From Eledone cirrhosa (Eukaryota): a stretch of DNA of 64,000 nt. Under the pieces are notes generated by a model. That model ran no database searches. It was not told the DNA's origin and worked only from the letters and a program-made list of their open reading frames with translations. Within the stretch, counting starts at the first letter, position 1. Each line of letters starts with the position of its first letter. Position numbers and translations under genes: made by a program. Below, piece by piece: positions 1 to 64,000 of the stretch. The stretch spans positions 18,848,001 through 18,912,000 of the forward strand of contig OZ024750.1 in assembly GCA_964016885.1 (NCBI GenBank), written 5' to 3'.

Positions 1-27
1 CATATACTCCTTTTTTATCCATATATT

Positions 28-362
28 TCATCATCATCTCATTTTACGTCCACTTTTCCCTGCTTGCAAGGGTGGGACGGGAACTGATTCTGGCTTGATT
101 TCTACAGCTGGATGCCTTTCCTAACACCAACCTCATTTACAGTGAGTGCTGGGTGCTTTTTTGCCGTGGCACCTCCACAACCACTTTGCAGTGGAATGAT
201 AGGGACCCCAGTCCCTATCATCTCATTTCTACAGCTGAGTAAACTGGAGCAATGTGAAATAAAGTGTCTTGCTCAAGGAAACAACACATCACCCGGTCTG
301 AGAATTGAACTCATAACCTTTTGATTGCAAGGCCAATGCTCTAACCACTAAGCCATGTGCCT
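28..362 (-). mobile_element. tRNA-derived SINE (CORE-like head, RTE-type 3' tail ending in (GAT)n), degenerate
   Basis: Minus strand reads a tRNA-like head (TGGCTTAGTGGTTAGAGCATTGG...GAGTTCAATTCTC), then CCTTGAGCAAGACACTTTATTTCAC, then GTTAGGAAAGGCATCCAGC and ...GGACGTAAAA-(GAT)n. Similar head at 56635-56760 (+). Confidence 0.7.
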
Positions 363-461
363 CCATATATTGGGTAAAATATACAGGATGTGCCTATGTG
401 TTCCTATGTATGTTAATATGTGTGTGTGTACCTAGACAATGAATTAGTGGATTCAGTACAG

Positions 462-1099
462 TAGAGGTTCTCAAACTTTTTTGGCCCACTGTGCCCCCTC
501 AGCACCCCAAGCCTATTTCCAGAGAGACCTACTAATATGCTAATTGTAAATAATATATAATAAATTAAATAGTTAATTTATATGTAATAAATGATATAAT
601 ATATACTATGTATAAATAAATGTTATATATTTTTTATTCTACTATATTTTTTTAAATTCTACTATACACTGAGGATGAAGAACTGAGAGCTGTAAGGGAG
701 CCTCCCAAAAGTCAACTCAAAAGTAACACAGAGTAGACTGAGGTTAGCTGGACATGCTCACCGACATCCAGAGTTGACACTGCACTCAGTGCTCCTGTGG
801 GAGTCCCTACACGGACCCACTAGAAGAGAGAGACTGGGGTTGACATATGTTGATGCCCTAAGGACAGACACAGGTCTCTTGGAAACACAGGACATGGCAT
901 CGATGATGAGGGACAGAGACTGCTGGAGAGAACTTGTCCATGGATCTCGGGAATTTTACCCACTCTAGATATATAATATTTATCATTTGATATTTAATAT
1001 GCTATTATATCATCTCTACCACCCATTAGGCCCCAGCGCCCCCCTGGACCTTCTCAACACCCCCCCGAGGGGTGGTAGCACCCACTTAGAGAACCTCTG
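462..1099. mobile_element. hAT-type MITE interrupted by an RTE LINE fragment
   Basis: Imperfect terminal inverted repeats (TAGAGGTTCTCAAACT ... CACTTAGAGAACCTCTG). Internal duplicated TTCTACTATA borders the LINE piece. No clean 8-bp TSD seen. Confidence 0.5.
670..968 (+). mobile_element. RTE-clade LINE, 3' end remnant
   Basis: Translation RLRLAGHAHRHPE...VLLWE..HG...R.....TYVD.L..DTGL......M.DR..WR matches the typical post-RT C-terminus of RTE elements. Confidence 0.8.
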
Positions 1100-1344
1100 G
1101 TTTAGAACATAGAAAAAAAATGCCTCACAATATTCATTTTGACTCCTTATGTTCTGAGTTGAAGTCCTGCTGTGGGCTACTTAGGTGGTAGACTGGTCTT
1201 TGGATGCCTTTAACAGAGTTTAGGTAAGTGAGATGCAGGCTCCCAATTCATGAGAGGGGTCTATAGCTGTGCTTGATTACTGACTTGATCTGTGACTACT
1301 TAACCAACCCTTGCTATTACCTCAGTACATGCAATTACCTCAGT

Positions 1345-1482
1345 ACATGACTGGTACTTTATTTCATTGACCCCATAAGGATGAAAAGCCAAGTTAACCT
1401 CGGCGGTATTTGAACTCAGAACGTAAAGAGGCGTAACTCTATGCTGCAAAGCATGGCATCCGAACCTCTACTGATACTGCCA
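1345..1482 (-). mobile_element. Nin/Deu-domain tRNA SINE copy
   Basis: Reverse complement of the family consensus (TGGCAGTATC..GAGTTCAAAT.CCGCCGAGGTTAAC..CTTTTCATCCTTATGGGGTC). Confidence 0.8.
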
Positions 1483-1624
1483 AAATGATGATATGTGTAT
1501 GTATATGTGTGTGTATGTGTGTTGGTGTGTATGTGTGTGTGTATATATGCATGTATGTATGCCTACCAATAAGGTTAACCTTGTCTTTTACCCTCTCAGT
1601 GTTGATAAATACAGTACCTGTTAA

Positions 1625-2155
1625 GAACTGGGCTCAGTTCTTCTCTCCCCCTCTCTCTCTCTCTCTAAGACTGGGGGTCAGTTCTTCTTTCCCCCTCTCT
1701 CTCTCTCTCTATGACTAGGGCCAGTTCTTCTCTCCACCCCTCTCTCTAGGACTGGGGTCAGTTCTTCTCCTCCTCCCCCCTCTCTCTCTCTCTCTGACTA
1801 GAGTCAGTTCTTCTCCACCCCACCCCACCCCCCCTCTCTCTCTCTAGGACTGGGGTCAGTTCTTCTCCTCCTCCCCCTCTCTCTCTCTCTCTGACTAGAG
1901 TCAGTTCTTCTCCACCCCACCCCACCCCCCTCTCTCTCTAGGACTGGGGTCAGTTCTTCTCCTCCTCCCTCTCTCTCTCTCTCTCTCTCTGACTAGAGTC
2001 AGTTCTTCTCCCCCTCCCCCTCACTCTCTATGACTAGGGTCAGTTCTTCTCTCCTCCTCCTCTCTATGACTAGGGTCAGTTCTTCTCCACCCACCCACCC
2101 CTCTCTCTCTCTCTAAGACTGGGGGTCAGTTCTTCTCTCCCACCCTCTCTCTTTC
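1625..2155. repeat. Compound minisatellite: GACT(A/G)GGGTCAGTTCTTCTC + C-tract + (CT)n units
   Basis: About 12 visible copies of GACTGGGGTCAGTTCTTCTC separated by variable C/CT tracts. Confidence 0.9.
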
Positions 2156-2266
2156 TCTTACTTGGAGAAATCAGCTATGGTTATGCCAGGAGAGACATCA
2201 TATGCTCAGTAAGTACAGTCATGGCTGTGAAGTTAAAGAGTTCTCTTCACAACTATTATATGTTTC

Positions 2267-2666
2267 GGATTGGCAGTATCGGTAGAGGGTCGGACGTCAT
2301 GCTTTCCAGCATAGTTACGTCCCTTTACGATCTGAGTTCAAATCCCGCCGAGGTTGACTTTGCCTTTCATCCTTATGGGGTCGATAAAATAAAGTACCAG
2401 TAATGTACTGAGGTTGATTTAATTGACTTTCCCCTCTCCCATATTACTGGCCTTGTGCTTATACTAGAAATCATTATGGCGGTGGATTGGCAGTATCGGT
2501 AGAGGGTCGGACGCCATGCTTTCCAGCATAGTTACGTCCCTTTACGATCTGAGTTCAAATCCCGCCGAGGTTGACTTTGCCTTTCATCCTTATGGGGTAG
2601 ATAAAATAAAGTACCAGTAATGCACTGGGTAATTGTTGGCCTTGTGCCTAAAGTAGAAACAATTAT
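2267..2666 (+). mobile_element. Tandem dimer of Nin/Deu-domain tRNA SINEs inserted into an older SINE
   Basis: Two monomers (start 2267 and ~2478), each with A box TGGCAGTATCGG, B box GAGTTCAAATCCC and core GCCTTTCATCCTTATGGGGT.GATAAAATAAAGTACCAG. Flanked by direct repeat ATTATATGTTTC (2255-2266 / 2662-2673). Confidence 0.9.
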
Positions 2667-2751
2667 ATGTTTCAGGTTCTGTTCCTGCCTTCTACTCACC
2701 AATGTCTTGTGAGTGAAATTTTGTTGACATAAACTGCACAGAAGCCAGGTG

Positions 2752-2941
2752 TACACACACACACACGCATACACACACGCATACACACACGCACACGCAC
2801 ACACGCGCACACGCACACGCACACACACACGCACACGCACACACGCACACGCACACGCACACGCACACACGCACACGCGCACACACGCACACGCACGCAC
2901 ACGCACACGCACACGCACACGCACACACACACACACACACA
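2752..2941. repeat. (CA)n/(CACG)n microsatellite
   Basis: Direct reading. Confidence 0.95.
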
Positions 2942-2949
2942 TTTGTCAG

Positions 2950-3478
2950 CTCCCACCCACTCCACCATCATCATTGGCAACATTCTCATCAACACAATCA
3001 TCGTTCTCATTGCTGCTACTACCACCACCACCACCACAGCCATCATCATCATCATCATCATCATCATCGTCGTCAACATCTTCATCATCATAATCATTGC
3101 TGCCACCAACTCCATCACCATCACCATAACAACCGCCACTAATATTACCCCACCACCACCACCACCACCACCGCCACCGCATCCATCAGAGACAAGATGT
3201 CTGTTTTATGTTTACCCAGACCACACCTGACACCTTACCAACTACACAGAACATTTCAAGGTTGGAATAGTAGTATAAAGGAAATAGTATGTCTGGTTAA
3301 ACATTGGTGGTGGTGGTGGTGGTGGTGGTGGTAGTGGTATGGTGGTGGTGGTGATGGTGCTGGTGTTGGTTGTTGTGATGGTGCTGCTGGTAGCAGTGGT
3401 GGTGGTGGTGGTGGTGGTGGTGGTATGGTGGCGGTATGGTGGTGGTGGTGGTGGTGGTGGTGGTGGTGGTGGTGGTGG

Positions 3479-3509
<31 letters not shown>

Positions 3510-3617
3510 GTTGGTTGTTGTGATGGTGCTGCTGGTAGCAGTGATGGTGGTGGTGGTGGTGGTGGTGGTACGGTGGTGGTATGGTGGTGGTGGTGGTGGT
3601 GGTGGTGGTGGTGGTGG

Positions 3618-3648
<31 letters not shown>

Positions 3649-3890
3649 GTTGGTTGTTGTGATGGTGCTGCTGATAGCAGTGGTGGTGGTGGTGGTGGTG
3701 GTGGTGGTATGGTGGTGGTATGGTGGTGGTATGGTGGTGGTGGTGCTGGTTGTTGTGATGGTGATGCTGGTAGCAGTGGTGGTGGTGGTGGTGGTGGTGG
3801 TGGTATGGTGGTGCTGGTGCTGGTTGTTGTGATGGTGCTGCTGGTAGCAATGGTGGTGGTAGTCCTGATGAGGATGATGATGATGATGAT
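2950..3890. repeat. (CAT)n/(CAC)n then (TGG)n trinucleotide tracts with higher-order repeats
   Basis: Direct reading; source of the poly-H/P/T/V/G ORFs. Confidence 0.95.
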
Positions 3891-3894
3891 TTCT

Positions 3895-4275
3895 TTCTAA
3901 TATTAGCCCAAGGTAAGCAATTTGGAGGAGAAAGGGGAAAGTCAATTATATTGACCTAGTATCTAACTGGTACTTTATTTTATAGACCCCATAAGGGTGA
4001 ATGTCAAAATTGGCATCAGCAAGATTCAAACTCAGAACATAGAGGGTCATAACTAAATACAGTAAAGCATTTTGTCTTATGCTCCACTGATTCTGCCAGC
4101 CCACTGCACTAATGATGATGATAATAATTGTTTCTACTTTAGGCACAAGGCTAGCAATTCTTTTTGGGGGGAAAGTCGATTACATCGACCCCCACTGCAT
4201 TACTGGTTCTTTATTTTATCAACACCAGAAGGATGAAAGGCAAAGCTAATCTCAGCGGGATTTGAACTCAGAACG
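3895..4275 (-). mobile_element. Two degenerate Nin-domain SINE copies
   Basis: CTGGTACTTTATTTTAT..ACCCC..AGG.TGAA and GGATGAAAGGCAAAG..AAT.TC.GCGGGATTTGAACTCAG are the reverse complement of the family core. Confidence 0.75.
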
Positions 4276-4460
4276 TTGATGAGGAAGACAAAGACTTAGC
4301 AGAGACAATAACAACAACAACAACAATAACAACAGAACTGTAGCAACAGAATTTACAATTTAGTATTACTATTACACTGCAATAATGCAAATGAAAAATC
4401 CCACCCAGGTTAAATTTGTTTACCTTAAAGGTGATTATGTAAAATATAATACCAGTAACA

Positions 4461-4818
4461 TACGAGGGCAATCCCAAATTTCAATATTGCAATTTTTCCG
4501 TTAAAATCCTGTGGATGGTGCTTCGGGAAACCTCAGGAACCAAAATGCAGAGAGCATCCAGAGTGATCCGCCAATCTTTACGCATGTTTTCCTCGGAAGG
4601 AGACCTTACTTTTCGGATTGCCCTTGTATATAATAACTGTGCGAAATTCGCACTTGGCTGCGGTAGCGTTCAAAAGATTGAGCATCCCATCAAAGTGCAC
4701 ACATGCTTGTTTGGGAGTGAAGGAAGCACCAATCACAACAGTGTTGCCAACAGCTGTACAAATAGTTTCTCTGCGTCCCTATCGCTTTGGAGACCTTACA
4801 TTTGGGATTACCCTCGTA
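4461..4818 (-). mobile_element. Mariner-type DNA transposon remnant (TIR copies plus transposase N-terminal fragment)
   Basis: TIR-like TACGAGGG(C/T)AATCC at 4461 (+) and at 4628 and 4818 (-). Minus strand encodes ATAAKCEFRTVI, resembling the mariner N-terminal AKCEVR.VI motif. Confidence 0.6.
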
Positions 4819-5276
4819 TATATGTATGGTCCGATAACTTCGAATGGAGTTGTAGTGGCACCATATTGACATACAGCATTTCTAGAGCATTTTTAAACCT
4901 GGTGGAGCACAGCAGATTCCTTCCAGAGAAAGATAGAGAATGAGAAAATGGAAGTGAGGAAGAGATATAGAGGAAGAATCAACCCCAGTAATAGACTGGT
5001 ACTTTTTTTTATCAACCTTGAAAGGATGAAAGGAAAAGCTGACCTTGGTAGGATTTGAACTCAGAAAGCAGAGAGCCAGAATGAATACCTCAAAGCATTC
5101 TACTCAGCGTTCTAACAACTTTGCCAGATCGCCACCTTGACCAGTAATATACTGAGGTTGAATTAGATTACTAGACTTGTTCTAATTATTTTTAACACTT
5201 TTGATATGAAACTGCACAGAACCCTAAAACTACCCCTGGAACTGTGACACAGTTGTTTCCATATTTATTTTAAAAA

Positions 5277-6050
5277 ATCTGGCCTTGACCTATCACCAGT
5301 TGAAATGGGGCTTACATTTGACATCTGGCCTTGACCTATCTCCAGTTGAAATGGGGCTTACATTTGACATCTGGCCTTGACCTATCAGCAGTTGAAATGG
5401 GGCTTACATTTGACATCTGGCCTTGACCTATCTCCAGTTGAAATGGGGCTTACATTTGACATCTGGCCTTGACCTATCTCCAGTTGAAATGGGGCTTACA
5501 TTTGACATCTGGCCTTGACCTATCACCAGTTGAAATGGGGCTTACATTTGACATCTGGCCTTGACCTATCTCCAGTTGAAATGGGGCTTACATTTGACAT
5601 CTGGCCTTAACCTATCAGCAGTTGAAATGGGGCTTACATTTGACATCTGGCCTTGACCTATCACCAGTTGAAATGGGGCTTACATTTGACATCTGGCCTT
5701 GACCTATCAGCAGTTGAAATGGGGCTTACATTTGACATCTGGCCTTAACCTATCTCCAGTTGAAATGGGGCTTACATTTGACATCTGGCCTTGACCTATC
5801 AGCAGTTGAAATGGGGCTTACATTTGACATCTGGCCTTGACCTATCAGCAGTTGAAATGGGGCTTACATTTGACATCTGGCCTTGACCTATCAGCAGTTG
5901 AAATGGGGCTTACATTTGACATCTGGCCCTGACCTATCACCAGTTGAAATGGGGCCTTCATTTGACATCTGGCCATATTAGTTGAAATGGGGCCTACATT
6001 TGACATCTGGCTTTGATCTATTATGAGTTGAAATGAGACTCATCTGACCA
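5277..6050. repeat. 46-bp minisatellite, 15 near-identical units plus a degenerate end
   Basis: Unit ATCTGGCCTTGACCTATC(AC/TC/AG)CAGTTGAAATGGGGCTTACATTTGAC; starts at 5277, 5323 ... 5967. Confidence 0.95.
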
Positions 6051-6489
6051 TAACCTATTACTAGTTGTGCACGTCTCTGTTTACATGAGGCAATTGTTTT
6101 TAAATAGATATGATGTAATGAAGACTCAATTGACACAATGACTACACCCTCTTGTTTGTTTACACATATGTGCCAGGCTTTCATTGAGAGCAAGTTAGTT
6201 CAAGTTAGCTGTTGCTGGTGCTATTGCTGCAACATTTTCACCTGTGCAATGATGTAACTGGGAAATATTAGAAGCATACATCATCAGATAAACAAACTTA
6301 CTCAGCTCTTGCACTTGGTGAACTCTGCAAAATCATTAACAACAACAACAACAGTAATGATAACAGTGACAACAACTACAACAATAGCAACAACATCGTT
6401 GCTAGGAAACAGATCGATTTGAAGTAAATAACACAGACATAGATCAATTAATAAATGAGACAGACAGATAATAATAATAATAATAATAA

Positions 6490-6912
6490 TAATAATTGTT
6501 TCTACTTTAGGCACAAGGCCAGCAATTACCCAGTACATTACTGGTACTTTATTTTATCGACCCCGTAAGGATGAAAGGCAATGTTAACCTCGGCAGGATT
6601 TGAACTCAGAATGGCAAGGGCCGTAACTCTATGTGACAAAGCATAGCGTACGACCCTCTACTGATACTGCCAATTATTATTTGGTCTCCCAACCCCTGAG
6701 GGCGGAGGATTAGCAGTATCAGAAGAGGGTCGGATGCAATGCTTTGCAGCATAGAGTTACGGCTTTATGATCTGAGTTCAAATCCCATCAAGGTTAACTT
6801 TACCTTTCATCCTTATGCGGTCGATAAAATAAAGTACCAGTCATGCGCTGAGGTTGGTTTAATTGACTTTCCCCTCACCCCGAAAATTGCCGGCCTTGTG
6901 CCTAAGAAACCA
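6490..6912. mobile_element. Head-to-head pair of Nin-domain SINEs (minus 6490-6672, plus 6700-6912)
   Basis: Family consensus on both strands, separated by ~28 bp. Confidence 0.85.
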
Positions 6913-7386
6913 TTATTTGGTTCCCCCTCACCCTCCATTGGGGAATTTGTTTTTGTTTCTATTTTTTTGTTACATCTTTTGTTCTTGTGCTTCCTTTTAT
7001 ACATGCAGAAACCCATATTTGTATCATCCTGTATCATCCTTAATGGTTTCCTTTATGTAAACCCTTGTCGTTAATAAAGAAATCATCATTATGTATAATT
7101 TTTTATCAACTTCACAGTGGGATGTGCTGATGAAATATTATCTCTAAAAAGATGGAGGTAGTCCTAAAAAGTTTGGAAACTCTGATCTACTTTCTCTTCC
7201 TCATCATCATTTTACATCTAAAAATTTCAAGTAAAGTCAACTTGGCTTTTCATCCTTCTGAAATCAAAAATAACATACCAGTAAAGTACTGGGGTTGATT
7301 CAATCAATTTTCTTCTTTGTCATTGCCCAAATTTATAGCCTTGTGCTAAAATTAGAAACAATTATTATTATAATTCACATTAACAA

Positions 7387-7830
7387 GGGCAGCGGATTGG
7401 CAGTATCAGTAGAGTGTTAGACAACATGCTTCGTGGCATAAAGTTACGGCCCTTTATGTTCTGTGTTCAAATTCTGCCAAGGTTAACTTTGCCTTTCATC
7501 CTTACGGGGTCGATAAAATAAAGCACCAGTAATACACTGGGGTCGATTTAATCGACTTTCCCCTCCCCTTTAAATTGCTGGCCTTGTGCCTATAGTAGAA
7601 AATTATAATTAACATTATTATTAATACCAGGTGTGGATTGGGCAGTGGATTGGCAGTATCGGTAGAGAGTCGGACGTCATGCTTTCCAGCATAGTTATGT
7701 CCCTTTACGATCCGAGTTCAAATCCCGCCGAGGTTGACTTTGCCTTTCATCCTTACGGGGTCGATAAAATAAAGCACCAGTAATACACTGGGTAATTGCT
7801 GGCCTTGTGCCTAAAGTAGAAACAATTATT
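7387..7830 (+). mobile_element. Two tandem Nin-domain SINEs; the second has an 18-bp TSD
   Basis: A/B boxes and core in both copies. Direct repeat ATTATTAATACCAGGTGT at 7617-7634 and 7825-7842. Confidence 0.9.
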
Positions 7831-8179
7831 AATACCAGGTGTTGAAGAAGGCTTCTTATTACGAAGTTGGTAGATGGTCTGCCAGAACACTTTATTCTGA
7901 AGTCGAACTTCGGCTTAACCCCCAAATCCTCCCATGTCTTAACTTTGAACGCCTTTACAGTCTCTGCTGTGATTCATCATGCCTGCTTGCAAGGAGGAGG
8001 ACTTATTTCCAAGCCAAGCTTTGTAAGCTTCCTTCTTTGCTCGGATGGCATCTTTAACCTTTTGATTGAACCAAGGGGTCCTCATGCTTTCCAGCACCAC
8101 ACCAAGCCTCTTTCACCAGCAGCATTCTCCAAATTCTCCAGAGCTGCTACTTCTCCGAATTGAGAGATCACCACTCCAA

Positions 8180-8410
8180 TACTATGGGCATGTGGCTAGA
8201 ATGCCTCAGGGAAGAATTGCTTGACAGATTTTACAGGTAAAGCTAACCAGCAGGAGATCCAGGGGGCTAGACCCCCCCAAGCAAGATAGATGGATAACAT
8301 CCATGAACTTGGTTGGTCTTGCTTGGTGATCCAAATGGATCAGTTTGAGATGGTTGCTTCTGACAGGACCCGTTGGAAGGTGTGTTTCAAGACTCGGCCC
8401 CCCCACGACT
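8180..8410 (+). mobile_element. RTE-like LINE 3' remnant
   Basis: GH.ARMP....A.QIL......RSRG.P..R.MDNI....W..L......ASDRTRW-like translation across stops. Confidence 0.6.
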
Positions 8411-8417
8411 CTCTCAG

Positions 8418-8824
8418 GAAGAAGAAGAAGAAGAAGAAGAAGAAGAAGAAGAAGAAGAAGAAGAATGAAGAAGAAGAATGAAGAAGAAGAAGAAGAATGA
8501 AGTAGAAGAAGAAGAAGAAGAAGAAGAAAAAGAAGAAGAATGAAGAAGAAGAAGAAGAAGAAGAAGAAAAAGAAGAAGAAGAAGAAGAAGAAGAAGAAGA
8601 AGAAGAATGAAGAAGAAGAATGAAGAAGAAGAAGAAGAATGAAGTAGAAGAAGAAGAAGAAGAAGAAAAAGAAGAAGAATGAAGAAGAAGAAGAAGAAGA
8701 AGAAGAAGAAGAAGAAGAAGAAGAAGAATGAAGAAGAAGAAGAAGAAGAAGAAGAAGAAGAAGAAGAAGAATGAAGAAGAAGAAGAAGAAGAAGAAGAAG
8801 AAGAAGAAGAAGAAGAAGAAGAAG
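8418..8824. repeat. (GAA)n microsatellite with GAAT interruptions
   Basis: Direct reading. Confidence 0.95.
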
Positions 8825-9301
8825 ATTATCATTAATACTGTTGTTGTTGTCATTGCTGTTGTTTCTATTGTTCTTATTGATGTTGATGTTCTTATTGCTG
8901 TTGCTATTGCTGTTGTTGTTATTATAAGTAAAACAACAAACTTTATGACGACAAGTATGTAAAAATACAATAAACAAATTAATTATTCATAGCTAGGAAA
9001 TAGCTTCCAATGAGGAATGGAGACAGGAAATGGTGGGGAGGCACTGTGGGAAAAACAGGGAGGGATAGAAAAAAAACCCAGAGAGTATGTGTGTGAAAGA
9101 GAGAGAAGGAGAGAGAGAAAGAAAGGGGGAGACAAAGAGTGGGGGAGAGAGAGAAAAAGAGAGAGAGAGAGGGGATAGATAGATAGATACAGCATGAGAG
9201 AAATAGGTAGATAGGTAGGTTGATAGATAGATAGATTTCTTTATTAGCCACAAGGGCGCAACAAGAAAGGGGACAATACAAAGACATGCCAGGGATTTTA
9301 C

Positions 9302-9332
<31 letters not shown>

Positions 9333-9445
9333 TATTTCTTTATTAGCCACAGGGGCACAAAAGAAGGGGACAAATACAAAGGGGGAAGTTTACATACAAT
9401 AAAAACGTGTAAAATGTTATCACAGATGGAATTTAAAAGTTAGTC

Positions 9446-9483
<38 letters not shown>

Positions 9484-9726
9484 CAGATAGATAGAGAAAC
9501 AAAGAAAGAGAGAAAACCAGGTGAATGGGGATGAGATCATAGGTAGATGATAGATGTTTCAGAAACTTAGAAGATATCAATTATAGGAAGTGAATGTGTG
9601 TGTGGGGAATGAAGATGGTGAGCTAGGTGTGGAAGAGAGAGGGGGCTCCTAGAGTTTTGTTTACATCAATAAAGTTTGTTTGTGGATGTGTCATTCATGC
9701 CTTACCTCCCACTTCCACAAGTGTGT

Positions 9727-9761
<35 letters not shown>

Positions 9762-10046
9762 AGAAGGTAACACCTGAGCACTTTACACAATAATTTCATC
9801 ATTATTATTATTAAATAATCGAAGCTCTGGTTGTGAGCAAGCTAACGAATGCTGTCGGGAAGTGCAGCCAAAAGTACTCAATAAGGAATTTTACCTTAGA
9901 GTTATAGCATTACGTTTAGACAGGTATGGAAATTGAAGCCAGCGACCGAAATGTGAGCCACTAGGACCAGAACAACGAAAAAACCGACTCAGGGAAATGT
10001 TTGACAGTATATATATATATATGTGTATATAAATATATATATATAT

Positions 10047-10091
<45 letters not shown>

Positions 10092-10124
10092 TATATATAC
10101 ACACACACATATATATATATACAT

Positions 10125-10169
<45 letters not shown>

Positions 10170-10208
10170 TATACACATACATACACGTATATATATATAT
10201 ATATATAC

Positions 10209-10461
10209 AGATAGATAAATATACACGGGTGTGTATGATTGTGTATAGAAGATTATATTAATAAGAGGAATTCCAACTTTGTCTGATTTACTCGTTTTAT
10301 TTACAATCCTTTAAAATTTATAATGGTATTATAATGAAATAGTTCAATTAACACTTAACATTTAATATTCTACCATACAATTTCATTATAATACCATTAT
10401 AAATTTTAAAGGATTGTAAATAAAACGAGTAAATCAGACAAAGTTGGAATTCCTCTTATTA
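10209..10461. mobile_element. Palindromic (TA)n-inserted element, family A (Penelope-like end); sister of 53609-54040
   Basis: Inverted arms 10259-10341 / ~10380-10461. The unpaired tail 10209-10258 is the reverse complement of ~53990-54040. Flanked by (TA)n. Confidence 0.85.
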
Positions 10462-10486
10462 ATATATATATATATACATGTATATA

Positions 10487-10814
<328 letters not shown>

Positions 10815-10827
10815 CATATATATATAT

Positions 10828-10975
10828 AAGTTTATCCCGGGTTCAATCAGGGGTAACCACAGTAAGGAAGGTACTCAATACAAAGCAGAGTATAAATATC
10901 TAATATAGAAAGGCTTCTTCAGGACTAGAACCTGTCATTCCGGTTGGGGGGGGGGGGGGATCAGGAAGCAGCTGT
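10828..10975 (-). mobile_element. Family C Penelope-like end (degenerate hammerhead plus GTATTGAGTACC tail)
   Basis: Minus strand: GCTTCCTGAT-(C)n...GAATGACAGGTTCTAGTCCTGAAGAAGCC...GTATTGAGTACC..ACTGTGGTTACCCC.GATTGAACCCGGGATAAAC. Homologous to 54091-54200 and 60421-60540. Confidence 0.75.
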
Positions 10976-11451
10976 CCAAGTAATATGGTGGTATTTATAT
11001 CTTTTCTGGTGGTAGGAGAGGGTGGTGATTGGGATCTTCTGAAACTAAAAAAATCAATCTGTGAACGCAGAAGTAAATATTTCAAAAAACGTTGCAACCG
11101 AAGGAAAACAGGAAGTCGATACTTTGGTTTGTGAAGATGTTACCTGGCAATGAACGGGAAAAAGCGAAGAGAACAATTACACGCAAAGACAAAACCACGT
11201 TTATGGTATAAATGAAGTCATAGACTAATATTCTGATTTTGCACCAATAAAATTTTAAAGGAACATCACCAGTCCAGCCTCCGGTTATTTTAATTAAACC
11301 GATATTTAACTCCATTCCTCCACCAACCACAGGATTCAACGTCAAAGATGGATGAGTTCCATAACGTAGAGTTCTTTTCATACTAATACATCATGATTAA
11401 CTAAATGTAATAACCAGTTCTATCCAATGGTGAACCAGTAAACATAAATGA

Positions 11452-11479
<28 letters not shown>

Positions 11480-11482
<3 letters not shown>

Positions 11483-12060
11483 GATGGCTGCAAACTCGAT
11501 TTTGAGTAATGCCATCACTGGATACTTAAGCATGGGCATCACAAACGTGGGTTTTAATCCTGCTAGGGACTTGCCTATGGCCAGCAATACTATGCATCAC
11601 AAAAAATGTCACATATCAAGCGATGCCTGTGCTTGAAGCTTTTTTAAGTGAGGAAAGGCTTTGCACAGGGTCAATCCCACTCTCTGAACATTGAATGTAT
11701 TTGCCCAAAAAGAAGAACTGGTCTGCATCATTAGATGCAAATAAAGTCGCAGGTTTTATATCAGAATGACCTTCTCCTGGAGAGATGTTTTAATGAAGGC
11801 TAGGAGTCTCTCGCTCCACAAAAAAAAAAAACTTGATTGCATGGCTGTTGACTCTTCTGAGTTCCTCCGCCCTTTGAAGGGTTATGTTTTTCATCCCGCA
11901 GGGTGTTCAAAATCACCCTCCTCACGAAGCAAGCTTGGTGGGGTTGCCGGTTTACATCTTGATGGCGTAGGACAGAACAAAGGAGAGGCACAAAAACAAA
12001 GAAAAGAATCCCCAGTCACTGAAGAGGTCACAGAATGTGTGACGAAAGAACTTTGACAAT
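11480..12060 (-). mobile_element. Degenerate interspersed repeat, probably LINE-derived; homologous to 18760-18920
   Basis: 11838-11960 is the reverse complement of ~18775-18895 (AAAC.GGCAACC.CACCAA...GAGGGTGA.TTT...GGAGGAA.T.AGAAGAGTCAACAGCCATG). Confidence 0.55.
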
Positions 12061-12543
12061 ATATAAACAACCATCTGGTTGTGGAACCAACCAACCAACC
12101 GGAAATTTATAAATTCCTAAATTTATAAATTTATTATAATAAATTGAAGTGAAAGCAACTGGTGCATGTGTTTCTTATTGGCAACATGACCCTCCCAAAG
12201 TATAACAATATCGGTTTCAACACACGTTTTCAGATAAAGAATCTTGCTAAACAAATTCAGATACGATATATATATATATATATACATATAGATATAAATA
12301 TATATGTATATATATATACACACACACACACATATATGTATATATATATATATATATATAAAACAAACCAGGTGGACCATAATGCACCAGAGAGGAGGAA
12401 AAATTTAAATTTATGAAAGTATTTTCTTACACACACACATATATATACACACACATATATATATATATATATATACACACACATATATATATATAAGATG
12501 GAGTTGGTCAGAGTATCACTTAAAGCTTTCTCTGTTAATGTAT

Positions 12544-12588
<45 letters not shown>

Positions 12589-12647
12589 CTATCTATCTAC
12601 CTAAAGTTTAAGCAAATATTTGCTCCATGGGTTTATATATACTTTTT

Positions 12648-12691
<44 letters not shown>

Positions 12692-14130
12692 TCCTTATCG
12701 AGCCCTCTTCAGATTTTGGTCTTCGTAATCATTATTACTACATATATATACATATCCTGTATATTTTTATGTTTTTATTTATATACATTATAATCCACAA
12801 ATATCACTTCGTTAGTTTGATGAGGAAATCGAATATTACTTATCTGTTTGAAAACAATGAATTATTTACTATCTTGAACTAGTTTTATATAAATTTTACA
12901 CACCTTATTTTTTTATTTTATATATTCTTCCTCATACCCTCACCACTTACACATGCACACAGTGGAATACTTGTCAATAAAGTTTGGTTGTGAGTCAGCA
13001 GTCATGAATTAAGTAACCATATAAAATTACAGGTTGAACACGTAATCAAATAATATAGATGTTTTTTTTTTTATTCTTTTACTTTTATTTTCAGTCGTCG
13101 TTAGACTCGGCCCATGAAGGGATGTTTAGTCAATTATATCGACCCCGATATTGAGGTGTGTATTTTCAGCTGTAATATAATAATAAAAAAAAAAAATTAC
13201 AAGTTCTTAAATTAGCTAATTATTTTTTTTTAGTAACTTAACAGAAATCATTATTGGCGGAAATTTTTGAATACCTTTAAATAAATATATAATAATAGCC
13301 CATATAATGTTTAAATTAATTCATTTTTAAAAGATCAATTAAGCACAACCTCTCAGGTAGCAGAGTCTCTTCTATGTACTTTGACAAACCTTAACCTATA
13401 TAGAGTTATTCCCCCTGAACAGTTCTAAGTCATTTTTAATTGCGTCAGCACGCTTGAAGATTAGGAACAAACTTATATTACACTGACAGACTTAGATTGT
13501 GTTCTAGGAAACAATACGTTTCTTATGTATTTCTACATATGGAATCCAACGTGTTTTCCAAATTTCTCTGTGACCCATCAATTCTTTTGCCCTAAAACAA
13601 AACAGCCTATTATCAAAGCTGATACCGATTTATTAGCAAACTGGCTGATATGGCCAATATCAATATCTGCTGATTAATCAGTGCCACCCTAATATCTATG
13701 ACTGAATTGTCTGAAGTTTCCTTTCCACTCTTTTTTCTCAAATGGTAGTGATTTGTAGTAATTTGCCTGCTATTTCTAGCAGGTTGAGAAACCACCTAAT
13801 CACTAATTATAGTTTTTGCATGAATAATAGTGAAATAAATTAAACATTAATTAGTGTTAGACACTCAATGAAAGGGATGGAACACACCAATAGTTGTGCT
13901 TAACAATATAAGCATATATAGTATTTCTCTCTCTCTTTCTCTATATATATATATAATTCAATATATTAATAAACGGATATATATATATATGTAGATAAAT
14001 CTACCAAGAGTTTACGGTAGTGTCCAATCCGTATGAAAACACATATATATCCTAGAAACGATCGTTAAATAATGAACTTTTTTTGTTTAATATAAGGAAC
14101 TGTTTCATTGTTTTATTCATTATTTTTTTA

Positions 14131-14240
<110 letters not shown>

Positions 14241-14282
14241 TATGTAACATTCTCTCATTATTTTAATTTATATTCCTTTGAA

Positions 14283-14402
14283 GTTCCGATGAACCGCTCT
14301 GTATTTTAAATATGTTAATTATTTTCAACTGAACCAGATCAATTATGATATATAGTCATCTGATCCAGAAATATTATATGGAGTAGCGAAACAATTGTAA
14401 AC
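14283..14402 (+). ncRNA. Degenerate type I hammerhead ribozyme with enlarged stem II
   Basis: GTT-CCGATGA (14286-92; U4>C) ... GCTCTGTAT/ATATGGAGT stem ... GAAA-CAATTG-TA-AAC (14388-14402). Palindromic stem III/loop; next to (TA)n. Confidence 0.5.
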
Positions 14403-14565
14403 GGACATTATTATTATTATTATTCTCTACATTCCTTACATCAAACTAAAATATGTTGACAATCTTTTAATAATGTCTTCCTTGTGAAATTTGTGGTCTT
14501 GTTTTGCTTAAATATATATATATATATATATTGGCGCGTCACCAATCAATAAACGTATTGTATTC

Positions 14566-14970
14566 GGTGGATTGGCAGTATCGGCAGAGGATCGAACGAC
14601 ATGCTTTGCAGCATAGAGTTACGGCCCTTTATGATCTGAGTTCAAATCCCGCCGAGGTTAACTTTTCCTTTCTTCCTTACGGGGTCGATAAAATAAAGTA
14701 TCAGTCACGCACTGAGGTCGATTTAATCGACTTTTCCCTCCCCTAAATAATTGCTGCCCTTATGCCTATATAAGAAACCATTATTAATTGGCAGCATCGG
14801 TAGAGGGTCGGACGCTATGCTTTGCAGCACAGTTACGTCCCTTTACGGACTGAGTTCAAATCCCGCCGAGGTTAACTTTGCCTTTCATCCTTACGGGGTC
14901 GATAAAATAAAGTACCAGTAATGCACTGGGTAATTGCTGGCCTCGTGCCATAAGTAGAAACAATTATTAT
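14566..14970 (+). mobile_element. Tandem dimer of Nin-domain SINEs
   Basis: Monomers start ~14566 and ~14788, each with A box, B box and core. Confidence 0.9.
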
Positions 14971-14984
14971 TAAATATATATACA

Positions 14985-15111
14985 CAGTAAAATTCTGTTA
15001 TAACGAAATTCATGGTCTATAAATAAAATTCGTTATAACGAGATCGACCCAACACATTGAGCGTGTAGCCGGGGATTAAAAAAAAATTCGTTATAACGGA
15101 ATTATACCTGT
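14985..15111. mobile_element. Short Tc1/pogo-type MITE
   Basis: Inverted ends CAGTAAAATTCTGTTATAACGAA ... TTCGTTATAACGGAATTATACCTG in TA context. Confidence 0.6.
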
Positions 15112-15604
15112 ATATAAAATCACCATGTTATGTCTATTTTCCATGTTTGCATGTCATTAGGTGGTCACGTCTTGCTCATGCAGATTTGTTTTGGCCTTTG
15201 TCTTCGATGGCAGGATGCACTTCCTAACACTAACCACGTTACAGTCTGTACAAGGTGATTTTGTCTTGACACCACCATTACCACTTTACAAGGTAAACTG
15301 GGTACTTCTTGTGACACTAGCACTACCATCGTACAGGGTGGACTGGGTGCTTTTTGTCATGGCACCAGCACTATGGGGGTTGTTAAGCATGTCTGGAGGC
15401 CTTTTATAGCTTGTGTATCCATAATTTATAGTTGGAAAAGAAAGAAAAATATTATTTCATGTCGAAAAAATATTTTTTCTTTGATTAACAAGGTTCCCAT
15501 ATGTTTATTGTATATAAACAAAATGTATTAGTATATACTTTCATATACACCCCTATATATATATATGATGAAGATGATTGTATATATATATATATACCAT
15601 ATAT

Positions 15605-15656
15605 TACTTCTACATGACAAGGACTGTTTCATTCAGTTGAAATCATCAGGAAAGTA
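15605..15656 (-). ncRNA. Type I hammerhead ribozyme, family C
   Basis: Minus strand TACTTTC-CTGATGA-tTTCA ac TGAAt-GAAA-CAgtccttgtcaTG-TA-GAAGTA: intact core, GUA site. Followed on + by a tail with GTATTGAGTACC (to ~15746); flanked by TA runs. Confidence 0.75.
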
Positions 15657-15756
15657 GTCATCTGAAATAAATTAAGTACCCTCTCTGCTTCATGTATTGA
15701 GTACCTTACTTAACTGTGGTTTCTCAAACAAAAACCATTATGTCTCTATATATAAA

Positions 15757-15946
15757 GGGTGGTGAATTGGCAGTTTCGGTAGAGGGTTGGACGCAATGCT
15801 TTCTAGCATAATTACGTCCCTTTACAGTCTGAGTTCAAATCGCGCCGAGGTTGACTTTGCCTTTCATCCTTACGGGGTCGATAATATAAAGTACCAGTAA
15901 TGTACTGGATAATTGCTGGCCTTGTGCCTAAAGTAGAAACAATTAT
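15757..15946 (+). mobile_element. Nin-domain SINE
   Basis: Full family consensus. Confidence 0.9.
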
Positions 15947-16243
15947 TTCTCTATATATTTCTGTGTCCTTACGTTTTGAGATATGTAACTAGTTCGTTCA
16001 CGTGTGTTTATATATATGTTGGTGGGTTTGTGTGTTACCAGGATTCGTTTCAACAAATGATGAAGATATGACGTTGGCCAATTAGGATATAATCAATTAA
16101 AAAATAAAATAAATATATATTTGAAAAAAAAAGGTCACAGTAATTACAGTAGCTGCTAATTAAACACATTTTAAATACGAAATTTATCCTAAAAAATAAA
16201 GGACAAAAGCATTCAAATAAATAGATTGATGTTTGTATTTAAT

Positions 16244-16951
16244 TTAATAACAGATATATATCTCATTGCATGAGTGTATAAGTGTTCGACATAATATACA
16301 CGTATGGTTGTTAACATTCATCACAGTCGTAGCACATTTTAAACAGAGGCAGACGTGTCCACAAGGAAGGAACAGAGCACTTCGGTCATTTTCATAACAT
16401 AACACGCACTTTGCAGACACGGTATCTCGTTTGTAATTAGCAGCAGCATTTTGGTATTGTGGTGTGTTGTTGTTATTATTGTTATATCTATTACCATTGT
16501 TCCGGATTATCTGGTGTCGGTTTGAACGATTTGCAGGAATAACAGTAGGAGACGATGACCCGCCAAAAAATTTCTCTACGGCCGAGCACATCCAAGAAAG
16601 TATCAAATATATAGGCAATGAATAAAGGATTTTTTGTAGTGTGATCCATTTATAAAAACACGTTAGAAACACGGAAACAGACGTAACGACATAGTCACAT
16701 ATAAAGATTAAATAACCGATGAAGCTAACAGGCAGGAAATGACCACAACCTAGAGTGTCGACGACTCTGAGAAAATCTTGATAATGGTCCTGAAATAATT
16801 CCACAAATATCTGCTGGACTATTGCGTATATCGGTTTAAAAGTTAGTCTCCATATATGATAGATATCTTCACTGAATGTGATGGCGAAATAAAAAGCATA
16901 TCCAATGACTAACAAATGAATCAAGTTACCAATTAGTCTCGCAAATCCCAT
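16244..16951 (-). CDS. RNF26-like transmembrane RING E3 ubiquitin ligase (235 aa, single coding exon)
   Basis: ATG at 16951 in AAAATGG context. Several hydrophobic segments, an Asn-rich linker, and a C-terminal RING CVLC-x11-CGHVCLCLKC-x11-CILC followed by a short hydrophobic tail (IAP/RNF26-type RING). The TTG start in the ORF track is probably not real. Confidence 0.85.
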   Translation of the reverse strand: MGFARLIGNLIHLLVIGYAFYFAITFSEDIYHIWRLTFKPIYAIVQQIFVELFQDHYQDFLRVVDTLGCGHFLPVSFIGYLIFICDYVVTSVSVFLTCFYKWITLQKILYSLPIYLILSWMCSAVEKFFGGSSSPTVIPANRSNRHQIIRNNGNRYNNNNNNTPQYQNAAANYKRDTVSAKCVLCYENDRSALFLPCGHVCLCLKCATTVMNVNNHTCILCRTLIHSCNEIYICY

Positions 16952-17004
16952 TTTTAAACCATTACCATTCTGTTTCCATAAAGTTTGGTAGTGTCTTGAA
17001 GAAT

Positions 17005-17066
17005 CTTTAGCCAATATTGAAGTGACTATTTCAATTTAGACAAACAAAAACAAGGGAACAACTTAC
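17005..17066 (-). other. Probable short 5'-UTR intron of the RING gene
   Basis: Minus strand CG|GTAAGT donor at 17066. Candidate acceptors are CTAAAG (~17005) or AACAG (~16970). Confidence 0.45.
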
Positions 17067-17458
17067 CGAAGTTGTTTGTAAAATGAAAACACGTTTTGAA
17101 TCGTCATTCTCCGAAACGAAAAATACGTTTTCACACATTAAATAAATAAAACTGCATTATGAAGAGGAAGATTTTGTGAAATAAACAATAATTATTGTAT
17201 TCTAAATATGTCTAGCTACATGTATACCCATTTCTTTCTATTTTTTTTTTTTAGGACATGTTTTTTTAAACATTTATTATGCGAATTCAAAAGGAAAAGA
17301 AAGTGTGTTTCAAAGACCGGAACGAAAAAATTATAAACAGCGTGTCCTATTTTTTTCGGAACATTTTTTTGTGAGATTTTTTTGAAATGTTCACTTCACT
17401 AAATACGTTAACGCTAACTTAACTATTGTTTTTCGTGCAGATTGCGTCTCTGAGTAAT

Positions 17459-17466
17459 TGACGTCA
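17459..17466. promoter_or_regulatory. Palindromic CRE (TGACGTCA) upstream of the RING gene
   Basis: Exact TGACGTCA ~500 bp upstream of the ATG, in unique CpG-containing sequence. Confidence 0.4.
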
Positions 17467-17997
17467 CTGATTTGAATTTGAATTATTTTTATATATAATC
17501 ATTTAATTTCGGGGGTGGGTTAGGCTTGCTGGGAGTCTCTGGCTGAAAATTTCACCGGGGCCCATAATAAAAATAATATTTGGCCCCCATTAAATATTGT
17601 AAGGCTTCTAGCTACACCTCAATCAGCTCTTCCGCTTTAATTTGCCACATCTTAAGTTATTCCAATGGAAACTTTAACAATCTGTCATTTCACATTACCA
17701 TCACCATTATCGATTTTACATCCACTTTATCATGCTGGTATAGGTTAGACGAGATATTTTTGATGATGAATGCCCCTCCTCATGCCAACTCTTGCTTTTT
17801 TTAAAGGTAATTTAATCCACAGATCCTTACACGTCGAATCGCTTAGCTGCAGACTATTTTATGAGGGACATAAATAAATGACACCGGCTTTCGAAGCGGT
17901 GTCAATGAGTAGACACACTCGCAGATAAACATTCTTACAAATGTGCACAGGAGTTTTAACTGTTATTTCTAACAAGTAGATACTATAGAGTAGTATT

Positions 17998-18622
17998 GGT
18001 GGATTGGCAGTATCGGTAGAGAGTCGGACACCATGCTTTGCAGCATAGAGTTACTGTCCTTTGTGGTCTGAGTTCAAATCCCGCCGAGGTTAACTTTGCC
18101 TTTCATCCTTACGGGGTCGATAAAATAAAGTACCAGTAATGCACTGGTTAATTTCTGGCCTCGTACCAAAAGTAGAAACAATCATTACTGTGAATTCCTT
18201 ACAGTCTGAATTCAAATTCTAGTTGCTTATGTTCCGAGTTAAATCCTTCCGAAGTCAACTTTGCCTTTCATCCTGCCAAAATCAGAATATCAGACAAAAA
18301 TGCCTGTGGTATTTGTTCTGGTTCTTTGCATTGAGTTCAGATCCCGTCATGGTCAACTTTGCCTTACATCTTTCCAGATATCGATAAAGTAGCAATCAAT
18401 TACTGGGGTTCGGCATAACAAATGCGATTGTGCCTAATTTAGAAACAATTATACATCCGGGATTGGCAGTATCGGTAGAAGGTCGGACGCCATGCTTTGC
18501 AGCATAGAGTGAGTTAAAATCCCACCGAGATTCACTTTGCCTTTCATCCTTACGGGATAAAATAAAGTACCAGTAATGTATTAGGATTGCTGGCCTGGTG
18601 CCAAAAGTAGAAAAAATTATTA
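17998..18622 (+). mobile_element. Chain of Nin-domain SINEs and fragments
   Basis: Full copies at 17998-18188 and 18461-18622 (TSD ATTATACATCCGG, 18448-18460 / 18619-18631), with degenerate cores between. Confidence 0.85.
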
Positions 18623-18734
18623 TACATCCGGTTGACTTTAAAAACATTTGGTAAATGTAAAATGTAGTCGTCCCAATGTAAATGACTATAACAATAGTCG
18701 ATCACTATAAATTTTCGAGCGCTACTGGTAATGT

Positions 18735-19230
18735 GTAACCCAGTACAACTTATCACATGGTCGGTTCGTCGGTGACTAAACTGGCAACCTCACCAATCTC
18801 GCTTGGTGGAGAGGGTGACTTTTGGACACCTTGCGGACTGAAAAACAAAACCTGTCAAAGGATGGAGGAATTTAGAAGAGTCAACAGCCATGTAATAGCC
18901 GTGTCAAAAAAAAAAAACGTTGACAGAGTTCGTTTCCCTTGGTTGGCAGTGAAAAAAGGATCATTCTGGTTTCAAAACTGGGGTAGATGGGATTCCTTAG
19001 TCACTTCAGTAAAAACCCTTCAAGTGGCAAACGGCTTCTTCTTTGTGATAAAGGCGGATGAGCTGCAGATCGGTATCCAGCTTAAAAGTAATAGTCGGAC
19101 GAGGATTCAGGACACACCTACATCACTTTTTTTGAAAATGAGAATTACAGACATACAGCATAGATTAGCATTGGGGTTGTTATCCATGGTCCCCGACCCT
19201 CAGCAATGAGACCAACACTAGTCAAATAAA
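18735..19230 (+). mobile_element. Degenerate LINE-like repeat (5' region)
   Basis: Homology to 11838-11960; no intact domain recognised. Confidence 0.45.
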
Positions 19231-20559
19231 TTGGTGTGTGGTCAAGAAGTTCACTTTGCAATCTCAGTTTTCAGTTGTCTCACTGCATATCATTTTGGGT
19301 AGTTGTCTTCTACTACAGGCTCGAGCTGACCAGTGCCTTGTGAGTGAAATTGGGTAGATGGGAACTGCAGAAGATCATATTCCCCCCCCCCCTCTCTCTC
19401 TCTCTGTAGGGTTGACATCAGGAAGGGCATCTGGTTGTAGACTACTGCTTCAAAGAGTCTCATCCAACCCATATGCCAACATGGAAAAGTGAACGTAAAA
19501 ACAATGATGATGCTGCTTGTGTTGATGATAATGGTGATGATGATGATGATGCTTATGATGACAACGATAACAATGACTACTCTCATTAAAAAATATATGA
19601 CCTTGTACTATTCTAAGAAATCATTATTCTATAAACTATATAGTTGACCACATCTTGTTTCAGTACATTTTTTTCTCATACACATATACTCACACAAGTA
19701 CATAAACACGTGCACAAGCATTTTTACTCAAGTACACACATACAAAGACACATATTTATATATAAATGTACAAAAACACACACATACACAATATGATTTA
19801 ATTCTGTGAATGTCTTATCTAGAAATTCCGTTTAAAACTTTCTAAAGTGTGAGTGAGGGGTATGTAGAATGTGGTTGTGTGGGATGGGATATGTAAGATA
19901 ACGGTTAGAAAAGGAATGATGGTAGGGGACGGGTGGCTGTAAGATAGTGGAAGTAAGATGTGAGGTGGGTGTTTGTAGAGTAGGGGAGGGATGGTGGATG
20001 TGAGAAAGGTGCTTGTAGAGTAGAGGTGTGAATCACTTTGTTGTGTCTAAAATCTATAAATAAGTTCATTTAGTTTATTAAAAAACAAAAGAATTAAGGT
20101 GACATAAAGCAGGATATCAGAGAGCAGGTATGGTTGATGTGTCACGACAAATAGCAGCCAGCCCACACTGTAAAGTGTTTGTGTAATCAACTTTTCTTCC
20201 CAAATTGCTGGTCATGGCCAATGTTACAAATAATTATTAAATTAGTTTTTGGAACATAACTTAAGAAAGGTTTTTTTTTTTATGATGGAAGGTTTTAATT
20301 ATTCTATGAACACTTTGAAATAAACAGTTTTGTATCATAAAGTCATGGGTGGTTTCAGGATGAAATGAGTTAAAGTATGTGCTGATTGTGACTTATGCAT
20401 TGTTGAAAGAGATAAAATTGTAATGTTTTCATTCAAGGATATATTTTGAGGTTTCAATTCATGGGATATGTGCATGACTGGCTTGTGATATCTAGGTTAC
20501 TGTGACCAGAAATATGTTTTGTTAGAAGTGGCAATAAGTAAGTCAAAGATCTTAAGCAG

Positions 20560-21040
20560 GAAGATATATATAGAGATAACCTAATTTAGTAACCTAATAA
20601 GCAGAATAAGAATAGGATGGAAAAAGTTCAGGGAGCTATTTGATTTTCTTGACAACAAAGAGAATCTCTTTCTGAACGAAGGTTAAATTGTGTGTAGATA
20701 TCTAAAGCCATGTTGCATGGGTTTGATTGCAGAGGATATGTGATGTCAGGGGGAAAATAAATCAAATATGCTCCATAGGATGTGTAATATTTGTGTGCAT
20801 GAACGACGAAGCCCAGATGAGTTGAAAGAAAAGCAAGGCATAAGATGAATCAAACGTAGATGTAGGGGAAAAGGTTGTGCTGGTACGGACATATAATACA
20901 TTTAGTTAGATGTTGATAGTTGGATGAAGAAGTGTCAAGACTTCCATATGGAAGGATGTTTTTGATGAGGAAGACCAAAGAAAACTTGAGTAGAGGTGCA
21001 GAAACAAGCAGAGAGATAAAAAGTGCCAGGAGTTTCAGAT
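20560..21040 (+). mobile_element. RTE-clade LINE remnant (post-RT region)
   Basis: Translation SRIRIGWKKFREL..., R.MC, RLCWYGH, GR...RK...W across frameshifts. Confidence 0.65.
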
Positions 21041-21184
21041 GAAAGGGAAGATGTAGGCAGAAGTGGTGAAAGCTGACCACAGAACGCTGAACTGCACAGA
21101 GGAGATAAAAGGTAGAGACATGTAGAAAGATGGTACACTGGAGAGAATTCATCTAATCCATGCAAACATGTTTTCCTATGTATT

Positions 21185-21452
21185 ATGTGTGTGAGTATAC
21201 AAAAAGATCTGCACACGAATGTATCAGTTGTTAGCTGCCGAGACACTGCATCCTTTAAAACCCTCATGCTTCCCGAAATTTGCCAAAACTACACCTGATG
21301 TCCCCCTTCCATACACATGCACACATGTGTATATCATGACTCATGTACTGTTCATTTTCCTGATGTTTGTACATTACCCTATGTACTATACATACACTTT
21401 TGATGAGTTGTAGTGCACCTGAGCACTGTACACAATATTTTCATTATTATTA
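21185..21452 (+). mobile_element. CR1/L2-like LINE 3' end
   Basis: VVSCRDTASFK-like end, then a 3'UTR ending TGATGAGTTGTAGTGCACCTGAGCACTGTACACAAT.ATTTCATTATTA. The same terminus recurs at ~9770, 24594, 26230 and 51040 (-). Confidence 0.6.
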
Positions 21453-21964
21453 AAACAATGACAATGGTGATGATAATAATGACGATAATGGTGATGGTAA
21501 TGATGATGATGATGATAGCTAGAGTTCATAGCATATGGGTCAGAGAAGGCTTATCAGTGCATACCACTAGGAAATTGTTTGATAAGAAACTTGTTAAGTT
21601 GAGTAAGGAAGGAAGATTACTAAAGGTAACAAAGGTAGTGATTGTTTATGATTATCATTATCACCTTTGAAGTGTCAGAGATGACAGTAGATGGATGGGT
21701 CAAACAGTTTGCTGTTCCTGGAGATTTCTTTTAAATAAGATAGGGCTGGGGAGCTTGTTAGTTATGTCAATGATTTGACAACCTCTCAAGTATTGAAGAC
21801 ATAACACCCAATTATCATCACAATTTAATGTCAATTTTCCTTGAAGTTAGTGGATGGCGACTGATATATTGTGGGATGTGCCTGGCTTCCCTCCATGGCC
21901 TAAAAGGAGGCATTTATATGGATGAGCTCTACATCTCCATTGCACTCAGCATGGGAGCTGATGT

Positions 21965-22465
21965 CTGTGGGGTTTGAGATGTCGCTGTGGTAGGTTCTTC
22001 AACTCCACAGGCCTCCATGGATTGTCTTGCCGCCTGAATGTTGGACGCTTCGCCCGCCACACTAAACTAGACCTAATCATCAAGCAGGCCCTAGCTCGGG
22101 TAAATATCTGCTCAGTTCTGGAGTTAGCAGGATTATCCAGAATTGGGAAGAGACCAGATGGTCTTACCATGTGTCATCTGGGACGCCACAATCAGTGACT
22201 CTTTTGCTCCCTACCACATCATGGATGTCGCGATAAATGTGAGGGTCACTGTATCTGTAGCTGAAAGGAGTAAAGTCCTTAAATACTGGCAACTATTTTC
22301 TTCCAGCCTGTGGCGTTTGAGACATTTAGTGAAGTTGGGCCACTGACTGTGAAGTTAGTGTCATCGTTGGCAGCTTGCCTTACCGAGGTGTCGGGTGATG
22401 CCCATGAGGGTGCCTGGTTGTTTCAACGCCTTGGCCTCACCACCACAAGAGGTAATTCTGTGAAA
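21965..22465 (+). mobile_element. CRE-clade non-LTR retrotransposon remnant: zinc knuckle plus restriction-like endonuclease
   Basis: Across frameshifts: CRCG.....G.HGLSC....GR..RH..L..II..AL ... GL.R.GKRPDGLT ... WDAT..D..A ... AE..K..KY ... ET....G ... SGD..EG.WLFQRL.....RGN. Confidence 0.85.
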
Positions 22466-25226
22466 CGTGTTGGCTTGCCTAAAAAATTTCCACCGCCCCT
22501 TGTAGTGTGTTCACTTGGTGGTGAACTTTTTTATTTCAATTAGATTCAGTTTTCTCATTACTAGTTTTAATCAATGTATAATTAATTAAATTTACGATGG
22601 TATATGTTTACTGGTACTTAATTAGCATAGCAGTTTAAATGAACAAAACAAAAAGAATGTTAGTTATTATAACTAAATAAAATGAGGAAAATGGAAATTT
22701 TAAACAAGCTCAGAAAATAGGTATCCTATTTCGTTTGCCTAAATTTTGAAAATGATGAAATCGAAGTGTAGTTAAATATTGACTAATTAATTTTCATGAA
22801 AAATAGTTGATGAAATTTTTATTGGGGAATTAATTAAAATAGAAATTAAATTAATTGGCATTAATTAGCATATAGCTTTAAGTGAAAAAAAAAAAACATC
22901 GTTTTTACTAAGTAAAACGGGGAAAATTAAATTTGAAATAAACTCCAAAAGTAGATATTCTTTTTCGTTTCGATTAAATTTTCGAAGCTTGGCTTAAAAT
23001 TGACATATTAAATTCATGAAAAATTAGTAAACTAAAAATTAACTTACATTAGAAAAAAATGTTTAATTAACTTATATATCTATAAAAAAAATAATTTTTT
23101 TAAAAATTCGAATCGTTTGTTTCGTTTTCCGCTAATTCAAATTTTGTACTCAGTAATGGCTACCGTACAATGACGTTTGTTGATAGCAGCTTGTTGATGT
23201 GAATTAAATGAACAATTCATTTATTTCTCATTTTTCCTGTTTACAAATACTTCCAGGTATTTTTTACTTCCTTAATCCTTATTAATGTATATTTTTCAAA
23301 TAACTAATTTTACCTTCTGATGTGTAATAATACATGTAAAAATTTTTTTAAACGAGGACTGAAACTTGATATGTCTTCTGCAATATATACTAAATATTTT
23401 CTTTGAACAAGAAGCAAAGCTGTTGTTTTTGAGTGTTATTATCTGTAAAATAGGTATAATCGATGAGTCGGATTACAGTATATTACTGGTACTTATTTTA
23501 TTGCCCAATATTTCCTTCATCTGCTGTAAATTGTACCCCTGTATGATTTTAACATAAAACCTAAAATGGGCTGTGAAGCGTTAATTAGCCTGGCTATTAT
23601 ATATACCGTATGTGCCAACTACAGCAATTACTTCATCGGCAAGCTAGCTATTCACGGTTTTACTACGTGGTAGCTCGACCTGTTAGAAACAGCAGATAAA
23701 TATACCGCAACCGGCTCTCATTGTCTTTAAAACACATACACACGTCGGATAATGTGAATTTGTGAAATATTTTGAATGCTTTTATCCTCCGTAATGTTTT
23801 TAGTCAGAAGAAGAAGGGGAGGGACACTGTTTGATCCTTTTCAGGGTTTTCAAGACTGGTGGAAGGAAGGGGACAAAGATCGACTCCTTTTAGTATCTCA
23901 TGGACTGACGGGAAGAAGGGAAGCTGTTATCCTAAGTCCAGAGACATGGATTGAATACATGTAATAGAGTGGACTCCGCTAAAGACACACAAGAGCTAAG
24001 TGGTTGTTATTAAACCGAGTGACGGTTGCAATACCAAGGGCTCCTTATATTTAAATTAATTTTCCCCGTAGATCACTTCACTTCCATTACTTCCTTCCCA
24101 GATTGTTATAGTGAGAATAAATAACCGAAAGAATGAAATATTTATACTTAGAGAAGAATGGATATCCAATAGTATGTGTGTAATATGTTTGTAACAAAGT
24201 ACATAAAATTTGAGCTTAGCGCAAGCCCCTCCTCTCCTGCGAACCCCAAGTTAGGAATCGCCGGATTAAATCAACCACCCTTTAAATTATAGGTATAGAC
24301 CCTGTACCGGGATTCAATGCAGATTCTGTCCATCAATGTTTATTGTTAAGGCTTTTCTGGAACTGACATTGCAAGCCATTTCGTCCAATACTCGACACCT
24401 GAACGGATGAATGAGAAAGTTGACATCGGAAGTGAAGAGAAGCAGAACAAATACCGCAAAGTATTCTGTCCTACATTCTAACAACCCCGCCAGTTCGCTA
24501 CCTGTTTTATTTTATTTACACATTTCAGTCTATATGAATAGAATAGACTTGATGAGTTTCCCAGAGACATGTATACCCTTAACATAATTCACGAAGATGA
24601 GTTGTAGTGCACCTGACCACTGTACACAATTATTTTATTATTATAAGAGATTCAGCATGACACAATGTGTAACAAGGCTGGCCTTTTGAATTGCAAGTAC
24701 AATCAATCCGATGGGCCTCCAACACGCTTTCCACCTACCCAGTTTCAAGATCTGGGTCGATTGCCCAAGATGTCATGCAGTGTGGTCGAACCTGGGACCC
24801 TATTATTGTGAAGCAAACTTCTTAATGCTGCATTGAATCATTTTATATATTATTTTATATGATCACTCTGAAATGGAACTAATCTATTTCATTGAGCTCT
24901 TTACTAATATTTTACATGGAGAAATATTCTTGTTATCATTATGTCTAATTAGATATTTTTTTCTGACAGTTTTTTCCCTACAGTATGGTGATTTGTTGAA
25001 CTGCTAAATTGCCAAAAGTATTATAAAAAAGTATACGGTAATAGTTGTCCTACATATTATATATCATCATTATAATTTTACATTTGCTTTCCACACTGAC
25101 ATGTATTGGACTGTCTGTCATGGTCTGAGACCAGATGTGTTAAAATAATCTATCTTGCTAGTTACATTCCATATTTGGCATAGTTTCTAGAGCTAGATGC
25201 TCTTCGTAATGCCAACCATCTAACAA

Positions 25227-25465
25227 TGTGGACTGGATGTATTTTATCATAACACCAGCACTAACACTCTACAGTGTGGACTGGATGTATCTTATGATAC
25301 CAGCACTAACACTACAGTGTGGACTGGCTGTATTTTATCAAGACACCAGCACTAACACTTTACAGTGTGGACTGGATGTATTTTATCATGATACCAGCAC
25401 TAACACTACAGTGTGGACTGGGTGTGTTTTATCATGGCACCAACACTAATATTTTACATGGTGCA
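25227..25465. repeat. ~46-bp tandem repeat derived from a SINE subregion
   Basis: Five copies of CAGTGTGGACTGGATGTATTTTATCATGATACCAGCACTAACACT. Related arrays at 15250-15375 and 39795-39960. Confidence 0.8.
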
Positions 25466-25677
25466 CTAGGTATGATATATATATATATGTAAAAATCTCA
25501 AACACAAGAACAACTTTAGCAACAAATGATTGCTATAAGTAATAGCTTAGAATTCAAGTAAAATACCCCTAGAGAGAGAAAAAAGTGGCCAGAGGCACCT
25601 CTAGATTCTCACATTTTCAAATTTTAAATCTTTCAGTACTTCAATGGTTCATAACATTTATATATATATATATAGAG

Positions 25678-25890
25678 AGAGAGATGTGTAAAATCCCGAC
25701 CACAGCACCAAGCGGTTTTGGCTTGCGTGATAAGCAAGCCTTATCAAGGGCGTAGTCCTGATTAGGTTTGCTTAACACACAAGCCAAAACTGCTTGGCAA
25801 TGCGGTAGGGATATTACACATCTCTATACCCACTCTACATCTCCACATGTATTGAGTACTCACATGATTAGTGGTCTCCTCAGTCTCAGC
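25678..25890 (+). mobile_element. Old palindromic Penelope-like end with decayed hammerhead
   Basis: Imperfect arms ~25678-25748 / 25757-25827. Plus arm reads CTGATTA-GGTTTG..CAAGCC-AAAA-CTGC..GCGG-TA-GGGAT; tail ACCCACTCTAC...GTATTGAGTAC. Preceded by (TA)n. Confidence 0.7.
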
Positions 25891-25934
25891 ACTGCAAACT
25901 CTATCTATCTATAGTGGTCGTGTAGATGTCATGA

Positions 25935-26118
25935 CAAAAAGCACCCTGCACACACTGTAAATGTGGTTGGCATTAGGAAGGGCATCCAGCTGTAGAAAAC
26001 TAGCCAGAAACAGTCCTATATGAGCGATACATGGTCACCCGACCCAGCTTGCCTCTAATGGGACAAACCTGTCTAACCCATGCTAGCGTGGTAAATAGAC
26101 ATTAAACGATGATGATGA
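25935..26118 (+). mobile_element. SINE 3' part (GGAAGGGCATCCAGC domain plus RTE-type tail)
   Basis: TTAGGAAGGGCATCCAGCTGTAGAA...AACCCATGCTAGC.TGG.AAAT.GAC.TTAAACGATGATG. Similar copies at 28310-28495, 33310-33550 and 41590-41765 (-). Confidence 0.75.
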
Positions 26119-28501
26119 TATATATATATAAGATTCTTTTTATTAACCATAATGCTTTACTTTCACAAACTCAAAACCAGTTTTTTAGAGACAGAAATAT
26201 ATAATCAATTAATAATGTCTTCTATGTACTATACATGCACCTTTGATGAGTTGTAGTGCACCTGAGCACTGTACACAATAATTTCATTATATATTATATT
26301 AAGGGTTTTGTAAAATATTTTACACAATAATTTCATTATATATTATATTAAGGGTTTTGTAAAATATTTTCAGGCTTAACGTATCAATCTGTAGCTAGTA
26401 ACATTCTTTAAATATTATTTATTTAAGTAAGCAACTATTCCAACACCCACATACACTTACTTTCTTAATTATTAGTCAATTTTAAATGGCATTAGGAAGT
26501 GTGTGTGTTTTTTAAATTGCCTGTTATGTTAGCTGGCTGGTTGTGAAACAATCAGTTTAACAGTTGACAAATATATAATAGGGTGAGGATTGCTACTTGC
26601 TGTCTATAATGGCTGGCACCTATAATTCTGTCTAAATTAGTGGCTCCCAAATGGTGTACTTTAGAACAAATAAAACTATTTTGATGCAATTTATGCCTAA
26701 ATTCGCAAATTTATTCAAAAGAAATATTTTGTACATATTAACATAGTGTAAAGTAGAAATATAGATAATTAAAAATACTGAAAAATTTATACTTCCTTCT
26801 TTAGTCAGTAAATGGAGAAAATAAGTATGAACAAGAAACCTGCACTTGGTGTATTTTGGCAATGTTTTCATTCGTAGTTTGTTTCCCATATTGACAATCA
26901 CATATTACTTAACTAGCTAACCATTAATTTTTTATTTATTGTTGTTGAGAGCACCTGATAAAATACCTTATATTATTCATTACAACTCCTTGCATTCTTA
27001 GTGTGAATCTTGTCCATGTCAATTTTATCTTTCATCCGTCAATGAAATAAAGTACCAGTTAAATATTGGGGTCATCATCATCATCATTATTTTACATCCG
27101 CTTTTCCCTGCTTGCAAGGGTGGGATGGGTCCTATTCAGCACAGCATCTCTCCACTTGTCATGGTCCTTCGTCATCTCCTCTGTGAGCTTCAGCAATCTG
27201 AGGTCTGCTCTCACCACCTCCGCCCATATTTTTCGTGGTCTTCCTCTACTGTGTCTTCCTTAGGGGTCAATTTTATATATTCCTATAAAGCATCTTACAA
27301 AGACTTTGGAATCCTCTCCCACTGAAGTGGTGTGACAGTTTAGTACCAAAAGCCAGTCATAAAACACATCAAGGAAACTCAACACCACTTCCTCTTTACT
27401 CATGTATAACTCAACATCAAAACCTTCACAAACAAATGCCAGGTTACACTATTATTAATAGAAGCTATGTGGCCTTGTAGTTTGGGTGTTGGTCTCGTGA
27501 TCATAAGTGCGACTCCTGGGCCTAGTAGTACATTGTGTTCTTGAGCAAAACTCTTCATTTCACATTGCTTTTCATGATAGGACTGTAGCTCCCTTGGAGC
27601 TTGTTGATCTGATGCTTCTTCCAAACTGACACACATGACTCTCATCACCCAAGTACTGCACTAACCACTACACTCAGACCTTCCTGCCCAGAATGTCAGC
27701 ACTCTCAAACCAAACAAGGATCCTCTATATGGTCGTTTGATCTGTTAGAAATAGCAACCAAATCAGACCTTAACACTGCCATATTTCTAATGAAAGAAAA
27801 CACTGCCTATGATTTTCAAATGGTTTAGAAAATAATCAAGAATTTAGAGGGATTCATCTTAATAATGAGAAAGTAGCTTTCTCATTAATAAGCTAGTGTT
27901 TGCAGTATAAAAGCAAGGGTGGGGTTCTGACGGTTTGTTATCAAAACGGTTAGATATAAGGCAAGAACACATTAGATACTGTTAAAAAAACGGGATGGTC
28001 ATGGGTGGAATACTCTTGAGCATAGGTCTGCTCTATTTGCGTCCGATTTTTTTGTTAGCGAGGCTTGAACAACATAAGCCCCTGACTTAGCAGACCTATG
28101 ATTGAAAACATTTTATGGCTACCTCTATATATATCGATGACTATATTTAAAAAAAAAGAAATGCGGTAAGATGTGATTTGAGGGAGTTGTAGCTGCTATT
28201 TCTACCAAGTTGAGTTACCATGTAGTGGCTCCTTCAGTGTTTTTTTTTAATGAACAGTGTATGAGTCATGATATACCCAGGGATACATGCATGCTTTAAT
28301 ATCACAACAAAAAGCACCAAGTACTCACTAAATGAGCTTGGCGTTAGGAAGGGCATCCAGTTGTAGAAACCAAGCCAAGATCAGTTCTGTCTGAGCAAGA
28401 CATGGTCACCTGACTTGACATTGCTCACAACAGGACAACTCGTTTAACCCATGCTAACCTGGAAAAATGGACATTAAACGGTGATGATGATTATGATGGT
28501 A

Positions 28502-28547
<46 letters not shown>

Positions 28548-28694
28548 AGATATCTCATTGAAGGCCAAGCTTAATTAGCTAATCATGGGCTCACAACTAA
28601 TTATGAAAGCTGCAATAGATGGAGGGGTGCAGGCTGTGGCCATCTGCTACTGCAGACAATTAGTGATTAGTAGTAGTAGTAATTGTTAAGTGTC

Positions 28695-28936
28695 TTAACT
28701 CTTTAGTATTTAAACCGGCCGTATCTGGCTAGAATTCTCTCAACTCTCTCTGCTCAAACCGGTTGTAACTGGCTGCTCATACTGATGTTAAGGTATTGTT
28801 CTCAAAATAATAATATCAAAATCTCATAGATTCAATATTATGTGAGATAATTATGTAAGGTAAAGCCTTTACCGTGAAAATATAATAGTATATTATAATA
28901 GTATATATATAGAGTAATGTAAATGCTAAAGGGTTA
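28695..28936. mobile_element. piggyBac-type MITE (TTAA-flanked)
   Basis: TTAA-CTCTTTAGTATTTA ... TAAATGCTAAAGGG-TTAA. Further copies at 33763-33978, 38810-39028, 50116-50334 and 55433-55637. Confidence 0.8.
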
Positions 28937-30239
28937 ATATTGTTTTTAATTATGTTTCTAACACACTTCAAATCCTGTGGGGGAACACCTTTGCCTTCCA
29001 TCCCTCCAAAGTCAACATCATCACATAATATACTGAGTCAATGTAATTCATTACACATCCTTCCATTTTCAAACGTGTGGCCTTCTGCCAATGCAAGAGA
29101 ATATTATTATTATTGTTATTTTGACTAGTCCTTCCTCCCAAGTTTCTGGCCCTGTGCCTATGTTAGAATCAATTATTGTTGTTGTTGTTGTTATTATTCA
29201 GCAGTCTTATTTTTATTGCGTCTTGTCACTGTACAACTAAACATAGATCTGTGTACACCTTAGGTATGTGAAGTGCTTTCTTTTGGTTTGATTTTTCTAT
29301 TCTATTGTATTGACTATTATACATTATGCTATTTTCTGAATGTTGTGTATATTTGTAAGTCCAAGGATACTTTACATAATGTGTACTGTGCCTAGTAGTA
29401 CTATTTTCTGTATGATTTTAGCTTTTTCACCATTTCTACTGTTGTTTCTCTCAATTTCTCCCCTAGTTTTCTTCATAGCTAGCTGTCAATTCAGGTTCTG
29501 TTTTGTACTTGTTGGTCTCCTTAAAGACAGAAAAAAGGTTTTTTGGGGTGTGTGGGGTGGGGGCGGTTACTGCTTTATCAAAGAGGAAAGGGCAGTGCTC
29601 ATGGTTCTTCTAGGGCGGGAATGTCAAACATGCAGCCCTTTACAAGCACACCTGCAGCCCGCACATATATTTTTTTACAGTGCGAGCATGTTTTATCTTT
29701 GTAATATAAAATAAAAAATACGTGCTGTAATGTCTGCAATTAGTTGTCATGTGTGGCCCTCAGACAGCACATATGTGACCCTCGGGGGGGGGGGGGACCT
29801 TCAGTTTGACATGCCTGTTCTAGGGGTCTCTGGGACAGATGGGAGGAAGGGAAGGAGGTATCCTCAAACTGGGAGAGCTGGCCCTGGATGCTTATAGCAG
29901 AATGGAACCCACTAGAGACAGCCAGGGATTAGGTGGTTGTGTTAAACCAGGAGATAAATTAAATCTACTATCCAAGTAAATTATGGCTGGATTTGAACTC
30001 AGCATAAAGAGGGAGAAACAAATACAGAAATGAGACAGGATTTTTCTAGAAATGTGATGATGTGTCAAAACTAAACCATGAGGATGGTGATGGTGATGGT
30101 GGAATTAATGATGATTGTGATGCTGATGTTGGTAGTATTGCTGTTGCCGATGATGACAGAGATGATAGTTTGTTGTGATGGTGGTGATGATGTTGGTAAT
30201 GGTGTTGGTGGGATTGATGATGATGATGATTCTGATGAT

Positions 30240-32665
30240 GATGATGATGATGATGGTGGTATTGTCGCTGCTGCTGATGACAGGGTTGCTAGTAGTTGTG
30301 CTGATGGTGGTGATGATGATGTTGGTGGTATTGTCACTGCTGATGACAGGGTTGATGGTGGTGATGATGATGTTGGTGGTATTGTCACTGCTGATGATGA
30401 CAGGGTTGCTAGTAGTTGTGATGATGGTGGTGATGATGATGTTGGTGGTATTGTCGCTGCTGCTGATGACAGGGTTGCTAGTAGTTGTGCTGATGGTTGT
30501 GATGATGATGTTGGTGGTATTGTCGCTGCTGCTGATGACAGGGTTGATGGTGGTGATGATGATGTTGGTGGTATTGTCACTGCTGCTGATGACAGGGTTG
30601 ATAGTTGTTGTGCTGATGGTGGTGGTGATGATGATGTTGGTGGTATTGTCGCTGCTGCTGATGACAGGGTTGCTAGTAGTTGTGCTGATGGTGGTGATGA
30701 TGATGTTGGTGGTATTGTCACTGCTGCTGATGACAGGGTTGATGGTGGTGATGATGATGTTGGTGGTATTGTCGCTGCTGCTGATGACAGGGTTGCTAGT
30801 AGTTGTGCTGATGGTGGTGATGATGATGTTGGTGGTATTGTCGCTGCTGCTGATGACAGGGTTGCTAGTAGTTGTGATGATGGTTGTGATGATGATGTTG
30901 GTGGTATTGTCGCTGCTGCTGATGACAGGGTTGCTAGTAGTTGTGATGATGGTTGTGATGATGATGTTGGTGGTATTGTCGCTGCTGCTGATGACAGGGT
31001 TGCTAGTAGTTGTGCTGATGGTTGTGATGATGATGTTGGTGGTATTGTCGCTGCTGCTGATGACAGGGTTGCTAGTAGTTGTGATGATGGTTGTGATGAT
31101 GATGTTGGTGGTATTGTCGCTGCTGCTGATGACAGGGTTGCTAGTAGTTGTGCTGATGGTTGTGATGATGATGTTGGTGGTATTGTCGCTGCTGCTGATG
31201 ACAGGGTTGCTAGTAGTTGTGATGATGGTTGTGATGATGATGTTGGTGGTATTGTCGCTACTGCTGATGACAGGGTTGCTAGTAGTTGTGCTGATGGTGG
31301 TGATGATGATGTTGGTGGTATTGTCGCTGCTGCTGATGACAGGGTTGCTAGTTGTGATGATGGTGATGATGATGATGTTGGTGGTATTGTCGCTGCTGCT
31401 GATGACAGGGTTGCTAGTTGTCATGATGGTGATGATGATGATGTTGGTGGTATTGTCGCTACTGCTGATGACAGGGTTGCTAGTAGTTGTGCTGATGGTG
31501 GTGATGATGATGTTGGTGGTATTGTCGCTGCTGCTGATGACAGGGTTGCTAGTAGTTGTGCTGATGGTGGTGATGATGATGTTGGTGGTATTGTCGCTGC
31601 TGCTGATGACAGGGTTGCTAGTAGTTGTGCTGATGGTGGTGATGATGATGTTGGTGGTATTGTCGCTGCTGCTGATGACAGGGTTGCTAGTAGTTGTGAT
31701 GATGGTGATGATGATGATGTTGGTGGTATTGTCACTGCTGCTGATGACAGGGTTGCTAGTAGTTGTGCTGATGGTGGTGATGATGATGTTGGTGGTATTG
31801 TCGCTGCTGCTGATGACAGGGTTGCTAGTAGTTGTGCTGATGGTTGTGATGATGATGTTGGTGGTATTGTCGCTGCTGCTGATGACAGGGTTGCTAGTAG
31901 TTGTGATGATGGTTGTGATGATGATGTTGGTGGTATTGTCGCTGCTGCTGATGACAGGGTTGCTAGTAGTTGTGCTGATGGTTGTGATGATGATGTTGGT
32001 GGTATTGTCGCTGCTGCTGATGACAGGGTTGCTAGTAGTTGTGATGATGGTTGTGATGATGATGTTGGTGGTATTGTCGCTACTGCTGATGACAGGGTTG
32101 CTAGTAGTTGTGCTGATGGTGGTGATGATGATGTTGGTGGTATTGTCGCTGCTGCTGATGACAGGGTTGCTAGTAGTTGTGCTGATGGTGGTGATGATGA
32201 TGTTGGTGGTATTGTCGCTGCTGCTGATGACAGGGTTGCTAGTAGTTGTGCTGATGGTGGTGATGATGATGTTGGTGGTATTGTCGCTGCTGCTGATGAC
32301 AGGGTTGCTAGTAGTTGTGATGATGGTGATGATGATGATGTTGGTGGTATTGTCACTGCTGCTGATGACAGGGTTGCTAGTAGTTGTGCTGATGGTGGTG
32401 ATGATGATGTTGGTGGTATTGTCGCTGCTGCTGATGACAGGGTTGCTAGTAGTTGTGATGATGGTGATGATGATGATGTTGGTGGTATTGTCGCTGCTGC
32501 TGATGACAGGGTTGCTAGTTGTCATGATGGTGATGATGATGATGTTGGTGGTATTGTCGCTACTGCTGATGACAGGGTTGCTAGTAGTTGTGCTGATGGT
32601 GGTGATGATGATGTTGGTGGTATTGTCGCTGCTGCTGATGACAGGGTTGCTAGTGGTAATGATGC
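30240..32665. repeat. 69-bp triplet-structured minisatellite (~35 units)
   Basis: Unit GATGATGATGTTGGTGGTATTGTCGCTGCTGCTGATGACAGGGTTGCTAGTAGTTGTGCTGATGGTGGT with triplet indels, embedded in degenerate (GAT/GGT)n. Confidence 0.95.
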
Positions 32666-33762
32666 TGATAATGTTGGTGGTGGTGATGATGATGATGATG
32701 ATGCTGATGTTGTTGTTGTTGTTGATGGTGGTTGTGATGGGGTCAGTAATGACAACAATTATTTCCTTAATTACCTAGATAGACACCATAATTAGAAAAA
32801 TGTTACAAAAACATAGAAAATAGACCAAGGAGACAAAGAAACAAATGTTGAAATAATAATAATAATTGTTTCTATTTTAAGCACAAGGCCAGCAATTATC
32901 CCTAATAATAACATTTTAACCAACCCACTATATTTTGTCTATCTCTCTCTCATTCTCCCCATGTTTTTGTCTCTCTGTCTCTCTTCTTCAGTCTCTCTGC
33001 CTGTATTTGACTCTCTCTGTCAGCTTTTCACTCTCTTTCTCTCACTCACTCTTTCTTTTTCTCCCAATGTTTTTGTCTCTCTTTCTCTCTCCTTCAACCC
33101 CTCTCTCTCCCTCCCCCTATCCCTACTATAAACTCTTAGAACCATTTTTGTATTAATATCATATTCTAGTGAATATTGACACACGACCGTGACCTCTGGT
33201 GTCACGCAGTAATACAGAGTACCCGACCTCCCATGGGTACAAGCTGAAGCATATAGACAATATGCCCCCACACACTCCCACTGCAAGGTGGTCGTGGAGG
33301 TGCCACGGCAAAAAAGCACCCAGCCCACACTGTAAAGTGGACGTGTAGGCGCCACGAAAAAGCACCCAGCACTCACTGTAAATGAGGTTGGTGTTAGGAA
33401 GGGCATCCAGCTGTAGAAATCAAGCCAAATCAGTTCCTGTATGAGCAAGGCATGGTCAGCCGACCAGACACTACCCACAACAGGACAACCTGTCTAACCC
33501 ATGCTAGCGTGGAAGAACGGACGTAAAACGGTGATGATGATGATGATGATTGACAGTGTTGAAGATAATAGAAGCTGAGAGTTTATTAACCTTATGTCAT
33601 TATGTGTGTGTGTGTAGGCCTGCTGGTGGCATCTGTCTGTCTGTCTATCCACCCACTCACGCATCTGTCTGACTATTCACTTGTCTATCTGTCAGTCTGT
33701 CTATCTACCTATCTATCTTTATCCATCTGTCCATCCATCCATCTATCTATCCATTCATTGTT

Positions 33763-33978
33763 TTAACCTTTTAGCATTTACATTACTCTAATATATACTA
33801 CTATATTTTCATGGCAAAGGCTTTATCTCACATAATATCAAATCTATGAGATTTTGATATTATTTATTTTGAGAACAGTACCTTACCATCAGTATGAGTG
33901 GTTGGTTACGATCAGTTTGAACAGACAGAGGGGAAAGAATTCTGGCCGGATATGGCCGGTTTAAATGCTAAAGGGTTA
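33763..33978. mobile_element. piggyBac-type MITE
   Basis: TTAA-CCTTTTAGCATTTA ... TAAATGCTAAAGGG-TTAA. Confidence 0.8.
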
Positions 33979-36582
33979 AGGCCATTTTCATTGCTAAAGA
34001 GAGGTTAACCTTGCAAGGACCATGACCCATGATAAGCTTCACACACATTATTTGGTCCTTTTTGAGGCAATGTTTTATGACAAGATGTCAAACTTTTAGT
34101 CACTGTTTATGTCACATAGGGATACGGTTTATGAAATAATTATGTTCCATATTTATATTTCACTACCTCAGTTGTAAGTTTGTTGTAAGAAGAAGGTAAA
34201 AACAAGTTTTTTATGCAGACAAGTTGTTTTTAACATTTAACATCCTGTTATGATTTAGCAGAAAGTATCTAAGAATGGGTGTTAACTCAAATTCAAGAGT
34301 CTCTTTATTAGTGGACAGGTCATTGTGAACATTTGCAGTATTATCACTTAACAGCCTGTAATGATTGAGCTGAAAATATAAAAAAATGGCTTTGTTTATT
34401 CAACTGTTTGTAGTAGCTTTATTGTCCTATTTTCAGCATCATGGTGCATTCAGGTCTGTATCTCCCCGCGTACTGTCTTCACGAGAGTGTGACAACTTAT
34501 ATTACAATGGTGAATGACCACAAATACTATTCCTGAAACTACATTGTAAAATATTTACAGTTTCTTAATAAAAATTAAACAAATTGATTTTTTTTTAGCT
34601 AGATGCCTCATTTATGTTGTTCAGCACTTTAGACTAGAGGCACCAGCAATAGAGGGTTGCTTTATATGAGGCAAGACTTAGTCTTCACTAATCTACATTG
34701 TCTTCATTTGTTCAAATCAATGTAATGAAGAGGTTGGATAGAAGAGTGAATGATGACATGTGTTTAGATGTGTCGTTTAACTCAGGTAAACATAACAGAA
34801 AACAAAAACCATCTTTTAATCCTTTCATGACTGAATTTCTAATGAGAAATTATACTCATGAAATTTGAACTCATTAATGAAGAATTTGGAGGTAAAAATA
34901 TTATTTCATTATTCAAATTATGCCGAGGTTAACTTTGCTTTTCATCCTTACGGGGTCGATAAAATAAAGTACCAGTAATGCACTGGATAATTGCTGGCCT
35001 TGTGCCAAAAATAGAAACAATTATTATGATGGTATTTGTAATATAATTTAACAAATGAAGTAGTGAACTTTGACACTTTGACATATTAGTCTTGAATTAA
35101 ATGTAAATATAAGCCAAAAGAGAACGAAAGAGTGCGTGACCGTGAAACATACATGCACAAGACCCAAACACAATAGAACCAAACTCCCACTGTCATTGCC
35201 TCCGTCTCCAGCTCGCCCCATCTCTCACTATTATGAGCAAAAGTATGTGCTGGCCGCCTCATGGCCCCGGTGGACAAAACAGAGAAGGTGTTTCCCCGGG
35301 GAATGGTGAAGAAGACACGCGGGAAGAGCCATTCCAGCTTGCGGGTTTTTATCTGAAATTATATGGGAAGATTTTAGCTTAAATAGGAACCCTTTATGGT
35401 GGGTGACTTGTTTTTTGTCATAGAAACAGACTTATCAAAGGTGTTCCAACCATCACTGCCCCATCATATTTTCAGATATTTTATCAGGAATTTTATTATT
35501 TAATATATACAGATTCTTTTTTTAAATGTCAGGGTGAATTGTGGGAAAATTGGCTGCTATCTCTAGCTGACTGATTGATGACATGGTGGTTTTGTTGTTG
35601 ATTCATAAATTTACTGCTTACAACCAGCATGCTGTGTATATAATGAGGCCATTTCAACAAAAAAAAAAACAAAGTAAAGAGATAGAGAAAAGGAAAGAAA
35701 AAAAAATTGTTTATCTTTTAAGATTTCTAGATAAGAATATTTTATATCAATGTAGCCTTGGTGCTTGAAATAGTGCCAGCATTCACATATTGGTTCATCA
35801 CTGACATTTAAAGAACTATTTAAAGAACTACCAGTATTGAATCTTCCCACAATATTCTTCAATATAAACAGCAGGTGGTATGTTGAGAGGTGATCTTTGT
35901 TTTATTCCAGATGTTCTTGAAATTTGGTCTTTCTTTGTTGCCTTCTAGTTTTCTAAACAGTTATACTATTATCAATTCCTGCTATTTAGAGTAGTCTTTT
36001 GTCTTTAAACCCTTTCCTTACATTTTAAATGAAAAACATTGCTTATAATTTTTTTAATAATCAAGAATTTTAGGGATTTAGTAATATAGCTCTCTCATTA
36101 GTAAGTTGATATTTGGAGCAAAACCTAACAAAATATTTTTCTTTTTAAATATAATGGTAAGCTTCTGATATAAAATTGTGATGGAAAGTTTTTAGATAAA
36201 TATAAACACTAACCCTTTCATTACCATATTTCTAATGAGACACTCCCTTTAATTATGGCAATTTAACTGGAAAAACCATGCTAGAATGGAACATATGAAT
36301 GAAAGGCAGTCATTTAGCCGGTTTCACTTTAGACTAAAACTCATGCATGCCTGGAAAATAAACATAAAATGATGATGATGAAATTTCAAATTTTCAAACT
36401 TGCTCAATTTTTTTTTGTAAAATGTAAGTTTATTTTTTAAATTGATATTTGAAGTAATTTATGTTTGTTTTTCTTTATCTTTTTCAGTAATTTTCTTGAT
36501 GTGAAAAAGTGAAACCATCCAGAAGGTGTTTGTTTTTTCTCCATCCATTTGACAACCCTCCACTAAGTTAGTGTGAGGGGTT

Positions 36583-36689
36583 ATGGCTTTTCAGTATCAC
36601 CGTGAACACCTTTACGATAGCGCCAGTAGTGATACAGAAGATTACTCAGAATCGGAAGACAGAAAGAAAGCTTGCATTAAACGAACAAG
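36583..36689 (+). CDS. BTBD10: BTBD10/KCTD20-like, coding exon 1 (MAFQYHREHLYDSASSDTED...KRT)
   Basis: ATG at 36583; AG|GTGAG donor. Phase 2 joins exon 2 in frame. YDS.SSD.E resembles the BTBD10 N-terminus. Upstream acceptor TTTTCAG at 36487. Confidence 0.75.
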
Positions 36690-37350
36690 GTGAGAAATCT
36701 ACCTGGCATGTGTTCAGTTTCTTGTATTTCTTGTATTTCTTTTTAATTTTTAATTTTTTAAAAGATACTTCTTGTAAAGTGGTTGGGGTTAGGAAAGGCT
36801 TCCAACCATCGAGACGGTGCCAGAAAGGGTTGAGATGACCCAACATGACACAGCAATCTCTCCAGTGATAGTGCCATGCAAAATGAACCCAGTATACCCT
36901 AAAGGGCATCCAGTTGTAGAAGCCATGTTAAAACTTCAGTTGTGCCAAAGGCACAACAGCCTCTCTATTGTTGGTGAGCTACACCATGAACTCACTCAAA
37001 TATATTTCAAAACAAATAGATTTGTATCATTGAGCCAAAGGTGGTTTGAGGCAAATTGGTAATAAAATTATGATGGAAAATTTTAAAATACATATAAACA
37101 TTCTAGCCCTTTCATTACCAATCCATCTGAAACAACCTCTGGTTCTTTGGAGGAGAACTACTTGTTTTAAAGTGTTTATATTTATTTCAAAACCTTCCAT
37201 CATAATTTTATGTAAGAATCTGTGTTGTATTTCAAACATCAACTCAATAATGAAAAAGTTTTTTGTATTACTAAATCATTCAAAATTTTTGATTATTTTC
37301 AAAATTATTTTTTTAAAAATCTTTAAGTTTTTTTTTTCTGTAATACATAG

Positions 37351-37797
<447 letters not shown>

Positions 37798-38502
37798 TAA
37801 ATTTATTTCATAATCATTTTGTAATTTATATTTCCCTTTTTAAGTGTGTGAATTATCACTATAAAATAGTTTTTGATAAATTAGAGGCATAAGCCCTTGA
37901 ATTGGAAAAAAGTCAACGATTATCCACTTTTTCCCACCTTGAGAAATTATACCTCTGATTCATTTATAACTGTTTTATAGTAATAATTCATGGCTCTTGG
38001 ATTTTTGCTCAAAAGCACACTTTAAAATTTCTGTCGCCCACATGTTTCATAAACTTTCTTCTTCTTATGTTTTCTTTTTGTTTGTTTGTTTGTTATTTTT
38101 CTTCACACTGTGGTTAACAAGTTTTCTTTGTAACTCAGTGATTTTGGTTTTGATCCTGCTGTGTGCCATGTAAGTGAAATTGAAAGGCCATTGTGTATGT
38201 GTGTATATACTTTGCATTTGTTTACATTGTTTTGCAGCAATTTGTGTGAAATTCGTTAGAAAAAAAAAAAGAAGGAAATTGCCTCAAAGTTTTGTCCAGA
38301 ACCCTCTTTGGGAACTACTGGTCTATAGTATCTTAGTGGACATATGAAAATGTGCAGTATCAGAGTGAAGGCTTTAATCTTTAATGTGATGTAGTACTTT
38401 TCAAGAATGTCATGCTAATGTGACTTCATATGGGTTGTTAATTCAAATGTTTGTTATGTATTGAATATTTGGTGTGTATCATAAAGGTATATATTGAATT
38501 AA

Positions 38503-38664
<162 letters not shown>

Positions 38665-39616
38665 TGATTTAACCATTTTGTTACCATATTTCTAATGAAA
38701 TATACCGCCTATGATTTCCAACTAATTTGGTAAATAATTGAGAATTTTTAGGGATTTAGTAATATTTAGTAATTTTCTCATTATTAACACTTTAGTAATT
38801 TTCTCATTATTTAGCATTTAAACTGGCCATATCCGGCCAAAATTCTCTCACCTCTTTCTGTTCAAACTGGCTGTAACCAGCCACTCATACTGATGTTAAG
38901 GCATTGTTCTCAAAATAAATATCAAAATCTCATAACTTTGATATTATGTGAGATAATTATGTGAAATAACATGGTTACTGTGAAAATACAATAGTAAATA
39001 TTAAGTAATACAAATGCTAATGGGTTAAGGTGGTGTTAACAAAGGTTCTTACATACACTTATCATAGAAGGTTTTTAGATAAATATAAACATTTTAACCC
39101 TTTCAGTAACACAATTTTAATAAAAGCAACTTTTACAATGATAATGGGGATTTTTAACATAAACACAAGGTTACACATTTTCGTTGGGTGGGAATTTAAT
39201 GATTAACTCGACCCTGATATTTGACTGGTGTTTTATTTTAACTTTTAATATCCTGTACCACATGAAACCACATTAGCAAGACAATGTTGAAAAGTATAAA
39301 AAAGCACTATGGCTGCATCACATTAAAAATTGAAGTCTAATGCTACAAATATTCACAACAATCTGTCCACTGGTAAAGATACTAACATTTGAGTTAACAA
39401 ACTCATTTTTAAAGTATATTTTCTACTAAATCATTACAAGATGTTACGAGTTAACTTATATAATAGCTAAAAAAATGAAAAAAATATAAATTTTAGTCTT
39501 CTAATTAGATTTAAATAATATTGGATTTTTTATTTTGAGAAATAAATGATATTTTGTGATTAAAATTATCTCATTCATCTAAACATTCTCTCTTTCTCTG
39601 TGTCTGTCTTTGCTAA

Positions 39617-39817
<201 letters not shown>

Positions 39818-40857
39818 TGATAGTGCTAGTGTCTTGATAAAGTGCACCCAATATACTTTGAAAAGTGGTAGTGCTGGTGCCACAATGAAATACACCTGCT
39901 ACACTTTGTAAAGTATTAGTGATGGTGCCATGATAAAACACACCCAGTATACTCTGTATGATGCCTGCATGCGAACTGTAATACTACAAATACTACATGG
40001 CAGTAAGACCTGGGATTTGACTGCAGAACACCTGTGAAACGAATATCCTTCAATGGATGTGTAATGTTAATGTGCATAAACGATACATAGTGCTGCTACC
40101 ATAAGTCGCACTCACTATACTCTGTAAAGTGGTTGGTGTTAGAAAGGGCTTCTCACCATAGAAACTATGCCAAAAAAAATGGATGCGAGGACCCTCCAGT
40201 AATGGGATGGCATGCTCTCTAGTGTTGCCATGAAAAATACACCCAGTTGACCCTCTAAGGTAGTTGGTAATAGGAAAAGTATACAACTGTAGCAATCATG
40301 CCAAAAAAGGGTTGAGAAGATTCTTCAGTTATGTCAAGAGTACGATAACCTCTTTAGTGTTGGTGTTCTACATGATAAACACACTCAAATCACTCTGTAA
40401 AGTGGTTGGTGATAGGAAGGGCATTCAGCTTTAGAAAACCTGTCAAACAAAGGATTGGGAGGACTCTTCAGCTGTCATAGACATGACAACCTCCCTAGTG
40501 CTGGTGTTACGATAAAATACAACTGTGTGGTCTCTTCACTCTAGAGTGTGGGAACATATGTAAGCAAGAAGCTGGCCTGTCTGAAGGTCAGTAGCTCTGA
40601 TTAAGTACTGTCTTGCTAGAAGGGAAAACAGATGTTAAAGGATGAGGAATCATGTGATTCTGGGTCCAATCCCACAATATAGTATCTTGATAAAGAATCT
40701 TTTACCCTAAACATGGTTTAATTAAAACTTTGTAAATGGAATTTGGTAGTCAGGAAGTGTGTGGAAACCTGTCAATTTTCACCATTATTTTTTTCCTTGT
40801 TTTTCTATTGTCATTGAAAGTGTAAAAAAAATAATAATATAAAAAGGAAAACTTTAA

Positions 40858-40995
<138 letters not shown>

Positions 40996-41129
40996 TAGGT
41001 GCTGTTTGTTTATGTTACATAACTTAGTGGTTTGATAAGATAAATACTGTAAGTACTGTTATCAATATGATTGACAAAACCCTTTCACTCTCTTGTTACA
41101 ATGTGCAATCTATCAGTGTCAAAGCAATG

Positions 41130-41545
41130 ATCATGAAACACATTTTCTGCTGAATGGACACATAATCTGTATGGATGAGTCCCAATTGCCAAGGATAGTG
41201 CTTTTTAGTGAGCTAATTGAGTGTTCTTGTCAATGTGGTGATCATAAAAAGCATGGGAAAGACCAACTGAAGTACATCCTCGTTGCCTGTGTAATTCCTG
41301 CCAAGGATTCATTGTGGATTAGAAGGTGTGGAGGAGTTTGAAGCTGAACACACTAGGCACAAGATTATTGAAGAGCAACTCTGCACCATTGCTAAATTTG
41401 GTCATCCAATAGTAACAATGAGGTTTTTCATTTATGGCTAGCTTGTCCATTTGGATTTATCTTTCACATATTGGACTTGTAGCTCCTCTGTATTCATCAG
41501 AAGACTGGTTGAGTAGATTATCTGCTGGAGAGAAGCAATGTCATC
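41130..41545 (+). mobile_element. RTE (BovB-like) LINE 3' remnant in an intron
   Basis: GHII.MDESQLPRIVLFSEL......G..KK..KDQLK translation. Confidence 0.75.
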
Positions 41546-41735
41546 ATCGAATCAGTGTACAGCCAACCAAGAGTGTTGGTGTGTATATCATCATCATCAT
41601 TGTTTAACGTTTATTTTCCACATTAGCATGGGTTAGACGGGCTGTCTCATTTGAAGCAAATTGGGTCAGGTGATCATGTCTTACTCATATAGAGCTGCTT
41701 CTGGCTAGGTTTCTATGGCTGGATGTCCTTCCTAA

Positions 41736-42023
<288 letters not shown>

Positions 42024-42086
42024 TGAGTTGATGTGTGATGGTGTTGGTTGTAATGAAGTAGTAGTTTCATTATTAATGCTGGTGGT

Positions 42087-42210
42087 TAGCTTTGCCTTTC
42101 ACCTTTACAAGGTCGATAAAATAAAGCACCAGTAATGCACTGGGGTCAATTTAATCAATTTTCCCTTCTCCCCAAATTGCTGGCCTTGTGCCTATAGTAG
42201 AAATCATTAT
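42087..42210 (+). mobile_element. 5'-truncated Nin-domain SINE with 20-bp TSD
   Basis: TCATTATTAATGCTGGTGGT at 42067-42086 and 42204-42223. Confidence 0.85.
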
Positions 42211-42558
42211 TAATGCTGGTGGTGGCGGTGATTGTAATGGTGGAAACGATGATATCGATGGAAGTAGTGGTAATGATGATAATGGTTGTAATGGTGATGG
42301 TATGACTAGAGGTAGTGGTGGTGGGGTGATGGTTGTGATATTGCTGTGGTGGTGGTGATGCTAACTACAATGTTTGGGTGGTAGTGGTGATGGCAATTAT
42401 ATTACTGGTGGAAATGTTGGTTATCATAATGATGATGACAGCTGTAAATCAACTGAAGGATTTATAACAAGTGTTGTGAAATGAAGGTTAAAGCATTTGA
42501 CAATTGTATTTCTAAGCATGTGATATGAAGCATGTATCATGTGGCACTTGTCATGTAA

Positions 42559-42765
<207 letters not shown>

Positions 42766-43485
42766 TGAATAATTTTGATGGATTTACTAAAGATAGTAGC
42801 TTAAAATATGGTTCTAATATAAAATCATGTCAGAAAAGTTTGATTTAAATAGGAACCCTTTAAAATGAGTGGATTTGTTTCCTAGAAACTGTGGTGGTTT
42901 TGGCCAGCTTGGTATCGTAAAGGTTAAAGACAGTTGTCATGATAGAGTTTTGGATGATAGACAGACCTTCCTACTGACTAGGGGAGTTAATTTGACATTT
43001 CACAAAAAGATTTAGAATAAGCTACAGGAAGAATTAAAACAAGAATGTAAAGAACCAAATTTCAAGGGAAGATTTTAAAGAAATGATAACTCTTAATATA
43101 CTATAATGATTTGGCAGAACATGTCATGTCTAAAAGCAGGTTTGTTAATCCAAATGTTTATAGTATCTTTATTAATGGGGAGATTGTTGTGAAAATTTAC
43201 AGTAAACTAAAGTAAAAACTTTAATTTTTAATGTGATGCAGTCATAGTCCTGTTTTGTACTTTTCAAGAATGTCTTGTTAATGTGGTTTCATGTAGTTTG
43301 TTAATTCAGATGTTTATAGTATCTTTGCTAGTTAACAGATAGTAAAATTTGTAGTATTAGAGCCAAAGACTTTAATTTTTTTATGTGATGCAATCATAGA
43401 GTTGTTTAGATCTTAAGAATGTCTTGCCTATGTGGTTTAATGTGCTACAGGATATTTAGAGTTAATATTTATCTATTTATTTCAG

Positions 43486-43539
43486 GTTATCCAACATACA
43501 AAGAAAAAATTAAGAAACGCGCACGAGGAAGGCCAGAAG
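43486..43539 (+). CDS. BTBD10: BTBD10/KCTD20-like, coding exon 8
   Basis: GYPTYKEKIKKRARGRPE; CAG / GTGAG. Confidence 0.93.
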
Positions 43540-43899
43540 GTGAGATATCAAAGATCCAAATTATTTTACCGTTTTCTTTCTGTAAAAATCTATTAACTAT
43601 TTACTAACTTATTATTTGGCAGTATTGGTAGACGGTCGGACGCCATGCTTTACAGCACAGAGTTATAGCCCTTTACAGTCAGAGTTCAAATCCCATTTGA
43701 GGCAACTTGAGTCAGGTGACCGTGTCTTACTCATATAGAACGACCACTTTACAGTGTGAGCTGGATATACAACCTAATATGAAGTCAGTTAAATCTACAT
43801 AGGTGTGAACTATAACAACATGATAGGACTATGACCCCCCGATTATTAAAACACCCGAGAAACCTCCTATGAGATGCAACATAGTAGTAGGCCAACTAA

Positions 43900-44433
<534 letters not shown>

Positions 44434-44749
44434 GCTAAAACAATGCATGTTTTATTCTTTCTTGAAAAAAAAAAAAACTTCTGACGACGACACCCACCAT
44501 TTTTTTTTTCTCTGCAATATTGGGAGTCCTATTGGTGTTTTGGTCATTTGGTCACTTTGGTCATTGTGGTCATCTGGTCACTTGGTCTGTTGATCATTTG
44601 GTCACTTTGGCCCTTTCAATCAATGCAAATTGGTCCTTTTAATTAATGCAAATTGGGGCTCTGAAAGTAATATTAATAAAAGCAGCAACAATTTCTCTGT
44701 AAATTTGGAGGCCCATGATGGTGTATTTTTGAATGTCCTTTGCATATTG

Positions 44750-45082
44750 CAAAGCTTGACCTTGACAAAACTTAAGTCTGAATTTGACCATGGTACAGCC
44801 TATGTCTAAAGTGTGAATGGAGACATAATAACTTTGTCCATGCCACAGCCTGTGTTTTAACTTGACGTTGGTAAACCTTGAGTCTTGAGTGTGGATGTAG
44901 ACTTAACAACCATGAACTTGGTACAGTCTGAGTCTAGAGTGTTAGTGTATGCTTAACAACCTTGACCTTGGTACAGCCTAAGTCTAGAGTGAGTGTACAC
45001 TTGACAACCTTGATCTTGGTACAGCCTGAGACATGAGTGTTAGTGTTGACTTAACAACCTTGACCTTGATACAACTACAGTC
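44750..45082. repeat. Degenerate ~50-bp tandem repeat just 3' of the BTBD10 stop codon
   Basis: Recurring CTTAACAACCTTGACCTTGGTACAGCCT.AGTCTAGAGTG, about 6 copies. Confidence 0.75.
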
Positions 45083-45369
45083 TTGCTTCTTAAACTTCCA
45101 ATAACACCTTTTTTTACCTCTACAATATTAGATCCTGATGGTGTTTTGGTTGATGGTCCTTTCACATAACACCCTTCACATAAAAAGCAACAAAATATAT
45201 GATGAACAAAAAGAAAAAAAGAAAACTTTATTTTTTTCTGTTGTCTATGGATGGTTTTTGTCTGTTCTAAACACGCATAGAATAATTACATAGCACACTC
45301 TCTCTCTCACACACACATTGAACATGTATATTTAGGCTAGAGTGTCAGAATGTCCACACACACACGCAC

Positions 45370-45398
45370 ACACACACATATGTATATGTGTGTATATC

Positions 45399-45459
<61 letters not shown>

Positions 45460-46124
45460 ATGTGTGTATATCTATGTATATATATATATGTATGTATATG
45501 TGTGTATATCTATGTATATATATATATGTATGTATATGTGTGTATATCTATGTATGTATATATATATATGTATGTATATGTGTGTATATCTATGTATGTA
45601 TATATATATATGTATGTATATGTGTGTATATCTATGTATATATATGTATGTATATGTGTGTATATCTATGTATATATATATATGTATGTATATGTGTGTA
45701 TATCTATGTATGTATATATATATATGTATGTATATGTGTGTATATCTATGTATATATATGTATGTATATGTGTGTATATCTATGTATATATATGTGTGTA
45801 TATCTATGTATATATATGTATGTATATGTGTGTATATCTATGTATGTATATATGTATGTATATGTGTGTATATCTATATATATATATATATATATGTATG
45901 TATATGTGTGTATATCTATGTATGTATATATATATATATATGTATATGTGTGTATATCTATGTATGTATATATATGTATGTATATGTGTGTATATCTATG
46001 TATGTATATATATATATGTATGTATATATATATGTATGTATATATATATCTATGTATATGTGTATATATATGTATATATATGTATGTACATGTATGTATA
46101 TATATGTATGTAGGTATGTATATG

Positions 46125-46155
<31 letters not shown>

Positions 46156-46233
46156 CTATGTACATGTATGTATATATATATGTATGTAGGTATGTATATG
46201 TATATATATATATGTGTATATATATATATATAT
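45370..46233. repeat. Complex (TA/TG) microsatellite with a higher-order TATGTGTGTATATCTATG unit
   Basis: Direct reading. Confidence 0.95.
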
Positions 46234-46694
46234 AAATATGAAGTGTTCACAGCTCAGAGACCAGGAAGACGAATGAGCAGGGTAGTACTCAATGCATGTT
46301 TAGGTGCAGGGCTGGTATAGTAGTAATTAGTAAAAGATAGAGGGCCCACTCCATTTTGCTTGGCCTGAAAGCTAACTGGTTTTGAAGTCTTTATTCATAA
46401 TCAACCATTGTAGGCTAGCCAAAACGGTGGGCTCTCTATTGGGATTTTACTAATTACACATGCTTGCACACACACACACACACACACATTCACAGTTACA
46501 CACACACACATAAACACATGAAATAGAATAGTTTTTCATTAAATAATTGTTTCTACGTTAGGCACAAGGCCAGCAATTAATCAGTGTATTACTGGTACTT
46601 TATTTTATTAAATAATGATAGGAAACCTCAGTTAAAGTAAGATACTTGATACGTCAAATAGTGATAGTACTTAATTTTTTTTTCATTTAGAACT

Positions 46695-46749
46695 GACTTC
46701 TACAGGACTAGTGCTGTTTCATTCTATGGTGAAATCATCAGGAAAAGCC
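46695..46749 (-). ncRNA. Type I hammerhead ribozyme, family C
   Basis: Minus strand GGCTTTTC-CTGATGA-tTTC accata GAAt-GAAA-CAG cactagtc CTG-TA-GAAGTC: all core nucleotides intact, GUA site. Confidence 0.8.
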
Positions 46750-47019
46750 TGTAGAATGAAACAGTATTAGAGAAAATACTAACTAGTAAATTACATGTCT
46801 GGTGCTCAAGAACAACATTTCTGGGATCTGCTCTCTTACCCTCTTTTTTTACTTTTCCTGTATATATTATCATAATTGTAAATAAATTTAAAATGGTGAT
46901 GTTACATAAATAAATACTCATTCATATATATATATATACTATAGTCAAGTGTAATCACTCAATTAGTAACATCTTATCCACATATATATATATATATATT
47001 GCATCTGGAACTAGCTGTT

Positions 47020-47140
47020 GACACAGCAAGAGCTCAGCCATTGGGGTCTGACTCTTTTATATAACCATACTCTACTACTCCAAGTATCAAGTACTCTGGT
47101 GAGTAATGGTCTAACAGGTTTTTACTGCATCCATTTTGAT
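47020..47140 (+). mobile_element. Decayed family B Penelope-like end
   Basis: GAGCTCAGC..GGGGTCT...ACTCTACTAC..CAAGTAT..AGTACT..GGTG.GT.ATGGTC aligns by eye to 10600-10690; between TA runs. Confidence 0.6.
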
Positions 47141-47294
47141 ATATATATATCATCATCATCATCATCATCATCGTTTAACGTCCATCTTCCACGCTTGCAT
47201 GGGTTTGGATATATACTGCATCCATTTTGATATATATATATATATACCGTCTAACCCATGCTAGCATGGAAAATAGACGTTAAACAAAGATGAT

Positions 47295-47328
<34 letters not shown>

Positions 47329-47385
47329 CACACATATATACATAGTTATGTAGTAATCACATATACATACATCGATATATATACC

Positions 47386-47422
<37 letters not shown>

Positions 47423-48351
47423 TAAACTTAGCTACATAGTACTCAAATATACATACATGAATACATTTTAGATATATAGCACTCATATATAAATACATAG
47501 CTAGATTAATGCAAGTGTGTGTGTGTATTTGTGTATATTCATGGTAAAGACATCCACTTGACAAATACATGGTTTGGGCTTCAACCCTACTACATAGGCA
47601 AGTGTTTTTTTTTTTTTTTTTTTTGTCGTTTTTTTTCTACTGTAACAACTTCAGGTTGACCAAAACTTTGTAAATGAAAATTTGGTAGACGGAAACTGTG
47701 TGGAAGCCCGTCAAAATAACCATTCCTGTTTCTTGGGTGGTAGAAATTAATCCGTCGCCCAGTTTTTTTCACCACCACTACCTGGCCTTTCGGTGGCCTT
47801 TAGCAAAATCCATCCACTTTGTTGAATGCATGCATGCAGGCCAGGTCAAACTACCTCTTTCCTTTCCTCCTATAAGCAATTCATTAAATAAAGAAAACAC
47901 CCCAAAAACGCAGACATTTTTTTCAGTTGGCTTCACTCACCCCAACACAAGTTATTTTTGGTGGGTTGAGGAAGTTTAATATGTACTAAATTCCAGTTTG
48001 TTTGCGAGGTCAACTTTGCCTTTTATCCATCCGGAGTTGATAAATCAAAAGACCAGTCTAACGGAGGTGGTGGGTTGGCAGAATTGTTCAAGTATCAGAT
48101 GGGGTGTTTGGTGTATCTGATCTTGTCCTGTGCAGTATTCTGAGTTCAAATCCCACCTCCTCCTGCTAGGAGTTTGTGACTGGCTGATAGTATATATATA
48201 TAAGTGTATATGTGTGTGTGTATATATATATATATATATCATGATGATCATCATCATCGTTTAATGTCCATCTTCCATGCTAGCATGGGTAGGACAAACC
48301 CGTCTAAACCATTCTAGCTCGGAAGATAGACATTAAACGATGATGATGATG

Positions 48352-48384
<33 letters not shown>

Positions 48385-48442
48385 TATATACATATATATG
48401 TGTATAAGTATACATATATATGTGTATATATATGTGTGTGTG

Positions 48443-48474
<32 letters not shown>

Positions 48475-50490
48475 CACGTGTATGTATATATGTGTGTATA
48501 CATGTATATCTATATATTTATATATGTATATATATATATGTGTGTGTGTGTGTACACTGTATACCAGTAGTTGTGACTGGAAGATAGTATCAGCAATAGA
48601 AAGATTACTATTTCCTTGGTCTGATTTAACTATCGGCTCCTTTTCTTTCCTGTTTTTTTTTTTTATTTGCAATATGTTGAACCATTCTCTTGGACTCCTT
48701 CAGACATTATTCTCAGTGAAATCAGCCTGACCATCATATAAACTTGTTGGTCTTTCTCATCAAGATGAACTAAAAATATAATTTTTTTTTTTGTATTTTA
48801 CTATTAAATTAAAAAAAAAAAAGTTTGTTTCTTGTCAATTTACTGCACTTGAAATTGAAATATTTATTTTACCATGTAAGAAAAGTACAGTTGATTAAAC
48901 CATTTGTTACTATTTTTCCAATGAAATACACTGCCTTTAATTTTGAAATTTTGGAAATATCCAAGAATTTGGCAGGAATTAGTAATTTAACTATCTTTCT
49001 CAAAGGCTCTTGAATAAAATTATTATGGGTTTTAGATAAATATAAGTACTTCAATCCTTTTGTAGCCATATTTCTAATGAAAGACACTGCCTATGATTTT
49101 CAAATCATTTTGAAACTAATCAAGAATTTAGTGGTATTTAATAGTATAACTAACTTTCTCATTAATAAGGTGGTGTTTCGAGCATGAATTAACAAAGTTT
49201 CTTATATAGAATTAGGATGAAAGGTGTTTAGATAAATATAAACACTTCAAAATATACAGCTTAGTATTGTAGAACCAGGGTGGGAGGTGGGGGTTCAAGT
49301 TGTTTGGTATTAAAAAGTTTAAACAAATAAAATACCTGAAGTAAATAAATTGAAAATTAAAAAAATTGACTTTAAATACCTAGAGTAAAAAAGAAGTGGT
49401 GCTTTTCTATGGCTGCTTGACCTGCTAGAAATAGCAGTCAAATATCCCAGGTAGGCTACACTTTTCAACTTACAGTTGACAGACCTAGTTTTTTTTTTAC
49501 ATATTTTGCTCAGAACTCTTTAAGAAAATTGCTAAACTTGCATTTTCCACTACACAGTCCACTCTCACCTATGCCAAGTCATGTAATAGATTATAACACA
49601 AATGACTCTCTCCAATACTTTAAATATATCCACAATGCTGCTATGCGGCAAAGATGTTTACTGATTTATTTATTGATCACAGGAATATTGGTATATATTA
49701 ATTAAGTTATACAAAATTGTATAAAACAGATCCTTTAAAATTCAGTAATGCCCCTATCTGGTCTGTATCCTAGTTGGTTTTAATCATAGTGCTGGCAGTG
49801 GATTGGCAGAAACTTATAGACTTGAGCCAGAAGCCTTGTAGGGTTTAGTTATGTCTCTTTACATTTAGAGTTCAAATCCTGCCAGAGTCAACTTTGTCTT
49901 TCATCCTTCTGGGATCAATAATATAAAGTACCAGTCATGTACTGAGGAATCAGTTAAATCAACTGTACTCTTATCTGATATTTTAGGCCATATGCCTGTT
50001 GGAAATTGATATGTTTATATTTTAACAGATCAAGCTCTGTTAATTTTTTGAAATATATATGTATATATTATTTGAACAGATTAAAAGTTTAAGCACAGAA
50101 TCTTTGCTTCCACCCTTAACCCTTTAATCTTCAAAACCGGCCAGAATTCTCTACCTTTTTCTGTTGAATCTGGCTGTAACCAGTTGCTCAAACAGATGTT
50201 ACGGTATTGTTCTCAAAATAGATACTTTCAAAATCTCATAGATTCGATATTATGTGAGATAATTATGCGAGTTAAAGCCTTTACCATGAAAATATAGTAG
50301 TGTATATAGAGTAATGTGAATGCTAAAGGGTTAAACATTTAATCTGTTTAAATAAAATAAATATTTGCTCCACGGTTATATATGTTACTGTATATATATA
50401 ACTTTTATTGAGCCCTCTCTGGATTTTGATCTTTTTAACTTTATATATATATAGAATTGTAATATACATATATATTATATTTGAAGATAT

Positions 50491-50567
50491 ATAGGGTGGC
50501 CCAAAAGTTACTAGATCATTTATTAGTAATATTTTTAAATGGTCTGTTAACTTTTGGGCCACTCTGT
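50491..50567. mobile_element. Very short mariner/Tc1-type MITE
   Basis: AGGGTGGCCCAAAAGTTA ... TAACTTTTGGGCCACTCT inverted ends in TA context. Confidence 0.65.
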
Positions 50568-52375
50568 TTATATATATATATATATGTATGAATCTATGAT
50601 ATTTTATTGGAAGCTGAAATATATATTTATCTAAACATAAGATTGGAGCCAAGGAACTCCAATACACATTTGTGAACTTTCAGCTTCAAAAGCTAAAAAC
50701 ATATATATAACTCTACTTTTTGTATTGAGTCCTTACTTTTCTGTATGCTCGTTTACACTTGAAGTGTTTACATACATATTATCATATATATATACATATA
50801 TGTATATATATATATATATATAAAATTGTTTTCTCTCTTCGGCTTATGTGTAAAAACAGTAAAATTTGAAAAGTTGAAGTCAAATCATGCCATTAACTTG
50901 CTACAAGAAATACCATATTTTTCCAAATATAAGACGCAACCCTACTTTGAAAAAAGTTTAGGGAAAAAGTTAATATTCAGTTCTACTTATACGTAATTTG
51001 TATATAATATTATTATTGTTAAAATAATGATAATAATGAAAATTATTGTGTACAGTGCTCGGGTGCACTACAACTCATCAAAGGTGCATGTATAGTACAT
51101 AAAATAATGTACAAATGTCAGGAAAGTGGTTCGGTAAATAGAGTACATAGCTGAATGGTTACACAATCGCTTCACAATCATTAGGTTCTGAGTTCAATCT
51201 CACTGTGTGACATCTTGAACAAGTGTCATTTATAAAGACTCAGGTTGACCCATGCCTTGTGAGTGAAATTGGATAAACAGAAACTATTTAGAAGCCCACT
51301 GGATGATACCTGTAAATCAAAGGGATAGCCTTGTTACATTGAATCTCCCTGAGCATTACTTTAAGGGTACATGTCTGTGGAATACTCAGCCACTTAGACA
51401 TTCATTTCATGAGCAGGCTGTCCCATTGATTGAACAACTGGAAAACTCATTGTTGAAACCAACAGAGGTCCTTTGAATGTACAGACTGTAGGTAGATTTT
51501 GATACAAATTTTCAGATAAAATGTGTACATCTTACACACTGGAAAATCCGGTAGATAAAATTGTTCTTTCTTCATCAAAGAAAAGATTATTTTAAAAAAA
51601 AGCTCTATTCGTTCTGCTGATAATGTCTTAGATTGTTTTTGCTGTATGTGTCCAAAGCTTGTCATAGTGTCTTCAAGCCGTATATGGTGTGAATATATCC
51701 TGATCCTTGACTGTTATTTATGGTGTGAATATATGCCAATGTCTCACTGCCATTAGTATTATTTGAACTATGAACAGACACATTTGTATTGAGCCATACA
51801 GCCCAATCCACTACTCCACTTCAAACACCCCCATCTATAGATATGTTAACCATTTTGAAATTAACCTGGATAAATCTGGCTGTTTCTATGAAACAAACCT
51901 ACCTATTTTAAAGTGTTTCTATTTAAATTAGATTAAAATTTTCCAACATAATTTTATATAAGAACCATATGTTAAGTTAGTATTCTAGTAATGAAATAAT
52001 TAATTTTTCATAAATCCCTCAAAATTCTTTATTCCTTAATAGAAATAGAGTGTATTTCATTTGAAATATGGTCACAAAATGGTTAGTAAGCATACATGCT
52101 TTCAGGTCTGTCTGTAGGGTTTGATAATGCTCATGTTAGATTAAATATTATGTGGTGCATTGTGAAAAAATGCTAGGGTAAGTAAATGGAATGTTGTATA
52201 ATTGAAGGACCATAGCCTCACACAGTGATAGTACCTCTTTGAGGGACAGTGATACTGTCACTAGCTTCACATAGTGATACCATATTTTTGAGGGACTGTA
52301 GCCTCACACTGTGATATCCCTTTCAAAATGATGTCTAACATTAAAAAACATACTTTATACCATTATTATTTCAAG

Positions 52376-52568
52376 GGCGGTGGATTGGCAGTATCGGTAG
52401 AGGGTCGGACGCCATGCTTTCCAGCATAGTTACGTCCCTTTACGATCTGAGTTCAAATCCTGCCGAGGTTGACTTTGCCTTTCATCCTTACGGGGGTCGA
52501 TGAAATAAAGTACCAGTAATACACTGGGGAAATTGCTGGCCTTGTGCCTAAAGTAGAAACAATTATTA
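52376..52568 (+). mobile_element. Full-length, young Nin-domain tRNA SINE
   Basis: Near-consensus copy; direct repeat ATTATTATTTCA at 52362-52373 and 52562-52573. Confidence 0.92.
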
Positions 52569-53608
52569 TTTCATTATATTATTCTAAATGTTAATATTAT
52601 TCAAATACTATGATAACGAGTTTGGCAGCCTACAAATTTGTGAAAAAAAAAAAGACGCGTTTAGACAATTATCCCTTAATGCCCTGTTAGCTAAGTATTC
52701 CTGAAAAATACAAAATGGCAGTATGACTGCATTAAAAATTATAGTTTTTACTTTCATAGAGCAAATTTTCTCTAGTAAAGATGCTGTAAACATTTGAATT
52801 AATAAACCACACTAGCAAAACAGCTTTATAGCATTAAGCCTGCATCACATTAAAGTCTTTAATACTGCAAGTTTTGACTAGTAAAAATACTGTAAACACT
52901 CGAATTAATAAATCACATTACTAAACAGCCTTGAAAAGTACAAAACACTACCATGACACATCACATTAAAGATTTTAATCTAATATTGCAAATTTTCATA
53001 ATCTGTTCACTAGTGAAGATATACTTTAAACATTTGAATTTACAACCCTTTTTTTAAATATTTTCTGCTAAACCATTACAGGATGTTAAGAGTTAGATAA
53101 ATACTAATTTTTATAGGGTAAAAGCAATAGTTATGTTGCGTGTTAGATATACGTACCTCTTGTTACTCATGCACTTAAGGACATCTGAACAATGTCTAAT
53201 ATGCCATACTGTAGCCACAGATATTACTGGTATATATGTGACTTTATATCTTAATACACGTTTCTTGGACAAACTTTTTTTAAACCCTGAATTGAATGTT
53301 CTACAAAAATACTTTTTATATTAATTTACTTTTACAGAATCATCATCAATATTATCATTTAACGTCTTTTTTTCCATGCTTACATGTGTTAAATGACTTG
53401 TCATGTCCTGAAGCTAGTCACGTCAGCTGACCACATCTTCCTCATACACACTATTTTTGGCTGGATGCCCTTCTTAATGCCAACCACTTTATAGAGTATA
53501 TTGGGTACATTTTATCATGGCACCATCACTACCATTTCACAGAATGCACTGGATGCATTTTATCACGGCATCATTATTGCCACTATATACATACATATAT
53601 ATATATAT

Positions 53609-54036
53609 TAATAAGAGGAATTCCAACTTTGTCTGATTTACTCGTTTTATTTACAATCCTTTAAAATTTATAATGGTATTATAATGAAATAGTATGATAG
53701 AATATTAAATTCTAAGTGTTAATTGAACAAGTACTTTCATGCTTTCGCAATCTTCAGGTTCATAATATGTGGTGACAGTCAAGTTTGCAATTTTCAACAG
53801 TTGAAAATTGCAAACTTGACTGTCACCACATATTATGAACCTGAAGATTGCGAAAGCATGAAAGTACTTGTTCAATTAACACTTAGAATTTAATATTCTA
53901 TCATACTATTTCATTATAATACCATTATAAATTTTAAAGGATTGTAAATAAAACGAGTAAATCAGACAAAGTTGGAATTCCTCTTATTATTATAATCTTC
54001 TATACACAATCATACACACCCGTGTATATTTACCTA

Positions 54037-54040
<4 letters not shown>
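53609..54040 (+). mobile_element. Perfect 190-bp-arm palindrome plus tail, family A Penelope-like end
   Basis: Arms 53609-53798 / 53800-53989 around a single A (53799), a ~50-nt tail, and (TA)n on both sides. Confidence 0.9.
53836..53874 (+). ncRNA. Minimal type I hammerhead ribozyme (mirror copy on minus strand at 53724-53762)
   Basis: TGAAC-CTGAAGA-tTGC gaaa GCAt-GAAA-GTAC-TT-GTTCA: 5-bp stem I, GNRA-capped stem II, palindromic GUAC loop III. Predicted cleavage after 53869. Confidence 0.85.
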
Positions 54041-54090
<50 letters not shown>

Positions 54091-54094
<4 letters not shown>

Positions 54095-54200
54095 ATATAG
54101 AAATGGCTTCTACAGGACTAGAACTGTTTCATTCAGAAGAAATCATCATATTGAGTACCTTACTGTGGTTACCCCCGATTGAACACGGGATAAACTTATA
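54091..54200. mobile_element. Family C Penelope-like end: inverted truncated hammerhead plus tail
   Basis: Minus-strand TGATGA..GAAA-CAG ttctagtc CTG-TA-GAAGCC (54105-54148) fused to plus-strand TATTGAGTACC..ACTGTGGTTACCCC tail; within (TA)n. Confidence 0.8.
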
Positions 54201-54262
54201 TATATATAGTGAAAGAGTGAAGAATAACATGGTCAGCTGTACAAAAAGGGTTTTATTTACAG

Positions 54263-54297
<35 letters not shown>

Positions 54298-54673
54298 TTT
54301 TATTAAAGTCTTGATTAATGTCAGCCATGGGGGGCTGTTAGTTGAACCTGTAGAAAAATGGACATTGAATGATGATGATGGTTTATATATGGTGCATAGT
54401 ATATATATATATAAAATGTGTATATAATATATTATGGTGCAGCTTTTTACTCATTAATGAAATGACTAATTAAGACTAAAATTAATTACTCCATTATTCA
54501 GTTCTATTGAATTAATGTGAGTGAAATTTAATAATTTTTCTGAATTTTTCATTCTCCCTTTTAAAATTCCATCTTTGCTTAAAATACAGCCCCAAAATAT
54601 TTTAACTGTATATAAAAAAAAAAAAAAAAAAAATGAAACATTGGATATATATGTGTGTATGTATGTATGTATG

Positions 54674-54704
<31 letters not shown>

Positions 54705-54771
54705 TATAATTTTTACACACACAGTTATATGTATATATTATATATATATATGATTTTTACACACACATGTG

Positions 54772-54803
<32 letters not shown>

Positions 54804-54806
54804 ATA

Positions 54807-54863
<57 letters not shown>

Positions 54864-56227
54864 TATATAATATATATTATATATATATATATTATATAAT
54901 ATATATATATATACTTAATTGACATAGTAGATCCTTTATGTGTTTTATAACTTTTGCCATTCGTACCATTCTTTGGTGGTCTTTTGCTACTTTACAACCA
55001 GTGGACCAGTGCCATGCTGGAGCAACAATTCCGCTGTAAAAAAAAAAAAAGCATAAAAATAATGATGAATAAAAAAAATTGAAACATTTTAGTAGAATTT
55101 CTATATTTATATTTTCTTAATAATAATAACTATTATTATAATAATAGTTATTATTATAATTTTGCAATTTTTTCTCTTTTACAAAATTATTCTTGTTTCC
55201 TTTTCATATCACTGAATCCAAACTATGATCTTGTAGTTTATACAAGGTAAATGTTGTTATTTTGGTGACAGTAACCTCTGTAGTATATCTACTGTTTATG
55301 GGAGACTTATTTTATGGAGTTATGAAGTTGAAATTTCCTGAGATTTTACTGATGAATGTTTCCAGCCTCTTTTTGATTAACCCAAATCCTCTTTCAATCA
55401 CTGCTGGTATGGTTTAGGTTGTCATCTCCCACTTAACTCTTTTGCATTTACATTACTCTATATATACTATTATATTTTCATGATAAAGGCTTTATCTCAC
55501 ATAATATCGAATCTATGAGATTTTGAGATTATTTATTTTGAGAACAATACCTTAACATAAGTACGAACAGCCGGTTTGAACAGAAAGAGGTGAGGGAATT
55601 CTGGTCAGATACGGCCGGTTTAAAGGCTAAAAGGTTAATAAGGTTCTCAGTCTTAAGGTCTATATATTTAGACAGCTTTTCTGTGAAATTAACTGATGTG
55701 TTATGGTCTGCTTGTGTTGTCATATCACTCAGCATATACCATCAGTGCTGGCTTTAGGATAAACGAAGCCTTGTGCTGAGGTAGGCCTGGTAAAAAAATA
55801 TTTTTAGCATGAAGATGCCCTCCTCCCCAGCCAACAGGGTCCTATGCTTAAGCACACCTAAACACAATGGTAAATCCACCACTGTATACCATATATATTC
55901 AAATATAAGCTGAGGAATATGTAACCAAAACATCAATGGTAAAATGGGAAGTTGGCTTATATATGCCATCTAAACAATGTGTTGATTAGCTGCTTCGGTT
56001 TATAAATAGAGTTTGGATTTTCGCCTATTTCTCAGACATAAAATGTAGGGGATTTGCTTATATTTGAGTATATACAGTAAGTTTTATGCTGAGGAGTTTT
56101 AATTTTGATGCTTGGCCTGTTTTCTTTGATTTTCTTATCTGTCTGCATTGAAAAGTCATATAGGATGGCAGTGGTCATACCATTTTCCAAAGATTTTGAT
56201 GTTATATTATTATTAGTATTATTATTA

Positions 56228-56420
56228 AGGGGATTGGCTTGGCAGTATCAGTAGCGCGTGGGACAATATGCTTTGTGATATATAGTTACGTCCCTTTACA
56301 TTCTGAGCTCAAATCCTGCTGAGGTTAACTTTGCCTTTCATCCTTACGAGGTCGATAAAATAAAGTACCAGTAATGCACTGGGTATTTGCTGGCCTTGTG
56401 CCAAACGTAGAAACAGTTAT
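56228..56420 (+). mobile_element. Nin-domain SINE
   Basis: Family consensus. Confidence 0.85.
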
Positions 56421-56634
56421 TAATATTATTATTAGGGAGTTCATTGGAGGTGGTTGAAACTAGAGAAATATTCAGTTTTACCTTTCTGCATTCTGAGTTC
56501 GAATTGTTCCAGGGATGTTGTTGGGGGTGGTTTAGTCTTTTATTTTCCTCCAGTGTGAGAGGGTTGGTGTCAGTTCATATAACTTCTACCTCCTTCTCTC
56601 TGGCAAACTTCATGAAATCATGATTATATATGTA

Positions 56635-56938
56635 TAGTGGTTAGAGCATTGGACTCGCAATCATGAGGTGTGTTTAATTCCCAGACTGAGTGATGCGTTA
56701 TGTCTTTGAGCAAGACACTTTATTTCACATTTCTTCAGTTTACTCAGCTGTAGGAATGGTGCCAAGCTGTATTGGCCATTGCCTTTCCCTTGGATAGCAT
56801 TGGTGGCTTGGACAGGGGAGACTGTTGGTCTTCCATTAACAACCTTGCCCAAACTTTTGCCTCAGAGGGGAAATTTCAATGTGCGAATCCCATGGTCATT
56901 CATGACCAAAGGGGGTCTTTACACTTACTTACCTTTAC
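56635..56938 (+). mobile_element. CORE-like tRNA SINE with (CTTTAC)-type tail
   Basis: TAGTGGTTAGAGCATTGGACTCGCAATC head, TTGAGCAAGACACTTTATTTCAC core, ends in CTTTACAC/CTTAC repeats. Confidence 0.7.
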
Positions 56939-57689
56939 CATTTTATATATGTTTATATATGATAATATATATATTTATATATGACCACGACTGTTAATTT
57001 TCACAAAGAAAGGAACTCAAAACCAACGCTATCCATTAACTCAAGCAAATATTGTCCATAAAGCTACACACAACCTGACTCACCAGAGATAAAGTAAAAG
57101 AAATCACAACCATCAGAACCATACCTACAACAATCCCTGATGATGATGTATATATCATATATAAATATGTATATAATATACTTATATATATGTGCATATG
57201 TCTAAAGTTTATATGTCTGTAAAGCTGCAACTATTGAGTACAACAAAATTTTCTACTGGAATTAAAATTACATTTTTGTTTGTGTTTCTCTTTTCAGGTA
57301 AAAACTACCAAAAATTTGATAATATATATTAAAACGTTTTATCTTCTTACATTTTCAGATGGGAAGTATTCTTTTTCCAGCTGGGTTTTGGTCTTTCAAT
57401 TTATCTATTTGATTATATTTTTTTACTTGGTGAAGACTTTTAGCTGCAATTCTGTTCAATTGAACAATGTATGTTTGCATCATAGTTGCTGTGTATATAT
57501 TTGGCTTGTTTTCCTGTTTTCTCCTAACATGTGACTGTATACAGTCCAGATCTGATGTGGAATGGGTGGGAGTTCCGGTGGCGCATATTTAGGGGTTGGG
57601 GAGCAACTCATTACAAGTTATAGTTATTTTATTCTCTTCTGTTACTTGTCAGTACACTATATACACTACATGTACATACTGGTTTGGGA

Positions 57690-57925
57690 TTATTACCAAC
57701 TTTGCAAGGGCTTACAATTTACATCTGACCTGAGACTATTATCAGCTTTGGAGGCCTACATTTCCCATCTGGCCTGAGTGTATTACCAGCTTTGAAGGCC
57801 TATATTTCACATCTGGCCTGGGTCTTTTACCAGCTTTGGGGGCCTACATTTCACATCTGGCCTGGGTCTATTACCAGCTTTGGGAACCTACATTTCACAT
57901 CTGGCCTGGGTCTATTACCAGCTTT
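57690..57925. repeat. ~43-bp tandem repeat related to the 5277 minisatellite
   Basis: Units CATCTGGCCTGGGTCTATTACCAGCTTTGGGGGCCTACATTTCA, 5-6 copies. Confidence 0.8.
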
Positions 57926-58769
57926 GCACTGTCCTAACAGTATTGATACAGCCTCATTAAAAGAAGTAAAAATCTCCAGATATACAACTTTTGTCCAGTA
58001 ATTTTATTTTATTCAAGCAGCTTTTTTTTTGTTTTTTCTTCAACTGCAATGTGTGTGTGTGTGTTTGTAGCAAAGAAGCTACCTGTGTATGTGTGAATGT
58101 ATAACTTATCACTGTTATGTAGACAGTTTGTATCTACTAGTCTTCCAAAATGGATATATTCTTATCCATTCCCTTCTATCATCTCTCAATATTTTTATAA
58201 ACCTGCTGTTTTCACATGTCTTTCTTCTATCTCTTTCTTACTTTGTTCTTTTCTCATTTTCTGATTTAAATAAAAATAAAAATTTTAATTAAAACCAATC
58301 ATAAAAAATTGTTTTCTTATCAGTTTTTTTAAATTTCATAATTGTGATTGACTGAATAAAAAATATAATTATAGAGTAGAAAACTTGCCAAACAAAAGAC
58401 CAGCAGAATTCTTCAACTGTACCAAAGATATGACAACCTCCCAAGTACTGGTGATCTATTTGATAAATGGTTATTCATATAGTCTATCAACTAGTACATG
58501 ATGGCATCATACCTAACAGTTGACATATATACATACATATGCACACATGCATATATAATATATACCCCCACATATATACATTATCATCATCATCATCATG
58601 ATTTTATACCCACTTTTCCATGTTAGTATGGGTTAGAAATTTAGCTTAGAAGAGATGGAGATTCTGTTTGTACCAGGACAGACTATTACTGGTGCTCTCT
58701 TCCTAGGGAAACAACCATAGAAGTACTTAGCTAAGAGCAGAAGTGGACTGGGTTTTAAAACTGACTATC

Positions 58770-59105
58770 AGACAGCTGTCTGTTGAAGGCTAGAGGTATG
58801 TATTTACTGCTCAGCTAAGGTGGTACTGACTAACAGACTGTTGAGGGTCAGAGGTGTTTTTCCACTGCTCAGCTAGGGTGACACTGATTAACTGACTGGT
58901 GTCTGCTGAAGGCCAGAGGTGTGTTTTCACTGTTCAGCTAAGGTGACACGGACTAACAGACTGTTGAGGGACAGAGGTGTGTTTTCACAGCTCAAACTAA
59001 GGTAACACTGACTAACGGAATGTTGACTGCTGAGGATCAGAGATGTGTTTTCACTGTTCAGCTAAGGTGACACTGAACTACAGGCTGCTGAGGGCCAAAG
59101 GGGTG
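58770..59105. repeat. Degenerate ~60-bp tandem repeat
   Basis: Recurring AGAGGTGT.TTTTCACTG.TCAGCTAAGGTGACACTGACTAAC, about 5 copies. Confidence 0.8.
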
Positions 59106-59239
59106 TTTTCAATAAAGAATGTTTTATTTTCATTTCAATCTTTGTGCAGCAACCATGACTTCAGTGTTTTGTACCCAAGCCAGTGGCTCACCAGATCTTG
59201 CCCAAATGCCTGCATGGCCAAAACAGCACTAGCTAGAAG

Positions 59240-59780
59240 TTACCAACTATACCTAGCATTTGTTGACCTGGAGAATTTCTTTAACAAGCTAATATGCTTG
59301 GTAGTATGGTGGCTGTTAAGAAAAGCTAGATAAATAGCTTGTGAGTACAATATAAGGCATGTACAGAGATGCCATCAACAACGTGTGAGTTAATAACAAA
59401 GCAAATGAAGAATTTTAATGCAGGTAGGATTGTATTAAGTATCTCAGTTCTTATCCTTCTTTTGTTTATCATTGTAGTTCTTGTATAATATATTTATTAT
59501 AGTTCCCCAATTCATAACAGTGCAGTTTAAAACTGGTTATTCATGTGAACACCTGTTTGTAGATGATCTAGTTCGCATGAATCTGTGGAAAAATTAGAGA
59601 AGAAATTCCAGTTATCGAAGCAAAGTCGAGAATTGAGAGCTTTTAAAGTAAATCTAGCAAAGATTAAGGTTTTACTCAGCAGGAAAGATGACAGGACCCT
59701 AATACCATCAGAGAAATTACCATGCTCAATATGTAGAAAAGGAGTATCTAGAAAATCCATTATGATGTGCTCAATATAAA
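59240..59780 (+). mobile_element. RTE LINE reverse transcriptase remnant
   Basis: LYLAFVDLE..F ... VVWW.LRK ... KVNLAK.KVL ... PCSICRKGV...SI.C. Confidence 0.8.
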
Positions 59781-60420
59781 TTATAAGGCAAAGTATCATC
59801 ACCATTTTACGTCCATTTTTCCATGCTAGCATGGGTCAGAAGATTTGTCCTGTTGTGGGCAATGCCAGGTCAGGTGACTGTCGTACTCATACAGAACTGA
59901 TTTTGGCTTGTTTTCTACAGTTGGATGTTGGATAGAATGCTTTACAGTATTCATTATGGTTCTCTGTACTCCAAGTTCAAGTCATACTGAAGCCAACTTC
60001 GCCTGTCATTTTTTTGACATTAAATGTCAGTGAAACACTGGGATCAATTTCTTGCCCCTACTCATTCAGTGAATTGTGAAGGGGATGACAAAGGAACACA
60101 TATATATTGTGACAGCCAACAATCCTTTCACCACCACACAGTATGTAGACATGAGAAGAAAGGAAGACACGAGAAGAAAGGAAGACATTGTTTATAGCAG
60201 ATATGCCAGAGTAGTTAGATGTAAGAGCACCCATGAAATAAGTTTCTTCACATACTCAAAGGTTCTCTCAAAGTAGTAGATAGCTACTGCTACTTGGATG
60301 ATCTATGGCTCCACTTCAGTACTGACATGGTCTATATAGACCCACCCAACCATTACTAGCAGGGAAAGCAGATGTTAAAACTTCAATGATGATATATATA
60401 TATATATATATATATAGATG

Positions 60421-60632
60421 AGATTCTACAGGACTAGAACTGTTTCATTCTTTAGAAATCATCATAAAACTTTTATACTCTGCAATGTATTGAGTACCTT
60501 ACTTACTGTGGTTACCTCCGATTCAACCCGGAATAACGTATATATATATATATATATATATCATTAATTAATATAGAAACAGATTCTACAGGACTAGAAC
60601 TGTTTCATTCATATGAAATCATCGGGAATGCC
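60421..60632. mobile_element. Two adjacent family C Penelope-like ends with minus-strand hammerheads
   Basis: 60421-60464 is a truncated core followed by a GTATTGAGTACC tail to 60540. 60581-60630 reads ATTC-CCGATGA-TTTCATATGAAT-GAAA-CAG ttctagtc CTG-TA-GAAT on minus. Separated by (TA)n. Confidence 0.8.
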
Positions 60633-60819
60633 AAGTGACATAGATTGTTATTGATACTTATAGGTTTCCTAGTGGTTGTGAGCATGTATACATACACACA
60701 CACATATATATATACACACACACACATATATAATATATACCCCCCCCCCACTCTCAAAAGCGTGAACCTAATAAACTCATATTTGTACTGCCTCTCTGTT
60801 TTTATTCCCGTCTAAGATT

Positions 60820-60883
<64 letters not shown>

Positions 60884-61152
60884 AATGTATATGCGTGCAC
60901 ACACACACACACATAGTTTCAGCATCATCAAGTATATGTGTGTGTACACTCACACACAGATGTATAATAAATGTACACTCACACATACATGTATATATGT
61001 ATGTACACGCATATATATATTTAAATGTATATGCATGCACACACACTCACATACCTAACATCATTATCAAGTATGTTTGTGTACACTCACAAACAGAAGT
61101 ATATGTATTCGTGCATACATGTATATATGTATGTACACGTACACCCACACAC

Positions 61153-61220
<68 letters not shown>

Positions 61221-61228
<8 letters not shown>

Positions 61229-61610
61229 ATATTAACAAATGGAAACTATATTTATAAAACCATATTTATTTCATTATACATATTTCAAGGGCCACCAAGG
61301 CAAATTATGGTGCGCTTTCATCAGATAAAATATAATATAGGTTAGTTTTATAAATAAATATTGACATACCCTGAAAAAATGCAACCATTTGTGTGTACAT
61401 ACGTTATGTATATTATATTTTATCTGATGAAAGAGCACCATAATTTGCCTTGGTGGCCCTTGAAATGTATAATGAAATAAATATGGTTTTATAAATATAG
61501 TTTCCATTTGTTAATATATTGTATATTTACTCCAATAATTTGTTGAGTGCTTTATATCAGTTATAAAAATATTTTGCTTGTTGTATCCCAACAAATTAAA
61601 TATAACCTCT
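61221..61610 (+). mobile_element. Palindromic (TA)n-inserted element, family D, with a hammerhead on each strand
   Basis: Arms ~61221-61339 / 61409-61525, a ~70-bp spacer and an 85-nt tail containing GTTGAGTGC. Confidence 0.85.
61267..61332 (-). ncRNA. Minimal type I hammerhead ribozyme, family D (plus-strand mirror at 61416-61479)
   Basis: TATTTTAT-CTGATGA-AAGcGCACCA..TGGTGGCcCTT-GAAA-T atgt A-TA-ATGAAATA: 8-bp stem I, long stem II, AUA site. Confidence 0.85.
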
Positions 61611-61688
<78 letters not shown>

Positions 61689-62224
61689 GCGTATGCACGC
61701 AGATATATAATATATATATACACGTATACACACACACGCATATATATATATATATATACATACCGTATGTACACACAAACATATTTACATAGGCGCACAC
61801 ATACCTATCAGCATCACCAAGTATATGTATGTGTACACATACATACACAAATGTATAATATATGAACACATACATACATCCACAAATGTATAATATATGT
61901 ACACATACATAATCTCTCTCTATCGCTATATACATATATACATATCTCTATATATATATATATGTACACACAAACATATTTACACCGATAACTTCAGAGA
62001 CACACAGACACCTACACACACACACATATATATATGTATATATATATATATATAGCATATAAAGTTATATCATTATAAAGATATTGTCGGTATATCATTC
62101 CCTATTCAAATATAATTCCAAACATCGTCCATAAACCATTTACAATTTAATCAGAAATAGCAGACAACATATCTCAGTTGAAACAGTTAGGAATGGTACA
62201 AATCTCGTGTGATATTACGAGATG

Positions 62225-62239
62225 TGACGTGGAGCCAAT
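62225..62239 (+). promoter_or_regulatory. UPRE/ERSE-II-like composite element TGACGTGG-AG-CCAAT
   Basis: Direct reading; lies ~45 bp upstream of a signal-peptide-like ORF. Confidence 0.45.
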
Positions 62240-62280
62240 GGAGGATGTGGCAGTGGCAGCCACATGTCTGCGTCAGGGCC

Positions 62281-62354
62281 ATGACGCAGCACCCACAACT
62301 GTTCGTTTTAATCTTCCTTTTGGTTGTAGCTTTCATCTCTAGATATGGAAACAG
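62281..62354 (+). CDS. Candidate first coding exon (signal peptide) of a gene continuing beyond the window
   Basis: GCCATGA start; MTQHPQLFVLIFLLVVAFISRYGN; CAG|GTTGGT donor (the same donor hexamer is used by BTBD10 exon 6). Confidence 0.4.
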
Positions 62355-62518
62355 GTTGGTATATTCTCCTTACAGCCATCCTTTCTCTAACTGGACCCAT
62401 TAAACCGACGATCCTGTCTGTTTTGCTATACTATTTTGCCGTTTATTGCAGCGGGCGACCTGTCGGTCATGTTGTAATGATGCGATATCTCAGATTTTAC
62501 GATGTATGTGTGTATATG

Positions 62519-62619
<101 letters not shown>

Positions 62620-62630
62620 TATAATATATA

Positions 62631-62789
62631 TAGGAACCAGTAAGACCCCGACAGCTGAGCTCAAGCCGTCGAAACGGCTTGAGCTCAGCTGTCGGGGTCT
62701 TACTGGTTCCTATTACCCACTCTACTACCTCAAGTATTGAGTACTTTGGTGCGTTATGGTCCACCTGGTTCCTTACCACATTTCCTTCG

Positions 62790-62792
<3 letters not shown>
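62631..62792 (+). mobile_element. Palindromic (TA)n-inserted element, family B
   Basis: Perfect 39-bp arms 62631-62669 / 62674-62712, and a tail identical to 10633-10712. Confidence 0.88.
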
Positions 62793-62836
<44 letters not shown>

Positions 62837-64000
62837 TGAAACCATCTTTCAGTTTGGAAAAATTGCTTATATATATTATACATTCATGTATACATGTATG
62901 TGTACGTATCAATAAATCTCTTTAATTATATTAGAATCTAACACATAGTTGTCTTAACTTTCTATTATAAGTCCATATACAACCTAGGATGGTGTATAGG
63001 AATATAAAATCGAGTCCAATACATGAGAATGAATTCATTTCATAGAACCCCCGAAAGTTGATCAGAGCAGAACAAGATTTGAATTCAAAACGTTTAGAAC
63101 CCTTATTTAAAAATGATGCGAACAATTTTGTCATAATGACCAATGATTCTGTTAATCCTTAAATAACAAACCCTTAAAAGTTGCAGTGTTAGTTGTTTAA
63201 AAAACAAGCAAACTGTGTTTACATACATACATGTAAGTTTCAACTAAACTACTCCCGGCTGATTCAATGCAACTGACAACTCACGTATGTTTCTGTCTGT
63301 AGAGCACAGTGGTGGATAAAGATAGGGAGTTTGACTGGGCCGCCCACAATTTTTAAAGGTTCCCAAATAATTCTTTTTTATTACCATAGATAATATGCAA
63401 GGATCTCGATAGCATTTTCAGCTAGTGGCCCCCTCGCAAGCTTATTACGCTCTTGGTATAGAATAATTTACCAAAGAGGAACGGAAAAAGACCACATTTA
63501 AACATGGTACTCAACACATCATGTAGAGAAGGCACATGCTTTATATTATGAGACTAGAACTGTTTCATACGTTTGAAATCCCCAGAAAAACTTTGTATAT
63601 AAGTGATGGATTAAATGGTGTGCCAACTGGTATATAGTTAGGGCCCCAAATTAATGTTTTTGGTACCATAAATAATACACAAGAGCAGAGCCCCGATATT
63701 TTCAGCTGCTTAATCTGCCACTGGTGGAGGATATATTCTATACTGCCCTTGTGGTTTCAAAGCGCAGACACACGTCAGGACATATCTTCATTAAATTGTA
63801 ACAATCTTTGTTATTTACGTTGTTAACAGTTAACAACACCCACTCTTGCAATAGACTTTACCGGTGAACCACAGTCGCTTGATCTGCTAGAAATAACAGC
63901 CAAATTGCTCTCAAATCACACCCAGTCGTACAAAAACAAAGCTATATTGTTTCATATCGTTAAATTATAACAATCTTTTTGTTATGAACATTAATAATAC

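Follow-up and report, generated by a model that had tools for sequence, protein, structure and literature searches.

Does a short inverted pair of repeats at 10.2-10.5 kb of the window, by which we mean the whole 64,000-nucleotide stretch analysed here, preserve the 5' end of an RNA that had been cut by its own ribozyme? The first-pass annotation had proposed so, the plus-strand arm of the pair beginning where a minimal hammerhead in a sister copy at 53.8 kb is predicted to cleave. Both copies belong to one repeat family, called family A in the following, and we number the element from the G at window position 53870, the first base past the predicted cut (+1), position 53869 being -1. The features concerned are these:

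10342..10466, plus strand: plus arm of the short inverted pseudo-LTR (pLTR) pair, element +1 to +125, no tail, starting at the predicted hammerhead cut
10209..10343, minus strand: inverted arm of the same pair, element +36 to +170, with the ~40-nt Penelope 'tail'
10342..10343, no strand: GT microhomology at the head-to-head joint of the 10.3-kb pair
53797..54040, plus strand: plus arm of the 53.8-kb pair, element -73 to +170 with tail; its start is the dominant 5' end (predicted transcription start)
53604..53801, minus strand: inverted arm of the 53.8-kb pair, element -73 to +125, no tail
53797..53801, no strand: quasi-palindromic ACAGT/ACTGT joint, the commonest head-to-head join of family A (36 of 100 listed)
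53836..53874, plus strand: minimal type I hammerhead motif (core match and predicted fold)
53836-53840, plus strand: hammerhead stem I, 5' strand
53841-53847, plus strand: hammerhead CUGAAGA
53848-53859, plus strand: hammerhead stem II region
53860-53863, plus strand: hammerhead GAAA
53864-53867, plus strand: hammerhead palindromic GUAC
53868-53869, plus strand: hammerhead U16.1-U17, predicted cut 53869/53870
53870-53874, plus strand: hammerhead stem I, 3' strand
53724..53762, minus strand: second hammerhead motif, carried by the inverted arm of the 53.8-kb pair

The plus arm does start at 10342 with GTTCAATTAAC, that is with the base immediately following the predicted CUU cut (53869/53870), and the GT joint described in the first-pass annotation is equally present, the inverted arm ending in a GT that is common to +1 and +2 of the plus arm. 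At 10342, GTTCAATTAACACTTA is preceded by an A where the element has T, so that 10342 is the outermost reach of the arm; since GT is common to both arms, the true start of the plus arm is +1, +2 or +3. At its other end the arm extends to ~10466, past the position 10461 at which it had been ended, and the inverted arm stops at an unremarkable +36. Taken alone, this copy is weak evidence for cleavage, as it offers a 3-nt window in a ~200-nt arm and is one of two such pairs within the 64-kb window.

The 53.8-kb copy contains a 195-nt palindrome, each arm of which carries TGAAC CTGAAGA TTGCGAAAGCAT GAAA GTAC TT / GTTCA, the slash marking the predicted cut, which we place at the same bond as the earlier annotation. 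The predicted fold has a stem I of 5 bp and a stem II of 3 bp. Family A shows the CUGANGA and GAAA core, the NUH cut and the helix I of 4-5 bp of type I hammerheads, and the CUGAAGA and GAAA positions are 96-99% conserved over ~215 arms. The GUAC loop is palindromic and dimer-permitting (15.2-16.2/loop 3), and a predicted co-fold pairs two copies there. Helix II is not long, having 3 bp only, with U-U in place of the usual G10.1-C11.1. An Rfam scan gave no hammerhead match at E<=1, its matches being of microsatellite and hairpin type only, and no paired changes were seen in the stems, the copies being too young for compensatory changes. The hammerhead call follows from the core, the 5-bp stem I, the 3-bp stem II and the palindromic GUAC that pairs two copies in the co-fold.

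Family A is, to judge from its coding frames and layout, the pLTR of a young Penelope-like element (PLE) with RT and GIY-YIG. Its anchor +1 to +25 has 6,579 exact occurrences in the genome, and longer copies run upstream into an RT and GIY-YIG frame. Locus L263 (G000:C1:21871500-21881400) is a full-length 4.3-kb inverted dimer centred on the cut, with arms identical at 4314 of 4317 nt and both 3' hammerheads intact. The 4202-nt unit between its repeats contains a 449-aa ORF1 and a 775-aa frame, which matches GIY-YIG at E 3.3e-6 (above the cut-off) and RVT_1 at E 2.9e-6 and 27.6 bits, just below the cut-off of 29.6. In the translation of L263, GIY-YIG is preceded by a CX4CXXC linker (C-NDNR-C-GT-C) that agrees with the CX2-5CxxC definition of Neptune/Nematis elements in the accessible text of PMC8557442, where pLTR, inverted partner and tail are also described as PLE features. 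The tandem or inverted placing of pLTRs that is typical of PLEs is seen in L263, where the unit lies between repeats and has an inverted partner, and in 101 inverted pairs among the loci fetched. Copies lie within (TA)n, and their 3' ends are of two kinds, at ~+125 and at +165..170.

ORF1 of this element (449 aa) has no Pfam match. It overlaps the RT-EN frame by 90 nt (L263:6337-6427), in the -1 frame. A U UUU UUA heptamer lies there in the phase of ORF1, and it is also found in L010, L023, L079, L200 and L262. Overlap and heptamer together make a candidate programmed frameshift; no strong hairpin is predicted downstream of the heptamer.

If cleaved RNA were the usual template, as the first-pass annotation had claimed in stating that cleavage 'defines the retrotransposition template', most arms should start at the cut. 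A DNA similarity search of the genome favours full-length matches and is unfit for a histogram of starts, and sequence patterns were used instead. Our unselected sample consists of the first 100 listed of the 6,579 anchor places (first 55 Mb of contig 1), in which 101 arms were measured, the 101st being a partner arm within the same region. Three arms start at -1, three at -4..-6 and none at -7..-27, followed by six at -28..-36 (mostly internal duplications and deletions), two at -48 and -54, 65 at -57..-74, including 24 at -73, and 22 beyond -88. GAAA-GTAC-TT is kept in 95 of the 101 arms and the whole ribozyme in most, which indicates that they were copied from uncut RNA. The claim on the template is therefore not supported: the start lies 57-74 nt upstream of the cut in 65 arms and further still in 22, with the hammerhead intact, against three at the cut, and the R2/Perere-type situation, in which most intact 5' junctions lie at the cut, is not what we found in family A. 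The histogram of truncation points that had been suggested as a check does refute uniform truncation and does have a peak at the cut, although a minor one, of ~3-4% of arms versus ~65% upstream.

The dominant 5' end lies at ACAGTTG (window 53797), ~30 nt behind a TATA box and with CCAAT boxes further upstream; these promoter motifs were read upstream of the match in L007, L019, L024 and L033. Genome-wide, 1,700 exact arms begin at -73..-78. The -73 end is likely the transcription start of the pLTR. A cap-derived G at -74 was also looked for, and G stands there in 7 of 100 arms, which is no cap signature. Slightly downstream, at -41..-35, the two arms of a pair often differ at several linked sites yet agree elsewhere (L003, L048, L057, L127, L169, L201, L203).

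Starts around the cut were counted over the whole genome with break-counting patterns, which combine an exact downstream anchor with mismatches at upstream G/C positions, window by window. Positions -13..-6 gave 99 matches, all listed, of which ~40 are of 5'-end type (hand count, 13-nt context), or ~5 starts per position, and positions -5..-3 gave 35 matches, 19 of them 5' ends by hand and 20 of the 30 fetched by script, or 7-8 starts per position. At the site itself (-2..+4) there are 229 matches, and 76 of the first 100 are 5' ends by script and eye, amounting to ~29 starts per position. The count then falls to ~17 per position at +5..+11 (180 matches, 64-70 of the first 100 by hand), many of these being partner arms of site events, and to 3-4 at +30..+37 (225 matches with one filter only, 10-14 of the first 100, 2 of 30 by script). 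In the site window, 95 of the first 100 matches were fetched, five evident small indels being left out; the 5' ends comprise 59 inverted junctions, 15 unrelated flanks and two ORF jumps, and the other classes are eight ambiguous cases, seven internal deletions and nine indels.

Compared with the upstream rate, all 5'-type ends, which are not fully independent of one another, are enriched 5.4-fold in the site window (genome-wide estimates). Single arms joined to unrelated DNA are enriched 3.5-fold, with 14 events versus 4 expected (P ~0.001, using hand counts), and self-complementarity cannot explain this enrichment. The step at the scissile bond is real and has a downstream tail, background making up about one in five starts within the site window. 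The peak is broad (-2..+11), and most junctions are ambiguous by 1-5 nt. It has the same shape as the -73 peak, with a step and then ~10 nt of tail, and the -73 peak shows that such a step-plus-tail arises where RT runs off an RNA 5' end. Among the unrelated-flank or jump junctions of the site window, 10 of 16 reach +1; in L262 the jump from the ORF lands exactly at +1, and the arms of L217 and L223 at +1 adjoin filler. Arms that bear ORF sequence are 5 of 141 among those starting at the site versus 1 of 164 among those starting at -76..-50, a difference that is suggestive only (P = 0.10).

In L211 and L262, ORF-internal sequence is joined in the same orientation to pLTR +1, which is what a template jump from a cut RNA end should leave. 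For such arrangements we also considered a spliced 5' UTR intron, and set it aside because the same-strand jumps have no fixed donor.

The sequence -1..+12 is partly self-complementary, with a 4-bp inverted repeat TGTT..AACA, and part of the head-to-head joins use it: the first 100 of the 229 site matches contain 13 joins at TGTT/AACA, 11 at TCAATTAA and three at TTG/CAA, and the first 100 of the 180 matches at +5..+11 contain seven at TTAATTAA. We estimate ~70 head-to-head joins just 3' of the cut genome-wide, at +1..+12, where complementarity is imperfect, versus four, five and two at the perfect palindromes nearby, AAGTACTT (-8..-1), ATTATAAT (centre +47, present in about two thirds of arms) and AATATT (centre +25), respectively, which implies that cDNA ends were plentiful immediately 3' of the cut and rare immediately 5' of it. 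In this comparison the TGTT/AACA class (13/100) can fold in cis and is therefore inflated and not strictly comparable, while the loopless classes (~38) are comparable. The flanks differ among the 12 + 12 loci of the TGTT/AACA and TCAATTAA classes, so that the head-to-head joins represent independent insertions.

As for the origin of the pairs, 88 of 101 carry the tail on one arm and not the other, in keeping with the Penelope tail, and asymmetric pairs have it 14 times on the longer and 14 times on the shorter arm. In cis, the commonest -73 joint (36/100) needs a 1-nt loop; between two cDNA ends it is a 5-bp duplex with one mismatch. In just 1 of 101 pairs do the arms differ jointly at the subfamily-linked sites (+17, +18, +32, +47, +116). 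These data suggest that pairs arise from two cDNAs, primed at two RT start sites and joined at their ends, with a later central deletion possible for individual pairs. The linked-site agreement rejects an origin of the arms from random RNAs and indicates usually one RNA or one source locus; fold-back of a single cDNA is ruled out for the 10.3-kb copy by the tail on its shorter arm.

Our preferred reading, which we hold to be rather probable, is that the hammerhead cleaves in vivo and that cut RNA is occasionally copied, the 10.3-kb plus arm being one outcome of a minority route that would account for ~3-4% of arms. The original proposal of reverse transcription to the 5' end of a cleaved RNA thus survives as the best reading of the cut peak, though with uncut RNA as the predominant template. 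The pLTR promoter, with CCAAT boxes and a TATA box ~30 nt upstream, would start the RNA at -73; the protein of the element would nick (TA)n DNA and prime two cDNAs at ~+125 and ~+170; each cDNA would extend as far as the RNA's 5' end, and the two ends would be joined head to head via a few complementary bases, often after trimming. In most cases the RNA would be uncut and yield -73 ends; sometimes it would be cut, probably as a dimer via the palindromic GUAC, and yield +1 ends with a trimmed tail to ~+11. More tentatively, two RNAs in the transposition complex might form a GUAC dimer and cut one another, the two cDNAs then ending at the cut and joining there head to head, and cut RNAs being over-represented among ORF-bearing copies. 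If this were true, junction histograms would provide a genome-only assay of both ribozyme activity and twin-cDNA integration in any Penelope family.

A peak at this place could also form without any cleavage, if RT stalled or dropped off at the folded hammerhead, either at stem I or at an 8-bp intermolecular duplex of AAGUACUU (-8..-1), and self-complementarity at -1..+12 captured the ends. We judge this unlikely, albeit deserving attention. The duplex starts exactly at -1 and predicts the same boundary (-6.6 kcal/mol predicted), the peak is broad and reaches +11, and hammerhead activity is dispensable in vitro in a related system (PMC11167929). However, the AAGUACUU duplex is weak, other predicted hairpins in -50..-7 give no peak (0/101 starts at -7..-27), and a stall at stem I would leave the cDNA end at +6 or later, yet 10 of the 16 unrelated-flank or jump junctions reach +1. 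Of at least five pLTR families with a hammerhead that were seen, a second one, present in the window, can be read either way. The pLTR of family E (12014-12057, plus strand) has a hammerhead with G10.1-C11.1, a stem II of 6 bp and a GAAC loop that is not palindromic, and its starts show no clear step by script (9/30 x 235/6 = ~12 per position at the cut versus 17/30 x 175/9 = ~11 upstream), nor does a hand count of 100 each replicate the step of family A (15 versus 10 per position). Family E may cut poorly, or the family A peak may be a local effect; the lack of a step with a non-palindromic loop agrees with stalling and is equally compatible with a dimer-dependent cut.

The peak may be genuine and the 10.3-kb copy still belong to the background, as a -73/-73 palindrome with a GT-mediated deletion of its centre or as a random truncation, which seems to us improbable. 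Long palindromes without mismatches lose their central part, roughly one start in five within the site window is background, the arms share 2 nt of microhomology at the joint, and +36, where the other arm stops, is unremarkable. A central deletion nonetheless gives no cause for the genome-wide +1 step or for the enriched single arms with unrelated flanks, and intact -73/-73 palindromes are common. Least credible, to the point of being very improbable, is a minor transcription start or other RNA-processing end that falls at +1 by chance. RNA starts do leave peaks, the main -73 peak being itself best read as one, but this one would have to fall by coincidence on the scissile bond of a conserved motif, and what lies 30 nt upstream of +1 is the ribozyme core and not a TATA box.

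The kind of element and Penelope hammerheads were already known, while the line of evidence for cleavage from 5' ends, indirect and drawn from sequence, would be new. In-vivo cutting by Penelope hammerheads, as well as the copying of cut RNA, are stated as open in PMC4209133, PMC11167929 and the accessible parts of PMC8557442, the last of which calls the function of PLE hammerheads unclear. The accessible portion of 10.64898/2026.07.22.740005 does not mention cleavage sites, and we found no report of PLE 5' ends at a hammerhead cut in a search of openly accessible article text.

Minimal hammerheads in PLE pLTRs have been described as having low activity as dimers, with in-vivo evidence stated to be absent (PMC4209133). 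Family A shares with them the pLTR location, a helix I of 5 bp, an additional base following A9, a small palindromic helix III that lends itself to cleavage as a dimer and the many dispersed single or opposite-strand copies, and differs from them in its 3-bp helix II, U-U for the conserved G10.1-C11.1, CUU triplet and indirect genomic footprint. In the PAc element (Poseidon) of Anolis (Frangieh et al. 2024, PMC11167929), which has two known RT start sites, cleavage is protein-assisted in vitro, hammerhead mutants insert normally in vitro, and no RNA-seq reads ended at the cut. PAc and family A have in common two 3' ends ~40 nt apart, AT-rich targets, a hammerhead upstream of the RT start sites and uncut RNA as the dominant template; unlike PAc, family A has a minor class of genomic 5' ends at the cut, an ORF that starts downstream of the tail, and two overlapping ORFs. 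With Neptune/Nematis-type EN+ elements, as characterized in the accessible text of Craig et al. 2021 (PMC8557442), it shares the C-terminal GIY-YIG and the CX4CXXC linker, in a comparison of features, as well as inverted 5'-truncated partners, the one-end tail and (TA)n flanks.

A genomic 5' junction at a ribozyme cut has a precedent as evidence of in-vivo cleavage in the HDV-like ribozyme of R2 (PMC3774820, in its accessible part), and the same argument is made for the twister ribozyme of the non-LTR retrotransposon Perere-3 (PMC8501958, likewise). As far as these portions go, the cut is the standard 5' end in R2 and Perere-3, whereas in family A, with a different ribozyme and element class, it gives a less frequent end within the pLTR, next to an upstream one that dominates. 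The step of 5' ends at the scissile bond is an indirect sign of in-vivo cleavage, its size marking the route as minor. The start counts also give a likely position for the promoter start, and from them it seems that the inverted repeats of Penelope elements are two cDNAs joined end to end. Such a start-histogram test requires an assembly alone and is applicable to every family.

The window contains further repeats of related layout. At 61225-61610 lies an inverted pLTR-like pair with a one-arm tail, hammerhead motifs at 61424 (plus strand) and 61324 (minus strand), and a palindromic AU-rich loop 3. Another repeat, found at 46741 and 15649 (both minus strand) with fragments near 54100 and 10910, combines a hammerhead-like core, CTGATGA...GAAA, with a long stem III region. 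A hammerhead descriptor detected no CUGANGA core in family B, whose inverted pairs lie in (TA)n with a one-arm tail at 10520-10710 and 62630-62790, an older copy being present at 47008-47120. Finally, there are tandem arrays at 30100-31900, 5139-6082 and 3293-3900, with periods of 69, 46 and 9 nt, and an inverted SINE-like pair at 6478-6673 and 56239-56434.
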